64,000 nt of DNA from Guillardia theta CCMP2712 (GCF_000315625.1 NW_005434639.1:319511-383510), one strand, 5' to 3'; counted from the first letter of the stretch, positions 1 to 64,000 are shown. Notes: a model not told the origin generated them from the letters alone. A program made the numbers and translations.

Positions 1-781
1 AGAGATCTCTGAAACTCATAATTACGGTGAATGTCTATCTCAAGCACTTGGAGTTATCGAAAATGTGGAACATGTCCAGGAATTCTTAGAAGAAGGATCA
101 AAACCTGGAACAACGGTTGAAGGTCAAACCCCTTTGATGATTCAAAGCAAAGAGATATCCGACAACATCATCGAAATAAAGCAATCAAGAGAATATGAGA
201 TTTCAACAGATCTTTCCGAATCCAGAAACTGCAGACATATTTTGACTCAAATTTGGATCTTCGCTCTGGTTACTTTGTCCACTCTTGTACTCTTTTTGAA
301 TTTCGACTACATGCATTACAACAGACATTTTACTCAGAATCATTGCGTTCCTGCTCATAAAAGAGTTGTATCCATTCGAGCTCCTTCTAGATCAAGACGT
401 GACGATTCCATAATGAAAGAGTGCATCGCGAACATGAGCCAGAGTTCGAAAATGAACCAAATCTCAATTGGTCGGATTGAAAACTTAGAATTTCGTCTCG
501 ACTATGCTCATTTAGAATTGCAGGAATGCAAAACTGTAATTCGGTCATTAAGGGCATCCCTTCAGCTCCAATCGCAATGTACTGCAACCCACAACATAAC
601 AAGTCATGAAAATTCCATTCATCAGAGTGATAGGAGCTATGCAGGCAACATCACAAACTTGACTGTAACATCAAATAGCTCGAAGAGCAGTTTCCATGAC
701 AAATCTGAGGACGATATCGCTGTCACGGCAGCAAGAAGAAGGAAACGCGAAGCAGCAGTCCGATGGAGATTATTCTTATAA
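1..781 (+). CDS. 5'-truncated hypothetical membrane protein with one TM helix and a coiled coil
   Basis: Frame is open from the window start to TAA 779-781. Hydrophobic segment IWIFALVTLSTLVLFL and heptad-like LEFRLDYAHLELQECKTVIRSLRASL. Confidence 0.55.
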   Translation, partial: EISETHNYGECLSQALGVIENVEHVQEFLEEGSKPGTTVEGQTPLMIQSKEISDNIIEIKQSREYEISTDLSESRNCRHILTQIWIFALVTLSTLVLFLNFDYMHYNRHFTQNHCVPAHKRVVSIRAPSRSRRDDSIMKECIANMSQSSKMNQISIGRIENLEFRLDYAHLELQECKTVIRSLRASLQLQSQCTATHNITSHENSIHQSDRSYAGNITNLTVTSNSSKSSFHDKSEDDIAVTAARRRKREAAVRWRLFL

Positions 782-880
782 TTTCATTTTGAACGGGCTC
801 GTGCGGTGATGACCATTAGTTCGTCTCGGAGCCACCTGGTTGGGCATTGAGCTCTTTTTCCTACAAACTAGTGCATTTAC

Positions 881-2560
881 TTACGGTACGAATGTGAGTG
901 CTTGTGATGCACGTAACTCTTGTTCTGCTTCAAACTGAACACGAACGTTGTCGAACAAAGGCTTGGAAAGCTCAGATTAGCAAACGGAATAGGTAGCCAT
1001 GCTGCACCTTGATTTCTTGGCACTTCAGATCTATCAAAACCTCTTGTAAAGGATGCCTTGTCATCAGCCATCGGTCTTCTGAAACACTGCAATCCTTCAA
1101 CAATCATTCGACATTGGAATGAAATACCTGCATATGAAAGTTGACGTGGTTCGCAAACCGTAAGTCTTTCGAAACTGCGCCTTCAGTTTCTGTAACTGTT
1201 CATCGCACATAAACTGAAGGATTGAAAAGATGCGTGTTCTGATTGCTTACGATCTCTCCAATCGTGCTGGAACCATATTCTTTGCGGTCCTTGTATGGCC
1301 ATTCGTGATACTGGTTCTGAATGTCACATAAAATAATTTGTAAGATGTACTCAATTACCCTAGACATTCTCCATTTCGCGATAATTTCGATGTACTGTCG
1401 AACAGAAATCTTCTGCAAGGACGGTGTCAATCCAACACATTAGAGTCACCACGTTTCGTCTGTTTACTGACTCCTTCATTGATGAGCTTGTCATCGGGAA
1501 CAGTCTTGGATTTCTGCATTTCAGGATTCAACAATTCAACCATCCAGAAGGTTATTGAGTTTTGGGTCTACATCCTTTTTCTTCTTTTGGAGATTGACTG
1601 CCATCTATCCAAAAAAGTCAAATTGAAACCAGCAGCACAAAGAATGTCAAAGATAAAGATAACATTCACCTTCGATCGCTCCAGATCTTGCTGGAGCGCA
1701 ACTGTTGACTCGAATTCCTTCATCAGCTCATCTCTCTTGTTTGAATTACGGCTCTATAGCATCAAGACTAAGATTACAGCTTTCCAGTCCGAAGGGGAAA
1801 TGATCTTGCACGTGAAGAGGTGCTCTGAAAATGCTCTCTTGTCTACTACCGCATCATCTAGCGAGGTTTCAATGTACGTCTTGAGCTGAACAACCGATTC
1901 AGATCAAGATACTGGACGTCGTCAATGAGACCTCTGCACCACTCTTATCTTGATTCTTAACTCGTTCACACGTCTCCGGCCAGCTGAGGATCACTTTCCC
2001 AGGAATCTGAAGAGCACGCAAGTTAGTACAAGAGCCTGGTGCTATCGGGAGCTTCTTACAGCTCTCTTCAACTCGTTGCGTTGAACTTGAGACATCTGGC
2101 CGTCACTCTCTAGCAGCAGCAACCGCCTGGCACCGAGTGGATCATGTGTGATGGAGCAGCTCTTTGAGAAAGCGAGCCTCACCTTGGACACAGCAGGTAC
2201 TCGAAATGAAAGAAGTCTTTGAACTCGATCTGGTCGATGGGAATCAGCAGGGCCAACATACAGCGATCAGTCTTTCCTCTACTACATAACGACCGTGAAG
2301 TAAAGAATCTGGATCTTGAACGAGCTTAGCAGAAGTGTTCTTGAACTTGGAGAGCCATGTTTCCCTTTGAGCCTGCTGTTCCCGTACCTGCGACTCCCAG
2401 TTTTCACTTTGCTCCTTGCATCCTCCCCTGCCCGCCTTGTCCTCCTCCTCCTCCTCCTCCTCATCATCATCATCATCATCATCACCTGCTCCATCATCTC
2501 CTCCTCACGCTGGTTCCTCCGCATCTTCACCATCCCAGCACCCATCGCCTTCAAGTGCGC
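881..2560 (-). CDS. Multi-exon hypothetical coiled-coil protein (ends approximate)
   Basis: Successive GT-AG-flanked segments translate to protein-like sequence (ESQVREQQAQRETWLSKF, RDELMKEFESTVALQQDLERSK, PLFDNVRVQFEAEQELR). No family recognised. Confidence 0.45.
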
Positions 2561-2685
2561 CGCAGTCAAGATCAGTTTGACATAGCTTGAACAAACATGC
2601 TCTGAGGCGGGCTGATTTTGTTGGCCCCCATGGCGGCAGAGCAAACACTGCCCCTTGTCCAACCGTGATGGCGGGGGGTTCGGCC

Positions 2686-4410
<1,725 letters not shown>

Positions 4411-4759
4411 GGAGGAAGCGCGGTGCCGGGGAGGAGGAAGCGGGGGATAGAAGGAGTTGTAGAATGATGAAGAGGAGGAATAGGGGGAGGAGGAACGGGA
4501 CGAGAGAAGGAGTAATAGCAGCTCCTGGGGTACTGTCGGGGTTGGGGAAGAAAGGAGGTTTGGATTTTGAGAGAGGATGGCGACACTTCATATGAATTGA
4601 GGTAGAAATGCCACTGAAGCAGACGCAGGTACCGAGGAGGAGGGGGAGGAACAGGAGTAAGTGGTGGGGGTGTTGAGGACGATGATTTCTCTGATTCTGA
4701 TTGATATCAATGATGACAACACTTATCTCTCTCTTCCTATGAGACGGCACCTCCTTCAT

Positions 4760-7700
4760 TTACGCTTTCTCAACACGATGTGCAATGATGGCAAAACTTC
4801 TCGGAGAGAGCGATGGATCAAACAGAGGCACCTTCCGCAAACGTCAGCAGACCGTCACCTCCTCTCCCTCCCCCTCTCCCTCCCCCTCTCCCTCTCCCTC
4901 TCCCTCCCCCTCCCCCTCCTCCTCTTACAATCGCCGCACGAGTCTCTTGATCCTCTTCCTGTAGGAAGCACAACCGATCGATCAACACCATGCTCTCGAT
5001 GCATCTGATGCGTTCGATGAATACCAAAACCACCAACTCCATCATAACCAATGTCATCGTCAACACAACAACAAGAACAATAACAACAACAGAAACAATA
5101 ACAATAACCATAACTTAATCAATATCTCATCATCATCACAACCACCACCAACTTCATCTTCATGATTATCTTTGTCGTCATCATAATCGGCATTATATGT
5201 GTCTTCTCATCAATACTATCATCACCGTCACCACCACCATCACGCTACCTTGCAAGAATAGCTCTTAATGCACCCAGCCTTCGAAATTCATGCAATCTGT
5301 TCACAGAAACAAATACGATGATCAGATACTTGTAGGTGAGATGTTTCATTCGTGATGCTCTGAGAACTCATGAGAATGCAAACCTGGCAAGGCAATTGGC
5401 GTAACATTCCTCTATTTCAAGTTTGCTTAACTGCAACCAAGGTCAACAATGTGAACAAGGTCAACAATCACAGTCCATACGCTTGAGGGATCAATATCTA
5501 GACGAGAAAGAGCTCTCATGCAGTAGTCCTGCACAACAACTCACAACACTGATCTCCGTCGCCTCCCATCCTGTTCCTCCTCATCTCCTCCTCTCCCACC
5601 TCGAAATCTTTGCTCTTCGATGCTATTTTACCCACTACAACCTGCTCTTCAATCATATCATCGCAGTACAGGAAAAAGCGAACTTTGTCGTGTTGGAGAT
5701 GCGCAGGAGCCAAAGCTTTAAGTTTTTGAATCCAAAGAACCTGAGGAGAAGTGAAACCAGGCAGAAAAAGCCTCTGAAGGGGGCCGAATGGACGACAAGG
5801 GAGAGGACAGGAAAGACGATGTTTCAAGGAGCTGAGCTCGCATATAAGAGCTATGAGATCGACAAGATCAAGGGAGATGATGTAGCATGGAGATGTCAGA
5901 CAGAAGTAGAGGAAGAAACCTGAAACGCAGCTCGAAACATGTTGTTCACCTCCGAATCGTGCAAAGGACCATGTGGCACTCGCTGGGAGAAAAGTGAGGA
6001 TGAATCGCAAGGATCAACGAGACAGAGGCATTGAAGACTCGTATACAAACAAGTGGTTTTCGTGCAACAAGTCGACCTGATTGGTGTTTGCTGCGAGGTT
6101 AAAGACGTTTCTTCCAAGAACTGCTCTCATCTCTCCTCCCTCCTCCTTCACTCTCTACAACCAGCGTCAGCCGAGGAGATACTTGAGCAAAACTCAACCT
6201 CAACATGTTCACGAACGAATGAGCTGAGAGGAAAACCAAAGTCTTGTCCCGGTTCGTTGAGAGCTTGTGGATGATCAGCAGATGAATGAGGACAATACGG
6301 GAGGTAGCAATACCCGAGTCTTCATCTTCCGGCGGTCTGTAGCGCTGAAAGGGGAGAGCAGGACCAGGAGCTGAGAAGAGCTTGCAAGACTAACAAAACT
6401 TACCTCCGAGAGAAGGTTGTAACAGCAACCAACTGTGCAAAGACACTTGACGTTTCTCCACTTAAGGAACGCCCGGAGAGCTGAGAAAGAGAATCATGTC
6501 CGAGAACAGACTGGAGGATGCGGGGAGATAGAGAGAAAGGTGGAGACGAAGAACAAATGATGTGAAAACGAACAGAAGAGGACCAGGGGGAGAGAAAGCA
6601 GGGAGGGAGGGAGGGAGGGAGAGAGAGAGGGGGGAGAGAGGAGGGGGGGGGGAGAGAGAGAGGGGAGAGGGCAAGAGCAAAGGCGAAGGGAAGGAAGGAA
6701 TTCAGTGAGAAGGAGAAATAAGACAATCCATTGCGTGGGAGAATGAATGGAGTACTATCTCAATGAGATTTGACCTGTGCTCGCAAGGTCTCCGCAAGTG
6801 TGAAGCCCTACAAGCATCAATTTGTCGTCTTCCTGTCCAATGAAGGCCCTCGGTAAGCATGGCAACCACCACGAACCTCTCTATCAGTCACGTTGAAATT
6901 TTGTCCAGACTTGTCGCCCAGGAAGGTCAGGAAACTGTCTGCATCCTGGAGTATCAAACCGATCAGTAATGGATCACTTGGGGGTCAGGAAGCAGAGGAG
7001 GACGAGGCTCATCGATCAGGGAAGAAGCGAATATGCCTGACACAAGCTTTCGGCATATGTGTTTCGACAGAAGAAGTGGAAGCTTGAGAGGGAGGGGCTC
7101 GCAAGCATCAATGTGGGAGGGAAAGAGAACGAGAGGCTGAGGTGAGGAATCTGGAGGAGAAGGAAAATCAGTCGAAGAGGGTCTTCTTGTATTACCTCCA
7201 ACTGCATTCTTCCTGTTACTGGAATAAAGATTCCTCGGTCCCCATTCTTCTTCTGTTCCGATCCTGCGACTTTCCCCTCCTCTTCCTCCTCTCTTTGCCT
7301 CCGCCCCGTCAGTCTTGTAACCAAAGATTGTCTCTTGAGGGCACCTGTAGCATGCTCACGAGTGCTCGGAACTTTGCTCCTTACCGTTGGTGTTGACTGC
7401 AGACGCGTCGATGCCTAGTACCTTCAGTCCGCATCCTATCGCTAGAGCCTCGCTGAGATAACCCTGAAGAGATGTGAGAAAGAAGAAGGGAGGAGAAGAG
7501 TAGGGAATGAGACGAGGAGGAGGGGAGGGAAGGGAAGAGAGAGTGGAGAGGAGTTGGGAAAGGGAGAGAAGAACTGTACAGGAGGGGGAGATGAAGATCA
7601 GGAGTTTAAGAGGTGATATTCTGTACCTTTCCACTACCGAGATCAATGGTCCAAGAGATTTCAAACTGCCGAGCCTTTGCTGAGAACAAGGAAGAACAGC

Positions 7701-8331
7701 AGAAGAGAACATTCACCTGACTTGCAAGTTTCGTGACCACAAGTGACAAGACCTCGACCTGCTCGCTCATCACTTGCTCTTCAGCTGCTTGCAGCTCAAC
7801 GTTACCTCATGTGCCTTCTTCTCTGACATCGCAATCAGTGGGAGCTTGCAACGAAGCATCTCTGCCGCATTGACCGCGTTCTTGCGATCAAGATCCAACG
7901 TGTAAGATGATCGCACGAACTCTCTCAAACTTGCGCTCTTCCACTTCTTGTCAAGCTCTCCTGTGGAGAGATTTGATACCTCCTCCTCCTGCAGCTCCTC
8001 AAGCTCCTCCCTCCAGTCCGCAGGCAACGATCCCCACAAGTCCTTGGAGAAGATGTCGACCATGCTGGAGCCAGCAAGCTTGGAGTTGTCGAACACAAAC
8101 TTGCAGAGGTCCTTGCAGTGCTGCGAAGTCTCCTCCTTCGTCCGATGAAACTGATCAATAACGCCAGCTAAGTTGAAGTTTCTGATCTTCTCTTCGAGAT
8201 TTTCAAGGTCGCCCCAGCCCTGCATTGAACATGGCTGAGCCCCAGTAAAGAGGAAGAGGACGATGACGAGGAGGATCAAGATAAGATGCAGGAGTAGAAG
8301 GAGCAGGAGCAGGAGCAGGAGTAGAAGGAGT

Positions 8332-8387
<56 letters not shown>

Positions 8388-8564
8388 CATCACCTTGAGC
8401 TCCCGCAGAAGTTCATTGCTGTCAACCTGACGTGGTTTGAGTGGAGGACGAGGACACGTGGGGCTCACCTTTGCCAATCGCTTCCTCCCCCTTCCCTTCC
8501 TTGAGCTTTCAGCTCCACTTTTCCCTTCCGCGTTCAGCGTGCCTGAGCCAGGTTCCCCCTCCAT
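4760..8564 (-). CDS. METTL25: METTL25/RRNAD1-family methyltransferase (multi-exon)
   Basis: Family motifs in order after splicing: LWGSLPADW, MSEKKAHEV, GYLSEAL..VLGIDA, LVGLHTCGDLA, VGCCYN, GFPLS, FRAAFQ, DYCMRAL, CIESMVLIDRLCFLQE, PLFDPSLSPRSFAIIA; stop 4760-4762. Start codon uncertain. Confidence 0.88.
8298..8387 (+). repeat. (AGGAGC)n hexanucleotide repeat in a METTL25 intron
   Basis: Seen directly. It produces the spurious poly-Leu run in ORF 7770-8687. Confidence 0.85.
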
Positions 8565-8864
8565 CCTGTGCAGGTCTGATCCCAGATTCTCGGGTTGAGC
8601 GCCTTTCCTCCCCTTGTTACTCGCAGCTCTGGCTCGCTTCCTGCTTGTTCCCTGGCGCCTTGACCCTCCCTCACGCCTTCTCCTCACGCCTTCTCCTCAC
8701 GCCTTCTCCTCTCGCCTTCTCTCCCCCTCTCTCTCCCTCTAAAAACTTTGTGGAACGAGACCTTTGCTGCCCCCAAGAACTCGCTAGAAACTTGAGTCTC
8801 TCTGCTGGTGTCTTCTTATTCGTCTCTGAGGTGAGCTCACGTTTATTGTACAGATAGCAAGCCT

Positions 8865-9959
8865 CTACTCCATTCCTGCCTCCTCCCCGTCCATGCCTGC
8901 TTCCATAGAACCTCCAGGCCCGAGGCTGCCCTTGTCGTCCTTGGGGTTCGTCCCAGTTCCCGCAGCTTTGCAGGTCTGTGCAGCTGTCAGCACTGGCAGG
9001 CCACACGGCAGCTCTTGCAGCCTCATGAATGCATCGCAAACCTGCCATGCCGAAGCGTAGGAATGGCCGTGGATGGCACGCAAGTGAGACCTGTCATTCA
9101 GAGTCATGACAGGAAATGCAGAAACAGAAAGAGCAGGAAACGAGGCAGAGGAGGAGAGAGATGTAGGAAACGGCAAAGAAAGTGAGCCAGTAGCAAGATA
9201 AATCCTACCTGAGGTTGAAGTCCAACGAGAACGATTTGCCGCATCCTTCGACAGGGCATTTGAACGGTCGTTCACCTGCGAAGAAATTTCTCACTTGCTG
9301 GAGGAAAAACAACCGCTCTTCCAACCTGTGTGAACAAGCATGTGCCGCTTCAACCTCGAGCTCTCGAAGAAGGACTTCGCACAGTTCGGCCAAGAGCACG
9401 TAAACCTTGAACAATAAATCAATCCACCCACCGAGAAGAAGAGTTGTATCTAACAGCTTGCGTCCCTGGGCTAATGCAGCCTTGCGTTTCAACGCTTCTT
9501 GCGCTTCGGCAGAGGTGAAGCTTTCTTCTTTGGAGGAAAGCTACGCTCGAGAAGTCACAAAAACACAAGAACCTCTCTTCTTAGAACCTTTCGAGCTGTG
9601 TCGGTGACCCACTTCATGATATGAATTTCCTGATTCACATGTTACAATCTCGCAAGTCATATACCCAAAGACATGGAAAGCAAAGGTAGCAAATTAGAGG
9701 GACAAACCTCTCCTCCTATCAGTTGGATGGGAACAGCTCGCCTAGCCCAATGCCTCGGCCTCTTCTTCGGGTCGAAAGTTGCGTTTGACATCTCGCCGTT
9801 CTCACCTGATCGGGACAACAGTCGGGAAGAAGATTTCGAACAAGAGACATCGAATTCACCTTCGTCATTCTCCGCCAACGCTCCTTGTCCTGCTCCTGCT
9901 GTCTTGGAAACTTCGAGAAGGTCCTGGTTTGGCTCCAAAGCTTGTTCCGCAATATCCAT
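8865..9959 (-). CDS. YY1-like C2H2 zinc-finger protein with REPO-like motif and two fingers
   Basis: Spliced fingers [56 protein letters not shown] closely match YY1 fingers 2-3 ([22 protein letters not shown]). Upstream is RHWARRAVPIQLIGGEEIHIMKWVTD. Confidence 0.85.
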
Positions 9960-10082
9960 CGACTGCACTGCTGCTAACGGCAAGATTCAGCACGTGCAAG
10001 TCTGAGAAGCTTGTCCAACATGCAGTCAAGGGAGGGCTTGCTGTAAGCTTCACTTTCTTAGGTGTGGCTGAAATTTGAGCCG

Positions 10083-10518
10083 TCAGGGAGGAGCCAAGGC
10101 ATCTAAGCTCAAACCAGTTGAGTTTCCTGACGTCGGTGGTTGGGTTCGTTTTGCCTTCACAGGGCGAGGATCGCCGGGGTTAAGGTGGTGGCCCTGAGAC
10201 AGCAAATTTTAACGGATGACAGCATGGCAAGATCTCTGTACCGCATCAAAGCAATATTGCGCTCCCTTCTTTGCACGCTTGCACCTCTCGCATCTCTTGG
10301 GCAGCTCAAAAGAACCTGCAGAGCCAGAGGCTTCAATTTCATCCACCTGCCTCGTATAGCACATACCCTTTCCTCTGGACCCTTCGGGCATTCCCTCGCT
10401 TCCAGCAAAGCTCTGAGCGATTTGAGAGTCATCGTCCTCTGTTTCCTCAGCATCAGCGAGTGTATGCAACTTTTCGAAGTTCACCTCCCATTACAAGCGC
10501 TCCACTCATTGCCGCCAT
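10083..10518 (-). CDS. Small protein with C-x2-C-x9-C-x4-H putative zinc-binding motif
   Basis: Splicing gives KRCERCKRAKKGAQYCFDAGHHLNPG; acidic N-terminus; stop 10083-10085. Confidence 0.55.
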
Positions 10519-11019
10519 GACCTACGTAATGAAATAAAATGATTGAAGTTAGCCGAAATATTTTGATCAATATAGACCACTCGTTCTGTTTCTTGTCATT
10601 GTCCTCACTTGCTATGTTGCCGTTGTTCTATCTATCCATCCCCTTCCATCCCTTCATTCTCTTACCTCCGATTCCCTCATACCTCTACTCAGTCATCCAA
10701 ATTCAATGCACATTAAACCTTCTCCTCGTCATCGTTTGAGCTATGTCTCTCCCTCTCAGTTCCTCCTCTCCTTCCTACCTCTTATCTTGCCCCCTGCTCT
10801 CCCGCTCCTTCCCTTCCTCCTCGCTCCGCCTCCCTCCTCCCTTGCCATTCCCCCACTTCCCAGCCGCTCCATCCCTCTCCCCTCTCTTCTCAGCCATGAG
10901 TAAGGTTTTACTCATCAGATGGTCTACTATGACAAGGGTAAACAAACGAGTTCCCCTCAGAGTATATGTACATAAACTGCGCGCGGCAATGAAGTTATCT
11001 TGGTATGTTCCAATCCCTA

Positions 11020-11240
11020 TGGGCCGAGGCGAGTCCGTGAGTCACGGCCAGCCACGACTTGGTCACGACTGCCGCACTGTCACCCCGCACGGTGCGCGGC
11101 CCGGCCGGTCCGTCACTGAACTTCCGCACGGCGGCCGCAGTGACGAGCCGCAAGGAGGCCCGAGACAATGCCAGGCTAAACACTGAATCATGATCGGGGA
11201 CTCCGCTGCTGACCGTCTGATTCGCCGCAGGCTCGGTGAA
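11020..11240. other. GC-rich island of CCGG/CGGCCG/GTCAC/TGAGTCA words
   Basis: Dense palindromic words (gtgagtcac, ccggccgg, cggccg, gtcac/gtgac). Same style as 13230-13740 and 42060-42180. Confidence 0.5.
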
Positions 11241-11241
11241 T

Positions 11242-13072
11242 CTATCCCCTGAGCATCAATAGCGTCGCCATCCCAGCCACCGCCGCTCCCAGTATCAGAC
11301 TGTATCCTGCCCCGTACCCCCTGCAAGGCTGTCAGACACACAGTTGTATCTAGCCACATTCATAGTCATAGACTTACGTCGCTGAGCTGAAGTAGACCAT
11401 GATGCTCGGAGGCAGACACCTTTCAGACAGCCCGACATTGACGTCGTACTCGTTTAGCCTGCAAAGCCCCTGCATGGTCATTTCCACACCCGACTCTCGC
11501 GTGCAAGAGAGTCTCTGACCGGCTCCAGACTTGATCCAACTGCATCAGATCTGCCAGTCGATATCATGTTCAAGCGGCTACTTTGCCGAGACCTGAGGGT
11601 TTTCCCTCTCCTCTTAAGCCTCACCTGTAGCGATTTCGATGGTCGCTCGTACCGCCGTTGCACTCGACTTCGGCACCGCGACTTGACAGCCCAGGTCCTC
11701 GCCGCCTCCAGAAGGCAAGGGAGTCGTCGTGTACTCTGCGCATCATCGTCAGCGTTAGCCCCGACGATGCCTTCTCTCCCTGTGGAGCTCCTCCAACCAG
11801 CATGTCACATCTCATCCCTTACACACCTGCTGAGGTCCCTGTCGATCCAGCACTGGAAGTCTCTGGTGAAGGGGTAGTAGACTGGGTACCAGTTGCAAAC
11901 TCAGGATTGGAAGGCGTTGATGATTGGTTTGTCTCCGACTGAAGGAGATGTCTCCCATGTCCAAGTACTACAGCAGGTCCTCTGCCCTCTCCCCGCCCAG
12001 CCTTCACGCTCCTCGTCGACCCGGCCGACAAGGATCCTGAGACCCCTGATGCCGACGTCACCGACACCGCAGACCTGGGCACACTCCCCACGCCAGACAG
12101 CGTGTCTGTGATGCGTGTCTGCGATGCTTGGAAGTCGCTCTGTGACACGGGAAACTCAAGTATGAAGCTGATGTTGACCGGCTCGTTGGACGTGTACGAC
12201 GGACAGAGATCTTCGTTACAAGACATGTACAGACAGTCATTGTCGTTCCCGGGCGTGTAATACACGAGGTCAGAGGTGTTGGGCTTGTTCGTACAGAGAG
12301 TACAGTAGGAGTTGGTCCCCTCTGTACATGGAATCCTGCCGCCGGCAACGTCAAAGCCACGGCGTATCAAACCACCTCGCTGCTTACCTGTATTGCCCTA
12401 CAGGACATGGATCACTGGAGCAAGGACGACAATCCGACCCGAAGCGAAAGTAGCCTGTATTGCAACTCGGCACTACCTGCCCATGCTGCAGTGCATAGAT
12501 AGGGACGATATAGTACGGGCGGATACGGGAGCGTGGACGGGGGGAGTTGTACCATGAAGGTGCCTTGGCCGTGAAAGTAGCGCCGTTGTAGTATGTACGA
12601 GTCGTGGACGAGCTCTTCTGCGTGAAGGTGCCTCTCGGAGACACTGACTTGGAGCCCACCACCACCGCGCTGTATGCGAGCCTGCTCAGAGGTCACCTTC
12701 AGACGACTGCACATTACAAGATTCACACCCAGCCGAGCCATAATAGTATGTCTTGGAGAAGCTTGACTTGCCCCAGCCACTTGAGGACTTCCCTGAGGTG
12801 CTGGAGGAGGACCCAGAGCTGCTGGAAGACTTGCCGGAGCTGCTGGAGGAGGATCCAGAGCCCGAAGACTTTCCTCCACTCTTCCGTAGTTCAGAACCTT
12901 TCAGTAGCGTTTGATGGGCATCCTTGAGGTGTTCGACATGCTCCCATATTCGGCGAGAAGAAGCTTCTGATATCAGAGATGGAGCTGCTGCCTTCTCTTG
13001 GCTCCTCTGGGCTCCTACGAAGACCTCACAGGCCATCATCATGGCCCATAAACTTAACAGTCTGATCATCAT
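11242..13072 (-). CDS. Secreted, probably GPI-anchored surface protein with Ser/Gly tract, Cys-rich (TNFR/furin-like) repeats and SEA-like region
   Basis: Signal peptide MMIRLLSLWAMMMACEVFVGA; SGKSSSS tract; CRPCSSDPCPVGQYRIPCTEGTNSYCTLC after splicing; RHLLQ motif; hydrophobic C-terminus YSLILGAAVAGMATLLMLRG*. The last exons are less certain. Confidence 0.65.
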
Positions 13073-13129
13073 CTCTATTATGGCTCCATTGCGGGTCTTC
13101 TTGTTCGTTGTCCCCCGGTTCGAAGTTTA

Positions 13130-14025
13130 TTACTTACACCCCACCATCCATTATGACGGTCATTTGCCCTACCTTGTACCGGTCCATCTACCTAGACCCC
13201 CAAATTGCAAGTGACTGAGCACCCGGTAGTATTTCATCCGGGCCCCCCCGGCCTCCGGACTCCGGGAGTCATTCATCCGGGCCGGGCCTCAGTCAGAAGT
13301 TTCGGACTGGACCGTTGCCAGTTCACGGTTGGCCGGAGGTTGAGCTCCAGGCCTACTAGGCTAGCAGCCGGCGCAGTAGCTCAGCGGCTGTTGCCAGTTC
13401 ACGGGTTGGCCGCAGTGAGTCTCATGCCACTGGCCACGGGCCGTACTACTCAGGCTGAGGCCGCACGTCACCGAGTCACGTTGGCAACTTCGGCCGGCGG
13501 TTCAGTCACTGTAAAATCATGGCTTGAGAGCACATCATGGCATTGCCATGATGATGACTGAGTGGCGGCGGCTGCGGGACCGTTTTAACTTCAAGGCCCA
13601 GAGGGGGGCCGGGACCCGGGCCTTCAACTTGATGTTGCGCGGCCCCGGCGGCCAGGCCCGGGCCGCCAGTTCTGCCGACAGTCTGTTTGACTTTTTTTTT
13701 CCTTTCCAGTTCCGGCGATTCGGATCGCTCGGATGTCGGATGGCGAAATTTGGGGGGGTGGGGGTGGAGATTTGTACTGAGTCAGTTTCACTCAACGCTA
13801 TTTATTTAGTTTGGCCGTTACTGTCCCAGTTTTACAAATTATTTAAATGCCATCACAATAATAAAAATTTTGAGCAGGAAAATTGTACTTCAAAGTTCAA
13901 TCACTAAAAACGCAGAACTAACCAACCCCACCCTCTTTCCGACCTAGTCGCTGCATTCGAATGGTACTAACGCAGAACTATGAGAGGGTGGGGTCATATT
14001 ATCTGTGAGGGGTAGGGGGTACTTT
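13130..14025. promoter_or_regulatory. Putative divergent promoter region: ACCCC motifs / CCGG-rich island / GGGGT motifs
   Basis: Lies between head-to-head genes. C-rich motifs at 13135-13200, GC palindrome island at 13230-13740, GGGGT motifs at 13985-14020. Confidence 0.45.
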
Positions 14026-14127
14026 CATACTTTTGTTGGAACACGGAGTGGTCCACTATCAGCTTTTTTATTGGAATGACTTGGGGGAATTTGAAGACTC
14101 TGACTGTCGCGCAGAGCTTGTGCAAGC

Positions 14128-14660
14128 ATGGAGGGTACCACACGGATATTGGTTCGAGAGAAGGAGGGGTGGACTTCGGACCGGAGATTGAGACAGAGGA
14201 GCTATGCTCAAGAGCACAATGGGAGCAAGATGAGGATGCGGAGGAGGAGGAGGATGCGGAGGACGAGGACGAGGACGAGGACGATGATGATTAGACTCTA
14301 GAGAATCGAGAGCGATGGAAGGAGGTCCATCAGCTGGAGCAGGAACAGTTAGGACGATGTAGATTGTGCGTTTGACCGATACACCCCTGCTGGATTTCGA
14401 GTGGTGTGAATGATCCCTGTTGAGAAGTATCGAAGATCTCTGAAGTACAAGATGGACGAGTTTGTTACTGAAGAGACGCCCATACTTCGTCTCATGGATA
14501 GTGTACGCTCTGCTTGCGAATTCAAAACCTGAATTGTGCTTTTGTATCTTCTGAATCGCTTGCAGGGCAGGTTCGTAAAGGCGACCAGGTCCGAAAGGAA
14601 GGCATCGAAATCCCAGAGAAGATTTTCTGAGACGGCCTCATCCGGAATCGTCCAATGAAT
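14128..14660 (+). CDS. Possible small spliced hypothetical protein
   Basis: Exon-like segments TLENRERWKEVHQLEQEQLGR and YRRSLKYKMDEFVTEETPILRLMDS. Splice phases could not be fully resolved. Confidence 0.3.
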
Positions 14661-14782
14661 CGGTCGTGAATGCGATCGGAAGGCCGGTGAATTGGATCCT
14701 ACTGTGACTTAAACATCCTTGTTGGTGGCTTCATCGTCCACTTCCTCTCGTTTCCCCAACACTCTCAGTAACGCAGAAAAGA

Positions 14783-16645
14783 ATGTCGAGACCGCAAACT
14801 TTCGCGATCGTTCTCGCGGCTTGTTGCTTGCTGCACTGCCACCAAACCGTTCAGGCTACGAATTCCACAAACTCGACCAACGCGACGTGAGTAGTAGTCG
14901 CCTCTGTCATACTCGACTGACCGTGCCTCGTGTAGAGTCACTCTAGATGTGAAGCCGACAGCAGTCGCTACCTTGCAGATCAACGGCACAAAGTGATAGG
15001 CTTGCCAGTGCGGCAGTCGTGCTGATTTCACACTCAGGTTCACCTGCACCATTCAACCAGGGACGTTCCTAGGGTTGACTGTAGTCAGCTTGACGGCAGT
15101 CACGTACAACACCACCGCGCTTCCCTTCCTCGTGCAGTCGTTCACATACAGTGGCTCCAGTCGAATTCTAGAGCTCGAATACGGAGCCGCAGCTCTCAAG
15201 GCCATCACCGTGAAGCTTCAGATCGAGAGTCCGACGACGGCGGCAAGCAGGAGGCAGAGCACAGTGTTCGAGCCGAGGGTCTTCTGGTTAAACAAGAAGA
15301 CTGTACAATGGGTATGACATAAATGATGATCTTGTTCTTTCATTGTGAAGCTGTTTCTGTTGCTCGTCTACAGAATGTGTTGTGCTCCAGCGTGCGAAAT
15401 CAAACAGAGAACACAGTCTCAGCTTCGATTCCTACCGACGTGCTCAATGGCGATGCTTTCAATCCTTATAGGTGCGGTTAGCGTACATGTGATTTCCATA
15501 TTCTCATCGCTTTGTCTTTTGAGCAGCGACTGCGCATCTGCCGTCACTTCTGCAGGATATTGTGGTGATTTCTCTCCACGTCTTGAGCTGCCGTTCTCGT
15601 ACTGATCCCTCCCATAGGAACAGGAGGATTGCTCATGATTCTCTCTGCTCCTCCTTCCATCTGGTTGTGCTTCTACTGGCTCCTCCTTCCAATTCATCTG
15701 ACCTGTTGAGATCCTCTGCAGCCTCAACATCACAACAACTCCTCCAGCTCCTGGTCAGTCCATTCCTGCCTGGCAGATCGTAGCCATCGTCCTGAGCTGT
15801 GTCGCTGCTGGTCTTGCACTTTCCTCTCCTCTCTCCGTCTCACACCCCCTCAGCTCTCTTCCTTGGTCTCGCTATCTTGTACTTCAAACGCACCTTGCCC
15901 GCTGTCAAGTCGGTAGACGAGGAGACAGCAGTCACATGGACGGCCAACGAAGTGGGTCTAGGCATAGGACTACAGCAGCAGGCAAAAGGCAGTCGCAGAC
16001 TCCTGTCTTTGCTGATCTTTTCGCAGGATGGATACGCCATAGTCGATGAGATTCTTCCTGGATTTGGAGCGTCGGTCTCGGGACAAGTTCAAATCGGAGA
16101 CGTAAGACCATCGCCTTTCCTTTCCCTCAGCATCTTTCCACCTCCTCCTCCCCGACGTCACTCAACCGTCGCAGGTCATCCGAAGTATCGACGGCATCAG
16201 CATCGTTGGCAGGGATCTTGAGACGATCCGACGCCTCACGCTGGGCCCAGAGGTAGAGCGGATGGAGAAGGGAGAGGACGCGCAGAGATGTGTGATGAAT
16301 GCGAGAGCTGAGATGAAGATAGAGAGTCCTAAGAGTCATTCAGGGAAGCAGGAAACATGATGCGGAAACATTGATGAGAGTGTCTCGCAGGGGAGCATCT
16401 GTAACCTACTCATCTACCGAGGAGGCATGAATGTCGTTGCTCTAGTGAGAAGGATCGGAGCCCAACTTGACACGGTCAGTCCTCATGCTCCTGCTTGACC
16501 CCCCCTGATCCTTTCCCAGCTTAACTCCACCAAGGAAGCACCAGTGGAGTTGCCTGGGAGTATCCGAGGGTCGAAGAACTCCGCCATGATGTACCCGATG
16601 CCACTTCAGAATCCTTCCCGCCCTTACTCGTACACTCAACCCTGA
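14783..16645 (+). CDS. Type I membrane protein: signal peptide, ZU5-like ectodomain, TM, cytoplasmic PDZ domain
   Basis: MSRPQTFAIVLAACCLLHCHQTVQA; TIQPGTF..ILELEYGAAALKAITVKL..VFWLNKKTVQW; TM WQIVAIVLSCVAAALFLGLAILYF; PDZ VGLGIGL..AIVDEILPGFGASVSGQVQIGDVIRSIDG..IRRLTLGPEGSICNLLIYR; stop 16643-16645. Confidence 0.8.
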
Positions 16646-16808
16646 GGAGATCAGAAAGCTCATTGTCAACTTGCTTGCTGAGTGAAACTTTAAACTTTAA
16701 GATTGAACTTAAATTTGTTTGTCCCTGGAACGTCCTCGCCCTCGCCCTCGCCCTCGCCCTCGTCATCATCCTATAAACTTCTTCGCTCCTCACCTTTCTC
16801 CCTCTCTC

Positions 16809-18415
16809 CTACACGAGTATCTTGGCTGTTATCTTTAGCTCCTTCCTTCGCTTGGAGAACCTGCGCCAGGAGGTCACGAGGAGGAGAAGAATCAGCTGAC
16901 TTGCCTTGCCCGCACGTCCTCAGAATCGACGGGAAGTGGCAGCGGCTTCTGCAGAATCTTGCGGTGATTCTGCGTTAAGATGATCTCTTTCCCTGCCATC
17001 TACCTTGGGTGTCAGCAGGAATAGAGGAGGAGGAGGCGCCCTCAAGGGCGAGGAGGAGGGACCTGAAGGTCGAGATGCTGCATGGATGTATCCTCATTGA
17101 ATCGAATGACAATGATGAGAACTTGTTCTCCTCCCTCCAGCACTTCATGCTGGAATTCGTAGTCGACAATGCTGTCCACGTTTGCCACCTCCTCCACCTC
17201 CTCCACCCCGACTTCCTCACTCCCTTCGGTTCCTCCGTCCACAATCTCCTTGTCCTTCCCCCCAGTCTCCTGTTCTTCCTCTTCCTTCCCGCTCTCTTCG
17301 TTGGACTTGTTCAGTTCAGTCTCTCCACCTTGCCTTTGACTTCCGCCACCATCCTGCCCCTTTGCTCCCAAACAGTGCCCAGACTCAGCCTCTTCTCCCT
17401 CCCTATCCTCCTCATTCCGCTCCTCCCTGTCATCTGATCGTTCCCGACCCTGTATCACGTAGAAACAGTAGTTCCCACTGAACCAGCTCCCCTCCTTCCC
17501 CGCCTCTCCCACGAAGGTGCTCCCAGAGTGGTACGGGTTGAGCTGGGGCACAGCAACGATCCTGGACTTGATCATCTCCTCATGCACTCGCATCTCTCCC
17601 ACCACGTCGATGTAGTCGTTGGCGCAAGTGAAGGCTGCTTTCATGCCGCTCTCGCTCACTCGCAGCAGGTCAGGGTACCAGCTCTTGAGCAGCTGCATGT
17701 CCCCCGTCTCCACGAAGCTCCCGAACCCGCCGTTGAAGGTGAAGAACATGCTGTTGGCGCTGTCGAGCTCGGGATGCTGACTTAGAAACTTGCTGGCGCA
17801 GGGAGGCTGCAAGCGAAGAAGCTCGACCGTGAAGTTTGACGGCATGTCGACCCTCCTCTTGATCTCTTGAGGCGACTTGGTCGAAGAGATCTCGGGACCG
17901 ATGAGGAACAAGTGCAGATCGTGATGGGGAAAGAGATAGGCGACCTCCTGCCAGTACTTGGTGTCCCACAGGATCCTTTCTTCTGCCTTCTTCGATGCTC
18001 CCAGCACTATCAGATTCAGCTTCTTTCTCCCCGTCGCCTCTCCCAACCCGGTTTCGTTGTCTCCTGCATTCCTTCCCCGCGTTCCGTCACGCTTGCACTG
18101 GTGGTCGTCTCCCGCCTCCTCCTCCTCCTCCTCCTCCTCTAGCTCTCGCCTGCACCCCCCAAACTTCTGTAGGACATACGCCATCGTCACCGGGAAGGTA
18201 AGGCCGTCAAGGAGGGACGAATCTGACTTGGCGATGGTGGTGAGACTGCCCGACGGGTCTCTGGTCTCTAAGAACCTCCCCCAGCCTTTCATAGTCTCCA
18301 CCTTCAGTGGCGGCTTCGGAAAGGGAGGAAGGGGAGGAAGAACCTTAGCAGATGTCCAGCGGAAGGTTCCACTCATAAGGCCGTCGCCAAAGGAGTCGTC
18401 AAGCAGACCGGACAT
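16809..18415 (-). CDS. MSS51/ZMYND15 C-terminal-like domain protein with C-terminal PIH1-type CS domain
   Basis: GLTFPVT, LNLIVLGAS..AE, LFP..LHLFLIGPEI, FNGGFG, SW..L, NPY. Spliced C-terminus KPLPLPVDSEDVRARFSKRRKELKITAKILV* uses a GC-AG intron at 16861-16904. Confidence 0.65.
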
Positions 18416-18600
18416 CGCGAGTGCTCAGAGCAGGACCGATAGAGAGCCCTCCTGCAACCTCTTCTCAGCTTCTTCTCTTCATGTCGTCAGTCGCCATCTC
18501 ATATCGGCAATCAGACATGTGCTGCCGTCAGCTACATGCTACTCTTCCTTCGCTGCTTCTTTCTGCCCTGCCATATCCCAATCCTTGTCCGGCGACGTGG

Positions 18601-18641
18601 ACCCCACCCCCATGTATTCAAGGGATTCTTCGGGGTGGGGT
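18601..18641. promoter_or_regulatory. Inverted GT-box pair ACCCCACCCC-N21-GGGGTGGGGT between divergent genes
   Basis: Perfect 10-bp inverted repeat between the MSS51-like gene (-) and the carrier gene (+). Confidence 0.55.
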
Positions 18642-19055
18642 AGGTATTGGTTTGTTTGTTTTTACTTTTACAGCAGGTCTTTTTTTTGAAGGCGGCCGGA
18701 GTGAAGCATGTCGGGGAACAAGTTTGACGACAAACGAGGAGGAGGAGGGGCAGGCGAGAGAGGAGCAGACCATGGCAGCTGCAGAGAGGAAGCAGGACAG
18801 AAGTGATAGATCCCAGACGCCCTTGAAGTATGATTTGAAAGAAGCAGGGATAAGACGTGGGGCGGATATCATCAGCGTTTGTTGGGACAACTTTGCTATA
18901 CTTGATTGGTGTTGTTCCTCCAAGGGACGGATGAAGCGAAAGAAGTCTCAATCTTCTCATTGATTTATTATTTGTGTCTGTGGCAAGATCATACTTGACA
19001 AGAAAGTCTCCTAAGAGTTGTCCGCGGATTCAAAAGAAAATCCAACTTGAATCAA

Positions 19056-20429
19056 ATGGCACCTCAGTCCCCGTCTGGACAAGTTGTCTCTTCTTCCACA
19101 AGTTTGATGGGAGGCTGCATCTCGGGTGTCATAACAACTATTGCCACACAACCACTGGATGTAATCCGGACAGAGATGCAGAAAGCTCCATCGAAGCAGG
19201 GGTTGAACACTTGGGCCGCATGTAAAAACATTGTGCACCAACATGGATGGAAAGGTTTATGGAATGGGATGGTTCCTTCAGGTGATGTGAGACTGTGTGC
19301 GACTTCTTGCTTTTCCTCTCGTTTCGTTCTCACACGCATGTGATAACTTCGCAGTTCTACGAGTTGGTACTGGAATGGGGATTTACTTCTTCTGCCTCAA
19401 CCATCTTCACGTTCCTGTTGTGTTGGAATCCAATAAGGGCATGCTGCAGCAACCGCAGCAGCAAAGCTCTCTCACGGTCTGTATCTCCTTGGATACCTCT
19501 CTGTGCTCTCAAGGTCATGCCTGCTTTAGATCTTCTCTGTTGGGTTTTTCGCTCGAGGGTTGGCAGCAGCAGCCGTCATGCCGTTCACGGTCGTCAAGAC
19601 GCGGTAAGACTCGGATGTCCTCCCCTGAGCTAGTGCAGAGGAGAAGCTGATGAAGGCAAACAGTTTCGAAGCAGGAGACCGATGGTATGGCAACGGAATC
19701 ATCCAGACTTTGAGAGGGATCGCGCGAGCCGAGCACCCGACCGCCCTCTTCCGCGGCTTCCTTCCGACCATCTTACGAGACTCTCCGTTCTCAGGTTCTT
19801 GGTTAGCACAGAGAGAGCCAGTCGTTCGTAAGAGTCTGCAGGCGTTTACCTCCTTCTCTACTCCAAGTCGAAAGCCGCAATAGAACCTCTCGATGTTGCA
19901 ACCATGATCCCCCGCCCTCTCTTGAATTTCTGCATTGGCGCTTTTTCGGGTGAGTCGATGCGTTTTTCTTGCTTTCTCCTCCAAATATTTCCATCTGTCG
20001 CTCACCTTGCCTGCAGGAGTTTTTGCTACGATCTTGACCAATCCTCCTGATGTCGTTCGGACTAGAATGCAGCTGCGAAACGTGGAAGGGTGAGGAGAAG
20101 AGGAGTTGATTGGCCTCACTCAAAGTTTGGGCAGGGGAGGTGGGATGAGCGTCATGCATGTCGTTCGTTCCATGTACAAGAACGAGGTTGGTTACACTCT
20201 CCTTGCTTCCACTCTTGGTCATTCATGACACGTAGGGGATTGGAGCTTTCTTTCACCTCGGGGTCCTTCCCCGCGTTGTGAAGCGCAGCGTGCAGGTGCG
20301 ACAAGGCAGACTGTAACGAGACGGATTGTTGTAACACGAGCATGCTAGGCGGCTCTCACCTGGACTCTCTACCATGAGTTCGTGGCAATGAGGTTGTTCA
20401 GATCCTCAGGGAAGCACCGTCCTGCATGA
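19056..20429 (+). CDS. Mitochondrial carrier, SLC25A38/Hem25-like (glycine carrier) subfamily
   Basis: Three PxDxxK/R-type repeats: QPLDVIRTEMQ, MPFTVVKTRFE, NPPDVVRTRMQ. RDSPFSGVY and GMGIYF resemble SLC25A38. Start uncertain. Confidence 0.85.
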
Positions 20430-20675
20430 AGTGGTGGTGGGTTGAAAGCAAACTGAAGGATCGTTTAAAATGATTTCATTACTTCGAGGAAAATTAGTGA
20501 TGAGTGATTGGAGATGCACGAAATAACAAAACCATTCTAATCTGCATACTACAACAGTCATTCATTTAGGGATATTACACATTTTTCACAAAATTCTGCA
20601 GTAGTACTGTACAACCAAAACATCGAGGAAAACTTCTACAACAGGACAACTCGACCAGAAAATGAGGCATTGATG

Positions 20676-20846
20676 TCACTTGTCCGAGACTAGGTTACCT
20701 TCGTCGACCGGGTCGGGACAGAAGGAAGAAGAAAGTGCTCTGAGGCAGGTGGACTCGCAGTTGAGATCGTCAATATCAAGCTCACGAAGTGCGTTAGGAA
20801 CCTCAGGAGTAGTCTGATCCTTGGTTGGCTGAGTTACGACGGTCAT
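20676..20846 (-). CDS. Small acidic hypothetical protein (56 aa)
   Basis: ATG at 20846 opens MTVVTQPTKDQTTPEVPNALRELDIDDLNCESTCLRALSSSFCPDPVDEGNLVSDK*. Lies downstream of a motif array. Confidence 0.4.
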   Translation of the reverse strand: MTVVTQPTKDQTTPEVPNALRELDIDDLNCESTCLRALSSSFCPDPVDEGNLVSDK

Positions 20847-21139
20847 GATAAACACTTGAGAAAGTACAGAATCAAACTTGGCGAAAGGTGATACTCGTTT
20901 AACGGACTCGTAATCAAAAGGCTGAGACGGACTATGGAAGCAAGTCAAGCACCACAAACGAACGAATCGATAGTTGAAGTGGCTGGAGCAAGACAAAGAG
21001 CTGGAAGCAGCTGACGGGAACAGCGAAGAGAGCGCGGTGAAAGCAGTTGGCTCTGCGAAGGAGCAGTAGGTGGTCGGGCGGGATTATGAGGAGGGAGGTT
21101 GTGACGCAGGGAACCAAATAGAGTTTGCTGTCCAACGGT

Positions 21140-22335
21140 GAGGGACCCCCCGACCCCTCCCACACCCTACCCAACTTCTCACTACCCCTTATTTGTCACA
21201 CCCCACCCTCCATGTCACAGTATTTCTCTGAAGTCCATGCATCTATACCCCTACTTCTGTATCTTATGACCCCACCGTTTTCCCTTCCAGCGTTTAGACG
21301 ATCTTCTACCTTACCCCTAATCTTTATGACCCCTTGCTTTCCGCCCCCCGGCTGCTGTGACGAAGGGACAGCATCCCAAGGGTAGGGTACCAGAATAATG
21401 AGGGGTCGGGACCGGAAACAACGAAAATGCCTCGTAATTTTAGGGGTACAGGTGGTCATACTTTGTCAAAATACCGGGTATTTTAGGAAATTTTTGTACT
21501 ATGATGTAGGGGTGTAGAAGATACGCGAAAGCATAAGGGTAGGGGGTCCTGTGCGTTTGCGTTGCTGGAAGGGGTTATGTAGTAGGAGGTAGGGGGTAGG
21601 ATAGAGGCTTTGAGGAGGGGGTAGGGGGCTTAGATGCAGCCCCTCTTTATCAGCAGATTGAGACGAGTTTGATGTTGAAAGCTCAATGGGGGGGTGGGGG
21701 TGTACATCATGGGGTGGGTTGTAGAACAAGTCTGGCAAGCAGAATTGGTGGTACCACCCTAGAGCACGGGTGGGACTAGCGATTACGTGTAAGGGGTAGG
21801 GGTCCGGAGGTAGTTGCAGAGGGTCAGAAGGAGGAGGGTGATTTGGTTGCTTTGAGAGGGTGGGGGTTATAAAAGTAAGTTTATGAAGCGGACAGCGGGA
21901 GTGGATGGGTAGTCATTAGCATGCTTTACGAATTGTGTGGGTGGGGTACTAAAATCAAAGGTGAGTAGAAACTAAGGGGGACAGGGGTGGGTAGACCTTG
22001 GGATGGGTCTCAACTCTCTAGGGGCTCGACTTGTAAAGGGACGGGTACACAAGGCGTAGTGATAGAGATAGATGGGAGGGGTGGGGTGATCAGCATTCGT
22101 AAGTGCATTGTGGGGGTGTGGGGGTGGAGGTATTTTTTTTTGGGACGGCCGTGGCGATTCCACCGGACCGATTTCAAAGGGGTGGGTACAAGCTTCGAGT
22201 TTGGGGGGTAGGGGTTAATGAAGACGCATCTGAGGATCACCAGTGACAGATGGAGGGGTGAAATGACCCTAGTTCCATGGGGTGGGGGTATTATGACCCT
22301 TTTTATTCATTTGGTATGATGGGGTAGTAGGGTTG
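21140..22335. promoter_or_regulatory. Long array of ACCCC/GGGGT motifs with a strand switch near 21370
   Basis: C-rich motifs at 21140-21350, then many GGGGT/GGGTGGGG/GGGGTAGGGG motifs to 22330, separated by non-repetitive spacers. Confidence 0.55.
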
Positions 22336-23433
22336 TTGCCGCATTAAGACATGATCTTTTAGTTAATAAGACATTCAGTACCTTTTTCAGTAGCAGAGCG
22401 ATCTATGACTAAAATATTCAATAAAGATTGAAATAATACGGCCAAACTTCGGAGAACTGACTCACAGTGAGTCTACTTCGGAAGTCCTGGCAGCGTGTCG
22501 GTGCTCGAGCAAGCAGTCAGCAGACGGCCAGGGGGTTTTCATCCCGATCGTAAGACACACTAGAGTGGTTAGATGAGCTCTAGTCACGAGCACGCGTGAT
22601 GTGTGTTGGTCTTGGGCGCACACATCAATGGCATCGATTCTTACTTGGGTCAGACATGTATTTTCTAAAAGCGACTGAACGAAGATGAGGTTTGCAAACA
22701 ATCCTTACCCCGGCGTCAACTGGAACTTGCTCCTATTGTTACGGAAGCTGTGCTCTGGGATTCCTAGCTGTATTGTATTGGGACTCCCTCCTCTTGCCCG
22801 GGACCATCCGGGGCTTGCAGGGTGTGAGTGTTCTCCAGGTACAACATGGCCGTGAGGAATTGTCGCCAAATATCAGAGTCGTTGAGAGTTGAATTGAAAG
22901 AGATTTTCTACGATACCCTCAAACGTCTTAGGAGGCGTTGACTGCTCGTGCTGGAACCAAAACGACTTGACTTTCGATCGGCCTATGCGATTGTGCCTCA
23001 TCGATAGATAGAAATGAGACTAGAAGCTCATGATGATGGAGGGTGTCAGAGGGTGTCAGAGCTGCTGAGGAGGCCGCATGTCATGGTGTCACACCCCGAA
23101 GCTTTACGGCTAGCACACCTCTACAGCGAACGCTCAAGGCTCCTCCGATGCTAGATCCACGTGGAGTACAACATGAGGAGAGAACAGACCCTTCTAGCTG
23201 CAGAGGCTGATCCTTATCTAGGCTAAGGGAAGGACTAGGGGAAGTGCTCCCTGATGCACCAGCACACTCGCCCCTCGCGAGCTCTCGCTTTCCCGGAGTA
23301 CTCCACATGTTAGTGGGAGTGTGTGTAGCATCAGAGAGGTATCAAGTTGTTTCACTAGCAGGTAGATCAACGACACTTGTCCCTCGTGTCGTTATCAAAC
23401 TGTCAGAGTTCTCGCTGTTCTCAACCTCTCGCA

Positions 23434-26400
23434 CTAGCAGTTGTGGGGCCCGTCCAGCCCCCATGGCCCCAGAGATCGCTGAGGCTCTGCGAATACAAGC
23501 GAGTAGCTCATGACTCGCAGCTCCTGATCATGCTGTAGCGCTTGTCAACGAAAGAACCACACAGAGATAACAAGTCACCTCGACCGGCAGAGCCGCTGGC
23601 TCAGGCTGGTGGCTTCCTTCCATAGCTTCTGCTGTTGCCTCCTTGCTTGTGGACACCAGGGGAGGGAGCTGCTCCTGCTGCTCCTGCTGCTCCTGAAAGG
23701 TTAGGTCAAGAAATAAGCCTCGCTCGCTCTCATGGGAATACCGGAGAAGTCTCGCCAGCTGGCTTTTCCTGACGCTCCTTATGATCTTTCTCTTCCCCTT
23801 CGCCTTTCTTATCATCATCTCCTTCGCCTTCGCCTTTCTTATCATCATCTCCTTCGCCTTCGCCTTTCTTATCATCATCTCCTTCGCCTTCGCCTTTCTT
23901 ATCATAATCTCCTTCGCCTTCGCCTTTCTTATCATAATCTCCTTCGCCTTCGCCTTTCTTATCATAATCTCCTTCTCCTTCGCCTTCCTCCTTATTATCT
24001 TCCTCTTCCCCTTTGTCTTCCTCCTTGTCCTCATCCCCTTTGTCTTTGTCTTCGTCGTTGACTTTGTCTTGATACTCCAAGGAGGATTTGAGCTTCTGCG
24101 GTCGCTTCTCCTCGCTGTCGGTCTTGGAGCTCTCAAGGACCAACCGATTCTGTTTCTCAACCATCTGTGCCACATGTCCTGGTGGAATCGCGTCCAGATG
24201 GGGTCTGTCGGTGTCTCCTCGATCTCTGCCGATCTCTTCATCATCTTCTGAGGATGACGATCGGGAGGAGGCGTCGGCCATCGGTGACTCCAAGTATGGT
24301 TCCAGGCCCTCATCGTTGACCTGATTCTCCTGGGTGTTTGCGGGCTCGGGGGCTGGAGTGACAGCCGGAGACGCTCCTTCCTTGAGCTTCTCGGCGATCC
24401 TTCTCCTGTAGTAAGCGAACAAACCTGCAGCCACCAGCGCCACCACCCCGCACGAGACCGTCACGCCAACGATGACAGGCACCTTGGAGCTCTTGGTGTC
24501 TTTTGTCGTGCCAGGTGGAGTAGAGGATGCAGCAGGAGGAGGAGGAGCTGCTTCCTTGGGGCTCGGCGACTGATTCTCGGGAGGCTTTCGTAGCACGGCG
24601 TACACGGAGAAGTGAAGTATTTGAGCAGTGAGGAGGTTCTGCTGAACATCGACCCTGCTCTCCACGTATTCCCATTGTTTGGTGAGGGAGTTCAAGTAGT
24701 ACAAGGCCACAGGCTGCGCGACCAAGTCCGTGACGTGTGATGTTGAGAGTGAGAGCGTGAGAGGCTTCAAGAACGTGGCGCCTGTTGGCTCCAGCACCAG
24801 AGTCGGCCCGACTGACGACCCAGAGGCTAGCGGGACTCCAGCATACAACTTGACGGTCATGTCTAGGGTCGAGCCGTAAAAGTCCTTGGGGAAGGTCAGA
24901 TTTCCCCAGCTGGCTAGGGAGACTTGGCCGCCGAGAGATCCAACGACTACGGCTGGCTGCACCAGGAGAGGGGTTAAGGTCTCTGCTGTGCAGCTGTCGC
25001 CGACGACCTCACCCAGGCAGAGAGTCTCGCAGTGAGGGCCGAGCATCTGAGGTTTGCAGGCTGTGGTTGTCGAGGAGGAGTTGACACATCGGGTCCGGAG
25101 TATGCTGTTGCCGGGCTGACATGTGAATCCGCTCTCAAGTGTGCAGGACTGACTGCATCCGTCCTGACTGACTCGGTTGCCATCGTCACATTCTTCTTTA
25201 CCAGTCACTCGCCCATCACCTACAAGTCAAAGATGTCAGGGCGAGCAATTATGACTTGCGCAAAGTATCTGCAACTTACCACACACGCTGACAGAAGATA
25301 CCGAGACAGCAACTAACCCTGTCTCTTTGCATGAGCACTGGGCAATGTTGGGAGAGAAGCCAACAGGCGAACAGGTTTCGCTGCTCCAGCCTTGTTTCCA
25401 CATCACACAGTTCCATAGGATGCTTGAGAGGTCTGATTGAGAAACAGGGATTCTCGCGTCGTAGTCGAACTGACTGACGGAATTCCGGACGCCGTTGAGG
25501 TCACTGATGCCTAGGATGAAACCATGCGAGTCTGAGATGAACGTGTCTGTGTTGGTCGCTAGCGGAGTCCTCCAGACATACATGAACGTGTAAAATGATG
25601 CGCTTTGCTCGCTACTGGCTGGAACAACAGCAGAGCTGCCAGCTGAAATGTTTGCTAGCATGAATAGTGACTCGACAGCAATGTCTTGAGGGTGCAAAAT
25701 CTTTGTGAATGCGGATTTCCACTTGTAAGTAAAGATGTGGTCGGTGGTAGGGACACAAGTATGATCACAAACAAGGTTGTTCTTGATGTCAATAAAGTCG
25801 AAGATCCCGTGATACATCGCAGTCGCAGCAGAAGTAACCAGCATGCTCATACATCTCGTCTTTTCTGACATCGACAACACAGATTGCTGCAGCTGATCTT
25901 TAAGTGTGGATGCAATGAAGATGATTGTCTGTACCGTTGTTCTCTCTAGCGAATATTGCAAGACTTGCGGGATCAAGATGGTTGTGTTGCTTAGAATCTC
26001 AACGGCAGCGACAGTTGCATCCATCGTAAGCGGTTCTGAACTGTTGACAAGGAAGAAGAGGGTCCCGATGTTTTCCAGCAAGTTCCCAGCTGATGGCACT
26101 TGTTTTTCAATGATTCGCAACAGTGAGAGGGTAGTGTTGCTTCTGATCAACGCGCTTTCTGACAGCTGCACATCATTGACGCGCAGAGAAGCTGCAGCTC
26201 GACGGCGACGAGCGAGAAGCGTCGAGCTGTCTCTCGAGAGCTTCTGCGTGAGGGATATGGCATAGTTGCTGAATTCAGATGTCTTCCCCAAGAGAACGAA
26301 GGAGTCCAGCGCCTGCTGCGCTACGACGGGAGAGACGGAGGGGATGGGAAGCACAACGACGAGATCAAGGAAGTAAGTCGACTGAGCGCCGAGGCTGTCG

Positions 26401-29400
26401 ATGGCGATGACGGAGATGTTGATCTCGCCTGAGGGCAGGTAGAGGCTGCGCATGGGGGACGAGGATGGAGCCAAGGAGGCTTCGGTTCCGTTCTTAACCT
26501 TGTAGTTGAACTGAAATGAGAGCGGCAGATCAGCGTCGCTGAAACTTCCGCATTGTACCACAAACTGTGTGTTCAACTCGTACCCTTGCGTCGGCTGGAC
26601 GCTACACTGACCCCCCGAAGGAGCAAGATTCACTCGGAACTCAAAGGAAGCTGATCCCTGGCACAGGCCGTTACACACCTGACCTTCTTGTGGCGACTGG
26701 TAGCTTGTCAGAAGGACTGTGTATCGACGGCCCTGAACGAAGGTGGAGGAGGACAAGAAAAGCTCGTTGGTCGTTGCTGGCAAGACCGTCGCAGTCCCTT
26801 GGTCGATGAGCTGCCACTTGTAGGAGCTGCAGGAGGTGCAGGAGTACTCGAGGAGGTTCAGGGTCTGCAGAGGGTTCAGAACGTTCTCTCCCTTGACGAG
26901 CATGGTGGAAGGGGATGTGAGCGTTGTGAGCGGTACGAACTCTTCGACGAAGACCATGGAGACGCTGGTGCTGGCTGACCTGGAGTCTTTCATGACCTCA
27001 AGTGAGAAAATATACTGCACGTTGACTTCAAACCCGTCGGAAGACATGGACAGCACAGACGAGCTGTCGAAGACCAACGGATTGTTGCTTTTCCGGTCCC
27101 TGCACATCATCCCCTGCACCTTACACGTCCAGGTGAATTTCAAGTTGACGTCAGGCGAGCTTCCTCTATAGTCGGGATCTTTTGAATCTCCCGCATCCAA
27201 GGAAAGCTTTTGCGAGCGGCCGATCTTGGAGTCTCCGTTCTTGACAATGGCAATGAGATCGGAAGCCAAGAGAGTGAAGGAAGTGCTGACGGCAGTCTGT
27301 GTCGGAGGAGTCGTAGGCAGCGTCACCGTCAACTTCAACTTATACAACCCGGGGACCGCGAGCGTTCCTTTGGACAGAAAGAAAGTCGGAGAGTTTCTTG
27401 CCAGCACAGAAGCGGGAATGCCATTGTTAGTCGCAGCGTTATCCTGGTTGACTTGCTCCCACTTGAACTGCAACTCCATCTCCTCGCTGCACTTGGAAAA
27501 GGCTGTCTGGGCCCCAAGCAGGATGTCATCCGATTTCTTGTACAAGTCGAACCCTGACAAGCTGACGACAGGGATGGGCAAGGATGTGCGATAAAACTGC
27601 AGGCTCAGTGTTTCGCTCTTCGTTCCAAGAAAGTTCACCCCGTACACTTGAATGCGGTAGGAGCTCTGGGATTGAGCGAGGTCGGAGCTTGAAATCACAA
27701 TCTTGTCGCTCACAGTGACTGCAAGTTTGGATTGAATCACATCAGGGCATCCCATGCAGGTCCAGGAGAAGGTCAGAGGCCTTGACGACGTTCCTAGAGC
27801 CATGATCTGAGCATCGTCGCAAGGGCCAACCTCCTGGGGCCCCAAGAGTTGAAAGACAGGTTTGATGAGAATGCTGGGACTTGCGACCTTGACGGTTCCA
27901 CTCACGTAGGGGCCGAGGCCTGACACGTGCTTGACGAGGTTCATCTTGATCTGAAGGTTGTCATTGACAGCTACTGTCGCGTCATAGGACAGAATGATGC
28001 TCAGCGTCTGTTCGTCTTGCCACGTGCACTTGGCTGACTTGCCAAAAGGTTGAGAGGTGCCAATTTCGAGGAAGGATTGACATGTTGACAATTGAGCCAC
28101 AGGGAGAGAAAAGATATTGGTACTTTCAGAGAAGACAATCATAATTGAAGATCCCATCGCATCGAAAGAAGCTGACAGCACGGAAGGAGCTGCAATGTAC
28201 TCAAACTTTCCACTTCCTTGTAAGGTGCTCATCCCCGCCATGGTCTTCGCGTTGGTAACGCTCAGGTCTATCACTGTGGACTTGGAAAAGAAGCTATTGG
28301 CTGGAACAGCTACTATCACAAACGTTTTCTGCATGGTGGAGTTGACTAACTTGCCCATAACTGCATATTCTGTACCAAAACTGATTGCCAGACCTGAGAA
28401 ACTTTGAATTTGCCCGATATTCGTGACAGCGATCAACAAGAAGTCAGTTCCATCGACTCCTCCCTGACAACCTCCTGTCACTTTGATCGGGTCGTCGAGA
28501 CTTTGCATCTGAAGACGGTTGCAAGTCAGCTGTACGGTAGCGTCATAGGACTCAAAGAACAAAGCTGCCGTTGAGTTGTACCCGTCAGACACCGTCAAAG
28601 TAGCCTGCTGCAGACCGACAGGAAGGGCAGGCATCAGAAACTCGACGATCGATTCTCCAGAGAAAGAGTCTGATTGTACAACACGATTGACAGTAGCTTG
28701 CTGCTTGCTACTGAAAACGACCGAGACATCAGTCTCGGTCAATTTCGTTGGGAAGTGCGAGAATATCATGGTCACGATGGCACCCCCTTTCAGAGAACCT
28801 CTCGACGGGATCATGCTCAACACTTTCGAATCCGGACGAGAATAAGAGAACTGACTGGTCACTGTCATGTCAGCTTTCTCTTGCGCGTTCGCAATCTTTG
28901 TTGGAATGATGGACAGCTGAATGCTTCCTACGGATTTGTGACTTGGAGATACACAAATGAAGTCATTGTATCCCAAAACTTGCATAACTCTTGCTTGTTG
29001 AGAATCAAACACAACTGAAACATCTAAGGCTGTCGAGATTGCAGGAAAATTCTTCATTGAAATCTGGACAGAGTCTCCGCCCATCACTGACGACTGTGTT
29101 GGATTTACCGAGATGATTGATGGCATGAGAAAATACGAGATTGCCAGGTTCTGAGGAGACAATTTTCCGTTTTCCAATTGCAGAAGCACATCTGACCCAT
29201 CAGAAGATACGGGGGCTTCAATTGCAACCTGCTGAGTACAAAATGTTTGGTCAGTGCAGGTAGACGTCCTAGTAGCCTTCAACTCTGACTTCACTACACC
29301 GGAGAGTCTTGAGGGAAGAAAAGCATAGACTTTCAAGTCGTCGTTGGTCCCGTAGAAGGAGATGAAGATGTTGGTTCCTCCCTGAGAAGAAGCTCGTCGA

Positions 29401-32400
29401 GAGGCTAATGGTGCTGGTGCCATAAACTGAAATTGAGATGTCAAACCTCCACACTGATTCTGATTGCTGGTAATACAGAATTTGATGGTTCCAACAGAGG
29501 AAACATTCGGCGTCAAGAAGGTGAGGAACCTGCTGCTTGTGTTCTGAGTTCCTTGTTGACCAACATCTGTGACGGTTACGATCTGCCCCTCGAAGCTAGC
29601 GAAGAGCTGACTGTTGGCGATAGAGAACGAATTGTATACCACGACATTCACGCGAGTGCGGGTAAGAACTTGACCGGAGCTGGGGAATACGTAGCCAATG
29701 TAGGGATTTGCTGAGACCTGAAAGTTCAACGGTATGCTGAAAGTCTCCTGGTTGGCAACGCGTCTGACTTGAATTCTCAGCTGATACTCGGAGCTTGTCA
29801 GCCTTGCGACGAAAGAAACTTTGAGAGTCGCAGACCCTAAGGTAGCGCCAAGGAGAAGCTTGAACTCCGCTGGGTGAGTCTGGTTGGTTGATGAAACGGC
29901 TTCGACGTTGCTTAAATCAAAGTAGGATGACCAATCGCTCAGTTGAGCTTGGATTTGAATGCTGTCGCCCTCCACAAACTTGCTTGGGAAGTAACTCAAC
30001 ACTTGAGGGTTCGGTGGACTCTGCACATAGATTTGAAAAGAGTTACTCTTCTCATACCCAGCGGCCCAAATTCTTCCTGTAAAAATACCAGAAGACGCTG
30101 GTGTCACGAAACTGATGTTCATCTTGGTCAAGGCATTCGTGCTCGACAAGACCGTTACGGTTGCGTTTGGATCTACGCTGAAGTCGATGTAGACTTGAAT
30201 GCCTCCTTGCGTTTCAATCTTAGGGAAGTTTTCAAGGTCAAGCAGGATGCTGGATCGCTGCAAAGTTAGAACTGGACTTGACGTGCAACTGTCTGGCCTC
30301 GAGGACGTACATCCAGGGTAAATCGACACGATGTTGGGAGGCCCTTCGATGTCTGCGATGAACTCAAACGGTATCGATAGGCTTCTTGTAGTCAACAGAT
30401 CCACAACCTGAAACGTGGAGACACACGTGTAGTTCCTTCCACAACAGCATGGCGACACGTACTGGGGTAAGGTGAAGTTCATGGAGGTAAGCCTTATCGT
30501 AGAGACCACAGTGATGGCCAACGGAACCCCATTGTACAAGAGCTTCAATCCCCCCGAATAAGCAGAAATGAGAGTGTCTGAAGCGATCGATATCAGCACT
30601 GGACTTCCCCCTTTCGTGCTGCCTGTAGATGGGGATGACGAAATCAAGCGCATCGCAGTGAAGGTTGAGGAGTCCAAGCAGTATTTCATATCACAAGACG
30701 TGGTCATGGGGGGGTCGAACTTGAGAAGGTAGTCATTGGCTAGGTAACTTGACTTTGCTGCTGGGCAGAAGACTCGATAGTTGCAGGGAGGCTGCATCTG
30801 CAGCAGAAAACTCATCTTGACTTGCTTATAGAGCAGATGCACGTCTATGGTAGCGACACTTGTGAACTGAGCCTGAGGAGGAATCTGCCCGATGAGCGAC
30901 ACTTCAGACTGAGAGATGGACACTGCTGAGGTGGGATGGAAGCTTGTGTTTCCCAAGTTGAAGAGCCAGGCGCTGGTGTCGGGATTGGACTCGAAGACGT
31001 TGGAGACTGTGATACGTACCAAGTCACCGCCAGCAGTCGAAGCCATGGTAGGGAAGACAAGAGAAACGCGAGGAACACTGCTGGAGAAGTACTCGAAGGG
31101 AAAGATCACACGAACGTCAGGCGCTGCGATCAATCCCACAGATATGTTGACAATACTCGTAGTGTTCCAGGGGGGGATGTTGAACGACAATGTGACCTTG
31201 GGAGCAGTCGACGCAGTTGCTGCAACAAAGAAAAGGTCTACAACTGGGAGAGGCTTGATGTCGTTGATTCGAATTAAGTATTTACTGCTAGCAGATTCTT
31301 GGAAATTGCTGATAGCGACCGTGCAGAGGGTTGCGAGTGACACGTCACCGCTTGAAACCGAAAGATACTCCAACTTCGGTGTGAGGTCAGGCAGAAACAC
31401 ATTCGCAAGAACTGGCAATGCTTGACCTGCTTCGTTTTGTGCCACTATAGAGACAGAGTACGTGACACCAATCGCAAGCTGCATCGTCACATTGCAAATC
31501 TTCGAGCACTCACTGCTCTTGACCAGTACAGTGGCTGTGAGAATGCAACTGGATCTGCACTCTGTGAATGAGACTAGAAAACTTCTTGCAGAGTTATAGG
31601 TCTCCCCTAATTCTTGTCTGGTCAATGAAAAATCCGAATGGTTCCAAGTTATCAAAACGAATCCATTCCTCGGTTGTTGATACTGAATGTTGAAGACTGG
31701 TGAAGGAATTCCGATAAGAACCATTGTAAATACTTTTGACGAAGATGAAATGCCCCCATTGAGCACACCTCCATCATCTCGCAAACTCACCTTCCAATCA
31801 GATCTTCCGAACGTCCCAGTTGTTCTGGAGAAGGTTAAGAGACCCTGCTGGTCAATCCTAGGAAACTCGCTAAACAAATCAGACCGACCAGACAGAAGGT
31901 CCATTTCAAACGTCATGTTCTGTTTGCTCTCATCGGGTGGCCCTGCAGAAATATCCCAAGCTATTGAAGATGATATGATTCCAACACGTTGATAGACTGT
32001 AAGAGATCCGATCATGGAAAAGCTCGGGGGGTCGTTGACCGGTACGATGATGATCTGCAGTGTGCGTGTCGCTGACCATGCCTGCCCGTTGTTGTCTTCT
32101 CCCCCGTTGTCATGCAGCTGTATCGTCCAGTTGGACGTGCCTGACATGTTTGGATTCGCCTTGAGCATGAGCGTCCCGCTCTGGTTTAGCGAGGGTGCGA
32201 CCTGGAAGATGCCAACGTCTGCCCCCCCCGTCCACGTCATGCTGAAGGTCAGCGACTGCCAGCTCTCGTCGCTTGGCCCTGACGAGATGCTGTTGGCCAA
32301 GCCGGTGTAGACGTACAAGCCAGCGTCCTCCAGGAGGGTGATGACAGGCTGCTTGAGCAAGAAGCTTGGAGCATCGTTGACGGGGACAACCTTGATGACA

Positions 32401-35400
32401 AACGAGTGCTGTTGCGAGACGTTGACGCCTCCGAACCGCGTGCCACCGTCATCTACCAACAACACCGTGCAGTGAAATTCCCGTTGACATTCAAGGCTGT
32501 TTGGAAGGTGAGGCTGCCGTTGGTCGGGTCGATGGAAGGCAGGCGGGTGAAGGCAGCCGGCGAGCTTGAGGATACGATGAAAGTCAGCTTCTGCTGCACC
32601 TCGTCGAGAGACCCAGCAGAGATGTCATACGCAGCCCCGCCTATCGTGACCAGGCCGGCGTCCTCGAGGCGTACGAAGGTCGAGACGATTGAGAAGGTAG
32701 GGGCCACATTCTTATCCTCTAGCACGATGCTCCGGTTTTGCTCAGGGCTCTTCCCTGCGATGTTGACCGCCGTGATTGTAACGGCTAGGGTGGACTTGGG
32801 AAGGACGTCATCAAGAACGATGCTGCAGACACCCAGACAGACCGTCAGGTTCTCCATCCTCTCGAAGCCGTAGTAGCTGCCGCTGGACGCTCTCGCATAT
32901 CGCCCGGAGACGTTGAAATGATACTGGGCCGCTTCAAAGTCCTGGCCGGGATCTTTGTATGACCACTGAATGGACACGCGATTGAGAGAGATCTGAGTAA
33001 GGACGACGTCAAAGACGCTTCGAGGTCTGCTCACGACTGCGAGCTTCAAGGCCTGCTTGGTCGACACGTTGACTCCGCCGTTCATCGTCCCGCCATCGTC
33101 ACGCGCAACAACAGAGAAAGTAGTCAAGCCTGTTCCCAACGACGTGGCATTGAAGGATAGAGTGCCGCTCGGAGATATCGCGAGGGTGTTAAGGAGGAGG
33201 TTCTGAGGCCCGCCTAGGAAGGTGACGCTGAAGGAGATGTTCTGACTGAGATCCTCGTCAGGAGCTCCCAAGGAGATGTTGCGAAGAGCGTTGGGGACGA
33301 GGTTCGATCCGAGGTCGAGGAGGAGGAGGAGTTGGCTAGCGACGACGAAGCTCGGGGGGTCGTTGACCGGTACGATGATGATCTGCAGTGTGCGTGTCGC
33401 TGACCATGCCTGCCCGTTGTTGTCTTCTCCCCCGTTGTCATGCAGCTGTATCGTCCAGTTGGACGTGCCTGACATGTTTGGATTCGCCTTGAGCATGAGC
33501 GTCCCGCTCTGGTTTAGCGAGGGTGCGACCTGGAAGATGCCAACGTCTGCCCCCCCCGTCCACGTCATGCTGAAGGTCAGCGACTGCCAGCTCTCGTCGC
33601 TTGGCCCTGACGAGATGCTGTTGGCCAAGCCGGTGTAGACGTACAAGCCAGCGTCCTCCAGGAGGGTGATGACAGGCTGCTTGAGCAAGAAGCTTGGAGC
33701 ATCGTTGACGGGGACAACCTTGATGACAAACGAGTGCTGTTGCGAGACGTTGACGCCTCCGAACCGCGTGCCACCGTCATCTACCAACAACACCGTGCAG
33801 TTGAAATTCCCGTTGACATTCAAGGCTGTTTGGAAGGTGAGGCTGCCGTTGGTCGGGTCGATGGAAGGCAGGCGGGTGAAGGCAGCCGGCGAGCTTGAGG
33901 ATACGATGAAAGTCAGCTTCTGCTGCACCTCGTCGAGAGACCCAGCAGAGATGTCATACGCAGCCCCGCCTATCGTGACCAGGCCGGCGTCCTCGAGGCG
34001 TACGAAGGTCGAGTTGATTGAGAAGGTAGGGGCCACATTCTTATCCTCTAGCACGATGCTCCGGTTTTGCTCAGGGCTCTTCCCTGCGATGTTGACCGCC
34101 GTGATTGTAACGGCTAGGGTGGACTTGGGAAGGACGTCATCAAGAACGATGCTGCAGACACCCAGACAGACCGTCAGGTTCTCCATCCTCTCGAAGCCGT
34201 AGTAGCTGCCGCTGGACGCTCTCGCATATCGCCCGGAGACGTTGAAATGATACTGGGCCGCTTCAAAGTCCTGGCCGGGATCTTTGTATGACCACTGAAT
34301 GGACACGCGATTGAGAGAGATCTGAGTAAGGACGACGTCAAAGACGCTTCGAGGTCTGCTCACGACTGCGAGCTTCAAGGCCTGCTTGGTCGACACGTTG
34401 ACTCCGCCGTTCATCGTCCCGCCATCGTCACGCGCAACAACAGAGAAAGTAGTCAAGCCTGTTCCTAACGACGTGGCATGGAAGGATAGAGTGCCGCTCG
34501 GAGATATCGCGAGGGTGTTAAGGAGGAGGTTCTGAGGCCCGCCTAGGAAGGTGACGCTGAAGGAGATGTTCTGACTGAGATCCTCGTCAGGAGCTCCCAA
34601 GGAGATGTTGCGAAGAGCGTTGGGGACGAGGTTCGATCCGAGGTCGAGGAGGAGGAGGAGTTGGCTAGCGACGACGAAGCTCGGGGGGTCGTTGACCGGT
34701 ACGATGATGATCTGCAGTGTGCGTGTCGCTGACCATGCCTGCCCGTTGTTGTCTTCTCCCCCGTTGTCATGCAGCTGTATCGTCCAGTTGGACGTGCCTG
34801 ACATGTTTGGATTCGCCTTGAGCATGAGCGTCCCGCTCTGGTTTAGCGAGGGTGCGACCTGGAAGATGCCAACGTCTGCCCCCCCCGTCCACGTCATGCT
34901 GAAGGTCAGCGACTGCCAGCTCTCGTCGCTTGGCCCTGACGAGATGCTGTTGGCCAAGCCGGTGTAGACGTACAAGCCAGCGTCCTCCAGGAGGGTGATG
35001 ACAGGCTGCTTGAGCAAGAAGCTTGGAGCATCGTTGACGGGGACAACCTTGATGACAAACGAGTGCTGTTGCGAGACGTTGACGCCTCCGAACCGCGTGC
35101 CACCGTCATCTACCAACAACACCGTGCAGTTGAAATTCCCGTTGACATTCAAGGCTGTTTGGAAGGTGAGGCTGCCGTTGGTCGGGTCGATGGAAGGCAG
35201 GCGGGTGAAGGCAGCCGGCGAGCTTGAGGATACGATGAAAGTCAGCTTCTGCTGCACCTCGTCGAGAGACCCAGCAGAGATGTCATACGCAGCCCCGCCT
35301 ATCGTGACCAGGCCGGCGTCCTCGAGGCGTACGAAGGTCGAGTTGATTGAGAAGGTAGGGGCCACATTCTTATCCTCTAGCACGATGCTCCGGTTTTGCT

Positions 35401-38400
35401 CAGGGCTCTTCCCTGCGATGTTGACCGCCGTGATTGTAACGGCTAGGGTGGACTTGGGAAGGACGTCATCAAGAACGATGCTGCAGACACCCAGACAGAC
35501 CGTCAGGTTCTCCATCCTCTCGAAGCCGTAGTAGCTGCCGCTGGACGCTCTCGCATATCGCCCGGAGACGTTGAAATGATACTGGGCCGCTTCAAAGTCC
35601 TGGCCGGGATCTTTGTATGACCACTGAATGGACACGCGATTGAGAGAGATCTGAGTAAGGACGACGTCAAAGACGCTTCGAGGTCTGCTCACGACTGCGA
35701 GCTTCAAGGCCTGCTTGGTCGACACGTTGACTCCGCCGTTCATCGTCCCGCCATCGTCACGCGCAACAACAGAGAAAGTAGTCAAGCCTGTTCCTAACGA
35801 CGTGGCATTGAAGGATAGAGTGCCGCTCGGAGATATCGCGAGGGTGTTAAGGAGGAGGTTCTGAGGCCCGCCTAGGAAGGTGACGCTGAAGGAGATGTTC
35901 TGACTGAGATCCTCGTCAGGAGCTCCCAAGGAGATGTTGCGAAGAGCGTTGGGGACGAGGTTCGATCCGAGGTCGAGGAGGAGGAGGAGTTGGCTAGCGA
36001 CGACGAAGCTCGGGGGGTCATTGACGGGACGCACCACAATGTGCAATGGAATGGGAGAGTAGTGGGTTCGGTCTCCATCCACGAGACTGATGTTCCAGAA
36101 AGCGTCTCCCGAAGCATTGCCTTCTAATTGCAGGTGAAGGCTTCCGTTTAAATCCAATGACGGCGTTACCTTGAACAAATTGTTGCTAGATTCAATCATC
36201 GCACACTGAAAGAAGCCTTGTGAACTGACATAACTGATGTTGGTTGCAACAGAAGTAACGAAGTCAAGCTTTTTGCTATCTTCATCGGTAGTCAGGAAGG
36301 GAAGCTTCAGTACGAAGAATGTGACTGACTTCTCGGATGAAGGAATGTAGACACTCGTCGTCGAGATGTTAGTTGCCATGGGCTCCTGTGACGGCATCGC
36401 ATAAGTCGGTTCGGGTGTGGTTGAGATTACATCCGCAGCATTCGGCATGCCGGTTGCCTTTGGGGGCCATGCTGGATGAGGCAAGTCACCGAGAGTGATG
36501 AGCAACTTGCCGGCAGACGACACGTCACACTGAGGCACTTGGTTCTTGTACAAGCCATTCCAATCCTGTACCGAGTCAATGAGGTTGTTGATCCGCCAGC
36601 TGACCAAGATGTATTGAAGCAAAGCTGTCAAGGCTTCATAGTTCTTGGAGCTCTCTAGTGCCCAGGGAAGGGAGAAGCGAGTCGACCTCAAGTCTCCGTA
36701 CAAGGTGATCCATAAGGGGCCATGGAAGCCGAGGTCGACCTCGAGGCAGGACATGCGAGTCTCGTCTCCCCGCATGTCTCCATCCGACTCCACCAGTGCA
36801 GTTACAACCACAGCAGTTTTCCCTGAGACTGCCACTGACATGGCCACATCCAGCCCGGCAGTCGCAAGAGCAAATCGTTTCAAGAAGCTTGCTGGAGTGT
36901 TGTCAGGCATGTCTCGCAGGACAGCAGATGCTTTGACGTGTAGGAGGGAAGGAAATGAAGGGACGAGAAATCCGAGAGGAGCGCCTCTTCTTTCCAAGAC
37001 GTCTACAGCCCCTGCATACTTCCCTCCGTTGCCCAAGCTCAAAGTGACGATGTGATCCAAGTCGACCTTGACTGGCGTGTGGGGTATAATCAGAATCGTT
37101 GTGATGGATCCATTTAACAATCTCTGTTCAGAGTTCCAGTCGTAGTCACCTCTCCCGATCAGAAGGAAGTTTTCCTCACCATCCTTTCTCAATCTGGCGG
37201 TAACTCCATATGGTCCAGCGTTGAGACTGTACGATCCCTCTGCAGCAATTGCATACAGCTGGCGGTTGCTGATAGTCAGAAGATTTGTTACGGTCATGTT
37301 GGCATTTAACCCCTTGCCCCTCACATCATATTCAGCGATCAAGCTAAGGTCAATCAGTTCGTTTCCTAGAAGAGCGGCTCTTGAAATCAACTTCACCATT
37401 CCCCCTGGTTTGAGCATGACTAGCTCGCGGAGATCTCCACAAACATCCAGGGCAAACCAATGTCTCTCACCAATCCAAAGGCTGGCAAGAACACTTCCAT
37501 GCGCATAGTCCCATCCTCGGCTCAACAAGCCTTGGATCACAAGATCAATAGAGGTCAACTTACTCTCAGCCCAGCTACTAGAAAGATGGATTTCAGACGG
37601 AAGGCAAGACCAACCAAGACAATCACCCGAAGCATTTGCAAACCCAACAAGATTATTAGATCCAATCAGAGCATTCAGTGAACTACTCCCTGCCAAACGA
37701 GCATCCGACACCACTCCATTGAGAGACATTTCTATGTCAACCTGCCTCTTCTGGTTCCACAACGCTACCAGGCCTGGAGCCAGGTGCAGCTTCCTTTCTG
37801 TCTTGGGCTCGTCGCAGGACGGCCAGCAGCTTCCGGAGCTGCACGACAAAGAACATGCCCTGATTTGATGATAGTATGTGGAGAAGGTCAGGCCTCCGCT
37901 CGACTCTAGGCTGCCGCCTCCTGCTAGCGGCCCGAGCCCAAGGCTTGTCGAGTAGTTGGCTGCGAGCAGCTCCTCTCTCTGCGTCACGTCATCGAATGTC
38001 GTCCCGGCCTCCGTCGACGAGCTCGAGGGCCACGGCGTGTACTGGTCGGTCTTGGTGTACTTGCCTGCTATCGACCCCGTCCAGTCGACCAGAGGCTCTG
38101 AGTCATAGCCCACATGGAGCACGCTTGACCCGTCCAGAGCTTCATTCAGCGTCGCCCCGTCAAGCGTCATGGTCATGTCGATCTTCTTTTTCTGGTTCCA
38201 CAACGCTACCAGGCCTGGAGCCAGGTGCAGCTTCCTTTCTGTCTTGGGCTCGTCGCAGGACGACCAGCAGCTTCCGTAGCTGCACGACGAAGAACATGCC
38301 CTGATTTGATGATAGTATGTGGAGAAGGTCAGGCCTCCGCTCGACTCTAGGCTGCCGCCTCCTGCTAGCGGCCCGAGCCCAAGGCTTGTCGAGTAGTTGG

Positions 38401-40888
38401 CTGCGAGCAGCTCCTCTCTCTGCGTCACGTCATCGAATGTCGTCCCGGCCTCCGTCGACGAGCTCGAGGGTATCGGCGTGTACTGGTCGGTCTTGGTGTA
38501 CTTGCCTGCTATCGACCCCGTCCAGTGCAAGAGTTTGTTATTTTGGAAAAGTAAAGTGACATCTCCATTCATAGATAGCAAGTTTGCTTTCAAATTGTTG
38601 ATCAGATTTGCATCAAAGTAGATTAATTTGTGATTGTTATCCTCTACATTGAGCACTGCTCCGAAATTCCCATCTAATAGGGACATTTGTGGCCAAGATG
38701 CTCCCGCATGGATGTTCCAGTTCAGCAAGCGATGAGAATTCAATTCAAAGTTTATCTTTCCTTGCAAATCAACACTTCCTTGCCCGGGCAATATGAAACT
38801 GAGGCTCGTATCAGTTTTTAGCAGAGATCGGTTCTCCCATCGAATGTCTGCAAGAAGGAAGATTCCTTCGAATCCGTTGTTTCCAGGCTTGTTGTCTCCT
38901 AGGAAGAGGGTCACTCGGAACTTTTCTTTTCGATCTTTTCTATCTTTGGCAATAAGATTGATACTTATTTCATCATTTCGGAGTACTAACCCTCCATCAA
39001 TGCTGCCGTCCAGTATCGTTGAGTCCCCGATGCTGAAGCTGACGCTAGCCAGCCCTTCGATCTTCCCCATCTCTCTGACCTCTCGTGCTAGCAAGGCAGC
39101 ATCTGCCATGTACCAATCCTGGGAGCTGGTTTGCATCTTGGAAGACAATGTCCAATTCAAAGGCAACAAGAAGAGTTGATCCACCTTGTTAAGTTGCCGC
39201 CTAGCTGCAGTATTGACCCACTCCCAATTCATGGTGCCCTGCGAGTCAACAAGTCTGACAATCGCAAACAAGATGCTTGATCCCTCTAGACTCCCCGTGC
39301 CGGTTTTACTTGCAATCCCGATGTCCACTTCCAACGAATGCTTGACGAGTACAGTGCTGCCTACCTCAACGTCCAGGGCACAAATCAGCGAGAGACTGTC
39401 GTCTAGGACATCGAGGTACGGTTGACTTTGCCCTGCATTGAATCCAATTAGTTCGTATGCCCTGACCAGGTCAATCTTTGTGAATTCGGCGACATTAGCA
39501 TGACCATATATAACCGGATCACCTTGCCCTGATAAGAAGTAACTGATGTCCGCAAAAGTTATTTCCAAGGATGGTAGTTTATGAGGATCAAAGAGAAATG
39601 AAAAATTTGGTATCTTTTGTTCTGAAATCAGATTGTTTTCCAATGAGCCACAAACCTGAAGTCTCCATCGCTGAACAAAATCAGCTTCAAAACAATTCAA
39701 ATTCTGATTCCCAACCCATCCGGATCGAGGATGCATCTTTCTATGAAAATTTGTCTGCACTGGATACAGCTTGATGAAAAATGAATTTCGGCTTCCCAAC
39801 AGATTCCGGAACAACGCTGAGCTCGAACCTGATGTCAAAAAGGTAACTGAAATCCCAGAAACAGGATGAGTGGTCAGATAGTTCGTAAAGACTTGTACAA
39901 TTGGCCGGATGCTGCTGCTGTTGCATTTTCCATGAGCGCAAGTAATGAAAAAATTTGCTCGTGTTCGAGAAATCTGATCGAGATGAGTAGAGCCATTTCC
40001 CTTTTGCGAGATCAGCAGCCACTGGGTGGGTAAAGTCCCAATCCTTACAACTCCATTCGGTTGCTTTGAGCTCGATTCCTGGAACTGTGACTCGGTCCCA
40101 TAAAACGCTTCGGCCCCTATATCAAAAGAGATTTCAGGGACGTGAACGTATACAGCAGAAATCAATCCACTCGAATCAAAGATTAAGGGGAGTCTGGGTT
40201 TCAAGATCAGAGCAATCTCCTCTTTAGGAACGACGAACATGCTTGCAAAATCCTTGAGATCTTCTGCTTGAAAGAGATTCAGAGCAAGGTTCAAGACAGA
40301 GGCCAAGGATTGTGAATCGGTAGATCGACGTGAAATCTTCCCCATCTCATAACTCAGGAATTTCGTGAGGTTTCTCGTCTGCGTCTTCTGATACAGACCC
40401 CAATAGAGGTCGGCCTTCACCTCAAGGAAACATTCCACCTTGAGTCTGAGAAGCGCCCCATGCCAGGACATGAACTGCGAGAAGTCGACGTCGGTGACGT
40501 TGACACCTCCTCGGAGCGACTGAGAGTCAGAGCTCTGACCCATGACTTGAACAGGCCCGTCGATGTTGATTTGCACAAGGTGCAGCCAATAGTAAGTTGC
40601 CGAGAGGAAAGAAACATTGCAAATCGCTGATTCAAATTGAATGTCATGCAGCATAGAAGCCTGCGAGGGGGCGGTTGCGGTTGCATTGAACACGATCGCA
40701 TCTCTTTCAGAGGCGACATGCAGAACAATTCCTTGAGGATGAAGCATCATGTCTTTCTTGGGTAGGGTGAAAACGACGAAAATCGCAATGCCAGCCAAAA
40801 GAAGCAGAATCAGAGCAGCAGCTGCGAGGTACCGGTATCGACGATTCGAGACTTTCTTCATTGCCTCTTCCTCCTCAGGAGACTCCAT
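23434..40888 (-). CDS. Giant (~5,700 aa) polycystin-like adhesion/receptor protein: N-anchor, beta-rich region, cadherin-like + FN3 repeats, IPT/TIG, REJ, GPS-like, DUF4215-like/EGF, ZU5, TM, acidic tail; 1-bp frameshift near 32473
   Basis: ORFs 32453-40921, 25236-32465 and 23730-25208 join via a 1-bp deletion (relative to the repeat copies) and intron 25220-25279 (SVCG|DGRVTGKEECDDGN). Motifs: VNDAPSF/DDGG; AVNIAGKS; LDAGDSKDPD..FTWTC; VNLAPSGGQCSVQPTQG; CVMW..WSSETC..QCSC; LEPTGATFLKPLTL..HFS; TM VIVGVTVSCGVVALVAAGLFAYY. The 3' end is approximate. Confidence 0.85.
23795..23990 (-). repeat. 30-bp coding tandem repeat (~6 copies) encoding GEGEGD[Y/D]DKK
   Basis: Unit cttcgccttcgcctttcttatcat(c/a)atctc seen directly. 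Confidence 0.9.
32020..36020 (-). repeat. Three near-identical 1329-bp (443-aa) tandem coding repeats
   Basis: Matching shadow ORFs at 33214/34543/35872 (period 1329). Only a handful of differences are visible between copies. Confidence 0.97.
37750..38527 (-). repeat. 441-bp-period coding duplication (2 copies) with Cys cluster
   Basis: Shadow ORFs at 37876 and 38317 share sequence. Protein WTGSIAGKYTKTDQY...RACSxSCSxGSCWxSCDEP...LWNQK occurs twice. Confidence 0.95.
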
Positions 40889-41254
40889 CTTGGAATTATA
40901 CCAGCACGCAGGGTCGAGCAAGATACAGCCTTCAAGGAGGAAATCACGCGGGTGGATTGAGGGAGTTTGACGCAGAGGAGAGAGCGAAATGCATGAGGAG
41001 AGATCTACCAGAGGAAGGGAAGGAGGGAGAGGTGAAGGAAGTGCATGCTGGGGTGGGGGAAAGAAGGAAGTAAAAGAAAGTCGTCAAGCAGGGGGATAGG
41101 TGAGGCTGTTGACGTCACGCTCGTGGAACAAGAGGGTACGATGATACCCTTCTTGTAATAGAGACTCACCTATAAAAACTATCAGGAGCTCATGGATCCA
41201 ATGCCGTGGCCTTCGAGTGAACCGTCAAGTTTGACGGATGGGGGTAGGGTAGAC

Positions 41255-42330
41255 CCGGCGTCGACCGAGGGGTGGGGTACTACTAATAATCTTTTTTTCG
41301 GCGACAGCACCCACCCTGTCCATACCACGAGGCTCCACCTGATGCCTCCTATATGGAAGGGGTGGTGGGTGACGCGTCATTTGAGTTTTAAAACGTCAAC
41401 TTGTAGTAAAAACAGCTACCTATTTGTACAGGAAATGTAGTACTGCTGTCCTCCAGCAGTACTGGAACTGCAGACTCAGTGCAATGGTAAAATAGGTACA
41501 CTCGACCATTCGGCGTACAACTGAGTGACTTATAACTTAATAATTTCGGGTAAATAGATACAGTAGTTGAAGGCCTGGACTGAGTGCTCTGAGGCCGGAC
41601 GTCAGCAGGGGGTGCAGAAACAATAATAGAGGTCTTATGGATGTCCCTCTGAATAGCGTTGGGTACTACCCCCCCCCACCAAGTAGTTAACCTTGAGCAA
41701 GGGGTAAAAACCTAGGTTAAATTTACATATGTGATGCTGGTTGTTTCTCCCCAAATGAAGATGTTTTCCCGAGCCCACCTCGCCGTGTCACCACATGTGA
41801 TTCCGGAGGCACTGTTGTGAGCGTTACCGCCTGTTCAATTGGACCTTGTGGGGCCTCGATACGCCGCTATAATGCCGCTTTCAATTGTACAGAGTGCGCT
41901 AATGTCCGGCCTTTTTTTTTTACAGCATCCTTCTTTTTTTTTTCCTTTTTCTTCCCCTTCAGTACAGAAGATTACAGCCTTTTACTCAAAGTTAAGTCAA
42001 AAATCATTACGAGTATCAGATCACGTGACGTTCTTTTTAACCTGTCCTTTCCCGTGCAGTGCCCGAGTCAAATCAAGTTCAGTGAACGCTCTACGGGACG
42101 GTCGGTGACCGGGCCCGGCCCGATGGGCCCACCGGTCACCCGGTGCCGGCGCCACTGCCGGCGATCTCAGTGAGTCACAGAGGATCACACCCGTGTAAAA
42201 GCAAACATGGAGGGGTGGGGGTGGGGGTCTTTGCAAAGGTTCATACCACGGGGTGTTTTTAGTCTTAAGTGGAGTTGAAGAATGGGGTGGGTACATGAGA
42301 CCCACGCAAACTTATGGGATGGGGTTGAGG
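41255..42330. promoter_or_regulatory. Divergent intergenic region with GGGGT/ACCCC motifs and a CCGG island (42060-42180)
   Basis: Lies between the giant gene (-) and MTRR (+). Mixed-orientation motifs at 41255-41715; gaccgggcccggcccgatgggcccaccggtcacccgg island; GGGGT motifs at 42210-42325. Confidence 0.45.
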
Positions 42331-42865
42331 TTCCAAGCGCCCATGCGAACGAAACTAGAAGCTCTTCTCGCTCCCTCTTGCGACTATCTGACCTCAACAA
42401 GCCCCACTCCTGCTTCCTCTTCCTCCCTCCCCAACCTCACTCACCCCCTCCCGCTCTCCCTCTCTCTCTCATGCTCCCTCGCCGCCTCTTCCCCTCGGTT
42501 TCCTTTCCTCCTCTCTTCCATATTTGTCATCGTTGTTAAGCCCACCCCCGCTCCCCTGCGTATTTCCCTTTTCAAGACTCATGCTCCATTCCTGACTGCC
42601 ATCGGCATACCATACCTTATTCCTCCCTTTCGAATTCACATCAGATAACGAGGATGGCAATTTTAGCTGCAGAATGTTTCACATACCTCCTTCTTTACAT
42701 ACCTCATGTCCTTTCTTGATGTCTTATTTGTTTTATGCTGTATTGTCACGGAAAATCATCGATCCACTGCTAATTCATCAGCTGAACATCAAGTGCAACC
42801 TTTTCATAGTCACTTTCATGCGCCTTGTAAGATTCATGCAGCTGTTCTGAAATGTTTTTAAAGGA

Positions 42866-45560
42866 ATGGTGCTCCAAGACGGTTTCGGGGAAGTGGTCGT
42901 GCTGTTCGGATCGCAGACAGGAAACGCAGAGGCGATCGCCGGCAGGATCAGCAAAGACATCTCGAGCAAGGGAGGGTCATGCTCGCTGCTGTGCATGAAG
43001 GACTACGAGAAGATCGACCTGACTCTGGAGCGAGCTGTGATCGCCGTGGTGTCTACGACAGGGCAGGGAGACGCTCCGGAGAACGCGAGCAAGTTCTTCC
43101 GCTTCGTGAAGGGGAGGACGCATCCCAAGACGCTGCTTGGCGCGTGGCGGTTTGCGGTGAGGAAGGGGAGAGAGGAAAGGGGAGGGAGAGCGCAAAGCCA
43201 GTGAGGACGAGCGGGGAAGAGGCACAGGGGAGGCTGAGGGGGCAGGAGAGGCAGCGGAGAGGGGAAGGGGAGGAGGGAGATAGATGACGAGGGAGGGAGC
43301 GCAGGTGCTGGGGCTCGGGGACACGAACTACGACCAGTTCTGCAAGCCAGGCAAGGTTCTAGACAAGCGGCTGGAGGAGCTGGGAGCAAGGTAGGGAGGG
43401 GAGAGGAGGAGAAAGGACAGGAGAGGGGGACGGGGAGACGAGGGCAGGCGGGGCTGGGCGAGGGAGAAAGGGAGAGAGGGGGGAGGGAGAAAGGGAGGGA
43501 GGAGGACCGGGCAGGGGAGGAGGGAGCAGCTAGGAGGGTAGGAGGGAGGGAGGGCAGGTAGAGAGAGGCGAGGAAGTCACGCTTGGCGGGCAGGCGGCTT
43601 GTGACGGGTCCATCGGGAGCAGCGGGAGAGCACGGAGGGCCAGGAGGAGCAGCAGACGAGGCTGAGGGGGGCTTGAGGCGACGGTGGAGCCCTGGGTACA
43701 GCACCTGTACAAGGTTCTTGACTCCCACGGTGAGCTATGCTTTCCTGTCTCTCCCTACTCACTGCCTTCAGGATGGCTGCAATCAGCCGTCAGCTTTCCG
43801 TCACCTCCCGCCCCCTCTCAGGCTGTCCCAGAGCTCCTATTGCCTCCTGCGCAGGTCGGCAAGGATAGTGAGAGCGCAAACGAGGTGAGAGCAGCTGGGA
43901 CGGCGTCGTCGCTGATCGATGGAGGAGCAGGTACCCGACAAAGACAAGGTGCATCTGATTCAGGACATCGCTGGTGGCTGGAAGGAGGTGAAGGGTGGGG
44001 AGGCGCTTCTCAAGGGCAAGTACGGTGTGCTTCCTCGACCCACCGCGTTGAACCTCAGCATCGAGGACAGCATCGAGGACAGCAGCGAGGGCTCGTCGCA
44101 GAGTCTCTCCTTCGGTGCCTCACAGCCTGGTACAAGATGATGCTGTTCTCCTCCTCCCCCTGATTCTTTGCTGGCAGAGCGACGATATCCAGCGCGCGTG
44201 ACGTCATGGCGATACCTGACCACTGAGGTGACGAAGAGGGAAAGGCGATGGCGGGGCTGACCCTATCGAGCAGCAAAGCGGAGATAGGATCGTAGTGGAG
44301 CTGGAGCTTGACATCTCCAACGTGGACTGGACGTACGCGCCTGGCGACAGCATCGGCATCGACTGCTGCAACGACGAGGAGGTTGTGAGGAAGCTTCTTG
44401 CCCGGCTGGGCGAAGACCCAGACCGAGTGGTGAAGATCAGCAGCAGCGCAGGAGGTCCGAGTGCAGCGCCTTCCTCCACTGCAGCTGTGCCGCAGCACCT
44501 GGAGGGGCTTGGGAGCATCTCGCTGCTGAGGCTGGTGCAGAGGATGGTTGACATCCGATCGATCCCCAAGAAGGCGGTGCTGAGGCTCATGGCCGATCAC
44601 TGCGCCGATGCGGCAGAGGCAGACGACCTGTACCTCCTCTCCTCCATCAAGGGCAAAGATCGTTTCAAGCAGGAGATCGAGCTTGAGTGCCCCACCATCG
44701 ACGAGATCCTCGAGCGCTATCCCTCCTGCAAGCCGCCACTTGCTCTCCTTCTGCAGGTTCTCCCCGCCCTGAGCCCTCGCTTCTACTCCATCGCCAGCAG
44801 CCCCCTCGTCCAGCCCTCGCGCGTTCGCTTCGCCTTCTCTGTGGTGCGCTGGAAGACGCCCAAGGGCGTGGAGAGGAAGGGCCTTTGCACCAACTGGCTG
44901 CACCTTCTCTGCACCGAGTGGTACAGCAAGTCGCAGATGGAGGGAGCCAGCAGCCCCGTCCTCAACGTCTTCATCGCACCCAGCAAGGAGTTCAAGCTCC
45001 CCGAGGACTCCTCCTGCCCCATCATCATGGTGGGCCCCGGCACAGGCGTCGCTCCCTTCGTCGGCTTCCTGCAGCATCGCAACACCCTCGCGGAGGAGAG
45101 GAAGGCAGAGCAGCAGTCGATGGGCGACAGATGCTTGGGGAGGTGGAGGGGGATGATGATGGAGCTCGAGGACGAGACGGTGGAGGCAGCAGCGCAGGGG
45201 CTCATGTGGCTCTTCTTCGGGTGCAGGCATCCGGATCACGACTACCTGTACAAGCAGGAGCTGGAGAGGCTCCAGCGGGAGGAGGCGATGCTCCTTTCCG
45301 TTGCCTTCTCGCGGCTCTCGGACAAGAAGGTCTACGTGCAGCACAAGATGGAGGAGGCGGGCGAGGAACTCGTGAAGCTCCTCCTCCGTCCTGACTCGCT
45401 CCTGTACGTCTGCGGGGACGGGGCGCACATGGCCAAGGACGTGAGGTCGACGGTAGTGAAGCTGCTGGCGAAGCACGGGGAGATGGAGGCGGCGGAGGCT
45501 GAGAAGCTTGTGACCGGGTGGATGCACAAGGGGAAGTACTTGCAGGACATCTGGTCGTAA
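42866..45560 (+). CDS. MTRR: Methionine synthase reductase (diflavin FMN/FAD/NADPH reductase); apparent 1-bp frameshift at G-run 43666-43671
   Basis: [96 protein letters not shown]-terminus YLQDIWS. Confidence 0.88.
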
Positions 45561-45580
45561 ATCGCTCTGCTCCTCTCCCT

Positions 45581-49427
<3,847 letters not shown>

Positions 49428-49680
49428 GCCGCGTTGGCTGCGATTGAACGGGAGGATCCTTGAGGGAGGGAGGAGAGGTCTAGGAGGAGGAGGAACAGGC
49501 GTGAGAGCGGCAGGAGGAGGAGCACGAGGGACAGCAGGATCGGCGGCTGTGAAGGTTGACCTGGAAGGCAACAGAGACGTCGCAAGGGGAGAGGGCGAGG
49601 CGTGGAGCGTGGACGGGCGGGTTGGAGTGCTTCGAGTCCTTGCTTGGCATCTCACAAGACGCGCGGGCGATGAGCGAGAA

Positions 49681-50755
49681 ATGAAGAGAGAAGGTCGGAG
49701 AGCTCAGGTGGACTTGAGAACAGAAGCAAAGGTGAGAGCAGGCGAGTTGGGGAAGGAGGAAGTGGAGGATGGAGGAAGAAGCAGCCTGATATCGTCTTGT
49801 GTCAGGTTCTTAGCCCGTTGATCTCTCAGTGGAAGAAGCTCTACGAGCATGGCGAGGTCGATGCTGCCAGCTTCGCGGGTGCGTTCGTTCTCGCCTACCT
49901 GAGCGTCAGGCATGGGCGCTGGACGGGGGGTCGGCTGGATGCCTCGGCTTACGGGGGAGGAGCCGTGCAGGACGTCAAGTCAAGTCCCGTGCGGAAGTTC
50001 GAGGGGCTGGAGGAGCTGCTGGGAGACGTCTCGCGATGGTTCAAGGAGGAGGAGCAGGAGGAGCTGACTGTGCTCGATATCCTCTCAACTCTCAAGCTCG
50101 ACGGCATCAAGAAGAACAAGGATAACCTTGCCAACCGCTCCCTCGTCTGCTGGCTCTTGGCTGCCCGCCCCTTCGTGCTCATGTTCCGCATCCCCTCCCC
50201 GATCGAGGTGCTCAAGATGCAGGCGAGGGGGGAGCGAGTGGTGACGATGTTGACGAGCGAGGAGGAGCTGAGCTCCAAGCACACGGCTCCTCTGCGGTAC
50301 ATGGAGGGCGAGAAACTGCACAGCCGGGATGCTCTAGAGTTTCTCGTCCACGACCTCGCGCACATGGAGAAGTTCGTGGACAAGGAAGTGTATGAGGAGC
50401 AGTGGGATTCTTCCGGAGCATGCTGGAGCTGGACGAGGAGGGGCCTCGCCGGTTCCTGCGGAGGTTCGGAGGGGACGAGCAGCTGTGGGCAGAGGTGGAG
50501 TACTGCATCTCAGACATGAACTGCTGCTGCACGCACCTGCTCAAGTACCTCAAGGCTAAGCTCTTCCTTGCCCGCGATCGCTCCTCCTCCTTCCTCTTCC
50601 ACGCCTGCTGGGCCGAACTGCTCCGCTCCTTCGGAGTCGAAAGAGGGTCGAAGGAGGAGGAGGCAATGGAGGGCGTGGGGTTCAGAGCGATGCGGGAGGA
50701 CGAGTCTGATTGCATCCGCAAACACTTCAGGTCGCGTGCGGGGCTGAACAAGTGA
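49681..50755 (+). CDS. Conserved-looking hypothetical protein with HDxxH motif; apparent 1-bp frameshift near 50402
   Basis: IPSPIEVLKMQARGERVVT, RDALEFLVHDLAHMEKF..YEEQ then (frame change) VGFFR..EYCISDMN..HLLKYLKAKL. One 5' intron. Confidence 0.65.
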
Positions 50756-50876
50756 CGAGTCGAGGGAGGGGGGTGGTAGGGGGAGGGCGACGAGGAAGGC
50801 AAACTTTATTCCACAAACGAACATCAACAAATTTTCCTTCTCCTCTCCAACATTCTCTTCGTTCTCTTCTCATTCT

Positions 50877-53800
50877 TCACACAGCAATCGGAGGTCTCCT
50901 CGTGGTCCCAACGTGTTCCAGCCAAGGCATCGTCGCTTCCTCCTCATATCGAATGTGCCCGACCTGCTCGACGTCACTTCTCCTTCCCTTCTCACTCCAT
51001 CCTCCCGCTCCTTCCCGCCCTCCATACCATGTAGTCGTTGAGCCGCTCCAGAGCATCCACGACTCCCTGCATTTCCTGTCCGAGCATGTCAGCAAGTCAT
51101 TTCCCTCCTCTCCCTCGTCTCTTCCTCCTCTCCCTCGTCTCTTCCTCCTCTCCCTCACATGGTTTGACAGCTGCTCGAAGTCTCCCGCACTGCTGACGTT
51201 TTCAGAAAACGAGGAGAGCTAAGTGAGGAGGAGGAGGAGGAGGAGGAGGAACATGCGCAGGCGCAGGAGAAAGAGAAGGACCTGTAGCGATCGTGCAGCT
51301 GCTGCAGAAGTTTCCCAACTCCGGCATTGACGTCATCGACTGACTTGTGACGCTCGGGGTCGAGGATGCTGTGAGAGGGTGAGAACAATCGAGAGAGAGA
51401 GGAACAGGAGGAGAACCGATCGACGTCTCTGGCACTCTGAGGAAAGAGCGACTTGACCTGCAAGCAAGGAATCAGAGAGTGGAGGCACGGAGCAGCAGGA
51501 GTGCAAGCTAGAGGACGACGGGGCACGAGGAGGAGTCCAATGTACACAGGATGAGGATGAGATAGTGGAGGTGCGGGAGGGAGAGGTAGCAGACGAGCAG
51601 GAGGAGGGTCAGATTCAACCATGGGAAAGAGCATGGTGTCCTCTACAGCCTCGTGCTCGGCGAGGAACGCGATGTAGTCTTGAAACCTCGCCTGCGGCAG
51701 ACTCAGGTCCTGTCTTCCTCCTCCTGTCGTACCTGAAGAGCAACCAACCCTATCTCCGCTGACGCCGCTGAGTTCGCCATGATGAGGAGCCTCTGCGGGG
51801 AATTCAAAGGAGAAAGCGAGATGAGAGGGGCGAACTCGGAGAAGGGACAGAGGGCGGAAGGAGAAAGAGGAGGAGGAGGAGGAGGAGGAGGAGGAGGAGG
51901 AAGTCAGACCTGAAGCTCAGATCGCATAAGTTCGTGCTGACCCAGCCAGAGATTCACAAGCCTCTCCTGCTGAACTCGATTTGCCTGCATGAGGGCATGA
52001 GGGCATGGCGAATACTAGGATCTCAACAGAGAGAGTTGCGTGCATGCGATCTCATCACACCCGACACGAATGCATCGTACACATGGTCGCAGTCGTCGTC
52101 AGCATCATTGTCATACCTGAAGACCATCTTCGAGCTCCTTTACCATGGCGAAGGTCAACTTTGTTTCCGTGCTCCTCTCAACTGCCAGCAGGTCAACGGC
52201 GGCCACGTCACTTCCTCAGTCTCACCGTTGACTTGTTGTGAGTGCAGCCTCTGGTGTAAGCTCGAATGGACCTGAGCGGGAGACAAGTCAGAGGAGGGCA
52301 GGGAAGTAGAGGAGGAGGAGGAAGAACTCAAAGAGCCAGGAGAGGAGGACCGGACCTGATCTTTCAGTCTGTCTACATTCTGTTTCGCTGTTCTTGCTCT
52401 CAGTATCCTCGTCAGCTGCTCGTGCATAACTCGCTCTCCGCCTTGCACGCTTGCGTCCCCTACCGCCTGATGTGGCTGTCAGCTTGTCTGCCGGTGGGGA
52501 GGAGGAGGAGGAGGAGGAGGAGAGTAGGAGACAAGGAAGTCAGGGAGACCTGGATGGCATCCATTGCTCTGTCGATGCAGCTTTCGCACTCCAGGCTCAA
52601 GCGCTTCAGGTGCGAGGAGAGCGCGTCCAACGTGCGCGTGTCTTGATCCTTGAGGCTGATGCCCCCGCATAAATCTTCCGCCTGCGAGCTCAAGCGCAAC
52701 GTGTAGGCCTCGATGTGAGAGACGAACTGCTTGCAGCTGAACAGCCTCTCGAGGGCTGAGATCTTGCGCCTGATCAGCTCCTGCTGTCTCTCCTGCTCAA
52801 AGTACAGGCTCGCCATCCTCTCCCCGGACTGCAATCCCCCGGCTCCTGCCCCCAGGGCGCATCTCCACTCGTCGAGTTGGAAGCCGATGAGTCTGTGGGG
52901 GCCATGGCGGAGGAAGCACAACCAGGGGTCGTCCGTCCTCGCGAGCTCCCAGAGAGACTCGGCGATCCACGAAGCCATCTTGACAGGGACAAGGATGCTG
53001 CCCGCCCGCCACTCCTCGAAGTGAATCGCGTCAATGTGGTCGGCCAGGAGGCTGTGCAGGAGGTTCCCAGGCTCTAGCGTCTGCCGGAGAGCCTTGTCCA
53101 TGAAGAAAGGCTCGAGGTGAGCAGGGTAGTAGAGGCAGATGTCGCCGTAGCGCTTCTCCCTGCTGCAGATGATAGTCCGCTCGTTGCTGTCCAGGCGGTA
53201 CACGTCCTTGTTGACCCACCCCAGGTTGACGTATTTGCCGAAGAACTTCTGCCAGGAGATGCTCTCCACCTCACAGAGCTCCGTCAAGGTCGCGTCCTCG
53301 ATCCTCACCTCTCCCTCCAGCCCGTGATTGAATGACGTGATCACTACCTGCACCTTGGCCGGCTTCGAGTCAACCTGTCGGCAGCAGGAGCGATGGAATT
53401 CCTCTCCCTCCTCTTGTAGCTCAACGAAGGTCACGGCGTCTTTGTTGATAGTGAGGCCTTGAGTGAAGGAGAGAAGGCAAATGATTTCTTTCATGAGCTG
53501 CTCCTTCGCCGCTTCCGTCACCTTGCTTGAAACTTGAACCCTTACCAGTGACATCAGAGACACGAGGCACGCGGAGCACGCGGAACCTGATTCGCTCATT
53601 TGGGGTAGGAGGAGACATCTTATGTACACTGAAGAGGACATGCATGAGTGAGTTCATGGCGTCGGGGGATGGAGCGAGTCGAGACTCGAGCTGCTTTCAC
53701 GTCAGGCGCAAGGAGAACATTCATGTCCCTCACTCGTCGATGAAGAAGTCGCTTCAGGTGAAGAAGTTTCGCACAGATGCTCGACTTGTCGCAGTCCTCG

Positions 53801-54471
53801 AGATCGCCTGAAGTATCAGAGTGACTGAGGGAGAAGGAGCATGACCCAGACCTTCGAACACAAGCAGAACTTCCTTAACTTGTGGGACCTGAGGCGGAGG
53901 TGAGGTAACACAAGGGCCCAAGGGCCTCATACCTTTCTCTTCTTTGCCACTGGCATGACGCACAGCTCCTGCACAAGACCGTCAATGCCATGAGTGCTCC
54001 CAGCGCGGTTGACTTCATCCAGGTACGCCGAGTGCGTGCTTGTCTCCTGCACCTTCAGGTCACAACCACAAATCGCGGCAGGGAGATGAAGGACCAGGTT
54101 CTGATCGAGGTTGATGTCCGAATGGTTTCGAAGCTTCTGCACTAGAGTTTCAAGTTTGCTCCCCAACTCTTCATGGACACATCTAAGTCAGGGTCTGCAG
54201 AACTTCACTTGCGACTTGAACCTTCATTCTCCCGTTTGAGCATGTCCAGTTGAAGTTGGCGATTCCATTCCGCATCTTCTGCGAAAGAGAGGACGTGAGG
54301 CAACGATCGACTCTTCGCTCCTCACTCACCTCCTGTGCTTCTATTCTGAGAATCCACAAGACCTGCAGCACATTCCCTGCTTCTCAGCTTCCCATCGCAT
54401 TCAAAGTTCACTCGACCGTCTCCATGAGGATGGAATCGACAGGGAGGGTTTTCCGCCTGATCAGGCTGCAT
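50877..54471 (-). CDS. Large multi-exon hypothetical protein with coiled coils (ends approximate)
   Basis: Long ORF 52460-53641 with coding-like codon usage, plus many GT-AG-bounded exons. No family recognised. Confidence 0.55.
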
Positions 54472-55104
54472 GGGCGCTGCAGCATTACTTAGTCATCGGG
54501 CACGAAGAGGAGGAGACGAGAAAACCATGTGAAGTTGACATGTCCTGAGTGAAGGGAGGCGAATCAAAAGAACCCCATCGGCCGTGAGATCTCGATCACT
54601 CTGCCAACCAAGTCAGCTCAACGGCTGGAAGCACTTCAGTCAAGAACACCGACCCACTTCAACCCTTAGTCTACGTCTTTCCTGAAATTGTGTAGAATCG
54701 AATGGTGATTTCGAGCGGATTTAACCGAACGAGGGAAGTAAATTCAGCTTTGTTTCCGGTCACACCACAATCCTATATTACCCCTGAATCACCGCGTGGT
54801 CATGCCAGCTACCTGCTCACATCTTGCCTGGTTCTCCTCTCCAACCCTCTCATCAACTTGTCTGAAATCAGCTGGTTTGGTCGAACCAGCTCCACACTGT
54901 GAGTCTTATGGACTGAAACCTCTCATACCACATTGCCATTCGATTGCGTGAAACTGCTGCTGAACCCTGGTACAACTTGACACTCATGCTTCACATCAAC
55001 GGTTGTGATGCCTCTCCTCTCCTCCCCCCTCCTCTCCTCTCCTCTCCTCTCGCCTCTCTCCTCCCCTCGCTAGCATGTTCCTGCCGCTAAATGTTCACAG
55101 TAAT

Positions 55105-55310
55105 CTCAGCACCCCACCCCCTCGATTTCTTTCAACCCAGCCACCACCCTCTTTGACACAAGTACCTTCATACCCCTACCCACTACCACTGACTCTAGCA
55201 TTTGTTCGGGATTATACACCCCTTATGAAGTACCCTACCCTACTCAAACATGTGCTGTTGAGCACTCACTCGTTCACCACCCCTTGTGTTATCTACCCCA
55301 CCCCCTTCCT
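55105..55310. promoter_or_regulatory. ACCCC motif array in a divergent intergenic region
   Basis: Repeated accccacccc/tacccctacc/taccccacccc motifs, all C-rich on the + strand. Confidence 0.5.
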
Positions 55311-55401
55311 CACTTCTTAAAATCTCCCACTGTTTAAAATACTGTTTTAAAGCCGTTACTTCTTTGCAAATTCCTATGTAACGGTTACCGCAATCCAAAC
55401 C

Positions 55402-57596
55402 ATGGCGTGGGCACTTATCGGCAGAGGTCCACAGCGGCTGATGGCGACGATGGCGGAGGAGGAGAAGGAGGAGGAGGATTTCACAGATTATGAGGTGAAA
55501 ACGACTAGATCCAACGGAAATTCTTCCAAGAGAGATGCACACAGATCAAGAATGTCCCCGGGAACGAGGAGTGGCAGAGAGGAGGGAAAGCTGGACGGGG
55601 GGGTACAGGAGCATGTAGAGCGAGCAGAAACGCCGAGAACGCATGAAAACGACGATGGCATTGACTACAAAGCTCAGGAAAGGTCCGCTGGAATCGACAG
55701 GAGAACATCTAGCAGCCACGGGAACTCGGTTCTGAAGGGAGAGATAGTTTCTAAGTACGCAAGGTTTCTGGCTCTCAGAGACTTGCAACGGATGAGCGAA
55801 GAGCAAGCAGCGAGACGGATGGTGGTATCATTGAAAGTGAAGAGCCAAGAGGACGTTCCTGCACTTGCTGCCTTCCTAGCGCGAAAAGAACAGAAGTTGA
55901 AAGAAGTGATGGTCGAAGCAACGTCACTCGACTTTGTAAAGACTCTGGAGGTTTCAGGACAAGTGAGAATGATAGCGAGTGTTGGAGGGGGGCGAAAGTC
56001 GATGCTACGATTCACGGGGCCCATGGTGGGCCTTCGACTCACAACCGTCTCCTCTCAGCTGATCCTGCAAGGCATCGACTTGGAGATGTTTTCCTCCGTA
56101 CGACCAGCTTGTCGAGAGATCCAGGCAAACAAAGCCGCTGCTTCCCCTCCTCCTGCTTCCCCTCGTGTATCTCCTGTTCTCCTCCTAGAGCGACTGACGT
56201 GTCTTGCTTCAGGTTGTATCCAAGCCGCTTGTCCATGCTCCAACGTCTGGACATGCCGTGAAGGAGAAGGTGAGGGGTGGTGGGGTTGGCGTAACTGAAT
56301 GACAGCAGGGGTTCTACTTCAACGACGACCAACTACCGACATGCTTGTCTGTGAGCGGAGGGACTGCCGTCTGTCAGCGATGCTCCTTCAGCAACGCGAA
56401 TGGCGATGGCATCCTCGTGACGGCAAAGGGGGGAGTCGAGCTCGACGACTGCGATGTCCAGGTAACGCTCAACTCCCCCCCCCCAGCCATGAGAGACAAG
56501 TCGCTGCTTGACTCGTGCTCTAGAGCTGCGGGAGATTTGGAGCTATGGTGCTAGGGGAGGCAAAGCTGCTGGGCAGCAACGTGAGACTGCGAGGCAACGG
56601 AGGCAGTGGATGTCTCGTCAAGGGTCTTGGCTCCTCCTGCGAATTCTCCTCCTCCTCCTTCCATAACAACATGCGTGGAGGTCTCCTGCTTCAGGAAGGA
56701 GCCACCGCCGTGCTGGAGTCCAGCTCAGTCTTGGAGAACGGAGAGTCTGGCATCCACCTGAAGTCGAGCTCGCACTGCAAGCTCTTCTCTTGGTGACCTG
56801 TCGCACCTCCTCCCCCCTGCGTGCTCGTGCTCCCATCCCAGCCACCCTTGTCTACCGTCCTCCATCCTCTTGACCTCTCTTGTCCTCCCTCTCCGCTCTC
56901 TGACCTCTTCTCCAGCTCTGTCGGACGCAATCGACTTCACGGAGTCTTCGCCATTGGCACAGCAGGGGAGCAGCAGGCGCGAGAAGATCCGCTCCTGCAG
57001 ATGAGAGGGTGGAGGCCAATGGAGCAGCAAAGACGGGCCAGTAGAAACTTCACCAGCGTGAGGATGGAGGACGTGCGACTTGAGGACAACGGAGGAGACG
57101 GCGTGAGGGCGGAGGGCCTCGCCTCCTCCTGCCTCCTCAAGTCATGTCAACTCCTCGTGAACTCAAGAAGCGGAGCTGCCGCCTCTGCTGGTGGCAGCAT
57201 CTGCCTGCTCTCCTGCTCTGTGCGAGGCAACAGGGAGATCGGGCTTGTGGCGTCTGGCAAGGGAGCGAGGCTGCTCTGCTCCCATGTGGAGATCGCTGGG
57301 AGCAGCATGGGAGTGCTGTGCTCTGCTGCGAAGGTCGTGAAGGAGAGGAGAGAGACTGACGAGGCTCACAGTCTCTGCAGGTTGAGCTCGTGAGCTCAAG
57401 GTGCGGCAAGAGTCGCGTGAAAGACTTGGAGCAGACCGGAGGAGGGGAGATATCATTCCATGCAGGAGAAGAGCTGCGAGGCTGGATGGAGCACGAGGAA
57501 GGAGCTCCGGTCCCAGGGAAGGAGGACATGGCATGGCTGAAGGAGGTGAGGGAAATGCTGCCAACTAACTCGTGGAGAACTTGGCATGGATTCTAA
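55402..57596 (+). CDS. Right-handed parallel beta-helix (pectin-lyase-like fold) protein
   Basis: Repeats CSFSNANGDGILV, VRLRGNGGSGCLV, SFHNNMRGGLLL, VLENGESGIHL, LEDNGGDGVRA, VRGNREIGLV. Confidence 0.8.
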
Positions 57597-57655
57597 TCTC
57601 TTAAAGCAAGCTCTCCTTTGCTGTGCTGTCCTCTCCTCCCCTTGTTTCTCTACTC

Positions 57656-60523
57656 TCACATTTCGTGAGGTATCCACACATTCTTCACGTGCGTTGCGGC
57701 TTGAAGGAGCTCGAGCGTTGTCTCTGTATGAAGAATGAGACTCGAGCGTTGCCCTTTTATCTCACCTTGAGTGCTGGTGAACCAGTCGCGGCTGCTCTCC
57801 TCCTCCACAAACAATCTCTTCATGCTGTCAGCTGATGCTGACTCCACCTTGGCGATGCTGTCCTTGGAGCCGAAGAACCACAGCGAGTCCACAGCTCGAT
57901 GCTCGGCGAGCACGAGAGCGAGAGGCTGCTTGCTCCCCGTCACCACATTGACCACACCTGCTGTACGTTGAGCGACAACCAGGAGAAGAACCCTGTGCTC
58001 ACCAGGAGGGACGTCCGAGGTCTCGAGTATCTGGTACAAGTCCGCTGCAATCATGGGGTGTCTCTCGCTGCCCTCAACTCAGACTCTCCTCCCCCCCCTC
58101 CATCGGCACCTCGGGATGATCACGACCGCGTTTCCTCGTGACAAGGCTGCCGCGAGCAGCGACATCAACGACAGGAGCGGATGACTGCTGGGACAGACAA
58201 TCCCAACGACTCCGACAGCCTCGTGCATCGCCATCACTGTCCCGTCCAGCGTCGTCTCTTGCACTGATCCCCCGTACTTGTCTGCGTAGGCCGCGAAGGA
58301 GAAGATCCTCGAGATGGACACGTTCACCTCCTCCTTTGCCTCCTGCAGCGACCTCATCATCTCTTCTTCCGCTCGCCCTACTCTTGTTCATCGCCCTCCT
58401 CTCGCTCACCAGCGCGCTGCATCCGGTCATGGTCATGATCCTCTGCTCGAGCTCTCGCGCCCTGGCGCTCACGTTCTCGGCCAAGTAGTAGAGGATCTAC
58501 AGGTGACGCTCACGCCTGCCCCCCCTTTTCAACCACCAGCACCATCACCTGCGCTCGGCTGTGCCCCGGCTTGGCAGCCCAGGAGGAGAGAGCAGAGGAA
58601 GCAGCTTCTACAGCATCTCTGATGTCTTTTCTGCTCCCGTTGCAGACCTACGAGGCGAGGAGGCGGGAGCAAGAGTCAATCTCGACGAGGCGCGAGAGAA
58701 GAAAGACTCACGTGTCCGATGAGCTCTTTGTTGTGCGAGAGAACAGGCACAGATAAACCTGAGTCACTCCTCACCTGCTTGCCTCCGACGAAGAGCTTGT
58801 TCGTCCTGTCCACTTGAGCAAACTCCTCTGAAGAGACTGACATCTTCGAGTTTGATCCGACACCCTGTTCTTGCCCGTCATCGCGCCTTTCAGCTTTTCC
58901 CTGCTTGACTTTTCCCTTCCAGGCAGGCAAGAGGTACTCGAAAATGCCCTCCTTTCCTCCCTCCCGCCCAAATCCTGACTCCTTGCATCCTCCAAATCCT
59001 GCAGCAGCGTCGAATACATTGTGCGAGTTTATCCAGACAACTCCTGCTCGAATCTTCTTCGCCATCTCCATTGCTACACACGTCTTCTCTGTCCAGATGG
59101 AAGCGGCAAGACCGTACCTAACGTTGTTGGCCAGCAAACAAGCTTCCTCTGGCGTGCGGAAAGTGTGGAGGACGAGGACAGGGCCAAAGATTTCATCCTG
59201 AGAGAGGGAGGAGCAGGTTTGAAGTCCGAGGATGAGAGTTGGCTTGAAGAAATAACCCTTGCTGGGGTTGAAAGACAAGTTGGACTGAAAAATCTCTCCT
59301 CCTTCTTTCCTGCCTTCATCCACGAACGTCGAGATGGTTCGGAGTTGATTCGCGTTATTGATTGCTGCCATGTCTGCATTCTTGTCTAGAGAGTTGCCCA
59401 TCCGAAGTCTCTCAATTCGCTCCTTCAGCTTAGTCACCAGCTTGTCCTTCACTCCCTCCTGTACCAGCAGGCGCGACCCTGCACAGCAGACCTGCCCCTG
59501 GTTCATGAAGATGCTGTCGACACATCCCTCCACACACGCGTCAAGGTCTGCGTCCTGCAAGACGATCATCGCACTCTTGCCTCCCAGCTCCATTGTGAGC
59601 TTGACATCTCTGCCGGCCAGCTGCTTCCTGATCTGCTTGCCCACGGAAGTGGAACCAGTGAAGGCAACCTGGAGGAGAAGCGTGAGATGGAAGCGTATGA
59701 TGCAGCGAGAGGAAGCGAGAGGCTACCTTGCTGATGGCCGGGTGAGCAACAAGGTAGCTCGCCATCTCGTTGTCGCCGGTGATGACGTTGACAACCCCCG
59801 GCGGCAACCCAATCTCCTTGAGGATGTCGCAGAACAGGAAGGCTGACAGGCGGGTCGAAGGCGCTGAGATCAGAGTCACGGAAGAGAAGGACGACTTGGA
59901 GGAGATTTCGACCTGGTTTGAGGACGACTGTGTTCCCCATGGCGAGAGCAGGAGCAAGCTTCCATGACAGCATCAGCAGAGGAAAGTTCCTGCAAAGACG
60001 CTTAGGGGCCTCCTGACCTCGTTGCCTCTCACCACGGGATGATGCAAGCCACCACTCCCAGAGGACGGTATCCAGCAAACTCCTGCTCTTGGAGTTGAGC
60101 CCAACCAGCATGGTGGTAGAAATGTCTGACAGCCAGAGGCACGTCGATGTTCTTGCTCTCCCTGATCGTCTTTCCATTGTCCAAGGACTCGATTCCAGCC
60201 AACAGCTTGTGGTGTCGCTGCATGCTCCGGGCGATGGCGTAAAGGTACTTTGCTCTCTCATGTCCTGTCAGCGCAGACCAGCTCTTGAAGGCTTCTGCCG
60301 CTGCTGCCACCGCCTGGTCCACCTCCTCCTTACCTGCCTGCTCGCATTCAGCCAGAACCTCTTCAGTGCAAGGGTCCACGCTAGGAGCGAAAGCTGGAGA
60401 GGGAGAGAATCTGAACTCTCCTCCAACAAACGTCCCGAACTTGCGAGCATGGCGCTCGAGCCACTTCATCTCCTCCTCCACCTTCTCTTTCGCCTCCCCA
60501 TAGTCCAGCCGAAGCGCCTCCAT
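57656..60523 (-). CDS. ALDH16: Aldehyde dehydrogenase family 16 (ALDH domain plus extra C-terminal Rossmann-like domain)
   Basis: LDYGEA..WL, ESLDNGK, IIPWNFPLLM, FTGST, TMELGGKS, NQGQVCCAGSRL, DEIFGPVL, GGCKESGFGREGG, DRTNKLFVGGKQVRSD, DIRDAVEAA, RAQILYYLAEN, VKNVWIP. Confidence 0.92.
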
Positions 60524-61024
60524 TGCAATTCTTCCACCACCCCACCCTTTGGCAGAATTGAATATGAAAGAGAGGGGTGGTCTAGGTTCTCAATAGATGC
60601 GCCCAGTGGCGGCATGTTTGCAGGGCGGGAAGAGAGGCGAGGGAGGGAGGGAGCAAGCGAGCAAGGGTGGGAGGAAACAAGCGAGCAAGGGAGCAAGGGA
60701 GCAAGGGAGCAAGGGGGAGACAGCAATAGAGGGAGGGCGGAGGCGAGAGGAGTAAGAGAAGGAGAGGAGGAAAGGAGGAGGCCAACAAGGGAGCGAGTGA
60801 AGGACAGTGAAGGTGCCAGGGAACGAAGGGGGAATGTATTAGGATGGAGGGTGGATAGAAATATGGAAAGGGGCAAGATGGGAGCGGAAGCGAGCGAGCA
60901 ACTGAAGGGAAAATGCAATTTAATAATGATAGGAAGAGTGAGGAAGCTGTGGGCAGCAGGCAATGCTGTTGCCCAAACCTTGAGCCTCAGAGGTGACGTC
61001 GGGATCACTGAAAGTTGTGACAAT

Positions 61025-61445
61025 GGTGGAGGGGGGGTAGGTGCGAAGCTGCTGATCCTATCAAATGACTGGGGACGGCATGCGTCGCTGTTGTCTGTCG
61101 CCGAGCATGCGGGGACGGCGGCGAGTTTTGACATGCACCAGGTGGTGGGTGAGTGAGTGGGGGTGGGTCAGGGGTGGGTTGCGACTGTGTGGATATGAGG
61201 GCGATGAAGATTATGCAGGTTTCCCTTCCGAGTCAAGAGGGGTTGTCCTGCCTGGTTAAGAAGGGGGTGGTTACACTGTAACTGTGGGGTAGAGATGCTG
61301 TGTTGAGCCTGGAGAGAGGGGTGGGTGGTGGGTGGTTTTACTACTACGCTTCCTCATCACCCTAGGGGTCATGTTGGTGAGCAGGGTAGGGTGGTTTAAT
61401 ACTGAAAACGAGGGGTGTTTCGATAAGTGTTTTGCAGGGTGGAAA
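61025..61445. promoter_or_regulatory. GGGGT motif array in a divergent intergenic region
   Basis: Many ggggt/gggtgggt/gggtagggt motifs, G-rich on the + strand, upstream of the + strand gene at 62247. Confidence 0.5.
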
Positions 61446-61986
61446 ATATAGTGAGTGGAAATTTTTTCCATAAACCTCCCAACATTTCATGAAGGATTTT
61501 ATAGGAATATTCTTTGATTAATATATTTCAACAACTAATAGTGAGGGATGTTTATGTTTTCTATAAACATGCCATATTCCTGCAATAATTCCGATGTGAC
61601 GATGTGAGCACAACTACCAATCCTCCTCCTCCTCCTCCTCCTCCACCACCACCACCACCACCACTACCCAATCCTCCTGCTACATATGCACATTTCTTTC
61701 CTCAGAGAACATATCAAGAAGCTCATGCCTGCTAGTATGATCTTATCATCTCTGCAATCATGATCGCCATGTCCCATTGCCATCTTCTCGTACCTTGAAT
61801 GAATACTCACTCGTGTTGTCTTGCCATCCATGGAATTCTGCTATATATCATCACATCTCTCATTTCCATCCTTGGAATCATCGTCGCAATTATATTAGTG
61901 GCCAATGTTATCATCAGATCGTTCTTTTTGTTCGTTGTGGGACACGTCACGACCTTCTTCTCCCCTGCTTTCTCCTCAGCCGCTAC

Positions 61987-62086
61987 CACAGTCCCCATCA
62001 TCACAGTCCCCATCATCACAGTCACCATCATCACAGTCACCATCATCACAGTCACCATCATCACAGTCACCATCATCACCACAGTC
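61987..62086 (+). repeat. 15-bp tandem repeat CACAGTC(A/C)CCATCAT, ~6.5 copies
   Basis: Seen directly. Confidence 0.9.
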
Positions 62087-62246
62087 CAACAGTGCGCTGA
62101 CTTGATTGTTTCAAGATGCCTGGTCGATGATAAGTTTCCAAGACAACCTCCCCTGCAATTGCACAGAGCAGGCGGACACCGTCTGAGCTAGCGGGGAGAG
62201 GCTTGTGAGAGAAGCACAAGGAGAGGCTTGTGAGAGAAGCATCACG

Positions 62247-64000
62247 ATGGACAAGGAAAGACAGAAGGAGCATTTGAAAGGAAGAAAGAGGAGGGAAGTG
62301 CACGGCTCCCCATGGCACCTCGGGCAGTACATGGCGACTTGGACAGCGCCAGAAGAGAAGGAGAAGAACGAGAACGAGAAGAAGAGAAGACGCTTGTGTT
62401 CCTGCAAGAGACAGAACCGTACTTTCTTCGTCGTGATGTCGTTTGGGATTCTATTCCTCTTGACTCTCTTGCATCTCATGCTCCCGCCTTTGGGTGAGGA
62501 TCGCGTCAAGCTTGTCTGGCAACCCGCGCTGGTTCTCGATCAAGAGCTTGTTTCCTTGGGGCTTACCTTCATGCCAGGACGCCTCTGTCTTGAACCGCAC
62601 GAAACAAGAGTTCTTGGTCTTCAAGGAGAACCAGTCTCTCCCGACTTTCGGGATAACAGGAGGAAGGTATGACAAGAAGACAGGAAAGAAGTCAGATTGC
62701 AATACCCGACTGGTCAAGTTCTGTAATGGCATGTGTAGCAAGCATGGTTCTTCCCCACCTGAGGTCTGCTTGTGCCGACACACTGGGTCAGGCTGTTGAC
62801 AACCACCGCGCAGGAGCTCAAGTCTCCTGGCCTGCTCCAGCTCCGCGGAAATCTTTCCGAAGACTCGCAGTGCTTCCTGTGGTATACAAACGCGATATGG
62901 ACGAGGCCGACGGCTGGCAGAGCAGGGTTGATGTTGTCACGTCTAGGTATCACAATCCTTCCCTTCCGCCTCCTCCGCTCCCCCTCCTCCGCGTTCCCTT
63001 GTTCTTCGTTTCCATATCATGTAACTGCGTCGCTGCAGGTGCAGGCGTGGACAACAAGGCTTACTTTGCTCAAGCTGTGTCCGAGTACGTGGAGAGGAAT
63101 GGCTGCAAGTACTTCCAGGTGAAAAACTGCTTGCTTGAACTCTGCTTACTCGCCGTAGTTCACACCTCCTACCCTCGACCTTGGCGAGCAGCATGGATGC
63201 TTTGCCTTCTTTTACAACAATGCGAGATATGCCACATCTCCCCAGGCCCTCTGGTTCCTAAAGAAGTCAAAGGGTTCGACTGGGTAACGACATTCCTTCC
63301 TTCCTCTACCTCTCCTCCACCACGCCTGCTCCCTTGGCAGCTGATTTGTAGATCAGGAGACATGTGCGGCTGATCACTCGCGAGGAAGTGGAGCAAATTG
63401 CAGCGAAGCAACAGGACATGTAAAGCAACGCCACCTCCAAGTTCCCTCTGCTCATCTCCTTTCCCTATTTCATGTCCTCCCTCTCATCCTGGCTTGCTCA
63501 GTCTCTTCCTTCCTCCCCGCTGTGCTGCCATCCACCTCTGGCTTACGCTTGATCAGGTGCCCACGCAGCGGAGGGCTGGCAAGCTTGGAGGTGCCGGACA
63601 TGTGGACGATAAAGGGCCACAAGTTCGATCATCGCATCTACGTGCTCGTTCCGTCCATGGAGCCCTGGACCATCTTCTTCCGACCGGGTCACCTTCGCTT
63701 CTCAGTCTTCAATCACACCAACGCCACTCGCACCCGCGCCAAGAAGCTCGTGTTCCTCAACGACTCCGACAACTCGGCGGCGGAGACCGACCCCTACCTC
63801 GCCACTCACGTCACCAACCCTCGATTTGGCCTCGCCCACACCAACAAGTCCCAGGAAGTCCTTCGGCCTGTCGAGACGCTCCGCTCGGCCCTCGAGGAGG
63901 AGCTTGGGGTCACTCGCGGGCGGCAGGCGTGGAGGAAGCTGAGCCTGAGCGTGAGAAATGCGGCACTGAGCGCCATCTTCTCTGTGAGGTACCGCAGCTG
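62247..64000 (+). CDS. Tubulin-tyrosine-ligase (TTL/TTLL, ATP-grasp) family protein with N-terminal TM anchor; 3'-truncated
   Basis: Basic N-terminus then TFFVVMSFGILFLLTLLHLML; GVDNKAYF; LWFLKKS; HKFDHRIYVLVPSMEPWTIFFRPGHLRFS; THVTN, matching the TTL motifs KFDxRxYVLV and HLTN. Confidence 0.75.

What the first reader, a model, noticed from the sequence alone, without database searches (positions are those of the whole stretch)
23434..40888. Giant chimeric polycystin-like adhesion receptor (~5,700 aa)
Seen in order: N-terminal TM, ~1,400 aa beta-rich region, ~11 cadherin-like and 4 FN3 modules, multiple IPT/TIG repeats, REJ region, helical segment + GPS-like Cys motif, CGDG..EECDDGN..DGCS repeat, EGF-like, ZU5 with HFS, TM, acidic tail. 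Known: REJ+GAIN/GPS defines polycystin-1/REJ receptors, which normally continue into PLAT and multi-pass TM domains. Inference: here that channel-associated part is replaced by a ZU5 module and a single TM, and a bacterial-style adhesin stalk is added. I do not recognise this architecture as described; it is the best candidate for a novel adhesion, prey-capture or mechanosensing system in the window.
Basis: partly seen in the sequence, partly recalled or inferred. Interest (0 to 1): 0.82.

Follow-up and report, generated by a model that had tools for sequence, protein, structure and literature searches.

The report
Giant cryptophyte REJ-GAIN-ZU5 surface protein
This is one very large surface-protein gene of the alga Guillardia theta. 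It joins a sea-urchin/polycystin-type REJ module to two related self-cleaving domains placed just outside the membrane. This combination has not been described, but the gene is already catalogued, belongs to a small family, is almost silent in cultures, and carries an unresolved one-base frameshift.

Summary
Window 23730-40888 (minus strand) is one gene of about 5,700 aa, already catalogued as GUITHDRAFT_108698 / XP_005832411.1 of Guillardia theta CCMP2712 (5,723 aa).

- **Gene structure.** ORF2 and ORF3 are joined by a real 60-nt GT-AG intron. A Hanusia phi transcript-derived ortholog reads straight across that junction. ORF1 and ORF2 are separated by a 1-nt deletion in one copy of a 3 x 1329-nt near-identical tandem repeat, not by an intron. 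The public model hides this with a fake intron. I could not tell whether the deletion is real.
- **Domain calls.** REJ is solid (Pfam E 5e-53). GAIN and ZU5 are supported by homology to proteins that pass the Pfam GPS and ZU5 cut-offs, and by an AlphaFold model matching solved GAIN and ZU5 structures (Z about 11). The GPS cleavage motif is dead (His to Glu, Thr to Gly). The ZU5 HFS motif is intact and sits on the last beta-turn, about 40 residues before the C-terminal TM.
- **How unusual it is.** The architecture is not unique. At least three G. theta paralogs, Hanusia orthologs and metagenomic relatives share the GAIN / Cys-rich / ZU5 / TM cassette. Single-pass REJ proteins such as suREJ1 are already known.
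- **Expression.** Near zero in the available G. theta transcriptomes.
- **Earlier notes.** The scan noted the dead GPS / live ZU5 pair before, on this same window (s1-437456).

Verdict: a new variant of a known kind, of moderate interest.

The parts
40886..40888 (-). Likely start codon (MESPEEEE...). The public model starts 9 codons later, at MKKVS.
40754..40837 (-). N-terminal hydrophobic segment (aa 18-45), preceded by KK..RRYRY. Probably an uncleaved N-in signal anchor. The C9 paralog of the N-terminal module has the same TM-then-module layout.
   Evidence: hydropathy 3.05; paralog
36359..40753 (-). N-terminal ectodomain module of about 1,450 aa, fold unknown. It is shared only with G. theta genes on C161, C15 and C9 (28-38% identity), not with the C39/C75 paralogs. 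It contains an internal 441-nt duplication (37734-38474).
31415..36358 (-). Cadherin-like (Big_9 / Cadherin_4-like, VNDxPSF linkers) and FN3 stalk.
   Evidence: Pfam fn3 1e-7, Big_9 4e-7; UniRef name
32012..35997 (-). Tandem triplication of a 1329-nt (443-aa) unit made of cadherin-like, FN3 and two cadherin-like modules. Copies are 99.7-99.9% identical. Read depth in an independent DNA run is about 2.8x that of the flanks.
32472..32473 (-). 1-nt deletion relative to the other two repeat copies (AAC to AC in the gene's sense). It shifts the frame and ends ORF1 at 32453. Real mutation versus assembly error is unresolved.
27516..31414 (-). About 1,300 aa of Ig-like / IPT-TIG-type repeats. Three TIG stretches are detected; the rest is unassigned.
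26331..27500 (-). REJ domain.
   Evidence: Pfam PF02010, E 4.9e-53, profile positions 5-420 of 452
25281..26360 (-). GAIN domain: helical subdomain A plus beta-sandwich subdomain B.
   Evidence: profile hits to proteins carrying Pfam GPS; model and Foldseek, BAI3 GAIN E 1e-9; VIA, CD97 Z 11.3
25296..25415 (-). GPS-like motif (W-x-C..W..GW..C..C-x-C) ending CSCKET|GLVAV. The catalytic His is replaced by Glu and the nucleophile Thr by Gly, so it is predicted not to cleave.
25220..25279 (-). 60-nt spliceosomal intron (gtaagt...tag), phase 1, inside the CGDG motif. Its position is conserved in paralogs C39 and C75. The Hanusia ortholog reads VCGDGRVT across the junction.
25119..25219 (-). Cys-rich repeat (DUF4215 type: GDGR..EECDDGN..DGCS..C).
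   Evidence: Pfam DUF4215 E 5e-4, below the cut-off; pappalysin-2 match
24975..25091 (-). EGF-like Cys-rich segment (weak call).
   Evidence: only weak EGF hits in paralogs; low pLDDT
24585..24962 (-). ZU5 domain, extracellular and next to the membrane.
   Evidence: paralog domains pass Pfam ZU5 (4 of 6, best 8e-9); ankyrin ZU5 Z 11.4, rmsd 2.2 A over 116 aa
24606..24614 (-). HFS motif at the turn between the last two ZU5 strands. This is the predicted autoproteolytic site (HF|S).
   Evidence: PIDD HF/S (PMC3210808)
24414..24482 (-). C-terminal transmembrane helix followed by YYRRR (positive-inside).
23730..24413 (-). Acidic low-complexity cytoplasmic tail with a 30-nt x 6.5 repeat (23792-23986) and a stop codon at 23730. 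The public model instead splices on to further small exons reaching about 23434. The true 3' end is unverified.

Best explanation
This is a member of a cryptophyte family of giant membrane-anchored surface glycoproteins, GUITHDRAFT_108698 of Guillardia theta.

Shown:
- It is one gene with one intron, built from two blocks. The first block is an N-terminal signal anchor plus a lineage-specific ~1,450-aa module, shared with genes on C161, C15 and C9. The second block is shared with the paralogs on C39 and C75 and with Hanusia phi orthologs.
- The second block runs: cadherin-like/FN3 stalk, IPT/TIG array, REJ, GAIN, Cys-rich repeat, EGF-like segment, ZU5, Pro/Ser linker, one TM, acidic tail.
- The GAIN domain has the fold but lacks the HL|T catalytic residues.
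- The ZU5 domain keeps HFS on its last beta-turn.

Inferred:
- Both termini are cytosolic, and the ~5,400-aa loop is extracellular and heavily N-glycosylated (82 sequons).
- It acts as an adhesion or recognition protein.
- ZU5 cleaves itself at HF|S in the secretory pathway. The last strand, linker, TM and tail would stay bound to the ectodomain non-covalently. This is how GAIN works in adhesion GPCRs and polycystin-1, and how the HFS-bearing MAIN domains work in bacteria. Pulling on the ectodomain could then separate the two fragments.
- In this subfamily the membrane-proximal ZU5 has taken over the cleavage role from GAIN. Relatives P0009/P0010 and the C121 paralog keep both sites.

Open: whether this particular copy is functional, because of the frameshift and the near-absence of transcripts.
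For: - One gene: the intron is conserved and the Hanusia ortholog P0001 reads across it. The public 5,723-aa model is 99.4% identical.
- REJ: E 4.9e-53.
- GAIN: the post-REJ profile finds only 10 proteins among 1.84 billion. The five distant ones carry Pfam GPS exactly at the aligned end, followed by DUF4215 and, in two of them, ZU5. The model matches BAI3, BAI2, CELSR1 and CD97 GAIN.
- ZU5: transitive Pfam support. Ankyrin ZU5 gives Z 11.4 and rmsd 2.2 A. HFS is on the last turn and is conserved in 10 of 11 aligned relatives.
- Dead GPS: CSCKETGL here against CxCxHL|T in paralogs and relatives.
- Topology: two TM segments with positive-inside flanks. The same N-anchor-then-module layout occurs in the C9 paralog.
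- Mechanistic precedents: HF/S autocleavage after ZU5 in PIDD (PMC3210808). HFS cleavage and surface release by bacterial MAIN domains (bioRxiv 10.64898/2026.05.12.724683). A common autoproteolytic fold of GAIN, ZU5 and Nup98 (Liao et al. 2014, as cited in PMC11697300).
Against: - No experiment shows cleavage, surface location or adhesion.
- Pfam does not hit ZU5 or GPS in this protein directly.
- The model is of middling quality (pLDDT 69.5, 15-row alignment).
- If the N-terminal segment is an uncleaved anchor, ZU5 cleavage would not release the ectodomain from the cell.
- The tail has no recognisable signalling domain.
- The assembly carries a frameshift after aa ~2,805.
- Only 3 RNA reads fell on 5.9 kb among 19.8 M records read. 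None of the ~13 RNA-like runs of the species holds its words.
- One close paralog (C75) has QLS instead of HFS.
Confidence: 0.6

Rival explanations
1. This copy is a very young pseudogene or a truncated allele. The 1-nt deletion is real, translation stops at 32453, and only a 2,811-aa N-anchored fragment, or nothing, is made. The family may be functional but this locus is not.
For: - The assembly distinguishes repeat copy 1 by the deletion plus three substitutions.
- The public model needed a fake intron that removes 32 aa.
- Almost no RNA is seen.
- AAC to AC is not a long-homopolymer context of the kind that typically causes consensus errors (my judgement).
Against: - About 8.7 kb downstream stays open in frame with no other lesion.
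- That stretch is 73% identical to the expressed Hanusia ortholog.
- Short-read contigs collapse the three copies and show the base present, so they cannot confirm the deletion.
- Near-identical tandem repeats are error-prone in assembly.
Confidence: 0.35
2. It is a gamete or mating-type recognition receptor of the REJ kind, as in sea-urchin suREJ1, PKDREJ, the Ectocarpus male-gamete REJ gene and the Cryptosporidium GGC proteins. It would be expressed only in a sexual or alternate life stage.
For: - REJ proteins are linked to fertilisation in several lineages (PMC4700764; bioRxiv 10.64898/2026.10.13.757955; PMC10855541).
- Silence in vegetative cultures would fit.
- The family is large and diversified, with at least 35 REJ loci, and the ectodomain repeats expanded recently.
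Against: - No sexual-stage data for G. theta were examined.
- The Hanusia ortholog is present in a culture transcriptome.
- REJ also occurs in non-reproductive polycystins.
Confidence: 0.2
3. It is the sensory half of a 'split polycystin'. The single-pass REJ-GAIN protein would pair in trans with one of the many PKD2-like channels of this genome and gate it.
For: - The genome has at least 80 PKD_channel matches, while no REJ locus examined has a PLAT match beside it.
- Another first-stage note reports a REJ/GPS single-pass gene next to a PKD2 channel (s1-435504; unchecked).
Against: - There is no channel gene in this window beside the gene. The nearest PKD_channel match on the contig is about 25 kb beyond the window end.
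- The tail has no coiled coil or other known polycystin pairing element detected.
- No binding test was made.
Confidence: 0.12

Closest known systems
Polycystin-1 / PKDREJ / suREJ3 (PKD1 family)
   Same: A REJ domain followed directly by a GAIN domain with a GPS-type Cys/Trp pattern. A large modular ectodomain containing Ig-like repeats.
   Different: No PLAT, no 11-TM or channel-like part, and the GPS lacks HL|T. ZU5, one TM and an acidic tail follow instead. An N-terminal anchor and an unknown 1,450-aa module are added.
Sea-urchin suREJ1 (single-pass receptor for egg jelly)
   Same: A REJ-containing ectodomain ending in one transmembrane segment (PMC10855541).
   Different: suREJ1 is about 1,450 aa, with EGF and C-type lectin modules (from my memory of Moy et al. 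1996, not checked here). It has no ZU5, no cadherin-like/TIG stalk and no N-terminal anchor.
Adhesion GPCRs (GAIN-7TM)
   Same: Adhesion modules, then a GAIN fold immediately before the membrane region. Some members also have an uncleaved GAIN.
   Different: There is no 7TM. GAIN is separated from the membrane by Cys-rich, EGF-like and ZU5 domains.
ZU5 domains of PIDD1, UNC5CL, UNC5, ankyrin and ZO-1
   Same: The same fold (Z about 11). HFS sits at the last turn, as in the HF/S autocleavage sites of PIDD.
   Different: The known ZU5 proteins are cytoplasmic and are usually followed by UPA and a death domain. Here ZU5 is extracellular, juxtamembrane, and followed by a Pro/Ser linker and a TM.
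Bacterial/archaeal MAIN domains (Brogan and Rudner 2026 preprint)
   Same: An extracellular, envelope-anchored, GAIN-like beta-sandwich that cleaves at an HFS motif and holds adhesion domains non-covalently.
   Different: No sequence or structure comparison with MAIN domains was made here. This protein is eukaryotic and also has a separate bona fide GAIN and a REJ domain.

Membership tests
PKD1/REJ family (polycystin-1-like) | REJ domain | tested here: met
   Pfam PF02010, E 4.9e-53, 180.8 bits;
PKD1/REJ family (polycystin-1-like) | GAIN fold after REJ | tested here: met
PKD1/REJ family (polycystin-1-like) | GPS cleavage triad HL|T/S | tested here: not met
   The motif here is CSCKET|GL. Paralogs and relatives have CxCxHL|T.
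PKD1/REJ family (polycystin-1-like) | PLAT domain after the first TM | tested here: not met
   No PLAT in any ORF of the gene. The genome's PLAT matches lie elsewhere.
PKD1/REJ family (polycystin-1-like) | 11-TM / channel-like C-terminal part | tested here: not met
   Only one C-terminal TM. No PKD_channel match in the gene.
ZU5 domain family (PF00791) | Match to the Pfam ZU5 profile | tested here: inconclusive
   No direct hit at E <= 5. Homologous domains in paralogs and relatives do pass (4 of 6 in A1, best 8.2e-9; P0009 at 3e-5). The link to this protein is E 1e-9.
ZU5 domain family (PF00791) | ZU5 beta-sandwich fold | tested here: met
   Ankyrin ZU5 3kbt/3f59: Z 11.4, rmsd 2.2-2.5 A over 116-120 aa. 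ZO-1 ZU5: Z 9.2. Foldseek TM 0.64.
ZU5 domain family (PF00791) | HF|S autoproteolytic motif on the last turn (PIDD/UNC5CL subtype) | tested here: met
   HFS occupies model residues 563-565, between the last two strands, and is conserved in relatives. Cleavage itself was not tested.
ZU5 domain family (PF00791) | Cytoplasmic location with UPA and death domain downstream | tested here: not met
   The domain lies before the C-terminal TM, after Cys-rich extracellular modules. Only a linker, TM and acidic tail follow.
Adhesion GPCR | 7TM (7tm_2) after GAIN | tested here: not met
Cadherin superfamily | Cadherin repeat profile and Ca-binding linker motifs | tested here: inconclusive
   Only Big_9 (4e-7), just above its cut-off, and Cadherin_4 (0.012), below its cut-off. 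VNDxPSF occurs 7 times. UniRef names it 'Cadherin domain-containing protein'.
MAIN (microbial GAIN-like) domains | Sequence or fold similarity to YfkN-type MAIN domains | not tested
The resemblance rests on the HFS motif and on position only.

The most novel reading that the evidence does not exclude
The extracellular, juxtamembrane ZU5 with HFS would be a eukaryotic counterpart of the bacterial MAIN tether. It would be a self-cleaving, force-separable joint that took over from GAIN in a cryptophyte REJ receptor family. The tandem GAIN-ZU5 cassette has both sites live in some relatives, and GPS dead but ZU5 live here. It would then be a natural record of how these related autoproteolytic folds are exchanged at the membrane.
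Probability: 0.3. Interest if true: 0.7.

Novelty: new variant of a known kind. Interest (0 to 1): 0.48.

Why it matters
GAIN, ZU5 and Nup98 are thought to share one ancient self-cleaving fold, and bacteria were recently reported to use HFS-type GAIN-like domains as releasable surface tethers. ZU5 has so far been treated as a cytoplasmic domain.

Here a eukaryotic protein family places a ZU5 with an intact HFS motif outside the cell, directly before the membrane anchor. It sits behind a GAIN that has either kept or lost its own cleavage site. If the ZU5 cleaves, this gives a simple system for asking how autoproteolytic tethers are swapped in evolution, and what REJ-GAIN modules do without a polycystin channel.

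It also shows that G. theta carries a large (at least 35 loci), diversified and unstudied REJ family. For annotation, the public model of this gene contains an artificial intron that hides a frameshift.

Tried and rejected
- **Direct Pfam scans** of the post-REJ and ORF3 segments at E <= 5 gave no GPS or ZU5.
- **phmmer against PDB sequences** gave only a pappalysin Cys-repeat match.
- **hhalign** of the subfamily's post-REJ profile against canonical-GPS paralogs aligned the GPS motif only weakly (E 6.6e-4, probability 27%). On its own this was not convincing.
- **ESM Atlas by features** was uninformative for both the ZU5 part and the N-terminal part. Atlas by shape gave only weak rows: ZU5-bearing clusters, an adhesion GPCR and PIDD1.
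- **N-terminal module.** The word-based homolog search found nothing. The AlphaFold model from a 5-row alignment failed (pLDDT 36). The fold remains unknown, and this is not evidence of novelty.
- **Third homolog search** on the Cys-rich to ZU5 part of the Hanusia ortholog returned only DUF4215-driven hits.
- **Read laying to settle the frameshift** did not work. The DNA runs are kept as contigs that collapse the three repeat copies, so the majority form (base present) is all that shows. It neither confirms nor refutes the deletion.
- **Rejected readings.** An assembly-artefact origin of the triplication is rejected, because depth is about 2.8x in an independent run. The ORF1/ORF2 junction is not an intron: there are no splice signals, and the frame is restored by one base.
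- **Complex prediction** was not attempted, because no binding claim is made.

Full report
**What is there.** The region holds three long minus-strand ORFs: 32453-40921 (2,822 aa), 25236-32465 (2,409 aa) and 23730-25208 (492 aa).

ORF2 and ORF3 are separated by a 60-nt sequence, gtaagt...tag (25220-25279). Removing it restores C-G|DGRVTGKEECDDGN. The same intron position is seen in two paralogs. A transcript-derived protein of the related cryptophyte Hanusia phi (P0001, 73% identical) reads VCGDGRVT straight across the junction and continues through the ZU5-like domain, TM and tail.

ORF1 and ORF2 are not separated by an intron. ORF1 ends in ...NGNFTARCCW*, where the upstream repeat copies read ...NGNFNCTVLLVDDGG, and one missing base explains the difference. 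The site lies in the last copy of a 1329-nt tandem triplication (32012-33339, 33340-34668, 34669-35997). Copy 1 differs from the other two by this deletion, one AC>TT change and one C>T change. Copies 2 and 3 differ by a single base.

**Identity.** The profile search returned a 5,723-aa protein that is 99.4% identical to my conceptual product. It is EKX45431.1 / XP_005832411.1, hypothetical protein GUITHDRAFT_108698 of Guillardia theta CCMP2712. UniRef100_L1JA84 names it 'Cadherin domain-containing protein'. That model bridges the frameshift with an artificial intron that deletes 32 residues, and it adds small 3' exons. The genome handle (87.1 Mb, 669 contigs) is consistent with G. theta.

**Frameshift.** Three DNA-like runs were laid on 27400-33340. 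Depth was 69 on unique sequence and 196 on the repeat, so three copies are real. These runs are stored as contigs that collapse the copies. They show the majority form, with the base present and the majority letters at the three copy-1-specific sites. This fits both a real deletion in one copy and an assembly error. The 8.7 kb downstream is fully open and conserved with Hanusia. If the deletion is real, it is therefore very recent.

**Expression.** An RNA run kept as raw reads gave 3 reads on 5.9 kb among 19.8 M records read. About 13 RNA-like runs of the species hold none of the gene's words. The gene is close to silent in the cultures sampled. The Hanusia orthologs do occur in a transcriptome-derived set.

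**Domains.**
- Pfam gives REJ at E 4.9e-53, plus fn3, Big_9, TIG and DUF4215. Segment scans add Cadherin_4 and further TIG stretches.
- VND[PA]PSF linkers occur seven times. There are 82 N-glycosylation sequons and two strong hydrophobic segments, aa 18-45 and aa 5446-5472, each with positive residues on the predicted cytosolic side.
- GPS and ZU5 are not hit directly, so I tested them in other ways, described next.

**ZU5.**
- The ORF3 domain matches paralogous domains elsewhere in the genome (E 1e-9 to 1e-5). Four of six aligned members pass Pfam ZU5, the best at 8.2e-9.
- HFS is conserved in five of those six members.
- In the AlphaFold model of P0006:4801-5400 (pLDDT 69.5), residues 447-572 superpose on ankyrin ZU5 with Z 11.4 and rmsd 2.2-2.5 A over 116-120 residues. 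ZO-1 ZU5 gives Z 9.2, and Foldseek TM by target is 0.64.
- HFS sits exactly at the turn between the last two strands. This is the geometry of the HF/S self-cleavage sites of PIDD (PMC3210808).

**GAIN.**
- A profile of the 360-aa post-REJ segment (five cryptophyte sequences) was searched against 1.84 billion representatives. It found only ten proteins.
- The five distant ones are metagenomic and labelled 'cysteine-rich repeat protein'. They carry Pfam GPS exactly where the profile ends, followed by DUF4215. In P0009 and P0012 a ZU5 and a TM then follow.
- On one such contig the preceding, overlapping ORF carries REJ. The whole REJ-GAIN-ZU5 order therefore exists in an unidentified organism too.
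- The model shows a helical bundle (11-184) followed by a beta-sandwich (196-355). It matches BAI3, BAI2, CELSR1, latrophilin, GPR110 and CD97 GAIN structures (Foldseek E down to 1e-9; CD97 subdomain B Z 11.3, rmsd 3.4 A over 132 residues).
- The GPS Cys/Trp pattern is kept, but the cleavage triad reads E-T|G instead of H-L|T. Relatives P0009/P0010 and G. theta paralogs on C37, C1, C58, C8, C23, C50 and C121 keep HL|T.
- The C121 paralog has REJ, a canonical GPS, a Cys-rich region, a ZU5 with HFT, a mucin-like linker and a TM in one open frame.

**Family context.**
- The genome has at least 35 REJ loci in very long open frames. About ten carry a Pfam GPS.
- The eight PLAT matches all lie away from the REJ loci. 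There are at least 80 PKD_channel matches.
- Only C39 and C75 share the whole post-REJ-to-TM cassette closely.
- The N-terminal 1,350 aa is not shared with those two. It is shared with genes on C161, C15 and C9 (28-38% identity).
- The C9 copy also has a TM directly before the module. The C15 gene ends in three hydrophobic segments and has no Pfam domain.
- The gene is therefore a mosaic of two blocks that occur separately elsewhere, which supports the word 'chimeric'.
- The N-terminal block has no detectable relatives outside the genome and could not be modelled.

**Mechanism (inferred).** The topology prediction puts both termini in the cytosol and about 5,400 aa outside the cell. By analogy, the ZU5 would cleave at HF|S and keep the two fragments joined through its beta-sandwich. 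The membrane-proximal strand, linker, TM and tail would form the C-terminal fragment. The analogies are:
- PIDD ZU5;
- GAIN in adhesion GPCRs and polycystin-1 (PMC4810088 abstract);
- bacterial MAIN domains, which cleave at HFS and release surface proteins.

GAIN here would be a structural, uncleaved module. If the N-terminal anchor is retained, cleavage would create a two-anchor heterodimer rather than a shed ectodomain. None of this has been tested.

**Comparison with known systems.** The gene shares REJ and GAIN with the PKD1 family but fails the PLAT, multi-pass and HL|T tests. It resembles suREJ1 in being a single-pass REJ protein (PMC10855541). It has a ZU5 fold in an unprecedented extracellular position, as far as my searches go. 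I found no paper on REJ proteins of cryptophytes or on a GAIN-ZU5 tandem. The library does not hold most subscription journals.

**Earlier notes.** A first-stage note on this same window (s1-437456) already reads the pair as a dead GPS followed by a live ZU5, and my tests agree. Two other notes (s1-435504, s1-433776) describe other REJ-GPS genes of this genome with different ends. I did not check them.

**Verdict.** The gene is a catalogued but uncharacterised member of a small cryptophyte family, with an undescribed REJ-GAIN-ZU5-TM design. Its functional state at this locus is uncertain.

Noticed in passing
window 32472-32473, and P0006 around residue 2797: The public gene model XP_005832411.1 bridges the 1-nt frameshift with an artificial intron that deletes 32 residues (LLVDDGG...VNDAPS). 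This is an annotation artefact worth correcting once the base is verified.
   Followed up: yes
window 37734-38474: There is a 441-nt (147-aa) internal duplication inside the unknown N-terminal module, with copies about 96% identical. It is a second recent expansion in the same gene.
   Followed up: partly
L046:3174-3176 (G000:C161, about 42.9 kb): The C161 paralog of the N-terminal module carries an in-frame TAG inside an otherwise conserved stretch. It could be a pseudogene, a small intron or an error.
   Followed up: no
L036 (G000:C121:205800-210800): This paralog has REJ, a canonical GPS (CACNHL|T), a long Cys-rich region, a ZU5 with HFT, a long Ser/Pro/Thr mucin-like linker and a TM in one open frame. 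Both putative cleavage sites are intact.
   Followed up: partly
L048:2659-13270 (JGI metagenome 3300071517 contig, 29 kb): An unidentified organism encodes a REJ/fn2/DUF4215 ORF that overlaps a GAIN-DUF4215-ZU5-TM ORF. It is probably one eukaryotic gene split by a prokaryotic gene caller. The same contig recurs in three samples.
   Followed up: partly
G000 genome-wide: There are at least 80 PKD_channel (PF08016) matches and at least 35 REJ loci, but only 8 PLAT matches, none next to a REJ locus. One locus on C40 has REJ, GPS and a PKD_channel match within about 7 kb and may be a canonical polycystin-1-like gene.
   Followed up: no
L051:2201-8524 (G000:C15): This 2,107-aa ORF shares the unknown N-terminal module, has no Pfam domain, and ends in three hydrophobic segments. 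It suggests the module also serves multi-pass membrane proteins.
   Followed up: partly
P0023 (Vitrella brassicaformis CCMP3155 protein, 2,254 aa): Its precomputed Pfam list has GPS, DUF4215 and PAN/Apple domains. So a GPS followed by this Cys-rich repeat also occurs in a chromerid.
   Followed up: no
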